Assembly (NCBI GenBank): GCA_964640155.1
Contig: CAZXEQ010000006.1
Location: forward strand, 39,013-71,012
Direction: 5' to 3'
DNA from: an uncultured bacterium
Lineage (GTDB): Bacteria; Auribacterota; JACPWU01
DNA length: 32,000 nt
Shown here: positions 1-32,000 of the stretch, piece by piece
How the letters are laid out: each line of letters opens with the position of its first letter
How positions within the stretch are numbered: the stretch's first letter is position 1
Notes under the pieces: generated by a model
Told to the model about the DNA's origin: nothing
The model's database searches: none
Seen by the model: the letters and a program-made list of their open reading frames with translations, nothing else
Position numbers and translations under genes: made by a program

Positions 1-2
1 AA

Positions 3-953
3 ATGTTTCTCAACAATCCTCTTAACCTAGGGAACATCTCTGGAAAAACCGATTGTCTTTTTATGATTAAACCTTCTTATCTTTATCAAGTGTATGGACA
101 AGATCTTTCTTCTTTAAAGGAAAAAATAAAACCTATTCTAGAGAAAAATCAAAAATGGCTTCCGCCGATGATTCAATTCTTAGAAAATCAGGCTCAAAAA
201 ACTCCAAAGATGAAATTAAATCTCACACTTAACGAAAAAAATTTAGAAATCAAAGTTGTTTTTCAACCAGATGCATCCTCTCCTTCTTCCGTCGCTCCTC
301 CTCAAACTTCTATTCCAAAATCCCTACCTAACACTTGTATGAGCATGTTGAATGGATATTTAACTCCCTCGGAGCAATTGCTACAAAACATGCAATTAGG
401 ACAGAATCCTCAAACCCAAAGCCTTCTTCAAGATTATTTTCAGCACATTGAAGGTCTTTTAAAACTATACACTTTTAGCGTCATAGACCAAAAAACAGCA
501 TTTTTAATCAATCTCTCTCCTAAAAAAGGTGGAGAAGCAGCCCATCATAAACTGAGTCGCCTTCTTCAAGAGGGATATACTGCACAAATAAAAACACAAG
601 GAACAGTAGAAGAGATTCAACTGGAAGGAAAAAAGTTTTACACTATCTTTGATAAAACAAATCAATGGATTGGGATAGGATTTAAATCTCCAGAAAGTTT
701 TAAAACGGCTCTTCTTAATACAACGGACCCATCTTCATCTACAGGATTCGATGAATATACAAAAGCTATTGCTGGATTTCCTCAAGAAGTTTCTTTATTT
801 TTCTATCATCGAACGCAGTCAAATTTCATCGCAGGATATAGCAAGAGAGAAAACAACGGAGCTATTTTGTTTTTGCGCCTGAATGCAAAATCATGGATTG
901 ATACTTTAGCTCAGAAGAAAAAGATGAAAGAAGAGAAGAACGCTGGCAAGTAA
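3..953 (+). CDS. hypothetical protein, C-terminal part (ORF open at the window edge)
   Basis: Uninterrupted frame ending in TAA at 951-953. No upstream stop, so the true start probably lies outside the window. No family motif recognised. Confidence 0.55.
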   Translation: MFLNNPLNLGNISGKTDCLFMIKPSYLYQVYGQDLSSLKEKIKPILEKNQKWLPPMIQFLENQAQKTPKMKLNLTLNEKNLEIKVVFQPDASSPSSVAPPQTSIPKSLPNTCMSMLNGYLTPSEQLLQNMQLGQNPQTQSLLQDYFQHIEGLLKLYTFSVIDQKTAFLINLSPKKGGEAAHHKLSRLLQEGYTAQIKTQGTVEEIQLEGKKFYTIFDKTNQWIGIGFKSPESFKTALLNTTDPSSSTGFDEYTKAIAGFPQEVSLFFYHRTQSNFIAGYSKRENNGAILFLRLNAKSWIDTLAQKKKMKEEKNAGK

Positions 954-960
954 TCCAAAA

Positions 961-1082
961 AACCTCTCAAAAAGGTCCCAGGTGCAAGGCGCTTGCAAGC
1001 GACCGCGGAGGTGTACGTTTGATGGTACACCGCACAAGGGAGCGCAGTAAGGAACGTAGCAGATGGGCCTTTTTCAGAGGTT
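961..1082. repeat. GC-rich palindromic element R1, copy 1 (122 bp) with imperfect terminal inverted repeats
   Basis: Ends are AACCTCTCAAAAAGGTCCCA ... TGGGCCTTTTTCAGAGGTT. It is near-identical to 18519-18667. It fills the gap between convergent genes and abuts the pepA stop codon (1083-1085). It is visibly more GC-rich than the flanks. Confidence 0.85.
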
Positions 1083-2558
1083 TTACTTTTTCAAATCGCG
1101 AATCATTCTGGTTAGCAGTCGAACCCCAATCCCCGTTGCCCCTTTCACACAATAAGGTCTCTTCTCATCAGCCCAGGCTGTCCCAGCAATATCGAGATGG
1201 GCCCATGGAAAATTGACAAATTGCTTTAAGAACATGGCTGCGGTAATTGTTCCAGCTCCGCGAGAACCTACATTTTTAATTTCTCCCACATCGCCTTTAA
1301 TTTGATCAAAATATTCATCCCATAAAGGAAGCTGCCACGCACGTTCACCAGAATTTTCTCCCGCCTCCTTAATGAGATTAATCACTTTGTCATCATTTCC
1401 CATTAAACCAATCGCAAGTTGGCCTAGAGCAACGACACAAGCCCCGGTCAAAGTGGCCAAATCTACAACCATTTTAGGTTTATAGCGTTGGGCGTAAAAA
1501 AGACCATCCCCCAATAAAAGCCTTCCTTCCGCATCGGTATTTAAAACCTCCACGCTTTTTCCAGAACCCATCCAAATGACATCTCCTGGTCGCACCGCTG
1601 TTCCACTTGGCATATTCTCCGCAGCTGGAATAATCCCAACAATATGAGTTTTAAGTCCTAATTTTGCTACTGCACGCAAAATACCTGCCACAGCAGCTCC
1701 TCCAGCCATATCGTATTTCATTTTTTCCATGCCATCACTGGGTTTAATCGAAATACCTCCACTGTCAAAGGTTACACCCTTACCTACAAAAGCAAAATCA
1801 ACAGGAGATTTGGTATTCCCATATTCCAAAACGATGAATCGAGGTTCTTCAGCACTCCCCTGGGAAACGGCAAGAATCCCCCCCATTTTCATTTTTTGAA
1901 GTGCTTTTTTATCAAAAGCCTTAAAAGAAATCCCACATTCTTTGGCCATTTTTGAAATTCGATCGGCCAAAACACGAGGAGGAAGTTCATTCGCAGGACT
2001 ATTTACAAGATCTCTTGCGAAATTGACACTTTCAGCAACAACTTGGCCCATTTCAATAGCCTTTTCAATGCGAGACGAATTCAAATCATGAAAAGAAAGA
2101 AAACAAGTTTTTAATGCTCGTTTTTTAGAAGATGCTGGTTTAAAACAATCATATCGATAAAGGGCCAGATCTATAGTTTCAGTTACTACTTCAGCCAAAC
2201 TCTCTTCAGATACTGCCGTTATACAAAAAGAATCCATCAAAAATTCAACATTTTCAAAACTCTTAGATGTTAAATCCATAATACGCCCCACCGTCTGGCG
2301 TATATTTTCTAGAGAAGGCTCCTTAGGCAAGATTACAACATAAAGAACATTCCCTTTTTCCAGATCAAAACTCATGACATCATTTTTCTTAAATGAAAAT
2401 TTTTTTCGAAAAAGAAATCTTTCAACTCTCTGACGAAGCGAACTATCTAAAAAATCCTTCAAAGAATCTAAGTTTTTTGATTCTTCTCTTAAGCCAACAA
2501 CAAAAGCTTGATTCTCGCCTTTTAAAGTTTTTTCTGTTTTTTTACATAAAATTTGCAT
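1083..2558 (-). CDS. pepA: leucyl aminopeptidase (peptidase M17)
   Basis: 491-aa ORF with the M17 signatures NTDAEGRLLL, VGKGVTFDSGG and KYDMAGGAAV. Confidence 0.95.
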   Translation of the reverse strand: MQILCKKTEKTLKGENQAFVVGLREESKNLDSLKDFLDSSLRQRVERFLFRKKFSFKKNDVMSFDLEKGNVLYVVILPKEPSLENIRQTVGRIMDLTSKSFENVEFLMDSFCITAVSEESLAEVVTETIDLALYRYDCFKPASSKKRALKTCFLSFHDLNSSRIEKAIEMGQVVAESVNFARDLVNSPANELPPRVLADRISKMAKECGISFKAFDKKALQKMKMGGILAVSQGSAEEPRFIVLEYGNTKSPVDFAFVGKGVTFDSGGISIKPSDGMEKMKYDMAGGAAVAGILRAVAKLGLKTHIVGIIPAAENMPSGTAVRPGDVIWMGSGKSVEVLNTDAEGRLLLGDGLFYAQRYKPKMVVDLATLTGACVVALGQLAIGLMGNDDKVINLIKEAGENSGERAWQLPLWDEYFDQIKGDVGEIKNVGSRGAGTITAAMFLKQFVNFPWAHLDIAGTAWADEKRPYCVKGATGIGVRLLTRMIRDLKK

Positions 2559-2868
2559 GATTAAATTCCTTCTTAATTAATAAATGTTTTTTATAAATAA
2601 CATTATGATTTACTCTTAAAACTAAAATGGACTTCTTCAGGGTATAAAATTCTCTTGCTTTCGTATATATATTTTATAGAATGTGCACGTTTCTTTCTCA
2701 ACTCTTATTTGCTTATTTTCAATCAAGATGAGCAAATCTTTTCAAAGAGAGTTAAAAGAAACAATTCTTTTCCAGCCTAAATGATTTTCCAAATTATTTA
2801 TGGCATAAATCTTGCTTCGATAGCAAACGCTAGAAAAGCAAGTTATGAACACTTAAAAGGAGGGGGTA

Positions 2869-4140
2869 ATGAGGAAGTTATTTTTAATGTTGGCAGTAGT
2901 TACAGCTCTTACCTGTACTGAGTCTCGCTCTGCTTGGTCTCAAGTAGATGAAGAAGCTCTGATGCAGAAGTTAGAGACGTTAGAAAATAAAGTTAAAGAG
3001 TTGGAAGCACAATTGGGTGGTGAAGCAGTCGTTAGTGCTGATGATAAAGCACCTATTGTCGGAGGCATTGAAATCAGCGGAGGTATTTCAACAAACTCTG
3101 TTTGGAATTTTGATTCTCCAGATAGTGGTTCTAATGGCTTAAGGGTATTTGATACAGACTCAAATTCAGCAGGAGTTGATATTGTTGAAGTTGCTCTTGC
3201 CAAGAATTCTGAATCAGGACTTGGAGGTCGTATTGACCTTAATTTCCTTAAAACAGCCGGAGTCATTGCTTCAGCAGGAACAGACAGTGATGATTTCGAT
3301 GTTCAACAGGCCTATATCACTTACACATCTCCACTGAGTTTCCCATGTGAAGGTTTATCAATTAAGCTTGGAAAATTCGTCACTCCTTTGGGCGCTGAAG
3401 TTATTGAGCCTTGGGATAACTGGAATTTTTCTCGTTCACTTCTTTTTGGATATGCAATTCCTTTTACGCATGTAGGTATTACAGTATCCAAAAGCTTTAC
3501 AGATTATCTCAGTCTTACCGCTGGTGTGGTAAACGGTTGGGATAATGTTTCCGATAACAATGATGGAAAAAGTTTTCTGGGTAATGTAACACTTGGACCA
3601 TGGGAATGGTTTACTTTGGGCATCAATGGTATCGTCGGTCCAGAGCAAGCAGATGAAAATGGTAATGTTCGCGGGGTTCTTGACCTTGTTTTAACAGCCA
3701 AGCCTACTCCGATCCCACAGTTAACCTTGATGTTTAACTATGATTACGGAACGGAAAGTGATGTTCCTTCATTTGAAGATCACACCACTATTACAACGAG
3801 TACCATCACAGGCTTCAGCGACATTTCTACAGAGACTGTGCAAGTGGGTGCATCTGATGCTACATGGCAAGGTTTTGCAGGATATGCCAAGTATGACTTC
3901 ACAGATCGTTTGTATGCAGCCATCCGTGGTGAATGGTTCAGTGATGAAGATGGTGCACGAACAGGAACTTCTCAAGATTTATGGGAAATTACTGTAACAG
4001 GAGCTTATATGTTTGTCGAAGGACTTTGGGGTCGTTTAGAATATCGTCATGATGATTCTAATGCTACACCTTTCCTCGATGGTGATTCAGCAACTGATAC
4101 ACAGAACACCATTTCTACAGAAGTACTTTATATATTCTAG
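2869..4140 (+). CDS. outer-membrane beta-barrel porin-like protein
   Basis: Strong SD (aaaGGAGGGGGtaATG). Signal peptide MRKLFLMLAVVTALT, N-terminal coiled-coil segment, alternating beta-strand-like pattern, and a C-terminal aromatic end (...EVLYIF) typical of OM barrels. Confidence 0.8.
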   Translation: MRKLFLMLAVVTALTCTESRSAWSQVDEEALMQKLETLENKVKELEAQLGGEAVVSADDKAPIVGGIEISGGISTNSVWNFDSPDSGSNGLRVFDTDSNSAGVDIVEVALAKNSESGLGGRIDLNFLKTAGVIASAGTDSDDFDVQQAYITYTSPLSFPCEGLSIKLGKFVTPLGAEVIEPWDNWNFSRSLLFGYAIPFTHVGITVSKSFTDYLSLTAGVVNGWDNVSDNNDGKSFLGNVTLGPWEWFTLGINGIVGPEQADENGNVRGVLDLVLTAKPTPIPQLTLMFNYDYGTESDVPSFEDHTTITTSTITGFSDISTETVQVGASDATWQGFAGYAKYDFTDRLYAAIRGEWFSDEDGARTGTSQDLWEITVTGAYMFVEGLWGRLEYRHDDSNATPFLDGDSATDTQNTISTEVLYIF

Positions 4141-4165
4141 TTTTTCTAGAATATTTTTTACAAAA

Positions 4166-4199
4166 GCGGTCCCGATGTCATGTCGGGGCCGCTTTTTTT
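4166..4199 (+). terminator. Rho-independent terminator of the porin-like gene
   Basis: 10-bp stem GCGGTCCCGA/TCGGGGCCGC (one G-U pair), 7-nt loop, then T7 (4193-4199). It starts 26 nt after the stop codon. Confidence 0.8.
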
Positions 4200-4241
4200 G
4201 TTTGATGAATTTAGAAAGATCTGTTAGCCTCATTCAATTCT

Positions 4242-5762
4242 ATGAATCCTTATCGTCCTGAAGAAGAAAATGAATTTCAAAATAACCGCTCTCAAAATTC
4301 CCTTTCATTTAATTGGCTTAGTTTATTCAGTATCGTTCCCATTCTTGTTTTAGCACTGCTCGCCTGGGGTTGGTTTTTTTGTCGCATTGAACCCGGCTCT
4401 GGTGAAATTGCTATTTTGATTCGTAAGACGGGAAAAGATTTGCCTTCTGGAGAAATAATTGCCACTGAACCTCATCAAAAAGGCATTCAGGTCAATGTTC
4501 TGGCTGAAGGACGCTATTTTAGAAATCCTTATACCTGGCAATGGAAGATTGAAAAAATCACAGATATTCCTGCTGGGAAATTAGGGGTTATGATACGACA
4601 ATTTGGTAAAGACCTTCCTCAAGGTCGTATCATTGCCGAAGAAGGAGAAAAAGGAACGATTGCTGAAATTTTAAGACCTGGAAAATATAGAATTAATCCC
4701 TATGCCTATCATGTTTACCTTTTTGATGCCATTGCCATTCCCCCAGGATATGTCGGTATTGTCACCAATCTCATAGGTAAAGATATTCTTTTTGGAGAAA
4801 GTCCGGAATCAAAGAACACATTTTTAGTCAAACCAGGTGAAAAAGGAGTTCAATCCGAAGCTTTAGATCCTGGAACTTATTATTTAAATCCTTATTTGGT
4901 ACAAGTTACTGAAGTAAATCTTCAATCGCAACGATTTGATTTTAGTGGAAAAGATTCTATCAATTTTCTTTCTTTTGATGGATTTCCTATCACAATTGAA
5001 GGAACCATTGAATGGGCCATTCAACGTGAGAATGCTAGCATGATCACTGTGCGTGTTGGAGATCTAGATGATATTCTTAACAAAATCATTTTGCCACGTG
5101 CTCGAGGATTTAGCCGAATTGAAGGATCGAAAAAATTTGCTGCTGAATATATTTCTGGAAAAACACGTCAAGAATTTCAGGATAGCCTCTTTAAACATTT
5201 AAAAGATACTTGTGAAGAACGAGGCGTTAAAATCCTTTCAACCCTCATTCGCAACATTTTACCACCTCAAGAAATTGCAGGCCCCACACGTGAGAAAGAA
5301 ATTGCTGTCCAAGATCGAAAAAAATATGAACAACAAATCTTTGAAGCTCAATCGGCTGCCGAGTTAGAAAAACAGGAACAACTTGCGATTCAAAACAAGG
5401 AAAAAGTTGAACAAGAAACAGTCAAAATCAGAGCTTTAATTCAAATACAGCAAGGACAGCAAGTCCGGCTCACCGAAGCAAATCGAAATCTTGAAGTGGC
5501 GAAAATAAGAAATCAATCTGCTGACTTTAAAGTACAGGCTAAAACGTCTAAAGCTCAAGCCCAAAGAGACGTCATTCATTTGACAAATCTTGCGAACTCT
5601 AAAGTCATTCAAAATTATGTAAACGCTTTTGGTTCAGGCTGGAGTTATGCCCAATATATTTTCGCAAAAAACTTTGGACCTAAGGTTCAGTTTATTTTTG
5701 CAAGTGAGGAAAGCAGTTTGGGAAATATTTTTGATGAATTTTCAAAGGAACATGTAAAGTAA
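4242..5762 (+). CDS. SPFH/Band-7 domain membrane protein with C-terminal coiled coil
   Basis: N-terminal TM helix (LSLFSIVPILVLALLAWGWFF). Three internal repeats of about 55 aa (GKDLPxGxIIA..KG..L.PG.Y..NPY...IP.G). SPFH-like core, then a Gln/Glu/Lys-rich coiled coil. Confidence 0.8.
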   Translation: MNPYRPEEENEFQNNRSQNSLSFNWLSLFSIVPILVLALLAWGWFFCRIEPGSGEIAILIRKTGKDLPSGEIIATEPHQKGIQVNVLAEGRYFRNPYTWQWKIEKITDIPAGKLGVMIRQFGKDLPQGRIIAEEGEKGTIAEILRPGKYRINPYAYHVYLFDAIAIPPGYVGIVTNLIGKDILFGESPESKNTFLVKPGEKGVQSEALDPGTYYLNPYLVQVTEVNLQSQRFDFSGKDSINFLSFDGFPITIEGTIEWAIQRENASMITVRVGDLDDILNKIILPRARGFSRIEGSKKFAAEYISGKTRQEFQDSLFKHLKDTCEERGVKILSTLIRNILPPQEIAGPTREKEIAVQDRKKYEQQIFEAQSAAELEKQEQLAIQNKEKVEQETVKIRALIQIQQGQQVRLTEANRNLEVAKIRNQSADFKVQAKTSKAQAQRDVIHLTNLANSKVIQNYVNAFGSGWSYAQYIFAKNFGPKVQFIFASEESSLGNIFDEFSKEHVK

Positions 5763-7297
5763 TGATGAAAAAACTTGGGCCTATTTTTACACTTATTGTC
5801 GTTTTGGTTGGAGCATGGCTTGTTTGGCAATGGGGATTTTGCCGATTTTATGTACCACCCAATCACATGGCTATCTTAATATCAAAATCTGGAAAACCTC
5901 TTGAACCAGGGCAGATTCTTGCAAGAAAAGGCCAACGAGGTATTTTACTAGATGTTTTAAGTGAAGGGCGTCATTTTAGAAATCCTCTTTTTTATGAATG
6001 GAAAATCACGCCCGTCACCATCATTCCCCCAGGCAAAATTGGCATTGTGACTTCAAAAGTAGGAACAGATTTGCCTACAGGTGAATTTTTAGCAGATGAA
6101 GGGCAAAAAGGAATTTGGAGAAAAATCCTAGGACCTGGGAAATATCGTTTAAATCCTGAAGGATTCAATATTGATGTTGTAGATGCCCTTACCATTCCTA
6201 TTGGATACGTCGGAGTCATTACTTCGTTGGATGGGAAGGCTCCTACACACGGAACTTTTACACAAGCCGGAGAGCGTGGCGTTCGAAAAGATGTTTTACA
6301 ACCTGGCCTTTATTACATTAATCCCAAACAATTTAAAGTTGATGCTGTCGAAATAGGAATTAATCAGATCTCACTTCTCGAAGAAGCAGAAAGAGGACAA
6401 AGTCAAATTTTAAGTGGAAAAAATATTGAATTTCCTTCAAGCGATGGATTTGAAATTAAAATGGACACCACTGTGGAATTTGAACTATTGCCCGAGCATA
6501 TCTCGGCAACTTTTTCAAAATATGGAAATCTCGATGCTGTAGTTCATAAAATCATTCTTCCTCAAATTCTCTCCATTTCAAGGTTGAAAGGTTCAGCCTA
6601 TGGAGCAAGAGATTTTATTGTAGGAGAAGGACGCGAGAAGTTCCAAAGCGAATTCACTCAAGAATTAGAAGAAGTATTAAAAGAAAAAAACATTGAAATC
6701 CGATCTGCCTTAATCCGACATGTCACCGTCCCTGATCAAATTTTAAACCCTATTCAGCAAGCCAGTATTGCCCAAACTCGAAATTTAACAAATATAGAAA
6801 GACAAACAACGGCTAAAAAGCTTGCTGAACTCAATACAGAAAAAAGCTTAATTGATCAAAGACGAGAACAAATCCAACAAGAAACCATTAAGCTAAAAGC
6901 TGAAATCAAGGCGGATCAAGACAAGGAAGTTGCTCAAATCAATGCTGAAACTGAACGACAGGTTTCTGAAATTGAAAAAGAAACAGCGTTGATTCAAGCA
7001 GAGATCACTCGAAAACTTGGGAAAGTTGATGCTGATATTATTCAAATGATTGGAGAAGCAAGGGCTGAAGGTTTTAAATTAAAAGTAGAAGCCTTTAAAG
7101 ATCCTAAGGCCTATTCTTATTATGTCCTCTCTCGTCGATTACCTAAAGATCTCAAAATAGTCATCGCCCATGCTGGACCTGGAACTCTTTGGACAGATCT
7201 TGATAAATCGATCACAGGTCCTTTGCCTGGATTAAATACAGTTAAGAAAACCCAATCTCTTACCATCACTCCTTCAGGGATTAAAGTTTCAGAATAA
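5762..7297 (+). CDS. SPFH/Band-7 domain membrane protein, tandem paralog
   Basis: Same architecture and repeat motif as 4242-5762. Its start overlaps the upstream stop (TAATG), suggesting translational coupling. Confidence 0.8.
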   Translation: MMKKLGPIFTLIVVLVGAWLVWQWGFCRFYVPPNHMAILISKSGKPLEPGQILARKGQRGILLDVLSEGRHFRNPLFYEWKITPVTIIPPGKIGIVTSKVGTDLPTGEFLADEGQKGIWRKILGPGKYRLNPEGFNIDVVDALTIPIGYVGVITSLDGKAPTHGTFTQAGERGVRKDVLQPGLYYINPKQFKVDAVEIGINQISLLEEAERGQSQILSGKNIEFPSSDGFEIKMDTTVEFELLPEHISATFSKYGNLDAVVHKIILPQILSISRLKGSAYGARDFIVGEGREKFQSEFTQELEEVLKEKNIEIRSALIRHVTVPDQILNPIQQASIAQTRNLTNIERQTTAKKLAELNTEKSLIDQRREQIQQETIKLKAEIKADQDKEVAQINAETERQVSEIEKETALIQAEITRKLGKVDADIIQMIGEARAEGFKLKVEAFKDPKAYSYYVLSRRLPKDLKIVIAHAGPGTLWTDLDKSITGPLPGLNTVKKTQSLTITPSGIKVSE

Positions 7298-7404
7298 TTT
7301 TCACTTTTTTCGTTCCAAAAATCCTTGCTTTATCAGACGAACTGACTTACTCTGAAATTGTTTAAACTTATCCATCATCAAAAAAACTCTTAAACTACTT
7401 AGCT

Positions 7405-7896
7405 ATGAAAAACGCAAAAATAAATTCATTGATGCTTATTCCTCAAATTGGCCAATATGTTGTTATCTTAGAGGCCATTGAAGATCAAAGACTGGTTCCT
7501 ATTTGGATTGGAGCAAGTGAAGGCAGTTCTATTGCCTTACAATTACAAGGGACGGAACTTCCCCGCCCCATCACTCACGACTTACTTGTAAACTTGTTTA
7601 AACTCTTTGAAGTAACACTGATTCGAGTCATCGTCTCTGATTTAAGAGACAATACTTATTACGCCATTATAGAAGCAGAAAAGGATGGGAAACTCTATTC
7701 GATTGACTCCCGACCCTCGGATGCTATTGCGGTCGCCGTTCGCGCTAAAATACCTATTTTGATTGATGAAAAAGTTTTGGAAAAATGTCCTAGGATTGAA
7801 CGTCCTATCAGCGACGAAGATGTTGAAAAGTTCAAGAATGAACTTCAGAATATGAGTCCAGAAGAATTTTTCAAACGCTTGGAAAAACCAGAATAA
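7405..7896 (+). CDS. bifunctional nuclease family protein (DUF151/BFN domain)
   Basis: 163 aa. Motifs PIWIG..EG..I, RPITHDL and DSRPSDAIAVAVR are typical of DUF151 nucleases. Confidence 0.8.
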   Translation: MKNAKINSLMLIPQIGQYVVILEAIEDQRLVPIWIGASEGSSIALQLQGTELPRPITHDLLVNLFKLFEVTLIRVIVSDLRDNTYYAIIEAEKDGKLYSIDSRPSDAIAVAVRAKIPILIDEKVLEKCPRIERPISDEDVEKFKNELQNMSPEEFFKRLEKPE

Positions 7897-7902
7897 ATAA
7901 TT

Positions 7903-8598
7903 TTAGTTTGCTTGCCACACTCTCCAAAGACGAGAATAAATATGTTGTGCCGTTTTTTCTAAATTTGACATATAAATGTTCGTCTCTTTCAAAATTTTTT
8001 CTCTATCAATTTTTTCCTCTTCATAAATTTTTACCCAATCTTGAATCATGTCAGAAGTGATTTCGACATGAAACTGTAAAGCATAAATTTTTGTGCCAAT
8101 TCTAAAAGCTTGATGATGGAAAAGCTCAGAAGACGCTAAATGCAAAGCCCCCAATGGAATGTCAAAAGCATCTCCATGCCATTGAAAAATTTTTAATTCT
8201 TGAGGAAGCCCATTAAAGACAGGATCTTTCATGCCTTCATTTGTTAATGCCAAATCAAACCATCCTATTTCTTTTTGAGAACCTGCTTTGACTAAAGCAT
8301 TTGCTGCTCTTGCAATTAATTGTGCTCCAAGACAAACACCTAAGGTTGGAAAATCTTTTTGAATAGCCTCTTTCAAAAGACGTTTTTCATCCTTCAAAAA
8401 AGGATATTTATCTTCTTCATCTACATTCATGGGACCACCCAAACAAATAAGAGCAGAATAATCTTTTAAACTTGAAGGAACTTTATCACCATTGGCCAAT
8501 TGACGATACTCAAAGCAAACTCCTTTACTCTCAAGAAAGGATCCCAAACTCCCAGGACCTTCACATGCGATATGCTGAAGAATTAAAAATTTTTTCAT
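7903..8598 (-). CDS. class-I glutamine amidotransferase (GATase1, GuaA-like stand-alone domain)
   Basis: 231 aa with the nucleophile elbow GVCLGAQL and the QFHVE His/Glu motif. Confidence 0.85.
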   Translation of the reverse strand: MKKFLILQHIACEGPGSLGSFLESKGVCFEYRQLANGDKVPSSLKDYSALICLGGPMNVDEEDKYPFLKDEKRLLKEAIQKDFPTLGVCLGAQLIARAANALVKAGSQKEIGWFDLALTNEGMKDPVFNGLPQELKIFQWHGDAFDIPLGALHLASSELFHHQAFRIGTKIYALQFHVEITSDMIQDWVKIYEEEKIDREKILKETNIYMSNLEKTAQHIYSRLWRVWQAN

Positions 8599-8603
8599 TC
8601 TAG

Positions 8604-9074
8604 TTAAGAGATTTTAGCTGTTCTTTCAAAAGCAGTTAGAATTGAAATGAGTAAGATTAACAACATGCTTTTTTCTAAATCTCCATTAAAAGCATTTTGA
8701 TGATCATGATCTAAAAATGTGTTTAAATATGAAATAAGTGTAGGCTGAGAGCTTTTTTTAAAAGTCCCATTTGAGCTTTCCCAAAGTTTGCGTTCTTTTA
8801 AAAAAGCGTGATAACACACTTGCCACGTAACTCCTGGAATTCTCTTTCCCCATCCTCGAATACAAACTTTCCATAAAAAATAAGCAAGATAAAGGGATAA
8901 TTGCTGAGCTTCTACTTGAAATCCTTCGGTAAACTCATAGAGAAATTGAGTTAAATGAGGTTGTTGGCGTAAAAAACGGTTGGACTCTTCATGCATTTTA
9001 GCGTCATCGTATGTATCTAACTCTTGGAGAATGAGTTCAATGATTTCGCTGGTAATCATCTTCATAGACGACAA
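8604..9074 (-). CDS. hypothetical protein
   Basis: 156-aa ORF, 5 nt upstream of the amidotransferase gene on the same strand. No motif recognised. Confidence 0.6.
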   Translation of the reverse strand: MSSMKMITSEIIELILQELDTYDDAKMHEESNRFLRQQPHLTQFLYEFTEGFQVEAQQLSLYLAYFLWKVCIRGWGKRIPGVTWQVCYHAFLKERKLWESSNGTFKKSSQPTLISYLNTFLDHDHQNAFNGDLEKSMLLILLISILTAFERTAKIS

Positions 9075-9402
9075 TGCCCCATCAGCTAACTTTTCAATTA
9101 TAAAACTTTTTCAACAGCTTCTCAAGATTAAATGGGGACACATCGTACAGACGGATCATCCAACAAAGTGTTTATTAGAAAAAGGGTCCTGCCCAACAAA
9201 TCATGACTCCGATCTTCTCTCGTACACATTCCAGCGACCGTAAAGAGATGATATTTAGCTCTCGTTTGCTAAAGAAAGAGATGAACTTTACAGAGGGGTG
9301 TCTTTTCTTTCGTTGCTTTCACTCAAGCACGATCGCTCATCATTAGGATTCGTTGGTCACCCTAATTAATAATGAGATTTAAAAATCCAGTTTGTCAATT
9401 GC

Positions 9403-9529
9403 CCAATAGAGTGTGAAGACCATTGGAGATCAAGCGAGCATGGAATCCCGATTTATCGGGATAAGCGAGATCTCCGTTGAGTTTGTTTACCTCGCAGGGG
9501 TAAACGAACGTGTCTGAATACTCTATTGG
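9403..9529. repeat. GC-rich palindromic element R3 (127 bp) with terminal inverted repeats
   Basis: Terminal inverted repeats are CCAATAGAGTGTGAAGAC (9403-9420) and GTCTGAATACTCTATTGG (9512-9529). Internal nested hairpins: GGAGATC...GATCTCC enclosing TCCCGAT-TT-ATCGGGA, then GTTTGTTTACC...GGTAAACGAAC. Single copy in this window. Confidence 0.7.
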
Positions 9530-9627
9530 ATAATTTTTCTATGGATATGTCTTTTGTGAATACTATAAAAAGATTTATTTCATCAAACCATCTTGATTCT
9601 TCACAATCACATAGTAGAATCTTAACA

Positions 9628-10974
9628 ATGAAAACATTTTTCTTGAGTGGAATTGGAGGAACTGGAATGAGTAGCCTTGCTTTTTTTCTAAAAGCACAAG
9701 GCTATGATGTAAGAGGATCAGATCGTTCCTTTGATCAAAATGGCCTCAATACCATTTATAAAGAACTCAACTCTTACGAAATCAAAATATTCCCTCAAGA
9801 TGGGTCTGGGCTTAACTCCTCTATTGAAAGCTTTGTTTACTCAAGTGCTATTGAAAAAGATAATCCTGATTTAATAGCTGCTCAAAAACTTCATATTCCA
9901 CCATTTTCTAGAGCACAAATACTTGGTTCTCTTTTTAATGAAAAAGAGGGCATCGCCGTTTGTGGAACCAGTGGGAAAAGCACCGTCGTTGGAATGATCT
10001 CTCATATTTTGAAACAATCAGAAAAAGATTTTTCAATGCTTTGTGGAGCAAAAATCAAAGATTTTCCTCGAAGAGATATTTCAAGCAATTTTCAAGCGAG
10101 CAAAACGCCTCTTATGCTTATTGAGGCAGATGAAAGTGATGGAAGTTTAGTTCTCTACAAACCTAAATATTCTATTATTACCAATATTTCGAAAGATCAT
10201 AAAACTTTAGATGAACTTCATCAAATCTTTCAACATTTGATTAATTCAACTCAAATAACACTTATCTTAAATAAAACTTGTCCTGAACTCTCTAAACTTC
10301 AAATACACACAAAAAATGTCCTGTATTTTGACCCTTCAGAAGCAAAAGGTATTCATCATCATTCGAATGGCTCATCTTTTAAATTCCAAGACTTATCTTT
10401 TAAATTAAATGTTCCAGGAAAACATAATATTGAAAATGCATTGGCTGCAATCACCTTATGCAAACATCTTGAAATAAAAAAAGAAGATATTCAAAAAGGA
10501 TTAGAAGAGTTTGTTGGAGTTGTTCGACGGCTAGATCTGATTGGAAAAACCTCTAAAATCAATGTCTATGATGATTATTCTCATAATCCCGCTAAGATTG
10601 AGGCAGCTATTTTAAGTCTGAAACCCTTTTGTAAAAGACTCATCACCATTTATCAGCCTCATGGCTTTGGTCCTCTTAAACAACAATGGGATGAGCTTAT
10701 TAAAGTTTTATCAGAAGTCCTTGATTCCAATGACTTATTTTATCTTCTCCCCATCTATGATGCAGGCGGAACAACTGATCGCAACATCTCCTCTAACGAT
10801 TTTGCAAATGCTCTCATTAAAAAAGATGTCCAAGCAAAAACCTTTGATATGAGAGAAGAATTAGTGGGAAAATTAAAAAAAGAAGCCCAATCGGGGGATT
10901 CCATTCTTGTGATGGGTGCTAGGGATTATACGTTAACGGACTTAGCAAAAGAAATTTTTAAAAGCATTTCATGA
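9628..10974 (+). CDS. murC: MurC-family Mur ligase (UDP-N-acetylmuramate--L-alanine ligase-like)
   Basis: Motifs GIGGTGMSSLA, CGTSGKST, EADESDGS, PGKHNIENA, DDYSHNP and YQPHGF. The tracked ORF begins at TTG 9526 inside element R3. I prefer ATG 9628 (MKTFFLSGIGG...), and ATG 9541 is also possible. Confidence 0.8.
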   Translation: MKTFFLSGIGGTGMSSLAFFLKAQGYDVRGSDRSFDQNGLNTIYKELNSYEIKIFPQDGSGLNSSIESFVYSSAIEKDNPDLIAAQKLHIPPFSRAQILGSLFNEKEGIAVCGTSGKSTVVGMISHILKQSEKDFSMLCGAKIKDFPRRDISSNFQASKTPLMLIEADESDGSLVLYKPKYSIITNISKDHKTLDELHQIFQHLINSTQITLILNKTCPELSKLQIHTKNVLYFDPSEAKGIHHHSNGSSFKFQDLSFKLNVPGKHNIENALAAITLCKHLEIKKEDIQKGLEEFVGVVRRLDLIGKTSKINVYDDYSHNPAKIEAAILSLKPFCKRLITIYQPHGFGPLKQQWDELIKVLSEVLDSNDLFYLLPIYDAGGTTDRNISSNDFANALIKKDVQAKTFDMREELVGKLKKEAQSGDSILVMGARDYTLTDLAKEIFKSIS

Positions 10975-11517
10975 CACGTGACTTGCCACTGAGGACTCTA
11001 AATTCTTTTTTCTGCTTCCAGGATTAAGCAATTCCCTAATATCTAAAAGCATGTCCTCTCGACTATAAGCAGCAATATCCATGATTTGCGTATCCATTCG
11101 AATTGCATCTTCAGGACAGACTTCCACGCAAAATCCACAATAAACACATTTACCAAGATCAATGTCGAATTTCTTAGCAACCTTCTCGATATTAGGATCT
11201 GGATGTTCTTCAGCAATGATATAAATACATTTGGCAGGACATACGGTCTCACACATCATACAAGCCACACAACGAGGGCTACCATCTTCTCTTTGGGTCA
11301 ATCGATGCCTTGTTCTTAAACGAGGAGCATAGGCACGATGTTCTTCAGGATATTGAATTGTTACTGCAGCCGATTTATTTTTAAAAAGTCCAAAAAGATG
11401 TAAGGTGTGAAAAAAAAGATTTCGAAAAAAATGCCCAGAAGTAAGAAAAATGCCCTTTAGGGCTTCGATAAAATAAAGTTTTTCTATAAAAGTTAATTCT
11501 TTGCGTTCTATTTTCAT
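10969..11517 (-). CDS. nuoI: NADH-quinone oxidoreductase subunit I
   Basis: Two 4Fe-4S motifs (CVACMMCETVCP, CVYCGFCVEVCP). Last gene of the nuo block. Its 3' end overlaps the convergent Mur ligase gene by 6 nt. Confidence 0.93.
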   Translation of the reverse strand: MKIERKELTFIEKLYFIEALKGIFLTSGHFFRNLFFHTLHLFGLFKNKSAAVTIQYPEEHRAYAPRLRTRHRLTQREDGSPRCVACMMCETVCPAKCIYIIAEEHPDPNIEKVAKKFDIDLGKCVYCGFCVEVCPEDAIRMDTQIMDIAAYSREDMLLDIRELLNPGSRKKNLESSVASHVS

Positions 11518-11538
11518 CTCAAATCCTAACTATATGGA

Positions 11539-12615
11539 TTAAGCAAATAAAAGAATAATTAAACCCGTAATTAAAATATTTGCCAATGAGAGGGGCAACA
11601 TCATTTTCCATCCCAATCTCATCAACTGATCATATCTAAAACGAGGTAAAGTCCAACGAACCATCATTAAAAACCAGCAAAAAAAGATAACTTTGAGACT
11701 AAAGGATAAAACTCCTAATGCCACCACGAGCAAGCGAGGTAAATCAATAACCGTCCCCCAAGGGAAATGAAATCCATCTATCCCCAAATAAGGAATTTGC
11801 CATCCCCCGAAAAAGAGCGTCGTTAAAAGAGCTGCTGCCAAAACTGTTTCTAGAAAATCTGTTAAAAAGAACATACCAAACTTCATTCCACTATACTCCA
11901 CAAAATAACCAATAATTTCTGATTCCCCTTCTGGTAAATCAAAAGGAGCACGTTTGGTTTCTGCCATTGCCGCTGTCATAAAAAGAAGAAAAGCAAGAGG
12001 TTGAACAAAAATCCCCCATTTAGGAAGCCATCCCCACCAGTATGCACCCTGAGCATGAACAATATCTTGCAAATTGAGAGAACCATAAATCATCACAACG
12101 CCAATAATGGAAACACCCATGGTAATCTCATAAGAAATCATCTGGGAAGAAGCTCTTAAGCCCCCCAAAAAAGAATAATTATTATTGGATGAGAATCCTG
12201 CGAGAACCACTCCATACACTCCCATGGACATCGCCGCAAAAATATAAAGAAGACCAATGTTCATGTTAGCCACTTGAAGATTAATGATATGCCCACCCAA
12301 AACAAATTGATCTCCAATAGGAATAGCAGCAAAAGCAACTAAAGCAAAAAAAACAGAGATACAGGGAGCTAAACTATGAAGAATTTTGTGAGCATAATAA
12401 GGGATAAAATCTTCTTTGAGAATAAGCTTAATCATATCTGCAAGAGGATGAAAAAGACCTAAAAAACGAAATCCAAAAACACTCGCTCGATTGGCACCAA
12501 TACGATCTTGCATCACAGCACTTTGTTTTCGTTCAACCCAGGTTAACAAGCCCGCTAAATTTAAGGCGCCACCTAGGACAACAACAGTTAATATAGCCTT
12601 GATTAAAATATCCAT
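11539..12615 (-). CDS. nuoH: NADH-quinone oxidoreductase subunit H
   Basis: 358-aa polytopic membrane protein with the NuoH/ND1 motifs RAPFDLPEGESE and RFRYDQLM. Confidence 0.93.
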   Translation of the reverse strand: MDILIKAILTVVVLGGALNLAGLLTWVERKQSAVMQDRIGANRASVFGFRFLGLFHPLADMIKLILKEDFIPYYAHKILHSLAPCISVFFALVAFAAIPIGDQFVLGGHIINLQVANMNIGLLYIFAAMSMGVYGVVLAGFSSNNNYSFLGGLRASSQMISYEITMGVSIIGVVMIYGSLNLQDIVHAQGAYWWGWLPKWGIFVQPLAFLLFMTAAMAETKRAPFDLPEGESEIIGYFVEYSGMKFGMFFLTDFLETVLAAALLTTLFFGGWQIPYLGIDGFHFPWGTVIDLPRLLVVALGVLSFSLKVIFFCWFLMMVRWTLPRFRYDQLMRLGWKMMLPLSLANILITGLIILLFA

Positions 12616-12662
12616 TTAAAAATACTTCCAAATGCATGATTTCGAGTTTCTAGTTTAGAACT

Positions 12663-14267
12663 TTATACTTTTTGTGCTACAGCCCCAGCTTCTATTTTTT
12701 GAGAATTTAAAATCATTCCTTCTCGTCCAAGCTTTGCATAGCTCATCCCTTGAAAAGCTTCCACAGAATGACTGATTTCATCAAAAATACCTTGAGGTGT
12801 ATTGGGATGAAGTTTTAAACCTAACTTTTCTCCTAATCCCTTCAAAATATCCCATTCAGATTTAGACTGACTCAAAGGTGAAAAAGCTTTAAAAATTCTC
12901 TGAACTCTTCCCTGAAAGTTTGTAAATGTTCCGTCTTTCTCCGCATAAACAGCTGCAGGTAAAACCCAATGAGCCAATAAACTGGTTTCATTTTCGTTGG
13001 AGCCAATCCAAATAAGATTTTCAAGATAACTGATCACTTTTTCAGCCGTTTCTTTGCCGAGAAGTTCAAACAGATCATGTCCAAAAAGAAAAAGCGTTTT
13101 AATCTCACCTTTCAGGACTCCAGAGAAAATACTCTCAGCTTGGTTTTTGAAGCCAATGGTTTCAGCACCTTTGGTATTAGGACTTTTATCTGCTTTAATT
13201 AAAAATTTATCTTGAAACCCAAGCTTTTTAAGACCTAAATAACTTATTTTTTGAATATCCAGATGTTTTGAAAACACCTCTCTGGCCATCCAGAAATCTT
13301 CATTTGTAAGATGTGTTGAAAGAATAACCCCAACAGATTCCGGATTTGAAAAAAGCTTCGTAATATTTTCAAAAGCATTTTCCCAAGAAGACTCCTGTAA
13401 AACACCCTCTTCTCTCTTCATCAATTTCGAAATTCTTTTTTCATCAATAGCAGGGTAAGCGTAACGACCTTCATCGCATATCCACCATTTATTCACATCC
13501 GCATTAAATCTTGGTTTTAATCGTATCACCCGCTGACCCGGTGTTTGATAGGGTCTCTCTTTATTCCAATGGATATCAATATTACAACCCATGCTACATC
13601 CTGGACAAACTGAAGGAGTAGAAGCTAAAAACCAAACTCTGCATTTAAAACGAAAATCACGATCTGTCAAAGCTCCGACAGGACAAATATCCACCACATT
13701 TCCAGAATAAGGATTGTTTAATTCTTTTTGTGCTACCACCTCAGAATGATCTCCCCGATTGACAATCCCTAGTTCATGCGTTTGAGTAACTTCATCACAA
13801 AAACGCACGCATCGAGAACATAAAATACAGCGCTCTGCATCCAACATCACAGTAGGACCTACAGCAACAGCTTTCTTTTTCTTCACTTTGTTTTCTGTGA
13901 ACCTACTGTCATAAAGCCCATATTTCATATAATAATTTTGAAGTTCACATTCCCCCGATTGATCACAAACAGGACAATCTAAAGGATGATTAATCAAAAG
14001 AAATTCTAAAATATCCTGTCTCGCACTTTTCACACGCTCATTGGTGGTATGAACAACCATTCCCTCTGTCACAGGTGTGTAGCATGCAATTTGAAGCTTA
14101 GGAGCTTTTTCTACTTCAACCAAACACATGCGACAATTACCAGAAACAGAAAGACCAGGATGATAACAATAATGAGGAATAAATGTTCCGGCTTGCTTAG
14201 CAGCCTCAATAATACTGGTTCCCTGAGGAACTGTTATTTCTTTATCATCTACTTTTAATGTAGGCAT
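12663..14267 (-). CDS. nuoG: NADH-quinone oxidoreductase subunit G (short form)
   Basis: N-terminal 2Fe-2S motif (CYHPGLSVSGNCRMCLVEV), then HPLDCPVCDQSGEC and CILCSRCVRFC. 534 aa. Confidence 0.9.
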   Translation of the reverse strand: MPTLKVDDKEITVPQGTSIIEAAKQAGTFIPHYCYHPGLSVSGNCRMCLVEVEKAPKLQIACYTPVTEGMVVHTTNERVKSARQDILEFLLINHPLDCPVCDQSGECELQNYYMKYGLYDSRFTENKVKKKKAVAVGPTVMLDAERCILCSRCVRFCDEVTQTHELGIVNRGDHSEVVAQKELNNPYSGNVVDICPVGALTDRDFRFKCRVWFLASTPSVCPGCSMGCNIDIHWNKERPYQTPGQRVIRLKPRFNADVNKWWICDEGRYAYPAIDEKRISKLMKREEGVLQESSWENAFENITKLFSNPESVGVILSTHLTNEDFWMAREVFSKHLDIQKISYLGLKKLGFQDKFLIKADKSPNTKGAETIGFKNQAESIFSGVLKGEIKTLFLFGHDLFELLGKETAEKVISYLENLIWIGSNENETSLLAHWVLPAAVYAEKDGTFTNFQGRVQRIFKAFSPLSQSKSEWDILKGLGEKLGLKLHPNTPQGIFDEISHSVEAFQGMSYAKLGREGMILNSQKIEAGAVAQKV

Positions 14268-14336
14268 TTAATCTTTCCGTCGAAGTACAAAGTTCTATTT
14301 TTAATATAGAAATATTTCTTAAAATAAAAACTATTT

Positions 14337-15623
14337 CTAAACAACTGCTGTTTCCAATAAGTCACACTGCTTATGTTCTATATGATACTCAAATTCATTT
14401 CTAAACTTCTGAATATAGCTAAGTACAGGAGCCGGAGCTGCATCACCAAAAGCACAAATGGTATTGCCAGCCATATTTTTTCCAATATCCAATAATGCAT
14501 CTAAATCTTTCGAACGCCCTTCCCCTTTATAAACTCTTTGAATAATTTTATAAATCCAACCCGTTCCTTCTCTGCAAGGGCTACACTGTCCACATGATTC
14601 ATGAGCAAAAAACCGACTCGCTACCCAAAGGGCTCTCACCATACAAGTCGAATCATCCATCACCATCACGCCTGCTGAACCCAACATGGAACCTGCTGTT
14701 GCAAGAGAATTAAAATCCATTTTAATATCAATTTCATTTACACTGAGAATCGATGCTGAAATACCTCCGGGAATTACCGCTTTTAAAGCTCTATCTTCTC
14801 GAATGCCTCCTGCGTGAGTATAAATCATCTCCCGTAAAGAGGTTCCCATGGGGAGCTCATAAAGTCCTGGTTTCTTAACATGTCCACTTAGCGAATAAAG
14901 TCTTGTCCCACCATTTTTATCAGAACCCAAGCTAGCAAACCATGCAGCACCTCGATTGATGATATGAGGAACACATGCCAAGGTTTCAACATTATTAATC
15001 ACCGTTGGACATCCAAACAATCCAATCACGGCAGGGAAAGGAGGTTTTAAACGAGGAAAACCTTTTTTCCCCTCGATGGACTCAAGCAAAGCTGTTTCCT
15101 CACCACAAATATATGCACCTGCACCCATATGAATCACAAAATCTAAAGCGTAATCTTTTCCAAACACATTTTTCCCCAAAAAACCTTTTGCATAAGCTTC
15201 TTCACAAGCCTGACGCAATCGAGCTGCCGGTTCTACATACTCCCCACGAATATAAACAAAAGCTTTATGCGCTCCTACCGCAAAACAAGCAATCATCATT
15301 CCTTCAATCAAAGCATGAGGATCTTTGGTTAAAATATAGCGATCTTTAAAAGTCCCGGGTTCTCCCTCATCTGCGTTAACGACAAGATAATGAGGCTTTG
15401 AAACATCCTTAGGAATAAACGACCATTTCATTCCGGCAGGAAAACCTGCTCCCCCTAATCCTCTGAGATTAGATTTTTTTACTTCATCAATCACTTGATC
15501 TGGTGACCAAGATGAAAAAACTTTTTGAGCAGCTTCATATCCCCCTTTGGACATATAGCTATCGATGCGATGAGCATCGGATGAATTAAAATGTCTGCTT
15601 AAAATCTTTTCAGTTTCCATCAT
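14337..15623 (-). CDS. nuoF: NADH-quinone oxidoreductase subunit F
   Basis: Motifs GLGGAGFPAG, NADEGEPGTFKDR and ESCGQCSPCREG. Confidence 0.95.
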   Translation of the reverse strand: MMETEKILSRHFNSSDAHRIDSYMSKGGYEAAQKVFSSWSPDQVIDEVKKSNLRGLGGAGFPAGMKWSFIPKDVSKPHYLVVNADEGEPGTFKDRYILTKDPHALIEGMMIACFAVGAHKAFVYIRGEYVEPAARLRQACEEAYAKGFLGKNVFGKDYALDFVIHMGAGAYICGEETALLESIEGKKGFPRLKPPFPAVIGLFGCPTVINNVETLACVPHIINRGAAWFASLGSDKNGGTRLYSLSGHVKKPGLYELPMGTSLREMIYTHAGGIREDRALKAVIPGGISASILSVNEIDIKMDFNSLATAGSMLGSAGVMVMDDSTCMVRALWVASRFFAHESCGQCSPCREGTGWIYKIIQRVYKGEGRSKDLDALLDIGKNMAGNTICAFGDAAPAPVLSYIQKFRNEFEYHIEHKQCDLLETAVV

Positions 15624-16111
15624 TTTATTTTTTTAAAAACCTGTTCCAATGAATCTTCATTTAAACATCCAATATAGTCGTTATTCAATCTCATCATCGG
15701 AGCCATTTCACAAGCGCCTAAACATTCCACAGTTGCAAGACTGAAACGCCCATCTTTCGATGTTTCACCTACTTCAATGCCTAAAATTTCCTTTAATCGA
15801 TGAACAATTTTTTCACAACCCATCAAATCGCAACTCATATTGTGGCATACTTGAAAATCATATTTCCCACGTTTTTCTGCATGATAAAGCGTATAAAAAC
15901 TAACCACTTCACGCACCTTCACTAAAGGAAGATCAAGAATATGAGCAACTGTTTCTTCAATCTCTGGAGAAATAAGCCCGTATTTTTCTTGAGCTAAGTT
16001 TAATAGAGGCAACAATGCCGCCCGCTTGGTTTCATAGAGAGAAAGAATTTTTGAGATCTCTTCCATCTCTTGCTCAGAGAAATTAAATTTTAATTCCAAT
16101 TTTGTTTCCAT
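15620..16111 (-). CDS. nuoE: NADH-quinone oxidoreductase subunit E
   Basis: Thioredoxin-like 2Fe-2S subunit (QVCHNMSC, ECLGACEMAP). 4-nt overlap with nuoF. Confidence 0.92.
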   Translation of the reverse strand: METKLELKFNFSEQEMEEISKILSLYETKRAALLPLLNLAQEKYGLISPEIEETVAHILDLPLVKVREVVSFYTLYHAEKRGKYDFQVCHNMSCDLMGCEKIVHRLKEILGIEVGETSKDGRFSLATVECLGACEMAPMMRLNNDYIGCLNEDSLEQVFKKIK

Positions 16112-16116
16112 TGTTC

Positions 16117-17457
16117 TTATCTATCCAACTCCCCAGCAATCATATTGACGGATCCAAATGTTGGAACAACATCTGCCATCATATCTCCCACAATCATTTT
16201 TGGTAAAGCCGCCATAATAGGTAAACAAGGAGGATGCACTCTCACACGATAAGGTTTTTCTGTTCCATCACTCACAATATAAAAACCCAGTTCTCCATTG
16301 GCTCCTTCCACAGGAAAATAAACCTCTCCTTTAGGAGGACGAATGCCATGACCAAACATCACCAATTTAAAATGATTCATGAGGCCTTCAATATTTCCAT
16401 ACGTATTTTCTTTAGCAGGAAGAACCGCTCTCTTATCTTCGACATTAACCTTCTCATGATGTCCTTGAGTACTCCCCTCTAAGGTTGGATCTAACTGAAC
16501 TGGGCGCAAAGCAATTTTTTGAATCTCCCCCATTTTAGCCCGATCCACCATTTCATCTGCCCTTACAGGTTCTCCCATTTCATTGACCAAAATAGCGCCA
16601 GGTGGAATCTGTTCTAAAGCCTGTTCAATGATTCTCATACTTTGTTTCATTTCTTCCATACGCACATAATAACGATCTAAATTATCTCCCTTGGATCCTA
16701 AAGGAACCTCAAAATTCATGCGATCATAAACCAAATACGGTTGAGCCTTTCGAACATCATAATTAACTCCCGTTGATCTTAAAAAAGGCCCCGTAATACC
16801 ATAGGCAATCGCATCTTCTTGAGAAATAACACCAATATCTTTCATACGATCTACAAAAATTCGATTCCGCGAAAGAAGCTTATCTACTTCTTTTATAACT
16901 TTTCTGACTTCTATTAAGGCTTTGGATACTTTTTCCGAGAAATTATCAGGAAGATCTGCCTTGACCCCTCCTACTCTTCCATAAGAAACCGTTAATCTTG
17001 CTCCTGTGACTTGTTCGACTAACTCATATAAAAATTCTCGAGCCTTCACCATATATAAGAAAACAGTAAACGCTCCCAACTCCATGGCCGAAGCACCAAT
17101 ACAGGTGAGATGATCAGTCACTCTTGAAATCTCACTCATAATGACACGGATGTATTGGCAACGCTCCGTGGCCTGAATCCCCATTAATTTTTCAACAGCC
17201 AGACAATAGGCAAAATTATTGATTAAAGGAGAAACATAATTCAAACGATCTGTATAAGGAATTGCTTGATTATAAGGCCCCTGTTCACACATTTTTTCAA
17301 AACCACGATGGAGATAACCCATCTCAACATCTGCATTCAGAAGTGTTTCTCCATCTAATTCCAGAACCAAACGAATCACGCCATGCATGGCCGGATGAGA
17401 AGGCCCCACATTTAAAAGCATGTGACGTGTTTCTGTCATTTTTTCTGTAGTTGTCAT
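16117..17457 (-). CDS. nuoD: NADH-quinone oxidoreductase subunit D
   Basis: Motifs NVGPSHPAMHGV and YTDRLNYVSP, plus the typical C-terminal end SVNMIAGELDR. Confidence 0.95.
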   Translation of the reverse strand: MTTTEKMTETRHMLLNVGPSHPAMHGVIRLVLELDGETLLNADVEMGYLHRGFEKMCEQGPYNQAIPYTDRLNYVSPLINNFAYCLAVEKLMGIQATERCQYIRVIMSEISRVTDHLTCIGASAMELGAFTVFLYMVKAREFLYELVEQVTGARLTVSYGRVGGVKADLPDNFSEKVSKALIEVRKVIKEVDKLLSRNRIFVDRMKDIGVISQEDAIAYGITGPFLRSTGVNYDVRKAQPYLVYDRMNFEVPLGSKGDNLDRYYVRMEEMKQSMRIIEQALEQIPPGAILVNEMGEPVRADEMVDRAKMGEIQKIALRPVQLDPTLEGSTQGHHEKVNVEDKRAVLPAKENTYGNIEGLMNHFKLVMFGHGIRPPKGEVYFPVEGANGELGFYIVSDGTEKPYRVRVHPPCLPIMAALPKMIVGDMMADVVPTFGSVNMIAGELDR

Positions 17458-17470
17458 ATTTTCTCTAAAA

Positions 17471-17950
17471 TTAATTCACAGGGCCGATGAGAGGTTGTCG
17501 TTTGTTGACGGGATAATCTTTACGCAAAGGATGCCCTTGAAACTCTTCATACATCAAAAGTCTTTTCAAATTTGGATGACTCTTAAAACGAATACCAAAC
17601 ATATCCCAAACTTCGCGTTCATACCAATTTGCCGCAGGCCAAAGATTCACAGCAGAATTGATTTCCAAATCTTCTTCTGGAATCAAAGCCTTCACACGAA
17701 TTCTTCGATTAAACTTAAGTGAATACAAATGATAAACCACCTCAAACCTTGCAAGATCTTGTCTTCCTAAATAATCCACTGCCGTCAAATCCATCAAAAA
17801 GTTAAAATCTAAATCAGGATTGTCTTTCAAAAAGGCAAGAACAAGCAAAACCCCTTCTTTTTTAAGAAGAATGGTATCGTCGCCACATTGAGAATGGGTA
17901 GAGACGATATCAGAAGAAAATCTTTCTTTGATTAAACTCAAAATATCCAC
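17471..17950 (-). CDS. nuoC: NADH-quinone oxidoreductase subunit C
   Basis: 159 aa with the motif WYEREVWDMFGI.F..HP. Confidence 0.92.
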   Translation of the reverse strand: MDILSLIKERFSSDIVSTHSQCGDDTILLKKEGVLLVLAFLKDNPDLDFNFLMDLTAVDYLGRQDLARFEVVYHLYSLKFNRRIRVKALIPEEDLEINSAVNLWPAANWYEREVWDMFGIRFKSHPNLKRLLMYEEFQGHPLRKDYPVNKRQPLIGPVN

Positions 17951-18015
17951 AAGGTCACTTTTTCTTCTAAGCTTTGATATAAGTCTTAAGTTTTTATTTT
18001 TTACTTATTGTTTTT

Positions 18016-18486
18016 TTAAACTTCCTGCTTTTGTTTCTGTATTTTATCCTGCAATTTCATTAATCCATCCAAAACATTTTCAGGCCGTGGAGGACACCCC
18101 GGTATATAAACATCCACAGGAATCAGCGTATCAATCCCCATCACCGTCGCATAATTATCGTAAAATCCGCCCGTACACGTACATACCCCAAAAGCCACAA
18201 CCCATTTGGGATCACACATCTGATCATAAATTTTTTTCAAAACAGGAGCCATTTTCTGACTTATGGTTCCCACTACAAAAAGGACATCGGACTGCCGAGG
18301 AGAAAACCTTGGAAGCCCTGCCCCAAATCGATCCACATCATAATGAGAACAAGCAGTAGACATATATTCCATGCCGCAGCAAGCCGTCACAAAAGGATAT
18401 TGAAAAATGGAATACTTTCTCGACCATCCAATGGCTTCTTGAAGTTTCGACGTAAAAAAACCTGATACAGAATCTAAAAAACCCAT
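18016..18486 (-). CDS. nuoB: NADH-quinone oxidoreductase subunit B
   Basis: Motifs CCGMEYM, VVAFGVCTCTGG and PGCPPRPE. Confidence 0.95.
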   Translation of the reverse strand: MGFLDSVSGFFTSKLQEAIGWSRKYSIFQYPFVTACCGMEYMSTACSHYDVDRFGAGLPRFSPRQSDVLFVVGTISQKMAPVLKKIYDQMCDPKWVVAFGVCTCTGGFYDNYATVMGIDTLIPVDVYIPGCPPRPENVLDGLMKLQDKIQKQKQEV

Positions 18487-18518
18487 TTTAATTCCCTTCT
18501 ATCGATTTCTAATTTTGA

Positions 18519-18667
18519 AACCTCTCAAAAAGGTCCCAGACATGTTTTTATAGTCCCCTTTAGGGGATGCAAGGCGCACGCAAGCGACTGCGGAGGCGTA
18601 CGTTTCCTGGTACGCCGCACAAAGAAGCGAAGCGGGCAACACAGCAGATGGGCCTTTTTCAGAGGTT
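18519..18667. repeat. GC-rich palindromic element R1, copy 2 (149 bp), inside the nuoA-nuoB intergenic region
   Basis: Same terminal inverted repeats as 961-1082. Colinear with copy 1 except for a 29-nt segment (18539-18567, replacing GG in copy 1) that carries the hairpin TCCCC-TTTA-GGGGA. It ends 4 nt from the nuoA stop codon. Confidence 0.85.
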
Positions 18668-18671
18668 TCAT

Positions 18672-19028
18672 TTATTCCCACTCTAAAGCCCCCTTATGCC
18701 AAGCATAAAAAAGCCCCACCACAACAATACCCAAAAAAGCCACCATTTCTAAAAATCCAATTATACCTAACCCTTTGAAAACAACCGCCCAGGGAAACAA
18801 AAAAACTAACTCAACATCAAAAATAACAAAGAGCATAGCCACCAAGTAAAACTTAACGCCAAATCGCCCTCGAGGCAAAGTCACAGGCTCATAACCACAT
18901 TCAAAAGGTTGTCCCTTCACCTTCGTCGGATTCTTCGGCCCTAGAAGCATACTGGCAGCCAAAAGACCAAAAGCAATCAATCCTGAAAAAGCAAAAACAA
19001 TCAGTAAACTTGCATATTCTATATTCAT
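18672..19028 (-). CDS. nuoA: NADH-quinone oxidoreductase subunit A
   Basis: 118 aa, three TM segments, motifs PFECGY and FDVE..FLFPW. Confidence 0.93.
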   Translation of the reverse strand: MNIEYASLLIVFAFSGLIAFGLLAASMLLGPKNPTKVKGQPFECGYEPVTLPRGRFGVKFYLVAMLFVIFDVELVFLFPWAVVFKGLGIIGFLEMVAFLGIVVVGLFYAWHKGALEWE

Positions 19029-19089
19029 TCTACTCTCAAATCTCCAGTACTCACGAAAGCCCGTTAGAGCCGCGATGATATCCCATTTT

Positions 19090-19545
19090 TTAATGCTTGT
19101 CTATCATTTCCCTATTTGGAAGCCGACATTCTTCTATTTCCGAATAAATCAAAATTTTCTCCAATTTAGCCTCTTTCCACCATAATTTTCGAGCAACGGA
19201 AAAAACATATTTTGGAAGAAAGATCATCGCAAGAAAAGCGAGAAAAAGCCATCCCCCTTTTAAAATCCAAGAATGTACATAAACCACTATTAAACTTGTA
19301 AGTAAAGTCATTCCCAACAAGCACCAAAAAGCAACAATAACTGCTAAACGTTTAAAGGTAACGGTTCCAAATGCACGAAAACGAACATTACAAGACATGC
19401 AATGGGCATTGATCCCAAAATCATGAAACAAACTCTTCAAAGAATCCCAGCCTAAAAGGGTCTGAGTCATCAAAGTCATATGACAGTCAGGACATTCTCT
19501 TTCACAGGAGAAAAATTGATAAGGACCATGCCATTTTATTTTCAT
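19090..19545 (-). CDS. hypothetical membrane protein with N-terminal Cys-pair (zinc-ribbon-like) region
   Basis: 151 aa. Cys pairs CERECPDC and CMSC, then two hydrophobic helices. It lies 61 nt upstream of nuoA on the same strand. Confidence 0.6.
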   Translation of the reverse strand: MKIKWHGPYQFFSCERECPDCHMTLMTQTLLGWDSLKSLFHDFGINAHCMSCNVRFRAFGTVTFKRLAVIVAFWCLLGMTLLTSLIVVYVHSWILKGGWLFLAFLAMIFLPKYVFSVARKLWWKEAKLEKILIYSEIEECRLPNREMIDKH

Positions 19546-19634
19546 TGGGATTATCTCCGGACAGGCATGATATCATACTTTAGAAAATCAATTTTTCCTC
19601 TTTACTCTCTCCGGCAAAAATTCTACGCTAGCCT

Positions 19635-20279
19635 ATGCAATTCGACCTCTTTGATGGAACTCAAAATAACGTTTTGTCCTCAAAAACTTATGAAGAATTC
19701 CGCAAAAATTTTTTGGCTGCTGGCTGCACCAAATGTGATCTTCATGAAGGTCGTACCAATCTCGTCATTGATCGAGGCAATCCCCATACTGAAATTGTGG
19801 TTATTGGAGAAGCGCCTGGTGAGAATGAAGACTTACAAGGTAAAGCTTTTGTAGGAAGGGCTGGTCAACTTTTAGATAAAATTATGGCTGCGATTGGCCT
19901 TGAGACCAATAAAGACATGCTTATCATCAATGTTGTCAAATGCCGCCCCCCAGAAAACCGAGCCCCTGTTGCAATTGAAGCTCAAACTTGCCGACCTTAT
20001 CTTCAACGCCAATTAGAATTAGTTAAACCAAAAATTATTTTGCTTTTAGGTGCAACAGCTTTAAAACACATGATTCCAGAGAAAAAGAAATTTTCTATGG
20101 AACAGGAAGCAGGGAATTTCTTCACTGATTCACATTATCCAGGAATACAATTTATGGTGCTTTATCACCCCGCCTATCTTCTCTATGATCCTCGAAAGAA
20201 AGAAACCATGTGGCAGCATGTTAAGAAACTCAGAGATTTTTTAGGATTAAAGCGAACAGAAGAAGCAAGAAATTTTTAA
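19635..20279 (+). CDS. uracil-DNA glycosylase, family 4
   Basis: Motifs VVIGEAPGENED and GKAFVGRAGQLLD, plus the C-terminal HPAYLL motif. Confidence 0.9.
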   Translation: MQFDLFDGTQNNVLSSKTYEEFRKNFLAAGCTKCDLHEGRTNLVIDRGNPHTEIVVIGEAPGENEDLQGKAFVGRAGQLLDKIMAAIGLETNKDMLIINVVKCRPPENRAPVAIEAQTCRPYLQRQLELVKPKIILLLGATALKHMIPEKKKFSMEQEAGNFFTDSHYPGIQFMVLYHPAYLLYDPRKKETMWQHVKKLRDFLGLKRTEEARNF

Positions 20280-20545
20280 ATCACTCCACCTTCTTGATAA
20301 AATTTCACCAATTCTTGATACCCACCAATCAATTTATCATTCACAAAAATCTGAGGCACTGTTTTCATATTACTTTTCTTTTCAAGCTCATCCCACATCT
20401 CTTCTCTATTCGTAATATCCATTTCTTCAAAACTCACCCCTTTTGAGCGTAACAATTGCTTTGCTCGAGCGCAAAAGGGGCAAAATTCAATGGTATAAAC
20501 AATAACTTTTTTTGGTTCCATAAAAGTTGAATTCCTCTCATACAA
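20276..20545 (-). CDS. glutaredoxin
   Basis: 89 aa. CPFC active site, then TVPQIFVNDKLIGGY. Confidence 0.9.
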   Translation of the reverse strand: MYERNSTFMEPKKVIVYTIEFCPFCARAKQLLRSKGVSFEEMDITNREEMWDELEKKSNMKTVPQIFVNDKLIGGYQELVKFYQEGGVI

Positions 20546-20598
20546 AATATTTTTTCATCATGCTATACTTCTCTTTAAAATAATTCCAGGAGGAAGTC

Positions 20599-21072
20599 GT
20601 GGCGTCTCAAAAATATTGGCTTATGAAAAGCGAAGCTCTTGATTATTCAATCGATGATTTTGCAAAAGATAAGCGTAGTGACTGGCATGGTGTACGGAAT
20701 TATCAAGCACGAAACTTTATGCGCGATGAGATGAAAGTAGGAGATCTCATTCTTTTTTATCATTCCAATGCTAATCCATCAGGAATTGCAGGTCTTGGAG
20801 AAGTAATTCGAACGGGTTATCCGGATTTTACACAGTTTGATTCTAAGAGCGAATATTACGACAAAAAAGCGACCAAAGAAAAACCTATTTGGTATATGGT
20901 AGATATTCAATTCAAAGAAAAATTCCCTCACTTTATTTCTTTAGAAGAATTAAAGAGAAATAAAACCCTTCAAAATATGCTCTTGATTCGTCACGGAAGA
21001 CTTTCAGTACAACCTGTAGAAGAAGAACATTTTAAGATTATTCAGAAAATAGGATATACTTATACGAATTAA
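20599..21072 (+). CDS. EVE (PUA-like) domain protein
   Basis: GTG start preceded by AGGAGG. Motifs YWLMKSE, W.GVRNYQARNFMRDEMKVGD and ILFYHSN. Confidence 0.85.
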   Translation: MASQKYWLMKSEALDYSIDDFAKDKRSDWHGVRNYQARNFMRDEMKVGDLILFYHSNANPSGIAGLGEVIRTGYPDFTQFDSKSEYYDKKATKEKPIWYMVDIQFKEKFPHFISLEELKRNKTLQNMLLIRHGRLSVQPVEEEHFKIIQKIGYTYTN

Positions 21073-21087
21073 AAAATTTTTATTTCA

Positions 21088-21117
21088 TCAAATACTCTTT
21101 CTAAAAAGAGTATTTGA
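21088..21117 (+). terminator. perfect 13-bp hairpin downstream of the EVE gene (probable terminator or RNA-stability element)
   Basis: TCAAATACTCTTT-CTAA-AAAGAGTATTTGA, starting 16 nt after the stop codon. No clear T-tract on the plus strand, so the terminator call is tentative. Confidence 0.5.
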
Positions 21118-21166
21118 TCATAGCAAAAAATAATTCTATACTTTTTTATCTAACGGAGGGTTTTGA

Positions 21167-21325
21167 ATGAATACTTCTAACATTTTAAATTCCAATCAAT
21201 TGATTTTAATTTCCAAAGAAGAGAAGAAGTTGTGGCAAAAGCCTAGTATTCTTGTACTGTCCCTTAATGATACAGAAGGAGGGATTATTCATTCTCCTCC
21301 AGAAGATGTAACGTTTTCCAGTTAG
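21167..21325 (+). CDS. small ORF (52 aa) resembling a lasso-peptide/RiPP precursor
   Basis: Too short for the supplied ORF track. SD GGAGGG lies 6 nt upstream of the ATG. Translation: MNTSNILNSNQLILISKEEKKLWQKPSILVLSLNDTEGGIIHSPPEDVTFSS. See findings. Confidence 0.5.
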   Translation: MNTSNILNSNQLILISKEEKKLWQKPSILVLSLNDTEGGIIHSPPEDVTFSS

Positions 21326-21370
21326 AATCAAAAACTAAGCTCTACGGTTTATTTTCGATTGCAATAAATA

Positions 21371-21769
21371 TCAGCACGAATGCAAAGCAATACGATTCCC
21401 TTCGCTATCCAAAACAACGGCTCTAAAACCATAGGGGGCAATAGAATGTTTTTCTTGAAGAATTTTTCCACCATTTGCCTTAGCTGCTTTAATTGCATCA
21501 TCCAGTCTTCCATTTGTATTTAAATAAATTAAAACACCTTGTCCAGAAGGAACGTTTCCCTCAGTTTTTACTAAGCATGCACCTATTCCTTCCCCGGCAT
21601 GAGGAAGAACTCCTATGGCAAAATCAGGCATTTCTTCTTTTATTATTTTTGCTCCAATGACTGCAGAATAAAATCGAATGGCTCGATCTAAATCAACCAC
21701 TGGAATATCACACCAAACAATTTGATTAATAGAGCATTCTTTTTCGGATTTCAATTCAGTGTCTTTCAT
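21371..21769 (-). CDS. VOC (glyoxalase/bleomycin-resistance/dioxygenase) family protein
   Basis: 132 aa. The N-terminal W.DIPV.DLDRAIRFY motif and the overall pattern are typical of small VOC proteins. Confidence 0.8.
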   Translation of the reverse strand: MKDTELKSEKECSINQIVWCDIPVVDLDRAIRFYSAVIGAKIIKEEMPDFAIGVLPHAGEGIGACLVKTEGNVPSGQGVLIYLNTNGRLDDAIKAAKANGGKILQEKHSIAPYGFRAVVLDSEGNRIALHSC

Positions 21770-21814
21770 AAAATTTCTCCTAATTTATTTTTTAAAATTG
21801 ACGGCTAAGATCTA

Positions 21815-22264
21815 TTAGCTGATTTTAGATTTTAATTCGACGATAGCAATAATTTCTTCTTTTCCTAAGACATTCTCATAATGATATTCATCTTTATTAC
21901 GTTCTAATTTCTTTTGAGTTGATAAATCAATTTTTAAGAGAACTAAATAGGAATGTCCTTCTATCAAATACTTAGGAATATGCTTTTTAGCAGAAATTTC
22001 ACTTTCAATTCCAATATAATTACGCGTCATTTTTCCTTTATAAATATTTTCAATCTTAAATCCCTCCAACAAAAACCATGTTCTGCTTCCATCAGGTCTA
22101 AAAATACAGGGGCTTCTTCCTTCAGTATAAGTACCTGAGAAAATGATATTGGCTTGCTTAATTAAATTTCTAGGTGCTTTAGAAATTTCAGCAGGCATTT
22201 GAGAATTAGCAAAAAGAGGATTCACTATAAGCATAAAAAACACAAAAACATATATATTACGCAT
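21815..22264 (-). CDS. small secreted protein, paralog A
   Basis: The tracked ORF (21815-22405) is a chimera. By comparison with paralog B, the likely start is ATG 22264 (MRNIYVFVFFMLIVNPLFA signal peptide). ATG 22279 is an alternative. Confidence 0.65.
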   Translation of the reverse strand: MRNIYVFVFFMLIVNPLFANSQMPAEISKAPRNLIKQANIIFSGTYTEGRSPCIFRPDGSRTWFLLEGFKIENIYKGKMTRNYIGIESEISAKKHIPKYLIEGHSYLVLLKIDLSTQKKLERNKDEYHYENVLGKEEIIAIVELKSKIS

Positions 22265-22294
22265 GATGTTGCCTAACATGAAAAGAGTAAAAAT

Positions 22295-22308
22295 TGGAGG
22301 TGGCGGGA
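22295..22308 (-). repeat. copy 3 of the tmRNA T-loop-to-3'-end 14-mer (att-like)
   Basis: TGGAGGTGGCGGGA on the plus strand, identical to 23218-23231 and 22971-22984. Confidence 0.85.
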
Positions 22309-22405
22309 ATCGAATCGCTCGATCTAAATCAAGCACTGGAATATCACACCAAACAATTTGATTAATAGAGCATTCTTTTTCGGATTTCAATTCAGTGTCT
22401 TTCAT
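22308..22405 (-). pseudogene. duplicated 5' fragment (about 33 codons) of the VOC gene
   Basis: MKDTELKSEKECSINQIVWCDIPVLDLDRAIRF matches the N-terminus of 21371-21769 apart from one residue. The fragment then runs into the tmRNA-derived 14-mer. Confidence 0.85.
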
Positions 22406-22450
22406 AAAATTTCTCCTAATTTATTTTTTAAAATTGACGGCTAAGATCTA

Positions 22451-22903
22451 TTAGCTGATTTTAGATTTTAATTCGACGATAGCAATAATTTCTTCTTTTC
22501 CTAAGACATTCTCATAATGATATTCATCTTTATTACGTTCTAATTTCTTTTGAGTTGATAAATCAATTTTTAAGAGAACTAAATAGGAATGTCCTTCCAC
22601 CAAATACTTAGGAATATGCTTTTTAGCAAAAATTTCACTCTCAATTCCAATATAATTACGCTTTATTTTTCCTTTATAAATATTTTCAACCTTAAATCCC
22701 TTCAACAAAAACCATGCTCTGGTTCCATCAGGTCTAAAAACACAAGGGCTCCTTCCTTCAGTATAAATACCAGAAAAAATAACATTGGCTGACTTTACTA
22801 AATTCTTAGGAAGACTAGAGAATTCAGGAGGTAATTTATCTGAAGCTACAAGAGATTGGAAAATAAACATAAAAAAGATAAAAGCTGATAAAACATTTTT
22901 CAT
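22451..22903 (-). CDS. small secreted protein, paralog B
   Basis: 150 aa with signal peptide MKNVLSAFIFFMFIFQSLVA. The C-terminal 49 residues and the downstream DNA are identical to paralog A. Confidence 0.75.
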   Translation of the reverse strand: MKNVLSAFIFFMFIFQSLVASDKLPPEFSSLPKNLVKSANVIFSGIYTEGRSPCVFRPDGTRAWFLLKGFKVENIYKGKIKRNYIGIESEIFAKKHIPKYLVEGHSYLVLLKIDLSTQKKLERNKDEYHYENVLGKEEIIAIVELKSKIS

Positions 22904-22970
22904 AATTCTATTTTAGGATGCTCTTCATGACTTTTTAAACAGCAGTTCCTTCACATAAAAATAAAAGAAT

Positions 22971-22984
22971 TGGAGGTGGCGGGA
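22971..22984 (-). repeat. copy 2 of the tmRNA T-loop-to-3'-end 14-mer (att-like)
   Basis: TGGAGGTGGCGGGA on the plus strand. Together with the genuine tmRNA 3' end, it bounds element X. Confidence 0.85.
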
Positions 22985-23217
22985 TCGGCGCCTACGTTTC
23001 AGGCTAGCCGCTCTGCGGCATGGCCTCTTCGAGGCCTACGCATCCACTTCGGTCGGCCATTCGATGTTCGCAGCGGTCGTCCATCTACCACCGGTAGATG
23101 GTCATTATATATTCTGACTTCGTCAGATAACTCACGTCTCCCTTCGACTCCTGCACATTTGCAAAGGCCTATATTGTGCTGAAGTTTCTGGACCCTAGAT
23201 TTATCTTGGAATAACAA
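22985..23217 (-). mobile_element. element X: 233-nt GC-rich, hairpin-dense insert immediately 3' of tmRNA (miniature integrative-element remnant or unknown structured RNA)
   Basis: Flanked by 14-nt direct repeats. Hairpins at 23022-23036 (GGCCTC-TTC-GAGGCC), 23081-23101 (CCATCTACC-ACC-GGTAGATGG) and 23114-23126 (CTGAC-TTC-GTCAG). Its composition contrasts with the AT-rich flanks. Confidence 0.45.
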
Positions 23218-23618
23218 TGGAGGTGGCGGGAGTCGAACCCGCGTCCTAGAGTATTTCTTACGAGAGCCTCTACATGCTTAGGCTATTTTTTGGATCTCAT
23301 CCTTTTAGACTCCAACAGTCAGGATTCTAAAAGGACCAGTCGGCATGCGGTCTCCTCGCCATGAATGCGCCCACTCCATTCATGACCAGCCTGTTATGAG
23401 TCGCCTATTCAAGCCTCACAGACATAAGCCTGATAGACGTGGCTGACTAAGCAGCCAATGCCAACGTTCGAGGAGCGAACGAACCAATGTTCAACTTCTC
23501 AAACGGGATTACTTTCCCTGTATTGGCAAATAAATGTGCCAGGTGTTTTGAGAGGCCTCCTAGCAACCTCTGCATGCCACCCTCGTGTCCACACCCCAGT
23601 CGAATCCATTTCACCCCC
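23218..23618 (-). ncRNA. ssrA: tmRNA (SsrA), one-piece, about 401 nt, CCA not encoded
   Basis: The minus strand starts GGGGGTGAAATGGATTCGACTGGGG and ends GGACGCGGGTTCGACTCCCGCCACCTCCA (T-arm plus acceptor). The 5' GGGGGUG pairs with CACCUCC. Tag frame 23527-23447: GCC AAU ... GCA UUG GCU GCU UAG. smpB lies 0.9 kb upstream. Confidence 0.93.
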
Positions 23619-23701
23619 GAAAAAGCTGAGATTTGCGATTCGTCTAGAAAATTTTCAAAGAGCCTAACAACTATTCCACTGAGCTTTAATTATACCATAT
23701 T

Positions 23702-24271
23702 TTAAGCTTTTGAAAGCAACCGATTAAAACTTTGAAGAAGTTTATCCCCTCCCACTTCATCAAGTTTTTTTAACCATTCTTGGATATAGGTAACGTCGAT
23801 TTTCTTTTTCTGACGCTGAATAATTCCTTTTAAATCCTCATAATCTTTTGCTCTGGTACTTGCAATCTTGTGAATAATTAAATCTTCAGGACTTATTAAT
23901 TTTATCTTTAAATTATCTATTTTCTTTATTCGACCTCTACGAATTGCAGAAAATTCAAGAGAGTTTTCTGCAATAATAACATCCAGCTTCCCCAAAATAT
24001 TTCCTTTTTGAAACTTCAGGGGAATAACACCCGTTTTTTTTACAATCTTCATCGTTTCTTTAAAAGAAGGAGAAAAACCAAATTTTTTAATCTTCTTTAA
24101 AAAATCTTCTGCCTTTGCTTTATCCAAAACGACGTTAATATCAACGTCTAAAGTCATGCGAGGCTCTCCATAAATTGAAACAGCTATTCCGCCTATAATC
24201 ACATAAGGAATTTTTTCAGAAGAGAGAAATCGAGTAAGAGATTGAATCAAAGATTCAAATTGAAGACTCAT
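23702..24271 (-). CDS. minimal nucleotidyltransferase-fold protein (toxin-antitoxin-like cassette component)
   Basis: 189 aa. NTase signature IIGGIAVSIYGEPRMTLDVDINV (hGG...DxD). ATGA overlap with the upstream 72-aa ORF. Confidence 0.7.
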   Translation of the reverse strand: MSLQFESLIQSLTRFLSSEKIPYVIIGGIAVSIYGEPRMTLDVDINVVLDKAKAEDFLKKIKKFGFSPSFKETMKIVKKTGVIPLKFQKGNILGKLDVIIAENSLEFSAIRRGRIKKIDNLKIKLISPEDLIIHKIASTRAKDYEDLKGIIQRQKKKIDVTYIQEWLKKLDEVGGDKLLQSFNRLLSKA

Positions 24272-24486
24272 TTTATCCTTCCAAATAAAGTGTGAATTTT
24301 AGCCAAATGCTTAATCTTGGCTTCATCAAACTTTCTATTTTTAAAAACCCAGCCTGCACGACTTGCAAAATTATAAAGTTCCTTAAATGCTTTAAAACCA
24401 TCCTTCACAGATAAATTCTTTAAAAACTTGCGTTTCTGTTCATCTTCAAATTGATGATAAATTTCCCATTTTTTCTCTCTTAGCAT
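24268..24486 (-). CDS. small basic protein, partner of the nucleotidyltransferase
   Basis: 72 aa. Starts 1 nt after the smpB stop codon and overlaps the NTase start (ATGA). No motif recognised. Confidence 0.6.
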   Translation of the reverse strand: MLREKKWEIYHQFEDEQKRKFLKNLSVKDGFKAFKELYNFASRAGWVFKNRKFDEAKIKHLAKIHTLFGRIK

Positions 24487-24487
24487 A

Positions 24488-24961
24488 TCAATTTCCCTTA
24501 AACTTTCGTCTCATGGCTGCTTGAGCTTCTCTATCCGCAATACGTTTTTTAAGATCTTCTCTTTTATCTATTTTTTGTTTTCCCTGAGCAAGGGCTATAG
24601 CTACTTTGATCTTCCCATTTTTTAGATAAACCGCTAGGGGAACAAGCGTAAAACCTTTTTGAGAAATCTGTCCAATCAATTTTTTAATTTCATTGAAATG
24701 CAAAAGAAGCTTTCTCTTTCTCAAAGGCTCATGATTGGCTATATTTCCAAATTCATACGGATCCACATGAAAATTATAAAGAAAGATCTCTCCATTCTCG
24801 ACTCGACCAAAGCTATCATTTAAATTGGCTTTATGAGCTCGAATGGATTTTACTTCTGTTCCTTGAAGGACAATCCCCGCTTCAAAAGTTTCCAAAATAG
24901 TATAATCATGTCGGGCCTTACGATTGTTCATTAAAACATTTGAATCTTTTTCAGAACTCAT
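24488..24961 (-). CDS. smpB: SsrA-binding protein
   Basis: 157 aa with the motifs NRKARHDY, GTEVKS and the C-terminal basic tail typical of SmpB. Confidence 0.95.
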   Translation of the reverse strand: MSSEKDSNVLMNNRKARHDYTILETFEAGIVLQGTEVKSIRAHKANLNDSFGRVENGEIFLYNFHVDPYEFGNIANHEPLRKRKLLLHFNEIKKLIGQISQKGFTLVPLAVYLKNGKIKVAIALAQGKQKIDKREDLKKRIADREAQAAMRRKFKGN

Positions 24962-25062
24962 TGAAAATCTCCTAGCAACGTAGTAGTACCGATCCTTAAA
25001 AAAATATTAATGCAAAGGTGCAAAAATGTTATTATATTTATCATACACGAAGTGGAGAAAAA

Positions 25063-25347
25063 ATGGCAGATACACCTATCACAACTCAAGCGCCTCCAAA
25101 AAGGCCAGCAAAACCAAAAGCATTTGTCGATAGAGACAATTGTACAGGATGTGAGATCTGTATACAATTTTGTCCTGTTGAACAATGCATCATCAAAATT
25201 CCAGAAGCCTCTGACTGGCAGCTTAATGGCTATGTCAAAGTTGTCGAAAATAAATGCATTGGTTGTCGTCTATGTGTTCGTGAATGCCCGTGGGATGCTA
25301 TTTCCATGATCATTCCTGGAACACAAGCTCCCGCAGCAACTGCTTAA
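25063..25347 (+). CDS. 2x[4Fe-4S] ferredoxin
   Basis: Motifs CTGCEICIQFCP and CIGCRLCVRECP. I prefer ATG 25063 (GGAG 7 nt upstream) over the tracked start at 25018. Confidence 0.8.
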   Translation: MADTPITTQAPPKRPAKPKAFVDRDNCTGCEICIQFCPVEQCIIKIPEASDWQLNGYVKVVENKCIGCRLCVRECPWDAISMIIPGTQAPAATA

Positions 25348-25489
25348 AAGCATTTTTTAGTATTTTCAATTAATAAATTCCCCTTTCCCCTTCGCTCTAT
25401 TACGGATAAACTGTAGCAGTAATTTTAAGGGCGCCCCGACGCAAGGTCGGGACGCTCCATTTTCTAACTTCACTTCGTTCAGAGAAAAT

Positions 25490-25571
25490 GGGCGGGTGGT
25501 GGAATCGGCAGACACGTAGGTCTCAGAAGCCTATGGGTAAAACCGTGGGGGTTCAAATCCCCCCTCGCCCA
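25490..25571 (+). tRNA. tRNA-Leu (anticodon CAG), type II, CCA not encoded
   Basis: Acceptor stem GGGCGGG/CTCGCCC (one G-U pair). D-arm GTG-GAATCGGCAGA-CAC. Anticodon arm TAGGT-CTCAGAA-GCCTA. Long variable arm. T-arm GGGGG-TTCAAAT-CCCCC. Discriminator A. Confidence 0.92.
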
Positions 25572-25819
25572 AAAACTGAATTGCAAAATTTTGAGTCAAA
25601 GAAGGTTTTTGCAGAGTAACGCATTCGTAATTTTTTAAAAGGGGGGTTTGAAGGGAGGGCCGACTCAAAATATTGTCAAATCATGCACAGCATGATTTGC
25701 GACTTCTCTAAGGCCCGGGTGGCCGAAGCCGACGTAAAGTCGGCTCCCCGATAATGCATCGGGGCCGGAGGCGTCCAAAGGTTTCCGACATTTGTCGGAA
25801 TAGCCGAATGCGAAGGCGC
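25572..25819 (+). mobile_element. element Y: 248-nt insert immediately 3' of tRNA-Leu, with an AT-rich 5' part and a GC-rich hairpin-dense 3' part
   Basis: Bounded by the tRNA 3' end and the repeat at 25820-25837. Hairpins at 25679-25697, 25728-25744 (GCCGAC-GTAAA-GTCGGC), 25746-25764 (CCCCGAT-AATGC-ATCGGGG) and 25783-25800 (TTCCGAC-ATTT-GTCGGAA). Confidence 0.45.
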
Positions 25820-25837
25820 CAAATCCCCCCTCACCCA
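25820..25837 (+). repeat. second copy of the tRNA-Leu T-loop-to-3'-end 18-mer (att-like)
   Basis: CAAATCCCCCCTCACCCA against CAAATCCCCCCTCGCCCA at 25554-25571 (17 of 18 identical). Confidence 0.85.
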
Positions 25838-25952
25838 TTAAACTAGGGCATAGTGCATAGGGATTAGGGAAAAACTAAATACTATTTTAAGAATAAATTA
25901 GAAATCACAATTTTATAATATAGAAACCTTTAAAACTTAAAACACTTTCAAT

Positions 25953-26672
25953 ATGAAAAAAGCCATTGTCATCGGAGCAACATCTGGAATTGGACGAGCC
26001 ATTGCTAAAGTCCTTTCAGAAAATGATTATGAAGTTGGAGTAACTGGACGACGTATAGAGCTTCTTGAAAGTTTGCAAAAAGAGCTTTCGGGTAAATCCT
26101 ATATTCGAAAAATGGATGTGACTCAAATTGATGAAGCTATGAAACTTCTTCAAGAGCTATTTCAAGAAATGGGTGATGTAGATTTGGTGGTCATTAATGC
26201 AGGCATAGGCATCTTTAGCTTAGATTTAAACTGGGATGCTGAACTGAGAATGATACAAACCAATGTGACAGGATTTGCAGCTTTAGCCAATGTGGCGTTT
26301 AATTATTTCCGAAAAAGAAGAAACGGCCATATTGTGGGAATTTCTTCTATTGCAGCACTGAGAGGAAGTGGAAATGCCCCAGCCTATAATGCCTCTAAAG
26401 CCTTTGAAGGAATTTATCTTGAGGGGTTGCGGCTTAAAGCTTTAAAACTTAAACGTCCCATTACAATTACAGATGTAAAACCTGGTTTTGTCAAAACAGC
26501 TATTTTACGAGAAGATGCTCGCATTTTTTGGATGGCATCCCCTGAAAAAGCAGCTAAACAAATCTTACAAGCCATTCGCAAAAAAAAGCGACATGTTTAC
26601 ATCACCAAACGCTGGCGACTGGTGGCCTGGATTGCAAAGCTCCTCCCCTATTGGATTCATAAAAAGATTTAA
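25953..26672 (+). CDS. short-chain dehydrogenase/reductase (SDR)
   Basis: GATSGIGRAIA cofactor motif and YNASK catalytic motif. Confidence 0.9.
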   Translation: MKKAIVIGATSGIGRAIAKVLSENDYEVGVTGRRIELLESLQKELSGKSYIRKMDVTQIDEAMKLLQELFQEMGDVDLVVINAGIGIFSLDLNWDAELRMIQTNVTGFAALANVAFNYFRKRRNGHIVGISSIAALRGSGNAPAYNASKAFEGIYLEGLRLKALKLKRPITITDVKPGFVKTAILREDARIFWMASPEKAAKQILQAIRKKKRHVYITKRWRLVAWIAKLLPYWIHKKI

Positions 26673-27079
26673 ATTTTATCCTTCAACTGAATCTTAGGGA
26701 CAAGAGCTCTATCCATCTTTAAAAGTCTCTCTGTACCCCCTTCAACAATTGGAATAAAAAATTTCTTCAGCTCTTCTTCAAATTCACGCACTCGTAATCC
26801 CATATAGAAATCAGGCGCCTCAGAAAATTTTTTAAGAGAAGATTCAAAAAGCGATTTTGCTCCGAAAATATTTTTTCTTTCTAAATGATATAGCGCTACT
26901 GCCGCTTGAAGAATGGCTTGATAAAAAAGCTCTCGAGGTCCATTACCCTGAAGCCACAATTCTTCAAGGAATTCATGACATTCAAAATATTGACCTTTAT
27001 TAAAACAATCAATAGCTTGAAGATATTGAGAAGGATAATTTTCCATTTTTTCTTTATGCAGCTTTTTCAAAGGTTTCAA
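26669..27079 (-). CDS. DUF309 domain protein
   Basis: FNKGQYFECHEFLEELW followed by QAAVALYH matches the DUF309 pattern. The start may instead be ATG 27046, which would remove the 26-nt overlap with the upstream gene. Confidence 0.75.
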   Translation of the reverse strand: MKPLKKLHKEKMENYPSQYLQAIDCFNKGQYFECHEFLEELWLQGNGPRELFYQAILQAAVALYHLERKNIFGAKSLFESSLKKFSEAPDFYMGLRVREFEEELKKFFIPIVEGGTERLLKMDRALVPKIQLKDKI

Positions 27080-29828
27080 TCATTTTTTGCCGTCCCAATA
27101 CTCTTGGTTGTGGATGTTGTAAAGGATGTATCAAATGCTCAATCTCTTCTCGTGAAAGGATATATGGAACAAGACAGAAATCTGAAGGAAATGTATCATT
27201 CCTATTTCTGTTTTGACCAGATATAGAAGAATTTGAAATTGGAACCAAAGAGGATCTAAGTTGATCATTTTCAAATAGGGTTCTTACAAATCTCCTCAGG
27301 CCCATTCTTCTGCCAGAACTTGTCCTTGCTATATTCATGGCACGACGAAATAGGATTGACCAGTTAATAGAAAATCCTGCTTCAGCAAACGCATCTTCAA
27401 TCCATTCTAACTGAGCGTCTGCATGTAAATGATCTTCTTGAAAACATCCTTCTCGATCAATTCGAGGATTCGACAAACCCATTCCGTTGCGCTCCGTTAT
27501 TGTTTGCTGAGCTCTCCATGGTCTACGTTCAATCCCAGGTTCTTCAGCTCTAACTGTAGAAAGAACTACATGCGATCCAAGTTCTGCAACAAATTCTGAT
27601 CGGGCGCCTCCTTCTAATCCACCAGTAAGCGAATGAATATTATGTGCAATTTCATGTGCCAACACCCAAATAAACCAATCTTCATTGCGAGTATCTTGTA
27701 ACCCTACCAATAACGATGAATCTCCACCATAAGAACCTTCCCGAAAACGAGCGTCTGAAAGAATTTTGTTAACGAGAATATCATATTGTCTTGTATTCAA
27801 AGTTTCAGTTGAATTTTGCAAAAGTAAAAGAACAGCCAAAAAGTTGGTTTTTAATTCTATTCTTCTTACAGATGGAGGCAAACGTTCCATGTCAGGCATC
27901 CGACGTCTTAAAATAGCCAAGGCCCGCTCGCGATATAATCCATCAAAAATTCCTCTCGTGTCCGTCAGAAAATATGGAATAGAATCCAAAGGATAAGAGT
28001 ATGAAATCATTTCAGTACTTCTAACACTTCGCACAGGAGAATACTGTGATTCAGAATGAACAACTCTCTCCGTTACAGGGGAATAAAAACCTGAAAGATT
28101 TTGCTGATGACAACCTGTTACAAAAGATAAAATCATCATAAGAGTAATGGGCTTTCGATATTTAAAGTTATCTAAACTCAGCAACATTCTTTCATACCAA
28201 AAACTCAAGCGTTCTCCCCAGAATTCTAATCTTCTTTGAAATTCTAAATTGATCTTGATCTTTGCGCACATCACTCGAGCCAAAGATACTGCGCCAACCT
28301 GTTGCGTGGTCAAATTCTCAGGATCCAGAAGAGGAGGAAGAGCTAAATTAATATTTCCAATTCCTTGCATCAAAGAAAAATAGGGATTCTTTTCTAAAGC
28401 ATCTGTTTTGGGTTGAACAATACAATAAGAGATTTGAAGCTGATGTAAAAGATCGGCAATGGCTTGTGTGTGAAAACCTCCTGTGATCAAAACAGCCTTC
28501 TCTCCTGAGGGCACTTGCTTTAAAAAGTTTTTAAGCATGATTTGATTTCTCTCAATGGCCAATCGATAAAAAGTCTCGAATGGCTGAGCATCCATAGAGT
28601 CAAGACTAGGAAATACAAGAGAATGTTCTTTTATCAAATCCCGTAATTTTGTCTTCCAATCCATATCAAAGTCAGTTTTATAGACCTCCCATTCATGCGG
28701 TGTCATTCTCAAATGAAAAAGATTATTTAGACTTTTATATTGCTGAACGACATGGAGTAATTTCTTTTCAGAAGAAGTAGAAGCTAAGCTGATATAAATT
28801 TGATTTTCTAAATTTTTTATTTCATTTAAAAGCTCATGAATCAAAACATGATCTTTTTTATCCAAGAAATCTCGATATTTTAACAGCGTAGAATATTGGG
28901 AATCATTTGCATATTGACAAAGAAATTCATAAAAATCTAACTCGCTGATTCTGTCTGTTCTGTATTCCAATATCTTTTGAATCACATTCTTTAAATCTTT
29001 ATCTTTTAGATTCTTTTGAAGTCTTTCAATTAACTCATCTCTTTCATTTTTAAGAACAAGAAGATTAACCTTATTTTCAGACTGAATCATTTCTAAAAAT
29101 AAACTCAAAGAAGGACCCACATGAATCCTATCTTTAAGAAAACGAGCAAGATACAAAACATAATTTTGAAGAGGCTCTTTGCCTTGAGAGAAAGAAATAA
29201 CCTTGTCATCAAATTCTAATAAGGTTTTTGAGAATATAATCTTTTTTAGCTGAGAGAAAATCTTCTCGTAAACAGAATTAATTTTTTTCCACTGTTCAAG
29301 CTCTTTGAGAGCCTGCTTCAAAACCTTAAAGTTTTCTTTGTAAAGATAAGGATCTTCCAGCCCTTGAAGTTCAAAAGAAAGAGAAGAACCACTCACCACT
29401 TTTAAAAACTCTGCACCTGTTACATACCCTTGCTTTAAAAGAGGGTCAAGAATCGTTTGTTTGGAGATTCGTGAATATTGATCCCATTGTTCGAGATTTA
29501 AAGATTCGCTTGCACCTTCTACCGCTATATAGCGAAAGTGATGATTTTGAATCAATTGTTTAAGAATTTTGGCGATATTGGTTTGCGCTTGAGCGTCACA
29601 ATGAGCATCGCTGATGAGAACAACTTGAATTTCTTTATTTTTTGAAGAACTTTCTTGATTCACCCAAGCAAATTCTTTTGGAATTAAAGAGAACTTCTCT
29701 TTGTTTTCTAACTGAGATTGGACAGTTTGCTGCCCATCCGCAATTGTAAAATCTAAAAAGAATTGATTAAAATTCAGAAGAGATATCAGAAAAAAGACAA
29801 ATACTTTACTCTTGAACTGCTGCTTCAT
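27054..29828 (-). CDS. large secreted composite protein: N-terminal domain possibly ChaN/TraB/Tiki-like, C-terminal zincin (HExxH) domain
   Basis: SD GGGAGGG upstream and an N-terminal signal peptide. SDAH and GGFH motifs. Internal lipoprotein-like signal at aa 548-573. LAHEIAHNIH at aa 723-732 (HEIAH = 27642-27656). Confidence 0.75.
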   Translation of the reverse strand: MKQQFKSKVFVFFLISLLNFNQFFLDFTIADGQQTVQSQLENKEKFSLIPKEFAWVNQESSSKNKEIQVVLISDAHCDAQAQTNIAKILKQLIQNHHFRYIAVEGASESLNLEQWDQYSRISKQTILDPLLKQGYVTGAEFLKVVSGSSLSFELQGLEDPYLYKENFKVLKQALKELEQWKKINSVYEKIFSQLKKIIFSKTLLEFDDKVISFSQGKEPLQNYVLYLARFLKDRIHVGPSLSLFLEMIQSENKVNLLVLKNERDELIERLQKNLKDKDLKNVIQKILEYRTDRISELDFYEFLCQYANDSQYSTLLKYRDFLDKKDHVLIHELLNEIKNLENQIYISLASTSSEKKLLHVVQQYKSLNNLFHLRMTPHEWEVYKTDFDMDWKTKLRDLIKEHSLVFPSLDSMDAQPFETFYRLAIERNQIMLKNFLKQVPSGEKAVLITGGFHTQAIADLLHQLQISYCIVQPKTDALEKNPYFSLMQGIGNINLALPPLLDPENLTTQQVGAVSLARVMCAKIKINLEFQRRLEFWGERLSFWYERMLLSLDNFKYRKPITLMMILSFVTGCHQQNLSGFYSPVTERVVHSESQYSPVRSVRSTEMISYSYPLDSIPYFLTDTRGIFDGLYRERALAILRRRMPDMERLPPSVRRIELKTNFLAVLLLLQNSTETLNTRQYDILVNKILSDARFREGSYGGDSSLLVGLQDTRNEDWFIWVLAHEIAHNIHSLTGGLEGGARSEFVAELGSHVVLSTVRAEEPGIERRPWRAQQTITERNGMGLSNPRIDREGCFQEDHLHADAQLEWIEDAFAEAGFSINWSILFRRAMNIARTSSGRRMGLRRFVRTLFENDQLRSSLVPISNSSISGQNRNRNDTFPSDFCLVPYILSREEIEHLIHPLQHPQPRVLGRQKMIETFEKAA

Positions 29829-30017
29829 GAGAGCCCTCCCTAAAAAAATTCAAATTAAAACAGAAAGCCCCCAAGCAGTATTTAAAAGAGCAAGGAACAT
29901 ACCACCCAACATTCTTAAGTAGATTAGTGAGGATGTATAAGTCCTAATATGCTGAATTAAAGGATATTACGAAAGGTCAATTAGATGAGAATTCACTTGG
30001 TAAGTTTAAAAAGGTAA

Positions 30018-30965
30018 TCAAATAACTGCTTCAAGATGAGACACTGCCATTTCATCCTTAGAACAATTTTCCCAACACCGACAAACTGGTTTTAACGGAC
30101 AAGGCTGACATTTGAATAGATCTGGTTTAGACGGACAATCCCCGGAAATCCCTAGATGGCAGATGGCAAAATCATATTTCAGAGGATCTTCTGGATCTAA
30201 AATCTTTAGATTTTGTGTAATCTCAAGCGCTGTTTTCCATAATAAATTTTTTTGAGAGGTAAGACCCAAATAACGACTGATTCTAGCAATATGCGTATCT
30301 AAGGGAATAATAAGTTCGCTGGGAGAAATATTTTTCCACAATCCCAAATCAAGATTGTCTGGCCCTCGCACCATCCATCTCAAGAAAAGATTCAATCGCT
30401 TACAAGTACTTCCATCTTGAGGTGAAGTCAGAAAAAATCGAACAGGAGAATTTTTCGGAAGACACCCTGAAGAATAAAAAGGACTGACATCTCCAGATAA
30501 AATACCTTGAGAAAAGTTTGAAAGTGTTTCTGTATAATTCAAAGAAGACCCACTTAAAAAATATTTTTCCAGAGAGCTCCATTTCGACAAGACTTGCTTC
30601 ATGAGAAAAAGAAAACAAGCAATGTCCCTCCCCCGATAAAAACGATAAATGAGTCCGTGAAATTGCTCACGATCCTTTTCAGGGTTAAACTTGAGAATGT
30701 ATTCGTAAGGATGCGGGCCTAGAACCTTAAAAAAACGACTTAAGAACTTTAAGATCTGATCTACACGACCATAGGCAAAACTGGAAGCAAGAAGAGCTAC
30801 CACTTCTTGATCTTTTGGATTTTGATAAAGATGGACAAAACTCAAGGGATCTTCAGAAACATGTTGAGAGTAGTCAAACTGCTCTAGAAAGCCATTAAGA
30901 TACTCTTTAAGCTTTAACTGACGCAGGTGTGGTATTAAATAAGGCTTCTGCAATTTGAACGGCAT
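30018..30965 (-). CDS. DUF2400/TIGR02757-like protein (HhH-GPD-related fold, C-terminal Cys cluster)
   Basis: N-terminal DPLSFVH...EVVALLASSFAYGRV pattern and C-terminal CHLG...C..C....C. Family assignment is from memory. The tracked start overlaps asd by 59 nt and may be wrong. Confidence 0.6.
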   Translation of the reverse strand: MPFKLQKPYLIPHLRQLKLKEYLNGFLEQFDYSQHVSEDPLSFVHLYQNPKDQEVVALLASSFAYGRVDQILKFLSRFFKVLGPHPYEYILKFNPEKDREQFHGLIYRFYRGRDIACFLFLMKQVLSKWSSLEKYFLSGSSLNYTETLSNFSQGILSGDVSPFYSSGCLPKNSPVRFFLTSPQDGSTCKRLNLFLRWMVRGPDNLDLGLWKNISPSELIIPLDTHIARISRYLGLTSQKNLLWKTALEITQNLKILDPEDPLKYDFAICHLGISGDCPSKPDLFKCQPCPLKPVCRCWENCSKDEMAVSHLEAVI

Positions 30966-31932
30966 TGAGTGCCGCTCCTTTCAATAATTGATCAGCAACC
31001 ACCCACATTGCAATTCCATTGTGAAGCGCAATATCTTCACGAATACGCCCGACAAAAACATCGTATTGGCCTGCTGCTTGAATCGCGAGGGGATATTTGT
31101 TTTGTTTGGGATCATCTTGAACTTGTATACCAGGAGATTTGGAAAGAATCTCTCTGATCTGCTGAGCAGTTAATTTCTTCTCTAATTCAAGATGAATGTC
31201 TTCTGAATGTGCTCTAAAAACAGGAACTCGAACACAAGTTGCAGACACTTTAATGTTATCATCATGCATGATTTTTTGTGTTTCATGTACCATTTTCATT
31301 TCTTCTTTAGTATAGCCACTCTCAAAAAAAACATCTACATGTGGAATCACATTAAAAGCAATTTGATGGGGATAAATTTCTCTGGGGAGTGGTTCTGATT
31401 TCACCCAAGCCCTTACTTGTTTTTCAAGTTCTTGAATGGCTTTCATCCCTGTGCCAGAAACAGCTTGATAAGTCGCAACAATCACCCGTTTAATTTTAGA
31501 AACACGATGAATAGGATTTAAAGCCACCACCATTTGAATCGTTGAGCAATTGGGATTTGCAATAATTCCTTGATGATTTCTAATATCATCAGGATTCACT
31601 TCTGGAACCACCAAAGGAACTTTGGGATCCATGCGAAAGGCACTGGAGTTATCTACCACCACTGCTCCACTTTTAACAGCATGAGGTGCAAACTCTGTGC
31701 TACGACTGGCACCCGCACTAAAAAGTGCTAAATCAATGCCTTTAAAAGAAGTACTTTTAAGCTCTTCTACAGGAATAGATTCGCCTTTAAATTTTAACTT
31801 TTGTCCTACAGACCTAGCAGAAGCCAATAATCTTAAAGAGCTCACAGGAAACTGACGCTTCACCAACGTCTCGATCATTTCATGACCCACAGCACCCGTA
31901 GCACCAACAATGGCAATGTGACGACCTGACAT
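30907..31932 (-). CDS. asd: aspartate-semialdehyde dehydrogenase
   Basis: Motifs IAIVGATGAVG and NPNCSTI (active-site Cys). 341 aa. Confidence 0.95.
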   Translation of the reverse strand: MSGRHIAIVGATGAVGHEMIETLVKRQFPVSSLRLLASARSVGQKLKFKGESIPVEELKSTSFKGIDLALFSAGASRSTEFAPHAVKSGAVVVDNSSAFRMDPKVPLVVPEVNPDDIRNHQGIIANPNCSTIQMVVALNPIHRVSKIKRVIVATYQAVSGTGMKAIQELEKQVRAWVKSEPLPREIYPHQIAFNVIPHVDVFFESGYTKEEMKMVHETQKIMHDDNIKVSATCVRVPVFRAHSEDIHLELEKKLTAQQIREILSKSPGIQVQDDPKQNKYPLAIQAAGQYDVFVGRIREDIALHNGIAMWVVADQLLKGAALNAVQIAEALFNTTPASVKA

Positions 31933-32000
31933 AAAAACTCACTCTCCTAAAATGATAAGATTCCCAACTTATTTCTTAACCAATGAACTATCTGCGGAAA

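Follow-up and report, generated by a model that had tools for sequence, protein, structure and literature searches.

A stand-alone gene for a candidate paeninodin-like lasso peptide precursor, encoded apart from maturation enzymes in an uncultured bacterium

The window analysed here, a stretch of 32,000 nucleotides from an uncultured bacterium, contains a 52-codon open reading frame (ORF) that, judged from its sequence, very probably encodes a genuine member of the paeninodin-like (split-B, kinase-associated) family of lasso peptide precursors. The unlinked position of the gene is the only unusual feature of this precursor: there is no maturation gene for at least 21 kb upstream and 10.7 kb downstream. 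We lean, at somewhat better than even confidence, towards the reading that this is a real family-member precursor that is unlinked here and matured in trans by enzymes encoded at another locus.

The search for lasso peptides usually starts from their enzymes, with the precursor identified afterwards in the adjacent DNA. The window ORF would be a bona fide precursor that lies tens of kb from any enzyme gene and is yet kept by selection. Since the distance to enzyme genes is at least tens of kb, enzyme-centred mining would miss such genes. If the enzymes are encoded elsewhere in the genome, the gene would be a clear example of trans maturation in the lasso class; if the genome contains no such enzymes, the survival of a lone precursor of a peptide that is made on the ribosome and modified after translation (RiPP) would point to an unexpected gene co-option. 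The gene also adds a short core of 15 residues to a small and little-described subfamily that is marked by a Gly-Gly start, Glu9 and a terminal Ser, together with a kinase, a sulfotransferase and an NTP-transferase, and that is not captured by the curated NCBIfam model.

The original prediction had described an ORF of 52 codons behind the Shine-Dalgarno (SD) sequence GGAGGG, and we found both exactly as claimed. The residues to which it had drawn attention, counted from Gly38 as the first core residue, are all present in the translation: Trp at -15, Pro at -12, Ile at -10 and Thr at -2 in the leader, and Gly1, Glu9, Phe13 and the C-terminal Ser in the core. The ORF, its elements and its neighbours are as follows.

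20599..21072, + strand: EVE-domain gene, upstream neighbour of the ORF
21114..21142, + strand: promoter-like TTGATC-17 nt-TATACT, 3' end 24 nt before the ATG (consensus scan, predicted role)
21155..21160, + strand: Shine-Dalgarno sequence GGAGGG, 6 nt before the ATG; AGGAGG in the ortholog locus L003
21167..21325, + strand: ORF of 52 codons plus TAG with an ATG start, encoding MNTSNILNSNQLILISKEEKKLWQKPSILVLSLNDTEGGIIHSPPEDVTFSS
21167..21277, + strand: leader peptide of 37 codons, MNTSNILNSNQLILISKEEKKLWQKPSILVLSLNDTE, including an N-terminal extension
21233..21244, + strand: WQKP (W-x-x-P), predicted recognition motif of a PqqD-like B1 protein, with Trp -15 and Pro -12; invariant in 12 of 12 family members
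21272..21274, + strand: Thr -2 (Thr36), penultimate leader residue, predicted recognition element of the B2 leader peptidase; invariant in 12 of 12
21278..21322, + strand: predicted 15-residue core GGIIHSPPEDVTFSS, starting at Gly38
21302-21304, + strand: Glu9, predicted macrolactam partner of Gly1 in a putative ring
21320-21322, + strand: C-terminal Ser, likely kinase target; the peptide ends ...FSS
21323..21325, + strand: stop codon TAG, read from the sequence
21371..21769, - strand: glyoxalase-family gene, convergent neighbour downstream of the ORF

SD-like motifs are found for about 15 of the 35 window genes. In the consensus scan, the number of promoter-like sites around the ORF is not above that in shuffled sequence; in the alignment with the ortholog locus L003, the -10 hexamer (TATACT in the window) is retained as TATAAT.

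We searched 5.8 billion proteins with a word-indexed method and obtained one relative, P0002, from a Logan assembly. It is 79% identical to the window peptide and is encoded in a related organism (locus L003) at the same site, between the EVE and glyoxalase genes, so that the conservation in relatives on which the original prediction had made its reading depend is borne out. Gene callers predicted the ORF in three independent assemblies. Over 33 synonymous and 123 non-synonymous sites, the window ORF and P0002 differ by 12.5 synonymous and 13.5 non-synonymous changes, which corresponds to dS of 0.53, dN of 0.12 and dN/dS of 0.22 for this single sequence pair (0.15 for codons 18-52, again from the one pair). 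In a binomial test, synonymous changes are in excess with p of ~0.001-0.004. For the neighbouring EVE gene, dS is 0.54 and dN/dS is 0.04. Relative to the ortholog, all four changes in codons 18-26 (EEKKLWQKP) are synonymous, 14 of the 15 core residues are identical, and the 11 amino-acid changes spare all 12 residues that the first four family members have in common (p = 0.038). This one sequence pair speaks for a translated gene under purifying selection; that the selection test consists of a single pair counts against the main reading.

Family membership was approached through profile searches. Pfam gave no match to the 52-codon peptide. With NCBIfam, the sole family matched was lasso_PadeA_fam (NF033524), at 12.6 bits and E = 0.085 and thus below the curated paeninodin cut-off of 27 bits, which weighs against the main reading. 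This score suggests a sister subfamily and not the curated NCBIfam paeninodin family itself. The same holds across the family members that we eventually collected: lasso_PadeA_fam is the only NCBIfam family matched, by 5 of the 12 members and with a best E of 9e-4, and none of the 12 passes the cut-off. Two distant peptides, P0003 and P0004 (E = 4e-4 and 7e-4), emerged when 1.84 billion cluster representatives were searched exhaustively with HMMER. Homolog searches of the protein collection found two proteins with the peptide alone and four with a four-sequence alignment, and scans with peptide alignments gave no match in genome contigs, in metagenome contigs (two scans) or in viral contigs (one scan). 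Small ORFs are badly under-called, and additional family members were reached only by walking from homologs of the B2 protein. With the B1+B2 pair from the P0003 locus as a query, we obtained 11 B2 homologs, one of which is named by NCBI 'lasso peptide biosynthesis B2 protein [Bacteroidales bacterium]' (GCA_032250755.1). At the eight B2-homolog loci that we examined, a precursor ORF of 40-45 codons overlaps the B2 stop codon, except that in L093 an ORF missed by gene calling lies ~30 nt behind it. The relatives thus number 11, namely ten peptides of 40-45 aa and the ortholog.

A profile built from seven cluster-linked peptides, with the window peptide left out, retrieved the ORF from among 919 six-frame segments of the window with 52.6 bits and E = 1e-15; the runner-up frame reached 9.2 bits. 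The strict motif W.KP.{9}T.GG.{6}[ED] is absent from unrelated frames in 1.27 Mb of fetched loci. These results bear on the most trivial explanation, a chance, untranslated ORF in an intergenic spacer. The ORF is indeed short, its spacer is AT-rich, Pfam gives no match for it, and the promoter-like sites nearby are at background level. However, its profile E-value of 1e-15, the dN/dS of 0.22 relative to the ortholog, the strong and conserved SD sequence and the gene calls in three independent assemblies make a chance ORF scarcely credible.

The relatives also show what such peptides are associated with. The P0003 gene begins within the stop codon of a Transglut_core3 gene. This B2 gene scores above the NCBIfam threshold of lasso_biosyn_B2 and is itself preceded by a PqqD gene, for which lasso_PqqD_Bac is the top match. 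Overlap with the stop codon is found in the cluster-linked relatives wherever the junction with B2 is visible, except in L093. The three longest contigs (L086, L087 and L088) contain a full cluster in the order ABC transporter, two unknown genes, NTP_transf_5, Asn_synthase, HprK-like kinase, sulfotransferase, B1, B2 and precursor, and in NCBIfam their Asn_synthase protein matches the lasso isopeptide cyclase best (E = 1e-71). Lasso clusters with HPr kinase and sulfotransferase genes have been described (PMC4289311). We assign the clusters of the relatives to the paeninodin/pseudomycoidin type. The original prediction had proposed a paeninodin-type lasso precursor from the spacing of the leader motif and had suggested looking for homologous small ORFs next to lasso genes; ten such cluster-linked peptides exist, and the reading is now backed, beyond motif spacing, by homology to peptides that are encoded right after a split B1/B2.

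Downstream of the cluster-linked precursors, where this region is on the contig, we observed a large protein of the SBBP, SprB or T9SS type or a long ORF that is cut by the contig end. A SprB/Por_Secre_tail protein follows the precursor directly in L086 and L088 and behind two small ORFs in L087. The loci of the relatives appear Bacteroidota-like in their T9SS and SprB neighbours, their lack of SD sequences and the source name Bacteroidales. The GC content of the full clusters is 44-51%, which sets them apart from the window genome with its 37.2%. We considered whether the window comes from the Bacteroidales metagenome-assembled genome (MAG) that contains a full cluster and rejected this, as the two differ in GC content (48.7% compared to 37.2%) and have a tetranucleotide correlation of 0.43.

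When the 12 peptides are aligned, Lys -17, Trp -15, Lys -13, Pro -12, Thr -2, Gly1-Gly2 and the terminal Ser are invariant. Glu9 occurs in 11 of the 12 members, with Glu8 in L092, and 11 of the 12 have an aromatic residue two to four positions after the Glu. Gly1 and Glu9 of the window peptide fit the lasso core pattern, in which a small residue, usually Gly, comes first and an Asp or Glu for the macrolactam stands at position 7-9. Several of these residues have a described role. Nearly all paeninodin-like leaders have Trp -15 (WxxP), a mark of the RiPP recognition elements (RREs) of lasso systems (PMC13381572). A Thr at the penultimate leader position is a B2 recognition rule according to PMC10368454 and PMC4289311, and in paeninodin-type lasso peptides the kinase acts on the conserved C-terminal Ser (PMC9266682). 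In the window leader, W(-15)-Q-K-P(-12)-S-I(-10) matches the RRE-binding motif [W/Y]xxPx[L/V/I/F/A] as defined in PMC13381572.

The RRE-binding motif by itself could also indicate a different RRE-dependent RiPP precursor, for which linear polyphosphorylated peptides (LPP) are the best candidate. The motif [Y/W]xxP and the tailoring enzymes are common to LPP and paeninodin-like systems (PMC13381572), and a cyclase is absent near the window ORF. The LPP consensus YxxPxVLxHQxIxFETxxS is, however, unmatched: the window peptide WQKPSILVLSLNDTEGG has Trp in place of Tyr and contains neither HQ nor FET. Moreover, Trp -15 discriminates towards lasso RREs (PMC13381572), Thr -2, Gly1 and Glu9 are lasso features, and the relatives adjoin a B2 protease and an Asn-synthase cyclase, with no signal-peptidase family listed in their clusters. 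An LPP precursor is therefore a slim prospect.

A double-glycine-leader peptide of the class II bacteriocin or signalling type would explain the invariant Gly-Gly in another way. An ABC exporter with a C39 peptidase would then cut after the GG and release the 13-mer IIHSPPEDVTFSS. The Gly-Gly indeed follows a partly hydrophobic stretch, and ABC transporters are present in the clusters of the relatives. Against this, such leaders should be hydrophobic at -4 and -7 from the GG cut, yet -4 is the invariant Thr, and Peptidase_C39 is neither found in the window nor listed for the transporters of the relatives. Such a peptide would furthermore account neither for the conserved Glu nine residues from the first Gly nor for the proximity of B1, B2 and cyclase genes. 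We thus regard it as highly improbable, and return to the lasso precursor.

The genomic surroundings of the ORF contain no enzymes for a lasso precursor. In Pfam, the 34 larger window ORFs all lack PqqD, Transglut_core3, Asn_synthase, HprK, sulfotransferase and transporter/exporter domains, and tblastn searches with B1 and B2 of a related cluster and with the SBBP protein found no remnants of these in the window. The claim of the original prediction that the window encodes no cyclase, protease, RRE, kinase or exporter thus holds in the Pfam analysis of these ORFs and in the tblastn search. A window ORF of 924 aa with no assigned function shows no relation to the SBBP protein, and NCBIfam gave no lineage-specific match for the window ORFs of this kind. 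A scan of genome contigs with the EVE protein found only matches of 52-60% identity from many phyla, with no synteny shown. At a permissive threshold, Rfam reported nothing besides the tmRNA around the ORF and the GC-rich spacer. The original prediction had also placed the ORF in an accessory zone by ssrA-linked insertions. It does lie near the ssrA 3'-end repeat but not inside the zone: the outermost repeat copy is at 22295, the ORF lies ~1 kb outside that copy, and its site is shared with the related organism.

Some further properties of the window may be recorded here. Its tmRNA encodes an unusually long tag, and its GC content is 37.2%. The window proteins are mostly singletons in clustering at 90% identity, and the ferredoxin shares a group, at 75% identity, with proteins labelled Chlamydiota bacterium. 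This gives a slight hint of an environmental chlamydia; were it correct, the gene would probably have arrived by horizontal transfer.

The isolation of the gene could mean that it is a stranded precursor, either acquired alone or left after the loss of a cluster, in a genome that contains no lasso machinery, and that it is decaying or kept as an unmodified small protein. Maturation genes and their remnants are absent within the 32 kb, whereas the cluster-linked family members are physically coupled to B2. In addition, an N-terminal extension of ~10-11 residues is present in the alignment in only the two unlinked copies (window and L003) and absent from the cluster-linked relatives. Those relatives reside in Bacteroidota-type loci that lack SD sequences whereas the window organism uses them and may be a Chlamydiota, which suggests horizontal transfer. 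The B1+B2 search, finally, gave no close B2 from the window's NCBI genome. This last result is unreliable. The concatenated B1+B2 query is word-limited and returned no B1 although the B1 proteins are 69-88% identical, which makes its negative result uninformative. The nine loci reached from B2 homologs in this insensitive search include none from the window samples (SRR8893623/SRR8893624) or the ortholog sample (SRR26835457). Other evidence argues against a stranded precursor: dN/dS of 0.22 at dS of 0.53 speaks against a decaying relic, the ortholog retains the SD sequence and the -10 hexamer, and the residues that are kept are those that B1, B2, the cyclase and the kinase need. We regard a stranded precursor as unlikely, albeit of appreciable weight.

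A narrower version joins selection with the absence of machinery. A host outside the Bacteroidota, perhaps an environmental Chlamydiota, would keep the stand-alone precursor under selection in a genome without lasso B1, B2 and cyclase; the gene would have been transferred alone from Bacteroidota clusters, and its product would be matured by the enzymes of another organism or by unrelated enzymes, or co-opted unmodified. This we judge to be distinctly unlikely.

Our preferred reading, a precursor matured in trans within its own genome, has to be weighed against much of the same evidence. The genes and remnants of B1, B2, cyclase, kinase and exporter are absent from the 21 kb upstream and 10.7 kb downstream, and coupling to B2 looks normal for the cluster-linked relatives. 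The B1+B2 search retrieved only one NCBI-derived B2, from the Bacteroidales MAG of 48.7% GC, even though the window genome is also in NCBI; this is a weak, word-limited result. The short tail of the predicted peptide is a further point against the reading. The tail after Glu9 comprises the six residues DVTFSS, with Phe13 as the bulky residue, and a six-residue tail behind a nine-residue ring is near the short limit for a threaded fold.

By analogy with the relatives and with known systems, we infer a ring, a plug, phosphorylation and enzymes elsewhere in the genome. In this pathway, a PqqD-like B1 protein would bind the leader KEEKKLWQKPSILVLSLNDTE at W(-15)-Q-K-P, and the leader would be removed behind Thr(-2)-Glu(-1) by a transglutaminase-like B2 protease. 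Ring closure between the Gly1 amine and the Glu9 side chain would then fall to an Asn-synthase-like cyclase and yield a threaded peptide of 15 residues, in which Phe13 is likely to be the plug of the predicted ring. A HprK-like kinase could phosphorylate the C-terminal Ser. For cyclo(G1-E9)-GGIIHSPPEDVTFSS the calculated monoisotopic mass is 1523.73 Da, and a single phosphate would raise it to 1603.69 Da. As the window gene is uncoupled from B2 and has its own SD sequence and promoter-like site, these enzymes would need to be supplied in trans, by genes elsewhere in the genome.

When comparing the window precursor to its cluster-linked relatives, we find a shared peptide in a different genetic context. 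The loci L084-L093 of uncultured Bacteroidota (e.g. GCA_032250755.1) encode homologs that are 31-50% identical to the window peptide and have the same invariant residues, with cores of 15-19 residues compared to 15 in the window. The closest of these cluster-linked peptides is that of L088, with the leader KKAWEKPKVLVLSVKETN and the core GGTIIGTPENTTFGS. The relatives are 40-45 aa long, have no N-terminal extension and are coupled to B2 with no SD sequence, whereas the copies in the window and in L003 stand alone and have their own SD. The composition of the window genome also differs from that of the cluster-linked relatives.

Among characterized systems, PadeA and the paeninodin-like precursors (PadeA sequence: PMC11594732) share with the window the aromatic residue at -15, Pro -12, the aliphatic residue at -10 and Thr -2, as well as a nine-residue ring on an acidic position 9, which is predicted here, and a terminal Ser. 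The split B1/B2, the Asn-synthase cyclase and the HprK-like kinase of PadeA-type clusters are shared by the window's relatives. The cores differ: that of PadeA starts with Ala-Gly, is closed at Asp and has 23 residues, whereas that of the window starts with Gly-Gly, would be closed at Glu and has 15. Furthermore, PadeA is from Bacillota whereas the relatives of the window peptide occur in Bacteroidota-type loci that also contain a sulfotransferase, and the window copy, in contrast to PadeA-type clusters, is unlinked to any enzyme gene.

Pseudomycoidin of Bacillus pseudomycoides, with the kinase PsmK and the nucleotidyltransferase PsmN, resembles the clusters of the relatives in gene content, as these also contain the pair of HprK-like and NTP_transf_5 genes. 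In pseudomycoidin, the kinase and the nucleotidyltransferase phosphorylate and then glycosylate the C-terminal Ser (PMC9266682); the window contains neither a kinase nor a nucleotidyltransferase. The LPP (Popov et al. 2026, PMC13381572) share [Y/W]xxP, the HprK-like kinase and the NTP-transferase with the clusters of the relatives. They differ from the window family in their use of Tyr and a longer motif, in cleavage by a SipW-like peptidase and in the lack of cyclisation.

For maturation in trans, we found no documented case among lasso peptides in the literature. Prochlorosin precursors are scattered over the genome and are modified by one ProcM. 'Orphan precursors' have furthermore been counted in microbiome surveys (PMC11953309). 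The window precursor would follow the same logic as these prochlorosin-type and orphan precursors, in that a conserved leader is served in trans by distant enzymes, a step that we here only infer.

A large secreted protein with features of the type IX secretion system (T9SS; SBBP-, SprB- or Por_Secre_tail-type) is encoded directly after the lasso precursor in five of the Bacteroidota-type loci that carry cluster-linked relatives of our precursor (L084-L086, L088 and L091). In a further locus (L087), two small ORFs separate the precursor from the secreted protein, and in L089, L090 and L092 the precursor is followed by a long uncharacterised ORF that is cut by the contig end. The genes concerned, together with the sulfotransferase genes discussed below, are the following (locus positions).

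L084 1036-1857: large secreted protein
L085 200-2773: large secreted protein
L086 10531-13182: large secreted protein; 8649-9506: Sulfotransfer_1
L087 11717-13402: large secreted protein; 8771-9628: Sulfotransfer_1
L088 9644-12040: large secreted protein; 7821-8678: Sulfotransfer_1
L091 3166-5556: large secreted protein; 1313-2188: Sulfotransfer_1

The secreted proteins of L084 and L085, the only pair compared, are orthologous from the signal peptide onward (34% identity). The adjacency of precursor and secreted protein may simply be due to common ancestry, or the two may be functionally linked. No gene for an SBBP-, SprB- or Por_Secre_tail-type secreted protein is present in the window.

Furthermore, every long cluster of the relatives (L086, L087, L088 and L091) contains a Sulfotransfer_1 gene between the HprK-like kinase and the PqqD-like leader-binding protein B1. 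This arrangement suggests that this lasso-precursor subfamily has a sulfation step as well as phosphorylation. Ring size may also vary within the family, judging from the following precursor, whose core carries Glu at positions 6 and 8 and not at position 9.

L092 570-698: precursor MEKKREKVKRKVWEKPLIKKYSLLHTKGGDGLETEVFTYGVS

We next turn to the surroundings of the peptide gene in the window.

21087-21117: AT-rich 11-bp inverted repeat, AAATACTCTTT ... AAAGAGTATTT
21672-22307 and 22308-22943: tandem duplication, 636 bp
22295-22316, 22970-22990 and 23218-23239: ssrA 3'-end repeat copies, direct orientation
22970-23217: GC-rich segment, 248 bp
about 23618 to 23215, minus strand: tmRNA gene ssrA

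The inverted repeat lies 3' of the EVE gene and ahead of the promoter-like site of the peptide gene. The orthologous locus L003 lacks this repeat; there, the EVE gene extends to 33 nt before the ATG of the peptide.

Downstream, the two 636-bp units are 99% identical over the first 300 nt and 85% identical over the whole unit. Their duplication produced a chimeric ORF (21815..22405) that joins three parts: the promoter, SD and first 33 residues of the glyoxalase gene; a copy of the ssrA end, translated as 'RFPPPP'; and a sequence paralogous to the lipoprotein-like ORF 22451..22903. In a Logan contig from a sister sample (L002), 21671 is joined directly to 22308; thus, the duplication is either polymorphic or was collapsed in that assembly.

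The sequence of the tmRNA gene 3' end, TGGAGGTGGCGGGAGTCGAACC, occurs in three direct copies in the window, and this arrangement resembles what successive insertions at ssrA would leave behind. The window contains no integrase gene. The GC-rich segment, with the true 3' end of ssrA on one side and the first copy of the repeat on the other, has 52% GC compared to 37% for the genome and looks structured. When searched against Rfam at E <= 1, its only match was to permuted tmRNA and stayed sub-threshold (20 bits, E = 0.22); the segment shares no similarity with the tmRNA body. At 26 residues, the tag encoded by the tmRNA itself, ANTGKVIPFEKLNIGSFAPRTLALAA, is unusually long.

Two further features concern protein-coding genes.

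25018-25347, plus strand: 4Fe-4S ferredoxin
23702-24486, minus strand: DUF2204/DUF6036/AbiEii-like nucleotidyltransferase (189 aa) and overlapping 72-aa ORF

The window's sole clue to taxonomy is the ferredoxin, which clusters with proteins named 'Chlamydiota bacterium' at NCBI (MBI1884098.1, 75% identity). NuoB falls into the same cluster as an Omnitrophota MAG protein; most other proteins of the window are singletons when clustered at 90% identity. The nucleotidyltransferase and the 72-aa ORF lie between ssrA and smpB, in a layout similar to that of type IV toxin-antitoxin or AbiE-like pairs.

Follow-up and report, generated by a model that had tools for sequence, protein, structure and literature searches.

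Gene-less inserts at the 3' ends of ssrA and tRNA-Leu, and a host tandem duplication, around a threefold repeat of a tmRNA tail

When the tail of a tRNA or tmRNA gene is found repeated, the copies are routinely taken as scars of integrase-bearing islands. What do three copies of one such tail represent in a stretch of DNA that carries no integrase? The window analysed here, meaning the whole stretch of 32,000 nucleotides, contains an intact ssrA (tmRNA) gene on the minus strand at 23218..23618, identified by ARAGORN and matched over its full length by Rfam RF00023 with 175.6 bits; its tag is ANTGKVIPFEKLNIGSFAPRTLALAA. The 14-mer TGGAGGTGGCGGGA occurs at exactly three plus-strand sites in the whole window (22295-22308, 22971-22984 and 23218-23231), as the sequence-only reading had reported, and allowing up to 2 mismatches adds no further site in the window. 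Since none of 100 shuffled windows contained three sites (mean 0.07 matches), the repeats are non-random. The Rfam alignment supports the anatomy proposed for its reverse complement, TCCCGCCACCTCCA, which consists of the last T-loop base, the T-stem 3' strand CCCGC, the acceptor 3' strand CACCTCC and the discriminator A. The reported lack of a recombinase gene in the window also holds, with no Pfam match to integrase, transposase or excisionase families among the ORFs of at least 90 amino acids.

On the minus strand, copy 1 (23218-23231) is simply the last 14 nt of ssrA. Repeat search, junction contexts and flank comparison define copy 2 (22971..22984) as a displaced ssrA 3' end, probably the ancestral one, while unit alignment and junction contexts define copy 3 (22295..22308) as a tandem-duplication junction, where TTCGATT of a glyoxalase-family (VOC) gene is joined to CCCGCCACCTCCA. 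The two intervals between the copies are accordingly different things: the 233 nt between copies 1 and 2 (22985-23217) are an insert, and the 662 nt between copies 2 and 3 (22309-22970) are host DNA, namely one unit of a tandem duplication, and not foreign cargo.

The duplication is made of two units of 676 and 637 nt that are adjacent, colinear and alignable end to end. The duplicated content, all on the minus strand, comprises a secreted-protein gene and, from the glyoxalase-family gene downstream of it, the first 32 codons. ORF-B (22451..22903, 150 aa, with an N-terminal signal-peptide-like segment) is a paralogue of ORF-A (21815..22264, 149 aa, with its own ATG at 22264), to which it is 79% identical in amino acid sequence. 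It belongs to an orphan family with only 3 homologues among 5.8 billion proteins and no Pfam family, and its AlphaFold model (pLDDT 51) is too poor for a structure search. The complete glyoxalase/VOC-family gene lies at 21371..21769 (132 aa; Pfam PF00903, E = 8.5e-10), and its duplicated 5' fragment VOC', recognized from the two-unit alignment and the junction contexts, occupies 97 nt at 22309..22405, that is, 32 codons and one base. A 300-nt block at 21672..21971 is 98.7% identical to 22308-22607 (4 differences), and the remainder of the units is about 86% identical with 52 gap columns.

At the junction, VOC' ends in GAGCGATTCGAT and is fused directly to copy 3, TCCCGCCACCTCCA, where the intact gene reads GAGCCATTCGATTTTATTC. 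Codons 31-33 of the VOC gene (ATTCGATTT) form a pseudo-site at this point, with TTCGATT (codon 32) joined to the ssrA T-loop as TTCGACT|CCCGCC. Copy 3 encodes PPPP within an annotated 196-aa ORF, and this protein should be regarded as a fusion artefact of the duplication junction.

As the genome was assembled from a metagenome, two co-existing strains might have been collapsed into a spurious tandem. From 32000 down to 22568, however, the window has a 100% identical counterpart in an independent assembly (Logan SRR8893623, L001), so that copies 1 and 2 and the 233 nt between them are confirmed. The Logan contig breaks within the 99% repeat, so that the copy-3 junction is supported by the window assembly alone. 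Against a merger, the junction of VOC' and copy 3 shares only 5-6 nt, far below assembler word size, VOC' and VOC differ at two positions, and the Logan contig reproduces copies 1 and 2 and the insert between them; we regard such an artefact as extremely improbable.

The insert at ssrA, E1, is a gene-less segment of 233 nt, or 247 bp including one repeat. Directly 3' of the tmRNA discriminator base, on the minus strand, lies a 63-nt spacer with 36% GC (23155..23217). It is followed by an inverted copy of the T-arm, GCAGGAGTCGAA (23143..23154, inverted repeat I1), in which 11 of 12 bases equal the reverse complement of the T-loop and T-stem 3' strand (TTCGACTCCCGC), at an offset of 63 nt from the gene end (shuffle p ~0.002). 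The rest, delimited by composition and folds, is a core of 158 nt with 56% GC and perfect short hairpins (22985..23142) that starts with GGGAG and ends with TAGCCTGAAACGTAGGCGCC-GA. The core has no Rfam family and no plasmid or phage match.

Relatives with conserved synteny (SDR gene, tRNA-Leu, ferredoxin, smpB, ssrA) were compared; an smpB scan of species-representative genomes gave no close relative, the best having 63% identity among the matches listed. E1 is missing from all related chlamydial ssrA loci compared. Empty sites, which the sequence-only reading had proposed looking for, exist in six lineages (L150, L151, L154, L155/L156, L158 and L182), where ssrA is followed directly by flank without a second copy of its 3' end. 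In the window, the T-rich flank ATTCTTTTATTTTTATG follows copy 2 and resembles the sequences after ssrA in L151 (GAATTTATTTTTATC) and L155 (TTTTTATTTTC), a likeness that for E1 is of low complexity only. TTATTCCAA, within the 12 nt that follow ssrA in the window, also occurs in the ssrA flank of L150, which may be chance. Thus the interpretation of the repeats as att scars stands for the 233-nt interval, which is att-flanked, recombinase-less and opposed to empty sites in relatives, and fails for the 0.66-kb interval.

A second insert of this kind lies about 2 kb away in the same window, at an intact tRNA-Leu(CAG) gene on the plus strand (25490..25571; ARAGORN; Rfam tRNA, 54.6 bits). This sister element, E2 (25572..25820, plus strand), was recognized by sequence, motif pattern and composition. 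It begins with a 69-nt spacer of 28% GC, continues with an inverted T copy, GGGGGGTTTGAA (25641-25652, plus strand, inverted-repeat offset test), and contains a core of 168 nt with 56% GC that starts with GGGAG and ends with TAGCCGAATGCGAAGGCGCC. A direct copy of the tRNA-Leu T-loop-to-3' end, AAATCCCCCCTCACCCA (17 nt with 1 mismatch), follows at 25821..25837 on the plus strand, as established from the sequence and the flank comparison. Empty tRNA-Leu sites are found in L150, L151 and L163, and the flank 3' of the direct copy of E2 is homologous to the flank directly 3' of tRNA-Leu in L150 and L163. In line with insertion at this site, the close strains L155 and L156, whose SmpB proteins are identical, differ downstream of tRNA-Leu. 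No E2 homologues were found in plasmids. A coding remnant was rejected for both E1 and E2, as their ORFs match no Pfam family even at E = 5. E2 had been overlooked in the sequence-only reading, as had the third element described below and the internal inverted T-arm copies.

The third element, E3, is found at ssrA of a more distant chlamydial lineage (L160-L162), with a 62-nt spacer and a direct repeat of 17-20 nt. Its displaced copy has CCA and a flank, TTTTTATGAG, similar to the ssrA flank of L155, while the intact gene has no CCA, which fits a new 3' end supplied by the element.

Taken together, E1, E2 and E3 are each bounded by an intact gene and a direct repeat of that gene's 3' part, measure about 195-266 bp, and present a common order: intact gene, AT-rich spacer of 62-69 nt, inverted T-loop and T-stem, GC-rich hairpin core, and direct T-loop-to-3' copy. 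The inverted T copy is offset by 63 nt in E1, 68 nt in E2 and 64 nt in E3, with shuffle p values of 0.002-0.004 each. In addition, GAAGGGAG occurs 72 nt into E1 and 77 nt into E2, and TAGCC-N8-AGGCGCC adjoins the direct copy in both. The combined E1/E2 motif pattern matches only these two sites in the window and none in shuffles. Among the 102 tRNA and tmRNA genes of the loci in a control comparison, the direct-plus-inverted architecture was confined to those of the window and of L160-L162; a fourth example, L281, is at a tRNA-Arg gene outside the clade, giving three or four examples only. The cores of E1, E2 and E3 have no significant mutual sequence similarity, so that their status as a family rests on architecture and short motifs.

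These observations lead us to an explanation that we hold with moderate confidence, in which E1 and its counterparts would be miniature, non-autonomous, site-specific T-loop insertions at ssrA and tRNA-Leu hot spots, made by a recombinase acting in trans, with the host tandem duplication as a separate event. We take the window to stem from an environmental chlamydia (Chlamydiota), in whose clade the 3' ends of ssrA and tRNA-Leu(CAG) would act as hot spots. In a first event, the 247-bp E1 would have entered by a crossover in the T-loop (positions ~56-60), bringing a new T-loop-to-3' end by which ssrA stays intact and pushing the old end (copy 2) and its flank downstream. Under this model the excised site would join ssrA straight to ATTCTTTT, and the circle junction would read AGGCGCCGA-TCCCGCCACCTCCA-TTGTTATT. 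Since the elements encode nothing, the enzyme behind the insertion would have acted in trans: a recombinase whose gene lies in another part of the genome or has been lost, most likely a tyrosine integrase of the T-loop class. In a second event, an exchange between the ssrA T-loop and the VOC look-alike TTCGATT would have duplicated 0.64-0.68 kb of host DNA and created copy 3, the agent being either the same recombinase, acting on a secondary site, or unequal exchange at a microhomology. The earlier proposal of a nested integration hot spot, or a set of non-autonomous att-flanked elements, is thereby kept for the 3' end of ssrA and given up for a second foreign element of 0.66 kb. The anatomy, the polarity of insertion, the empty sites and the recurring architecture are observed, whereas the enzyme, movement in trans and the part played by the inverted copy are inferred. 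Two relatives speak against the simple model. In L154, the native flank directly follows tRNA-Leu and an AGGCGTC-plus-fragment unit lies 84 nt further on, an order that the model does not predict. In L156, the acceptor sequence in the fragment is CTCGCCC, as in other lineages, and not the strain's own CGTCCCC.

Could all three repeats instead have arisen by replication or repair errors, through microhomology tandem duplication or template switching at the palindromic T-arm, without any site-specific recombinase? The copy-3 junction does fall at a 6/7 microhomology, TTCGAYT, and template switching at palindromes can yield a sense/antisense/sense order. However, 158-168 nt of GC-rich DNA unrelated to local sequence sit between the repeats of E1 and E2, the T-loop boundary recurs at two genes and in other lineages, and the displaced copy of E3, with CCA, differs from the intact end, which has none. 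We consider this origin quite improbable.

A more serious competitor is that E1, E2 and E3 are independently decayed, random deletion remnants of integrase-bearing islands or prophages, and form no miniature class. The direct 3'-end repeats and the empty sites in relatives would fit any integrative element, and the cores are unrelated in sequence. The surroundings agree with such a history, as the regions 3' of ssrA and tRNA-Leu vary in every lineage and include toxin-antitoxin-like modules, e.g. HEPN/MNT in L156. Random decay, on the other hand, would not leave an identical module order, a 62-69-nt spacer and the same inverted-T offset in three inserts at two genes, nor matching positions of GAAGGGAG and AGGCGCC in E1 and E2. 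On balance, we find deletion remnants unlikely and retain trans-mobilized miniature insertions as the preferred reading.

Compared with known categories of mobile DNA, the inserts behave as att-flanked units without recombination or transfer genes, as in CIMEs. They contain no genes, and hence no integrase gene near an att site as islands do. Nor do they have the constant terminal inverted repeats and short target-site duplication of MITEs: each of E1, E2 and E3 has arms that correspond to the T-arm of its own target and are unlike those of the other two, and the flanking repeat consists of 14-17 nt taken from the gene. Neither the window nor any of the related loci compared yielded a recombinase, and a comparison of 12 related loci and pattern scans revealed no autonomous element with the same ends. 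In those scans, a junction 20-mer gave one chance match in viral contigs, inside a coding region; the E-motif pattern gave 0 matches in viral contigs and 65 in metagenome contigs, none beside a tRNA gene in the E layout; and a pattern combining the ssrA end with ATTGCRRA gave 18 matches, none at a tmRNA gene. Viral-contig tRNA-His loci with an inverted 3' fragment are arranged differently: a convincing direct copy is missing, and L196 has no integrase.

The composition of the cores raises the possibility that the GC-rich segments are functional structured RNAs whose 3' part mimics a tRNA or tmRNA end for processing or CCA addition. The cores are hairpin-rich and, like tmRNA, GC-rich (56% against 31-37% for the genome), the inverted T copy can pair with the 3' copy in a long-range helix in the minimum-free-energy fold of E2, and there are weak tmRNA_permuted matches to E1 (E = 0.55) and E3 (E = 0.57). 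But the best Rfam scores, 20.0 and 16.1 bits for tmRNA_permuted and 16.9 for GA-cis, are far below the gathering thresholds of 47 and 34.7, and RNAalifold yields no consensus structure (-10 kcal/mol, covariation term -0.22). Moreover, both strands fold about alike (z = -2.2 and -2.5) with stems nearly without G-U/G-T pairs, the E1 spacer shows no promoter-like site, the primary sequence is unconserved, and the segments are missing from most relatives. A functional RNA is therefore very improbable.

Other candidates were rejected outright. E1 is not a decayed, foreign or permuted tmRNA, since it shows no likeness to the local tmRNA beyond the repeat, nor to 42 other tmRNAs. A group I intron in the T-loop, reportedly known for one clostridial tmRNA, would need a splice register with a normal T-loop, U before the 5' site and G before the 3' site; none exists, and Intron_gpI gives no match. 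A CAST homing spacer or TnpB guide RNA remnant is rejected because native flank resumes straight after the repeat copy, as it does after the gene in L150 and L163, whereas an element with a guide copy at its far end would have the host flank resume tens of bp past the target gene; the locus also carries no transposition genes.

Each insert contains an inverted copy of its target, and we know of no established role for such a copy in classical attP sites, which counts against the explanation above. Integron attC sites and CTX-phage attP act through folded hairpins that mimic double-stranded att sites. Each E element holds a sense and an antisense copy of its target, so that single-stranded DNA or RNA could likewise fold as a hairpin mimicking a double-stranded T-arm att site. 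The folded element might be inserted by a host or trans-acting recombinase and retargeted by changing both copies. That E1, E2, E3 and L281 form an undescribed gene-less mobile class of ~200-270 bp that targets T-arms in this manner is a speculative proposal, and a distinctly unlikely one. The E units are, to our knowledge, far smaller than any described island, and without genes, and their fixed layout recurs at two different genes and in separate lineages. Should they truly be mobile, they would parallel MITEs among integrative elements, as minimal parasites of a recombinase reduced to att sites, and the target-matched inverted copy would be a testable clue to T-loop site recognition and retargeting.

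The order of parts may also resemble that of integron cassettes with a folded attC site (sense core, short content, inverse core, hairpin-prone stretch, sense core), and the E2 stem has an extrahelical base (T60) as attC sites do. However, the T-loop sequences GTTCAAA and GTTCGAC do not fit GTTRRRY, the boundary falls at T-loop position 56-60 and not at G|TT, and the locus has neither integron integrase nor attI.

By analogy, the E elements appear to most resemble integrase-less ssrA islands and cis-mobilizable elements, but are far smaller. More broadly, they are close to integrative elements of the T-loop sublocation class at tRNA and tmRNA genes. The ssrA islands of Dehalococcoides, 15 of which have no integration module, insert midway along the T-loop, have a conserved motif right 5' of the repeat and form tandem arrays (PMC3146451). 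Both systems show several repeats 3' of one ssrA, some units without an integration module, and an element-side motif directly 5' of the repeat, TTCAGRSMGMRKCCA there and TAGCC-N8-AGGCGCC in E1 and E2. The Dehalococcoides islands, in contrast, span kilobases, carry genes and usually an integration module, whereas the E units (~195-266 bp, gene-less) include the target T-arm in inverted form, and a search for a cognate integrase found none. CIMEs of the ICESt1/ICESt3 type share the attL/attR-like flanks, the lack of a recombinase and the reliance on an enzyme in trans proposed here, but are kilobase-sized and lie beside, or derive from, a known autonomous element whose att sites they share; for the E elements no such parent was found.

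MITEs and Rickettsia palindromic elements are small, gene-less, GC-richer than the genome and hairpin-rich, as are the E elements. The inverted arms of the latter vary with the target gene, unlike constant terminal repeats, and their flanks are a 14-17-nt copy of a gene end instead of a short target-site duplication. The host genome also has a true MITE-like family of its own, at 955-1085 and 18535-18668.

The tmRNA gene (ssrA) is intact on the minus strand (23218-23618; ARAGORN and Rfam). Its terminal 14-mer TGGAGGTGGCGGGA, which in the Rfam tmRNA alignment runs from the last base of the T-loop through the 3' strands of T-stem and acceptor to the discriminator, starts on the plus strand at 22295 (copy 3), 22971 (copy 2) and 23218 (copy 1), with no other site in the window even allowing up to 2 mismatches. 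Shuffled sequences gave a mean of 0.07 matches and none of 100 contained three, in agreement with the three exact copies reported by the sequence-only reading. The absence of any integrase, excisionase or transposase ORF, also claimed there, held in Pfam scans of all window ORFs of at least 90 aa, whose families include NADH dehydrogenase subunits, SmpB, a UDG-family protein, glutaredoxin and an EVE-domain protein. Another assembly of this organism (Logan SRR8893623) is identical to the window from the window end to 22568 and reproduces copies 1 and 2 with the 233 nt between them; its contig ends inside the 99% repeat.

On the minus strand, the order after ssrA is a 233-nt insert (E1), copy 2, ORF-B (150 aa, with a signal-peptide-like N-terminus), VOC' (97 nt from the start of a glyoxalase/VOC-family gene), copy 3, ORF-A (149 aa, 79% identical to ORF-B) and the complete VOC gene. 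The segments running from copy 2 to VOC' and from copy 3 into VOC align end to end, with 98.7% identity in the final 300 nt and about 86% in the first halves, which contain 52 gap columns. Because its two units align in this way, the copy 2-copy 3 interval is a tandem duplication and not the approximately 0.66 kb of att-delimited foreign cargo proposed earlier. From the junction GAGCGATTCGAT|TCCCGCCACCTCCA, compared with the intact VOC gene (GAGCCATTCGATTTTATTC) and ssrA (GCGGGTTCGACTCCCGCC), the exchange point is seen to be TTCGAYT, the T-loop sequence, and the breakpoint region is the same as that of the insertions (T-loop positions 59-61). A secondary site for the same enzyme at TTCGATT of the VOC gene, or else microhomology-mediated exchange, would account for the duplication; the mosaic identity of the units may reflect gene conversion or, alternatively, recombination involving a diverged allele. 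The annotated 196-aa protein P0002 of the public protein collection (21815-22405, minus strand) is a fusion artefact across the copy-3 junction, in which ORF-A is preceded by 32 codons from the start of the duplicated VOC fragment and by the tmRNA-tail repeat, translated as PPPP.

Within the 233 nt of E1, read on the minus strand, the spacer measures 63 nt (36% GC) and the GC-rich core 158 nt (56% GC). E1 has no Rfam family, resembles neither the local tmRNA nor any of 42 other tmRNAs, and has no Pfam match in its ORFs and no homologue in plasmid and phage searches. Both strands fold equally well, with perfect short palindromes and almost no G-U pairs. At 63 nt past the gene lies an inverted copy, GCAGGAGTCGAA; it matches the reverse complement of the T-loop and T-stem 3' strand at 11 of its 12 bases.

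The same layout, which is missing from the sequence-only reading, recurs directly downstream of tRNA-Leu(CAG) (25490-25571). This element, E2, comprises a 69-nt spacer (28% GC), GGGGGGTTTGAA (the tRNA-Leu T-loop and T-stem, inverted), a 168-nt core (56% GC) and AAATCCCCCCTCACCCA, a direct copy of the tRNA-Leu T-loop-to-3' end with 1 mismatch. E1 and E2 have in common GAAGGGAG, 72 and 77 nt into the respective inserts, and TAGCC-N8-AGGCGCC, immediately adjoining the direct copy in each; the combined pattern matches these two places only in the window and gave 0 matches in shuffles. Outside these motifs the two elements have no significant sequence similarity. Upstream, at 25418-25460, the ferredoxin gene is followed by a GC-rich hairpin (CCCGAC-GCAAG-GTCGGG) with a T-run after it, which is probably the intrinsic terminator of that gene and accounts for the GC peak before tRNA-Leu.

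The nearest SmpB proteins are 66-82% identical, two of them named by their sources as from metagenome-assembled Chlamydiae/Chlamydiota genomes, and in the relatives' contigs the arrangement SDR gene, tRNA-Leu, ferredoxin, smpB, ssrA is conserved. Among these loci (L-numbers), the empty sites envisaged by the sequence-only reading are present: ssrA leads directly into an AT-rich flank, without a second copy of the gene end, in L150, L151, L154, L155/L156, L158 and L182. The region beyond ssrA is variable, since the genes there differ between all lineages. Likewise, tRNA-Leu directly precedes its flank in L150, L151 and L163, and the TAGGG/TAGTG-repeat flanks of L150 and L163 match the sequence that comes after the E2 copy in the window; E2 is therefore an insertion bounded by the repeat. 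The native tRNA-Leu flank of the clade is a cluster of such short repeats, for example TAGGGCATAGTGCATAGGGATTAGGG (window 25838-25870, L150, L154 and L163).

A third element, E3, lies at ssrA of another lineage (L160-L162, SmpB 66%), where an AT-rich spacer of 62 nt, containing three ATTGCRRA repeats, comes after the gene and leads to GGGAGTCGAA, about 100 nt of GC-rich hairpins and GACTCCCACCACCTCCACCA, after which the flank resembles that of L155. ATTGC begins at the ninth spacer base in both E2 and E3. In L160-L162 the CCA is present in the displaced copy and missing from the intact ssrA, which fits an element supplying its own 3' end.

Taken together, site-specific recombination with a crossover in the T-loop, at two genes, is the best-supported reading because of the gene-end direct repeats, the intact gene that is kept, the native flank past the displaced copy, and the empty sites and strain-level differences among relatives. 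The integration hot spot proposed earlier is retained for the att-like insertion at ssrA (E1), which relatives lack, and dropped for the second interval, a duplication of non-foreign DNA. The closest described case is that of the Dehalococcoides ssrA islands, whereas the elements here are 195-266 bp long and gene-less, with a near-constant spacer length and a target-matched inverted copy. The same module order in three independent inserts speaks against random decay of larger islands; this rival is considered unlikely but keeps some probability, because neither an autonomous parent nor a recombinase was found in the window and the related loci fetched. The inverted copy may act as a folded single-strand site mimicking the T-arm, in the manner of integron attC sites and the CTX-phage attP. 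The GC-rich cores may be cargo, nested palindromic elements or functional parts.

Among 102 tRNA/tmRNA genes of the loci fetched by then, the direct-plus-inverted layout occurred only in the window genome and L160-L162. When viral contigs were scanned for a T-loop with its inverse downstream, one further miniature example, of about 185 bp, emerged at a tRNA-Arg gene outside the chlamydial loci (L281). There (83-345, reverse complement), tRNA-Arg(CCG) has downstream of it a 44-nt spacer that includes a terminator hairpin, then an inverted copy of the T-arm (17 nt), about 105 nt and a direct copy of the last 17 nt of the gene with 1 mismatch, the layout of E1-E3. The same scan found a different arrangement, recurrent in many IMG/VR contigs, at tRNA-His (L196, 3349-3500, and about 16 other loci within L184-L277), in which a bidirectional terminator separates the 3' end from an inverted T-loop-to-CCA copy (about 24 nt), with no convincing direct copy downstream in these viral-collection loci.

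Remnants are found at tRNA-Leu in other relatives. L156 reads ...TAGGCGCC|AAGTCTCCCCTCGCCCA and, farther along, GGGGGACTTGA|GGGGAG; in its first ~340 nt downstream of the gene (reverse complement), two tRNA-Leu 3' fragments of foreign acceptor type (CTCGCCC versus its own CGTCCCC) precede the inverted T copy with GGGGAG and MNT/HEPN genes. L155 has an identical SmpB protein, yet its tRNA-Leu downstream region differs, with a degenerate fragment, a 130-nt palindromic element and MNT/HEPN remnants. In L154 (83-180, reverse complement), the TAGTG-repeat native flank comes right after tRNA-Leu and the remnant ...AGGCGTC|AACCCCCCGTGCC, with its tRNA 3' fragment, 84 nt downstream, an order that a simple insertion model does not predict.

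Other rearrangements were observed around these loci. In L163 (1257-1338), unlike all other lineages, the orientation of tRNA-Leu(CAG) with its flank is reversed with respect to ferredoxin and smpB, and L158 (603-1574) carries an rve-family (IS3/IS481-type) transposase gene upstream of smpB, the place occupied elsewhere by ferredoxin and tRNA-Leu. Assembly GCA_016196915.1 probably mixes two chlamydial genomes, because it holds two distinct smpB-ssrA loci (L156 and L161, SmpB 73% and 66% identical to that of the window). Between smpB and ssrA, a gene pair (23702-24486, minus strand), a 72-aa ORF and a DUF2204/DUF6036 (AbiEii-like) nucleotidyltransferase gene, is present in the window and the L155-L157 lineage and missing in L150, L151 and L154; the pair has the look of a toxin-antitoxin-like module that was acquired or lost here. 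Elsewhere in the window, an intergenic element that is GC-rich, about 125-130 nt long and MITE-like or RPE-like occurs at 955-1085 (plus strand) and, in the opposite orientation, between nuoB and nuoA at 18535-18668, with terminal inverted repeats AAACCTCTSAAAAAGGYCCCA...TGGGCCTTTTTCAGAGGTTT and strongly similar copies (local alignment z = 47).

Follow-up and report, generated by a model that had tools for sequence, protein, structure and literature searches.

A recurrent hairpin-rich module bounded by copies of the tmRNA tail, and a possible divergent copy behind ssrA in an uncultured bacterium

What is the GC-rich, hairpin-bearing DNA that lies directly behind the tmRNA gene of this uncultured bacterium? 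The segment, here called element X, occupies positions 22985..23217 on the minus strand of the window (the whole stretch of 32,000 nucleotides that was analysed) and is 233 nt long. The adjoining ssrA gene (23218..23618, minus strand) encodes a complete tmRNA of the standard form with the tag ANTGKVIPFEKLNIGSFAPRTLALAA, as shown by ARAGORN and by Rfam RF00023 (175.6 bits, model positions 1-374). Upstream of it on the minus strand lie, in order, smpB (24961..24488), a 72-aa ORF and a DUF2204/AbiEii-like nucleotidyltransferase gene. The neighbouring genes are housekeeping genes, including nuo, a murein ligase and an aminopeptidase, and no integrase, transposase or other recombinase domain was found among the window ORFs scanned (32 kb). 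The mean GC content of the window is 37%, and that of the genes flanking X is 0.22-0.38.

The end of the tmRNA gene is repeated at this locus. Its last 14 nt, TCCCGCCACCTCCA, have exactly three exact occurrences in the window, all on the minus strand (23218-23231, 22971-22984 and 22295-22308), and no match in any shuffle. Tail copy 1 (TTCGACTCCCGCCACCTCCA, 23218..23237, minus strand) is part of the functional tmRNA and comprises the T-loop, the 3' strand of the T-stem, the 3' strand of the acceptor and the discriminator. Tail copy 2 (22968..22987, minus strand) reads CGA-TCCCGCCACCTCCA and then ATT; it forms the 3' boundary of X, which fills the interval between these two copies, and is one base short (CGA-UCC) compared with CGACTCCC, the consensus of the family described below. 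Beyond it lies a second repeat unit (22309..22967, minus strand) consisting of ORF150a (22903..22451, minus strand) and the first 99 nt of a glyoxalase/VOC gene. This unit ends at tail copy 3 (TTCGATTCCCGCCACCTCCAATT, 22292..22314, minus strand), an exact repeat of the tmRNA end, 20 nt of which are identical to the tmRNA end of two related lineages (L006 and L007). Tail copy 3 is fused to the truncated VOC gene within the shared ATTCGATT, an 8-nt T-loop-like identity, and the 196-aa protein called across it is a chimeric ORF. The locus is clearly rearranged.

X itself begins with an AT-rich leader of 66 nt that runs from the tmRNA end to the module (23152..23217, minus strand). The 5' boundary motif GGAGTCGAAG follows (23142..23151, minus strand); it has no other exact match in the window and is the reverse complement of the tmRNA T-loop/T-stem, (C)TTCGACTCC. 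The GC-rich interior (22985..23141, minus strand) contains five perfect hairpins, with stems of 6 bp (TCTGAC/GTCAGA, 23113-23127), 9 bp (23081-23101), 6 bp (GGCCTC/GAGGCC, 23022-23036), 5 bp (GCCGC/GCGGC, 23007-23019) and 4 bp (GCCT/AGGC, 22990-23004). The summed length of perfect stems is 51, compared to 5.8 ± 6.8 in dinucleotide shuffles, and was reached by none of 2000; a stem of at least 9 bp arose in 7 of the 2000. The z-score of the minimum free energy of the whole of X is modest (-2.2 for the sense strand, -2.5 for the antisense strand), and the sense and antisense folds are equally stable.

An earlier note on this DNA, made from the sequence, had described a GC-rich hairpin module right behind the tmRNA, and this description holds: the module is 233 nt long, the GC content of its core is 51-62% (22950-23149), and its perfect stems exceed those of all the shuffles. 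The strings that the note quoted were all recovered, with GCAGGA at 23149-23154, GGAGTCGAAG at 23142-23151, the 9-bp hairpin and GGCCTC/GAGGCC. The CTGAC/GTCAG stem was recovered too, but it has 6 bp rather than 5. The note had also paired the start of the module with the repeated tail. While the segment GCAGGAGUCGAAG is indeed complementary to the tail, the proposed GCAGGA/UCCCGC pairing contains an A.C mismatch, and the pairing of the two ends is better given as GGA(G)UCG/CGAUCC, a bulged stem of 6 bp. The closing stem of X carries a one-base deletion and a mismatch, and the 5' motif finds a better partner in the genuine tmRNA copy (9 bp) than in tail copy 2.

X is not an assembly artefact, as an independent assembly from a different read set (Logan SRR8893623, L001) contains the identical sequence. 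It is present once in the window, where blastn and nhmmer returned only the 14-nt tail. X is co-oriented with ssrA, as the note had said, and no terminator-like site lies between them; nor does the leader (23152-23217) contain a promoter-like consensus site. Co-transcription of X with the tmRNA is expected because of this missing terminator. The statement that X belongs to no catalogued RNA family was borne out for the window and for eight loci of the family described below, where Rfam yielded only tmRNA and tRNA under both gathering and permissive thresholds. In sum, this is a genuine, recurrent feature that does not code for protein and is absent from Rfam 15.

A series of more specific candidates was tried and rejected. 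Group I introns, small ribozymes and omega-RNA-type families in Rfam were excluded, as only tmRNA matches appeared at E<=10. The permuted form of tmRNA (RF04321) reached 20.0 bits against a gathering score of 47 and over model positions 33-105 only, and this sub-threshold match in the window arises from the T-arm of the tmRNA itself. A tRNA-like reading was set aside, since ARAGORN called nothing in X, the closing stem has A3-U70 and not G3.U70, and an internal N-CCA after the stem is inconsistent across members. TnpB/omega-RNA or CAST homing guides (a scaffold with a 3' guide) were discarded because such genes are not nearby and Rfam was blank, and a retron because an RT gene is absent. A likeness to 5S RNA in the 3' part of X (GAAACG..UAG..CGCCGAU) found no support in Rfam. 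A MITE was rejected on the single copy in the window and on the location of all found copies at ssrA, dispersed copies not having been seen.

Related loci were fetched by way of SmpB homologues, whose best named matches are Chlamydiota MAGs, and this gave the ssrA regions of eight related Chlamydiota lineages. The module is missing in six of them (L002, L003/4/5, L006, L007/8/9, L045/46 and L050/51), where a terminator or the next gene comes straight after the tmRNA. It is present in two of the eight, and an interior like that of X in none: blastn and nhmmer found only 14-nt tail matches at the relatives' loci. A distant lineage known from two assemblies (L010/L011, GCA_016178055.1, SmpB 66% identical) carries a comparable element behind its tmRNA, with an AT-rich leader of 65 nt, CAGGGAGTCGAAG, GC-rich hairpins and its own tail variant, GACTCCCACCACCTCCACCA. 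Among the relatives, the stretch from ssrA to the EVE/Grx/UDG genes is hypervariable; in L002, PEMT, a methyltransferase and DUF2490 take the place that X, two copies of ORF150 and VOC occupy in the window. As a route to further relatives, the neighbouring ORF150 gave a single distant match (L049), which is not at ssrA, and it belongs to an orphan family.

A search pattern made from X and the L010 element (GGAGTCGAAG, then a tmRNA-type tail 101-161 nt later) was run on public collections. It retrieved about 10 further copies at 7 more loci. The metagenome scan gave three true matches (L020, L022 and L023) and two chance matches in coding sequence. Among genomes taken one per species, five loci in four MAGs proved true and 14 matches were due to chance; the strict pattern is present in only 4 of about 185,000 species representatives. 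All matches that were not true lie by chance in coding sequence or, in one case, in a tRNA gene. Three scans of viral contigs (2.9 million) produced only chance matches, in Pro/Gly-rich or tape-measure genes, and blastn of X against phages and plasmids produced none. The true loci come from metagenomes (L020, L022, and L023 with two tandem copies, L023a and L023b), a Treponema sp. (L032), Clostridia (L035), Treponemataceae (L039) and one Spirochaetota MAG with tandem arrays (L037 and L042). The earlier note had counted a lack of homologous copies among the outcomes that would refute it; such copies do exist, behind the tmRNA at these other loci. We found no published description of such a module in the literature searched.

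All copies share one layout: the tmRNA end, a leader, GGAGUCGAAG, 100-160 nt of GC-rich hairpins, and (C)GAC followed by the host's own tail. GGAGUCGAAG, the reverse complement of the tmRNA T-loop/T-stem, opens every module, and the 5' motif GGAGTCGAAG is invariant across copies. A full tmRNA gene lies immediately upstream wherever the contig extends far enough, and the orientation of the module is that of the tmRNA in every copy. Each module, in X as at the 9 other loci, lies 43-66 nt past the tmRNA end, or past the previous copy in a tandem array, and the leader lengths fall in two groups, 43-51 nt and 64-66 nt (the latter in X, L010, L022, L032 and L035). The tail of the module follows the variant of the host tmRNA. 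It has CCCCC in L032 and L042, CCCAC in L010, CCCAC with AUCUCC in L035 and a CAAC T-loop in L039, and it includes CCA where the host encodes CCA.

The repeats extend beyond the gene. In L042, L035, L032 and L023 the repeated block runs 20-45 nt past the tmRNA into the terminator, and in L042 and L037 whole units of 200 nt are repeated and then followed by a truncated third unit. A truncated third unit also occurs in L039, which ends with an orphan GGGGGAGTCGAAC, and L037a is a degenerate or truncated copy. Upstream of the L037 array there is a genuine island junction (TTACA|TTCGAC...), whose repeat boundary is different. At other loci a terminator follows the tmRNA, and in L039 a strong one stands between the tmRNA and the module. 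Terminator hairpins were seen after the module tail in L023, L035, L039 and L042, by eye, as the scan tool made no call on the module strand. No sigma-70-like promoter was found in the leaders of the five loci scanned, the window included. Beside the module copies we found no integrase, transposase, recombinase, TnpB or RT gene; the genes downstream include amidase, murI, queC/E, lgt, a histidine kinase and an MCP, among others.

Do these modules share a fold? In copies other than X, the 5' GGAGUCG is complementary to the 3' CGACUCC over 6-17 bp, forming a closing stem. The complementarity is longest in L042, where it is a perfect 17 bp (GGAGGUGGGGGGAGUCG/CGACUCCCCCCACCUCC) and resembles an unbroken acceptor/T-stem helix, except that it has A3-U70. 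In L035 the ends match at 13 of 14 positions, including two G.U pairs. A common three-way junction is formed by L022, L023a and L023b, L032, L039, L042 and L037, which we refer to as Treponema-type, and by L020. Its closing stem, P1, is followed by an unpaired linker, GAA. P2 is a long arm made of a variable hairpin and a second hairpin with the loop CA(N)GGAUG, and is followed by the linker CG. The arm P3 has internal loops of GGA/GAA and GA/AA as well as an AGGAU loop, and runs straight into the 3' strand of P1.

Six Treponema-type copies were compared at 41 pairs, with 99.5% of the alignment cells paired, compared to 80.6 ± 2.3% in shuffles and 38-46% after the partners had been slid, although these figures lean towards the structure, the alignment having been segmented by hand and fitted to it. 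Both sides had changed in 20 of the 41 pairs, a number that none of 500 shuffles attained. The stems are each perfectly self-complementary although their sequences differ between copies. The differences between L023a and L023b are likewise compensatory stem changes, and an insert of roughly 190 nt in L023b is lodged in a hairpin loop. The Treponema-type copies thus show structural covariation. Their helices are nearly pure Watson-Crick (221 Watson-Crick, 4 G.U and 5 A.C pairs), and counting G.U against A.C pairs was uninformative for strand. What speaks for the strand is indirect: the sense fold was more stable than the antisense fold in nine of ten copies, and purines dominate the internal loops (GGA/GAA, GA/AA) and the conserved unpaired bases of the tmRNA strand alone.

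X does not share this interior. A covariance model of the Treponema-type core (R1) scored 67-90 bits on its own kind, including copies outside model building, and matched L010 and L020 weakly (27.7 and 25.6 bits). On X it reached 15.4 bits (E 0.6) over the last 75 nt only, while the tmRNA's own 3' end scored 23.7 bits, and the Treponema-type motifs (the P2 GGG..CCC, CCCCGGCCCGGA and P3 with its GGA/GAA loop) are missing from X. The model therefore fails to recognise the interior of X, and the hairpins of X have no support from covariation because a close homologue of the interior was not found. What X shares with the family is position, orientation, leader length, the exact 5' 10-mer and the 3' tail; its interior is unrelated. 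Judged from its sequence, X is a divergent, peripheral and perhaps decaying member that is defined by its ends.

The explanation that we prefer, with a confidence a little short of even, is that X is a divergent, probably decaying copy of the recurrent ssrA-tail module, and that the module is a structured-RNA cassette tied to ssrA. The anatomy, the recurrence, the agreement of each tail with the host tmRNA and the covariation in the Treponema-type copies are directly observed. We infer that the module is transcribed and processed, and infer likewise any function that it may have, such as that of a stable sRNA bearing the tmRNA tail, a decoy or a sponge. The cassette is headed by the tmRNA T-loop/T-stem in inverted form (GGAGUCGAA) and finishes with a direct copy of the last 14-21 nt of the host tmRNA, and under this explanation it would be transcribed as a 3' continuation of ssrA, either by read-through or where the terminator is absent, as in the window. 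Expression would depend on read-through because sigma-70-like promoters were not found in the scanned leaders. The ends of the RNA would pair (GGAGUCG/CGACUCC), closing the GC-rich multi-hairpin domain and leaving a 3' tail identical to that of the tmRNA, which at several loci has the same terminator behind it and may be ended and trimmed like the tmRNA. Recombination between the repeated tails would alter the copy number, giving tandem arrays, truncated copies and losses.

Some observations run against an RNA. Helices that are nearly pure Watson-Crick also fit selection on DNA hairpins. L039 has its strong terminator between the tmRNA and the module, and the leaders are without a sigma-70-like promoter. 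X lacks the three-way-junction core and has a damaged closing stem. The spread of the module is patchy (two of eight Chlamydiota lineages; 4 of about 185,000 species), which is unusual for an important RNA.

Two other readings concern what X might encode or interrupt, and both are already contradicted. The earlier note had likened X to a T-arm with a large insert in its loop and had cited group I introns as a loose precedent. That X is a self-splicing intron or other insert in the tmRNA T-loop, with tail copy 2 as the real 3' exon, is hardly credible. Such introns are well documented in tmRNA genes (883 sequences in 21 phyla, the smallest such gene being 545 bp in total; PMC11915505), and X with its repeat measures 247 nt, within the size range of small group I introns. 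However, the tmRNA upstream of X is complete, uninterrupted and of full-length score, which removes the T-arm interpretation; the group I precedent fails as well. Neither RF00028 nor any other ribozyme was matched at E<=10 in 22000-24200 or at E<=1 at eight member loci, the possible boundaries offer neither a -1 U nor a terminal G, and the core of the family is a three-way junction of 110-160 nt without a P3-P9 core. A small protein has next to no chance of being the explanation. The 70-aa and 72-aa frames that the note had reported, open on opposite strands, do exist, and the note was right to regard X as non-coding: both start with TTG, Pfam was blank for them at E<=1, and the gene caller called neither in L001. 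The family members have no reading frame in common, and indels fall in the hairpins. It is also very improbable that X acts as DNA, either as an attC-like folded site or as an invertible or cruciform site for a hairpin-DNA recombinase, with the inverted and direct tails serving as inverted repeats of 7-19 bp around about 130-160 bp. The perfect 17-bp terminal inverted repeat of L042, stems that are nearly all Watson-Crick, and variable interiors between conserved ends, as in attC, would all suit such a site. Yet the orientation of the interior is uniform in all copies, with no inversion polymorphism seen, a branched three-way junction whose purine-rich internal loops are confined to one strand is typical of RNA, and neither an integron integrase nor an invertase was found nearby.

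The remaining alternatives place X in the history of an integration site. X could be an inert remnant, foreign DNA of higher GC left after the deletion of a larger ssrA island, with the likeness between copies reflecting a shared att region. Its damaged closing stem and unique interior, the degenerate or truncated copies elsewhere (L037a and the third units of L042, L037 and L039) and the evident rearrangement of the locus are what a remnant would leave, but we consider it improbable: five lineages from at least three phyla agree in their 10-nt start, in their end and in a leader of 64-66 nt, which random deletions would not produce, and X has four to five perfect hairpins, above all 2000 shuffles. 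X must also be either recent or under constraint, because its GC content is still about 20 points above that of the host. The main rival, though still unlikely, is that X is a miniature non-autonomous (CIME-like) element of about 200-250 bp, leader and module together, which a tyrosine integrase acting in trans would insert at, and mobilise from, the ssrA T-loop/3' end, with the tails as attL and attR and the hairpins as cargo or site architecture. The 247 bp here are about as long as a complete lambda-type attP. A cassette bounded by direct repeats of the ssrA 3' end is the classic signature of ssrA islands (PMC3146451), and tandem arrays, patchy presence in close relatives, a hypervariable interval between ssrA and EVE/Grx/UDG, and identical ends across several phyla all agree with it, as does the junction of tail copy 3 with VOC within the 8-nt ATTCGATT, which looks like a secondary-site crossover with a 7-bp overlap. 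Against this, an integrase is missing both from the ORFs scanned in the 32-kb window and from beside all copies, and there are zero true matches in 2.9 million viral contigs, phages and plasmids. The repeat starts (C)GAC, so that the 3' end of the module does not restore a normal T-arm-like core and its 7-nt spacer, while the true island junction in L037 starts TTCGAC instead. The repeats reach 20-45 nt into the terminator (L032, L035, L023 and L042), like a segmental duplication, and compensatory evolution of a three-way junction is unexpected for att arms.

How does the module compare with the known tmRNA gene forms and with ssrA islands? It has one trait in common with each of them, but does not pass the tests that define any of them. 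The 2025 tmRNA census covers 97,179 sequences and recognises three gene forms (standard, with a group I intron in the T-loop, and permuted), and it describes no downstream module or conserved element behind the gene (PMC11915505). Islands at ssrA with tail repeats are well known, for example in Dehalococcoides (PMC3146451), and these islands and prophages share with the module a direct repeat of the tmRNA 3' end on both sides, tandem arrays and a hypervariable flank. In contrast to them, the module insert is only 180-250 bp, without an integrase, any gene or kb-scale cargo; its repeat, by starting (C)GAC, leaves out part of the T-loop; and the insert always starts with this sequence in inverted form and folds in a conserved way. 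The intron form of tmRNA is, like the module, a small structured RNA element at the T-loop region in many phyla, but with the module the tmRNA is uninterrupted, a group I core and splice-site rules are absent, and the 3' exon-like sequence is duplicated rather than split. The permuted tmRNA has the same order of T-arm/acceptor 3' strand, spacer and complementary segment, and cmscan gave weak partial matches to RF04321 across the junction (20-26 bits). These scores are far under 47, however, a complete standard tmRNA is present, and the module lacks a resume codon and tag frame.

Comparison with mobile and recombination elements gave a similar picture. CIMEs and bacterial MITEs, such as Rickettsia palindromic elements and Correia elements, are, like the module, short and non-coding with hairpins and terminal inverted repeats, and they rely on functions supplied in trans and decay in place, as the module may. 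The module, however, is confined to a single locus behind ssrA, its ends copy the target gene and are not transposase sites, and it shows compensatory evolution across species. Integron attC sites also have conserved inverted cores flanking a variable structured middle and form arrays beside a fixed site, but the module has neither IntI nor RYYYAAC/GTTRRRY cores, and its fold is branched rather than a single bulged hairpin.

We regard a bolder claim as doubtful, although worth stating: that the module is either a new structured-RNA class, coupled physically and evolutionarily to tmRNA, or a minimal site-specific mobile element that needs only folded ends. As a new RNA class, its tail copy, together in some lineages with the complementary strand, would form a minihelix resembling the acceptor/T-stem, which would let the machinery that processes tmRNA and tRNA ends excise and finish the module. 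Possible roles for such an RNA might include control of trans-translation, a decoy for factors that recognise the tmRNA end, and a protein sponge acting through the CA(N)GGAUG loops.

The module is known here from Chlamydiota, Spirochaetota and Clostridia, and it carries the tmRNA tail both directly and inverted. The additional tails and chimeric ORFs that accompany it can mislead pipelines for island mapping and gene calling. With its recurrence, its arrays and its covarying fold, the module would be a new non-coding RNA partner, or by-product, of the trans-translation locus; alternatively, it would be the smallest occupant known from what is the busiest integration site in bacteria.

Behind X, the 233-nt hairpin module that follows ssrA, lies a 676-nt repeat unit (window 22292-22970, minus strand) made up of a tail copy of the tmRNA, ORF150a and the first 99 nt of a glyoxalase/VOC gene. 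It stands in tandem, ahead of ORF150b and the intact VOC gene, and over its final 300 nt it shares 99% identity with the copy that follows. ORF150a and ORF150b are 78% identical overall, with the divergence in their N-terminal halves. ORF150 (copy a at 22451-22903, minus strand) is a small orphan protein whose N-terminus resembles a signal peptide. Its only matches among 5.8 billion proteins were itself, its paralogue and one protein at 41% in an unrelated contig (L049).

At the junction between tail copy 3 and the VOC fragment (22292-22314 and 21666-21679, minus strand), tail copy 3 has the sequence TTCGATTCCCGCCACCTCCA, which matches the tmRNA end of the relatives L006 and L007; that of the window genome itself is TTCGACT. 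The fusion to the VOC fragment falls within an 8-nt identity, ATTCGATT, to the intact VOC gene, and looks like a secondary-site crossover within a T-loop-sized overlap. The 196-aa ORF called here (NCBI protein P0122; 21815-22405, minus strand) is chimeric: it opens with the start of the truncated VOC gene, crosses tail copy 3, which translates as ...RFPPPPIF..., and continues into ORF150b. It is probably an annotation artefact.

Across all member loci, the spacing between the end of the tmRNA and GGAGTCG fell into two classes: 64-66 nt (the window, L010, L022, L032 and L035) and 43-51 nt (L020, L023, L037/L042 and L039). Two hairpin loops per module had the sequence CA(N)GGAUG in L042 (321-471), L039 (5706-5855), L032 (2152-2282), L022 (7081-7230) and L023 (56-185); loops of this type were absent from X and from L010. 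CsrA/RsmE proteins bind the consensus ANGGA in a loop, which the module loops resemble. In L023 (228-512), the first inner hairpin of the second tandem module carries in its loop an AT-rich insert of ~190 nt, which splits the module. The remaining stems show compensatory changes relative to copy 1, for example GCCGCC/GGCGGC versus GCGCGC/GCGCGC. Upstream of its module array, L037 has a true island-type junction, TTACA joined to TTCGACTCCCCCCACCTCCA (501-540). The arrays of L042 (1-70) and L037 end in an orphan module start, GGAGTCGAAGGGCGAGCG joined to TCGAATTG, as does that of L039 in GGGGGAGTCGAAC (5895-5915).

On the other side of ssrA, between it and smpB, the window carries a DUF2204/DUF6036 (AbiEii-like) nucleotidyltransferase gene with a 72-aa ORF (23702-24486, minus strand). 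This pair, which may be a toxin-antitoxin-like insertion, also occurs in the relatives L007-L009 and not in L002, L003 or L006. From ssrA to the conserved EVE/glutaredoxin/UDG genes, the window (20276-23217) and the closest relative, L002 (10923-13870), have wholly different gene content (PEMT, a methyltransferase and DUF2490 in L002). No recombinase turned up among the ORFs scanned. The interval is a replacement hotspot.

Follow-up and report, generated by a model that had tools for sequence, protein, structure and literature searches.

Probable miniature, gene-less integrative elements behind the tmRNA and tRNA-Leu(CAG) genes of an uncultured chlamydial lineage

Why should an intact tRNA-Leu(CAG) gene be followed, at the far end of 266 nt of noncoding DNA, by a second copy of its own 3′ end, and why should the neighboring tmRNA gene show the same arrangement? 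The question arises from a stretch of 32,000 nt (here referred to as the window), which consists of core genome with a G+C content of 37% (nuo operon, Mur ligase, porin, and similar genes) and whose SmpB protein has its nearest named relatives in metagenome-assembled genomes (MAGs) from Chlamydiae/Chlamydiota. The original prediction, made from the nucleotide sequence of the window, held that two modules, X behind the tmRNA gene and Y behind the tRNA gene, mirror each other in position and terminal motifs. It considered that they might be T-loop-targeting miniature elements, a conserved tRNA-linked structured RNA, or a degenerate, duplicated tRNA 3′ half whose T-loop contains an insertion. Both host genes are intact, the tRNA gene as annotated by Rfam and the tmRNA gene as annotated in agreement by ARAGORN and Rfam:

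25490-25571, + strand: tRNA-Leu(CAG) gene (ARAGORN, 25489-25572), with the discriminator A at 25571
25554-25571, + strand: proximal core of the tRNA gene, i.e., its last 18 nt, CAAATCCCCCCTCGCCCA, forming the identity block on the attL side
24488-24961, - strand: smpB, between the tmRNA and tRNA-Leu(CAG) genes
23218-23618, - strand: tmRNA gene
23235-23218, - strand: proximal core of the tmRNA gene, CGACTCCCGCCACCTCCA

The first base of CAAATCCCCCCTCGCCCA is the third T-loop base of tRNA-Leu(CAG). The two elements can be divided as follows, where L129 is a related locus that is taken up below:

25572-25837, + strand: element Y, 266 nt, starting directly after the discriminator base
25572-25640, + strand: AT-rich arm of Y, 69 nt, with two TTGCRRA motifs (ATTGCAAA and TTTGCAGA)
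25641-25650, + strand: inverse core of Y, GGGGGGTTTG, the reverse complement of the core start CAAA(T)CCCCCC
25650-25657, + strand: GAAGGGAG box of Y, a conserved left-end motif common to X and L129
25658-25800, + strand: G+C-rich palindrome cluster of Y
25675-25703, 25728-25744, 25746-25764, and 25783-25800, + strand: perfect palindromes in Y
25801-25820, + strand: right-end box of Y, TAGCCGAATGCGAAGGCGCC
25820-25837, + strand: distal core copy of Y, CAAATCCCCCCTCACCCA
23217-22971, - strand: element X, 247 nt, directly after the tmRNA gene
23155-23217, - strand: AT-rich arm of X, homologous to the AT arm of the X element in L129
23154-23145, - strand: inverse core of X, GCAGGAGTCG, overlapping the GAAGGGAG box
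23145-23138, - strand: GAAGGGAG box of X
23007-23137, - strand: G+C-rich palindrome cluster of X
23127-23113, 23101-23081, 23036-23022, and 23019-23007, - strand: palindromes in X
22987-23006, - strand: right-end box of X, TAGCCTGAAACGTAGGCGCC
22987-22971, - strand: distal core copy (copy 2) at the end of X, CGATCCCGCCACCTCCA, copying CGACTCCCGCCACCTCCA of the tmRNA gene

Y thus begins right after the discriminator and, as predicted, ends with a copy of the segment that starts at the third T-loop base, matching the tRNA block at 25554-25571 in 17 of 18 positions. X and Y consist of the same parts in the same order: an AT-rich arm (62 to 69 nt), a 10-nt inverse core, the GAAGGGAG box, and a set of palindromes, followed by a box of the form TAGCC N8 AGGCGCC and then the core copy. 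The palindromes pair perfectly by Watson-Crick rules in both elements and differ between them in sequence and position, and in each element the distance from one hairpin to the right end is exactly 20 nt. No coding capacity was found in X or Y, which are noncoding elements. The positional parallels from which their kinship had been proposed are borne out. The complementary run occurs in both (GGGGGG at 25641-25646 in Y and GCAGGA within 23154-23145 in X), GAAGGGAG follows it at the same offset (probability by chance, ~1.5e-5), TGGCCGA stands mid-element in both (25720-25726 in Y and 23059-23053 in X), and the last 20 nt before the repeat are identical in 15 of 20 positions (probability by chance, ~5e-6). 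A formal alignment of X with Y gave a divided answer, scoring no better than shuffles when local and showing a weak signal, with z values of 2.5 to 3.4 only, when global. Since unanchored similarity is this weak, homology rests on the anchored end motifs and on the family members found in other genomes. The AT arms contain six TTGCRRA motifs against an expectation of ~0.1, for a motif that was defined post hoc and is absent from L129. The faint likeness between the AT-rich part of Y and the anticodon arm of the tRNA proved to be a product of chance, with 93% of shuffles scoring equally well or better, and the idea that the AT arm is a decayed tRNA 5′ half was rejected as well.

The run upstream of the repeat had been described as complementary to the T-stem strand. 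The run exists, yet a better description is that it repeats, in inverted form, the opening 10 nt of the core of its own element, T-loop bases included. In Y, the inverse core GGGGGGTTTG pairs with the core CAAATCCCCCC, and in X, GCAGGAGTCG pairs with CGACTCCCGC; across five elements, the matches between inverse core and own core amount to 9.5/11, 9/10, 8/10, 8/9, and 10/10. Moreover, the inverse core varies with the target, reading GGAGTCG for tmRNA CGACTCC and GAATGG for CGATTCC, whereas at tRNA-Leu targets it is GGGGGGTTTG for CAAATCC and GGGGGACTTG for CAAGTCC. This tracking of the target argues for a function of the inverse core within the element and against a decayed T-stem. Candidate roles are those of an additional recombinase half-site and of one strand in a folded attC-like site.

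To place the elements in an evolutionary context, we gathered orthologous loci via SmpB homologues. At the tRNA-Leu site, L036 is empty, its gene being followed directly by GAAAATTAGGGTATAGGG, which corresponds to TTAAACTAGGGCATAGTGCATAGGG, the flank 3′ of Y in the window; L037 also lacks Y. In the window, this natural tRNA flank lies directly 3′ of the distal copy, so that Y is an insertion relative to the empty site. Behind the tmRNA gene, X is absent from L036, L037, L040 to L042, and L126/127. In L129/L130, the site is filled with an X homologue that aligns with the X of the window over its whole length and contains the AT arm, the inverse core GCGTGAATGG, GAAGGGAG, GGCCGACCGAA, and TAACCTGAAACGTAGGAGCC. 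The hairpin at 23036-23022 keeps its pairing in L129 through a double change, from GGCCTC/GAGGCC to GGTCTC/GAGACC. The site is also filled in L043/L044, where the tmRNA gene is followed by a 64-nt AT arm, GGGAGTCGAAG, ~112 nt of palindromes, and a 17/17 copy; this shorter, X-like element shares GGAGTCGAAG, has GAAG only in place of GAAGGGAG, and differs at its right end. The elements measure 266, 247, 214, and 192 nt.

The empty tmRNA site of L039 matches the filled site of L129. The two loci, which fall into the same SmpB 90% cluster and have an identical tmRNA tag, are a pair at or near the species level. The tmRNA gene of L039 ends in CCTCCACCA, continues directly into ATTGAAAAGCC, and encodes CCA, and its flank and terminator are orthologous to those found after the distal copy of L129. 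In L129 and L043, in contrast, the working tmRNA gene ends in CCTCCA with no encoded CCA, and it is the distal copy that ends in CACCA. The presence of CCA in the distal copy only means that the element brought its own 3′ end and displaced that of the host, a combination by which integration of the integrase type at the T-loop sublocation is recognized. The host's own 3′ end, now displaced, is decaying: the distal copy of L129 carries two further mismatches, that of X has a 1-nt deletion, and that of Y has a G-to-A change that would break acceptor pair 4-69. Two parts of the original prediction are supported by these comparisons, namely, that a single module family occupies one sub-site, from the T-loop to the 3′ end, in two different RNA genes and that it is mobile or recently mobile, as indicated by homologues in three lineages, by sites that are empty in some relatives and filled in others, and by polymorphism between near-conspecifics. 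The notion of a degenerate tRNA 3′ half with a T-loop insertion, in turn, is not supported, because the AT-rich part has no similarity to tRNA, the complementary run is an inverted core rather than the 5′ strand of the T-stem, and the CCA in L129 and L043 reveals the downstream copy to be the host's original 3′ end in a displaced position.

Beyond X, the window contains a further copy of the tmRNA end:

22970-22315, - strand: second unit of the tmRNA array, 656 nt between copies 2 and 3
22314-22295, - strand: third copy of the tmRNA T-loop-to-3′ end, TTCGATTCCCGCCACCTCCA
21666-21684, - strand: pseudo-site GAGCCATTCGATTTTATTC inside an intact glyoxalase gene, with the duplication junction at TTCGATT

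The second unit, in which natural flank is joined by a 150-aa ORF (22451-22903) and by ~96 nt from the start of the glyoxalase gene, duplicates in tandem the segment between 22294 and ~21680, with a period of 636 bp. The two units diverge exactly at TTCGATT, a 7-bp match between the tmRNA T-loop and the glyoxalase pseudo-site, from which one runs into CCCGCCACCTCCA while the other enters the reading frame of glyoxalase. Such a junction is what one would expect if a site-specific recombinase had carried out an unequal exchange, and microhomology-mediated duplication is a possible alternative. From the three tandem tmRNA-end copies and the TTCGATT junction, we conclude that T-loop recombination is active in this lineage.

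We therefore consider it probable, with appreciable room for doubt, that X and Y are miniature gene-less integrative elements of ~190 to 270 bp, which are non-autonomous and moved in trans by a recombinase. The hosts of the family form a clade of uncultured Chlamydiota, and its targets are the T-loop sublocations of the tmRNA and tRNA-Leu(CAG) genes. The elements would enter the tDNA at this sublocation through site-specific recombination of the conservative type. Each element would bring its own copy of the target's T-loop-to-3′ end, with which integration would complete the gene, while the original 3′ end of the host would be pushed to the far side of the element and freed from selection there. 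For Y, the attP junction may be reconstructed as GAAGGCGC followed by CAAATCCCCCCTCGCCCA and then AAAACTGAATTG, and the empty attB as the tRNA gene joined straight to TTAAACTAGGGCATAG. The rest of the element would be cis-acting DNA, made up of the AT arm beside the rebuilt gene, the inverse core with GAAGGGAG, and the palindromes, with the arms as putative protein-binding sites; the right-end box TAGCC N8 AGGCGCC would abut the crossover, except in the element of L043/L044, which ends differently. Since no recombinase is encoded, movement must depend on an enzyme acting in trans. Most likely, a larger island or a phage from the same community would supply it in the form of a tyrosine integrase, and the element would in that sense behave like a CIME or satellite. 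Among recombinases, only those of the tyrosine type are known to target tDNAs, and attP lies most often in the T-stem region (PMC4383910). It is conceivable that the copies in the window are still able to move.

However, several features sit uneasily with gene-less integrative elements. G+C-rich perfect palindromes are atypical of attP arms, the inverse core lies 110 to 170 bp from the crossover and does not fit the textbook C-O-C′ core, and a circle of 190 to 270 bp would be a stiff substrate for the synapse of a tyrosine recombinase. In addition, the downstream copies in L041 are of a “foreign” acceptor-stem type (CTCGCCC versus CGTCCCC in the host), which a simple model can accommodate only through a multistep history of tandem accretion and later deletion. 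Moreover, no autonomous relative or cognate integrase turned up in genome-wide, metagenome, and viral scans or in blastn searches of plasmids and phages, all of which returned either nothing, chance matches, or unrelated loci. Within the window, Pfam detected no integrase or transposase (most ORFs of at least 100 aa were scanned). Scanning genome contigs for GAAGGGAG N{120,150} TAGCC N8 AGGCGCC gave 34 matches, which is about the number that a rough estimate assigns to chance, and none lay beside a tRNA gene; multicopy matches in Sphingobium correspond to an unrelated repeat. A metagenome scan seeded with SmpB retrieved only loci of ≤64% identity, with tmRNA tags unlike those of the chlamydial clade. 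Three viral contig scans gave no matches or chance matches in coding sequence, and blastn found no match for X and Y in a plasmid collection or for Y in a phage collection. The expectation that further tDNAs would carry a downstream copy was likewise disappointed outside the chlamydial clade: among 61, the one exception was L058, which has a single match with 2 mismatches at a distance of 343 nt.

While these results leave room for other explanations, the strongest of them, that X and Y are inert scars of a large tDNA-integrated island or prophage that lost its interior and never moved as a 250-bp unit, seems to us unlikely. It would readily account for the absence of a recombinase in or near X and Y, for the decay of the distal copies, and for the scrambled and truncated remnants at the tRNA-Leu sites of L041, L040, and L039. 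In L041, GTAGGCGCC precedes a copy, and farther on lies AAAAAGGGGGACTTGAGGGGAG, whose inverse core complements CAAGTCCCCC exactly, with TGAGGGGAG at the position of the GAAGGGAG box; in L039, CTTAGGCGTC precedes a copy; and in L040, direct and inverted copies are both present. The remnants in L041 and L039 are of Y type, with AGGCG[CT]C before the copy and an inverse core followed by AGGGGAG. Against scars, independent deletions would not have produced a common architecture, yet X, Y, L129, and L043 all share the 62- to 69-nt AT arm, the inverse core with GAAG, and the palindromes, with GAAGGGAG and the right-end box being common to X, Y, and L129. Furthermore, X is found in lineages with SmpB identities of 66 to 74% and is absent from intermediate lineages and from a near-conspecific, so that scars would need transfer or precise excision of the small unit. 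Finally, the 3′ part of X is conserved at 74%, compared with 49% for the third-codon positions of smpB (one alignment). Taken together, the shared compact architecture, the patchy distribution of X, and the conservation of its 3′ part argue that the small unit is, or recently was, a mobile entity.

It is tempting to speculate that the elements are instead folded single-stranded DNA sites resembling attC, in which inverse core, palindromes, and core recombine with the T-arm of a tDNA and create cassette-like units. The target-matched inverse core closes the palindrome cluster into one predicted folded domain, the stems are kept despite variation in the loops and the interior, neither strand folds better than the other, the identity block begins at the edge of the closing helix, and units stand in tandem behind the tmRNA gene. 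If so, the family would be a T-loop-targeting analogue of integron cassettes whose short inverted repeat could be rewritten for a new tDNA. We regard this as improbable, somewhat more so than the scars, given that neither an IntI-like gene nor GTTRRRY/RYYYAAC boxes were seen, that the closing helix provides only one half-site, that the second array unit (22970-22315) contains no folded site like those of X and Y, and that the reading as a whole is deduced from nucleotide sequence.

Structured RNA was among the original suggestions, and in its present form it would hold that X and Y are RNA genes or 3′ extensions cotranscribed with the tRNA or tmRNA and that their tRNA-like 3′ end serves processing or function. 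Three observations speak for it, namely, predicted folds that are more stable than those of shuffles (z = -4.3 and -3.9), the location of the modules directly downstream of highly expressed RNA genes, and the one compensatory hairpin change between the X elements of the window and L129. Nevertheless, we judge it very improbable. A search of the elements against Rfam at a permissive threshold matched no family other than tRNA and tmRNA, and weak tmRNA_permuted matches (20 to 24 bits versus a gathering score of 47) also appeared at sites without an element. Sense and antisense strands fold with equal energies (-86.6/-86.2, -69.8/-70.9, and -62.3/-59.8 kcal/mol), the hairpins are perfect palindromes that are not conserved between X and Y, and the module is missing in close relatives with the same tDNA. 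Neither AT arm contained a promoter-like site or a consistent -35/-10 pair by scan and inspection, and the tRNA-like 3′ end is explained as displaced host DNA. The possibility that a small peptide is encoded with GAAGGGAG as its Shine-Dalgarno sequence was also discarded, as inspection of X, Y, and L129 revealed no conserved start codon or ORF.

Least probable of all, and largely refuted, is that the G+C-rich part is a non-autonomous IS200/IS605 element (PATE) or an omega-RNA/guide scaffold whose 3′ 17 to 18 nt act as a guide against the tDNA beside a GGTT/TTCRA motif: the subterminal hairpins (one exactly 20 nt from the right end), the scaffold-plus-3′-guide layout, and the TTCAA/TTCGA of the T-loop would fit, but the window holds no TnpA, TnpB, or Cas gene, no Rfam family matches, IS200/IS605 insertion gives no direct repeat and would not rebuild the gene as the 17- to 20-nt repeats do here, the supposed “guide” consists in L129 of host DNA in decay (two mismatches plus CCA) and lacks 1 nt in X, and a guide identical to an essential host gene would self-target. 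A CAST or TnpB guide RNA was rejected on the same grounds. A group I intron in the tmRNA T-loop was dismissed because the gene is intact and Rfam shows no intron signature, and a PBS-like tRNA primer-binding site because the copy reads in the sense direction and lacks a TGG to match CCA.

To return to gene-less integrative elements, if X and Y do propagate at 200 to 270 bp, no smaller unit is known to us that remains able to integrate into a tDNA and restore it. Each of them would then essentially be a natural minimal attP, and all cis sequence for integration at chlamydial tmRNA and tRNA-Leu genes would be defined. Few genetic tools exist for chlamydiae, and once the cognate integrase is identified, the sites could be used for chlamydial integration vectors. 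Propagation would also expose a class of elements that island finders drop by rule (<2 kb and no integrase), and the target-matched inverse core would hint at how such elements retarget between tDNAs. If, on the other hand, they are only scars, they would still mark a very active T-loop recombination hotspot, which would also have made a gene duplication via a pseudo-site inside a protein-coding gene.

Among known systems, the closest in layout are the islands and prophages of the Islander class, which are ordered by Williams's “sublocation” scheme. A regenerated tDNA with a displaced fragment marks integrase-borne islands, and Islander discards candidates that are <2 kb or lack an integrase (PMC4383910). 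Like these islands, X and Y rebuild an intact tDNA with element sequence, leave a displaced 3′ fragment as a direct repeat at the far end, share a T-loop-to-3′ identity block with the target, form tandem arrays at the tmRNA gene, and have empty sites in relatives. In contrast to islands of 2 to 200 kb, the family measures 190 to 270 bp, has neither integrase nor other genes, and features a target-matched inverse core and a palindrome cluster. The displaced cognate fragment and the restored gene are thus both present, whereas the internal integrase and a length of 2 to 200 kb are not, and the tool would filter such elements out. A tRNA-linked island with 17-bp direct repeats is known from an environmental chlamydia, Pam100G of Protochlamydia amoebophila (PMC548262). 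Pam100G measures 100 kb, has a tra operon, and is located at tRNA-Gly, and its resemblance to X and Y appears to be one of layout.

MITEs, REP/BIME sequences, and IS200/IS605 PATEs are likewise small and noncoding, with a hairpin-rich interior and short terminal inverted repeats; X and Y have a 10-nt inverted pair, formed by inverse core and core. Unlike them, insertion of X or Y rebuilds a gene and leaves a 17- to 20-nt copy of the gene end rather than a short target site duplication or none, a single tDNA sub-site is targeted, and there are two copies in 32 kb with no multicopy dispersal within the window. The genome does have an unrelated MITE, with copies at 957-1085 and 18518-18672 of the window; kinship of X and Y with it was rejected, the alignment being no better than that of shuffles. 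A homologue of the Y hairpin pair at 25728-25764 was found in L126, away from any tRNA, and part of the interior may accordingly be hitchhiking REP-like hairpins.

With integron attC sites, X and Y share an inverse core and a core that pair with each other across a variable, self-pairing center, a crossover at the core edge, and an arrangement of units in tandem. They differ in having no IntI, no attI platform, and no RYYYAAC/GTTRRRY consensus, and in that their 17- to 20-nt repeat is part of an RNA gene, so that the likeness is only structural. In mechanism, the narrower parallel among tDNA-integrating elements is the CIME, which has lost its integrase but retains attL and attR and is by definition a decayed ICE or IME (PMC5704250). 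X and Y likewise have flanking att sites (attL and attR) and no integration, recombination, or transfer genes, stand in tandem with other units at the same att site, and would draw their recombinase from elsewhere. As far as we know, described CIMEs are of kilobase size. In contrast to a CIME, X and Y share a compact architecture that recurs at two tDNAs and in several lineages, and this recurrence suggests, as far as sequence comparison can tell, a propagating miniature form rather than one-off decay.

The site downstream of tRNA-Leu(CAG), occupied in the window by the 266-nt noncoding element Y, varies among the chlamydial relatives whose loci were retrieved through their SmpB homologues. 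In one of these, L041, an MNT/HEPN pair (a Polbeta nucleotidyltransferase and a HEPN protein) lies at 3319-4051, between a scrambled tRNA-Leu array and an SDR gene. Although L040 has an identical SmpB and an identical tRNA, it carries other content at this position; the site differs from strain to strain. L040 also holds, at 3993-4015, the tRNA-Leu 3' end as an inverted copy, AACCCCCCTCGCCCA, followed directly by GCAAGGGAGG, the left-end box of the family formed by Y, its tmRNA-linked counterpart X, and their relatives; this arrangement suggests either an inversion or a family member with a different layout. L128 differs from all other loci of the clade in that its tRNA-Leu(CAG) (1257-1338) is flipped with respect to the ferredoxin gene and smpB. 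On the L126 contig, both the ferredoxin gene and the tRNA-Leu upstream of smpB are missing; a homologue of a pair of adjoining hairpins in Y, GCCGAC..GTCGGC and CCCCGA..TCGGGG, is found there at 374-410 (minus strand) with no tRNA nearby, about 80 nt outside an insertion sequence with an rve transposase.

Other palindromic repeats were also observed. L040 (4096-4151 and 10373-10428) and L041 (10349-10404) share one in which AGGCCTATGCACTTGACTCAA and its complement form a perfect inverted repeat of 21 bp; one copy is located inside the hotspot downstream of tRNA-Leu and another about 6 kb away. Separately, the window contains two copies (957-1085 and 18518-18672) of a G+C-rich, MITE-like palindromic element, 83% identical over 110 nt, both with terminal inverted repeats of about 22 nt (AAACCTCTCAAAAAGGTCCCAG and its complement) and with compensatory changes between them in an internal hairpin. 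Alignment of this element with X and Y found no relation.

On the tmRNA side, copies of the tmRNA end and a duplication occupy the following region of the window:

21650-22995, minus strand: array of tmRNA-end copies and duplication region

At 22314-22295 (minus strand), the tmRNA segment from the T-loop to the 3' end occurs for a third time and bounds a tandem duplication, whose period is 636 nt and whose identity over 300 nt is 99%. A secreted-looking 150-aa ORF and the initial ~96 nt of the glyoxalase gene make up the repeated unit. The junction is at TTCGATT, in the interior of the glyoxalase gene (21684-21666).

The tmRNA itself encodes an unusually long tag of 26 aa, ANTGKVIPFEKLNIGSFAPRTLALAA (tag region 23447-23527), whose length and motif are kept throughout the clade; the 3' CCA is encoded in the tmRNA gene of some lineages and absent from that of others. 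Between this gene and smpB lies a two-gene module (23702-24486, minus strand), which is probably a further small insertion, since the window and L040 to L042 carry it and L036, L037, and L039 lack it. With its 72-aa ORF and a DUF2204/DUF6036 nucleotidyltransferase that weakly matches AbiEii, the module looks like a toxin-antitoxin pair.
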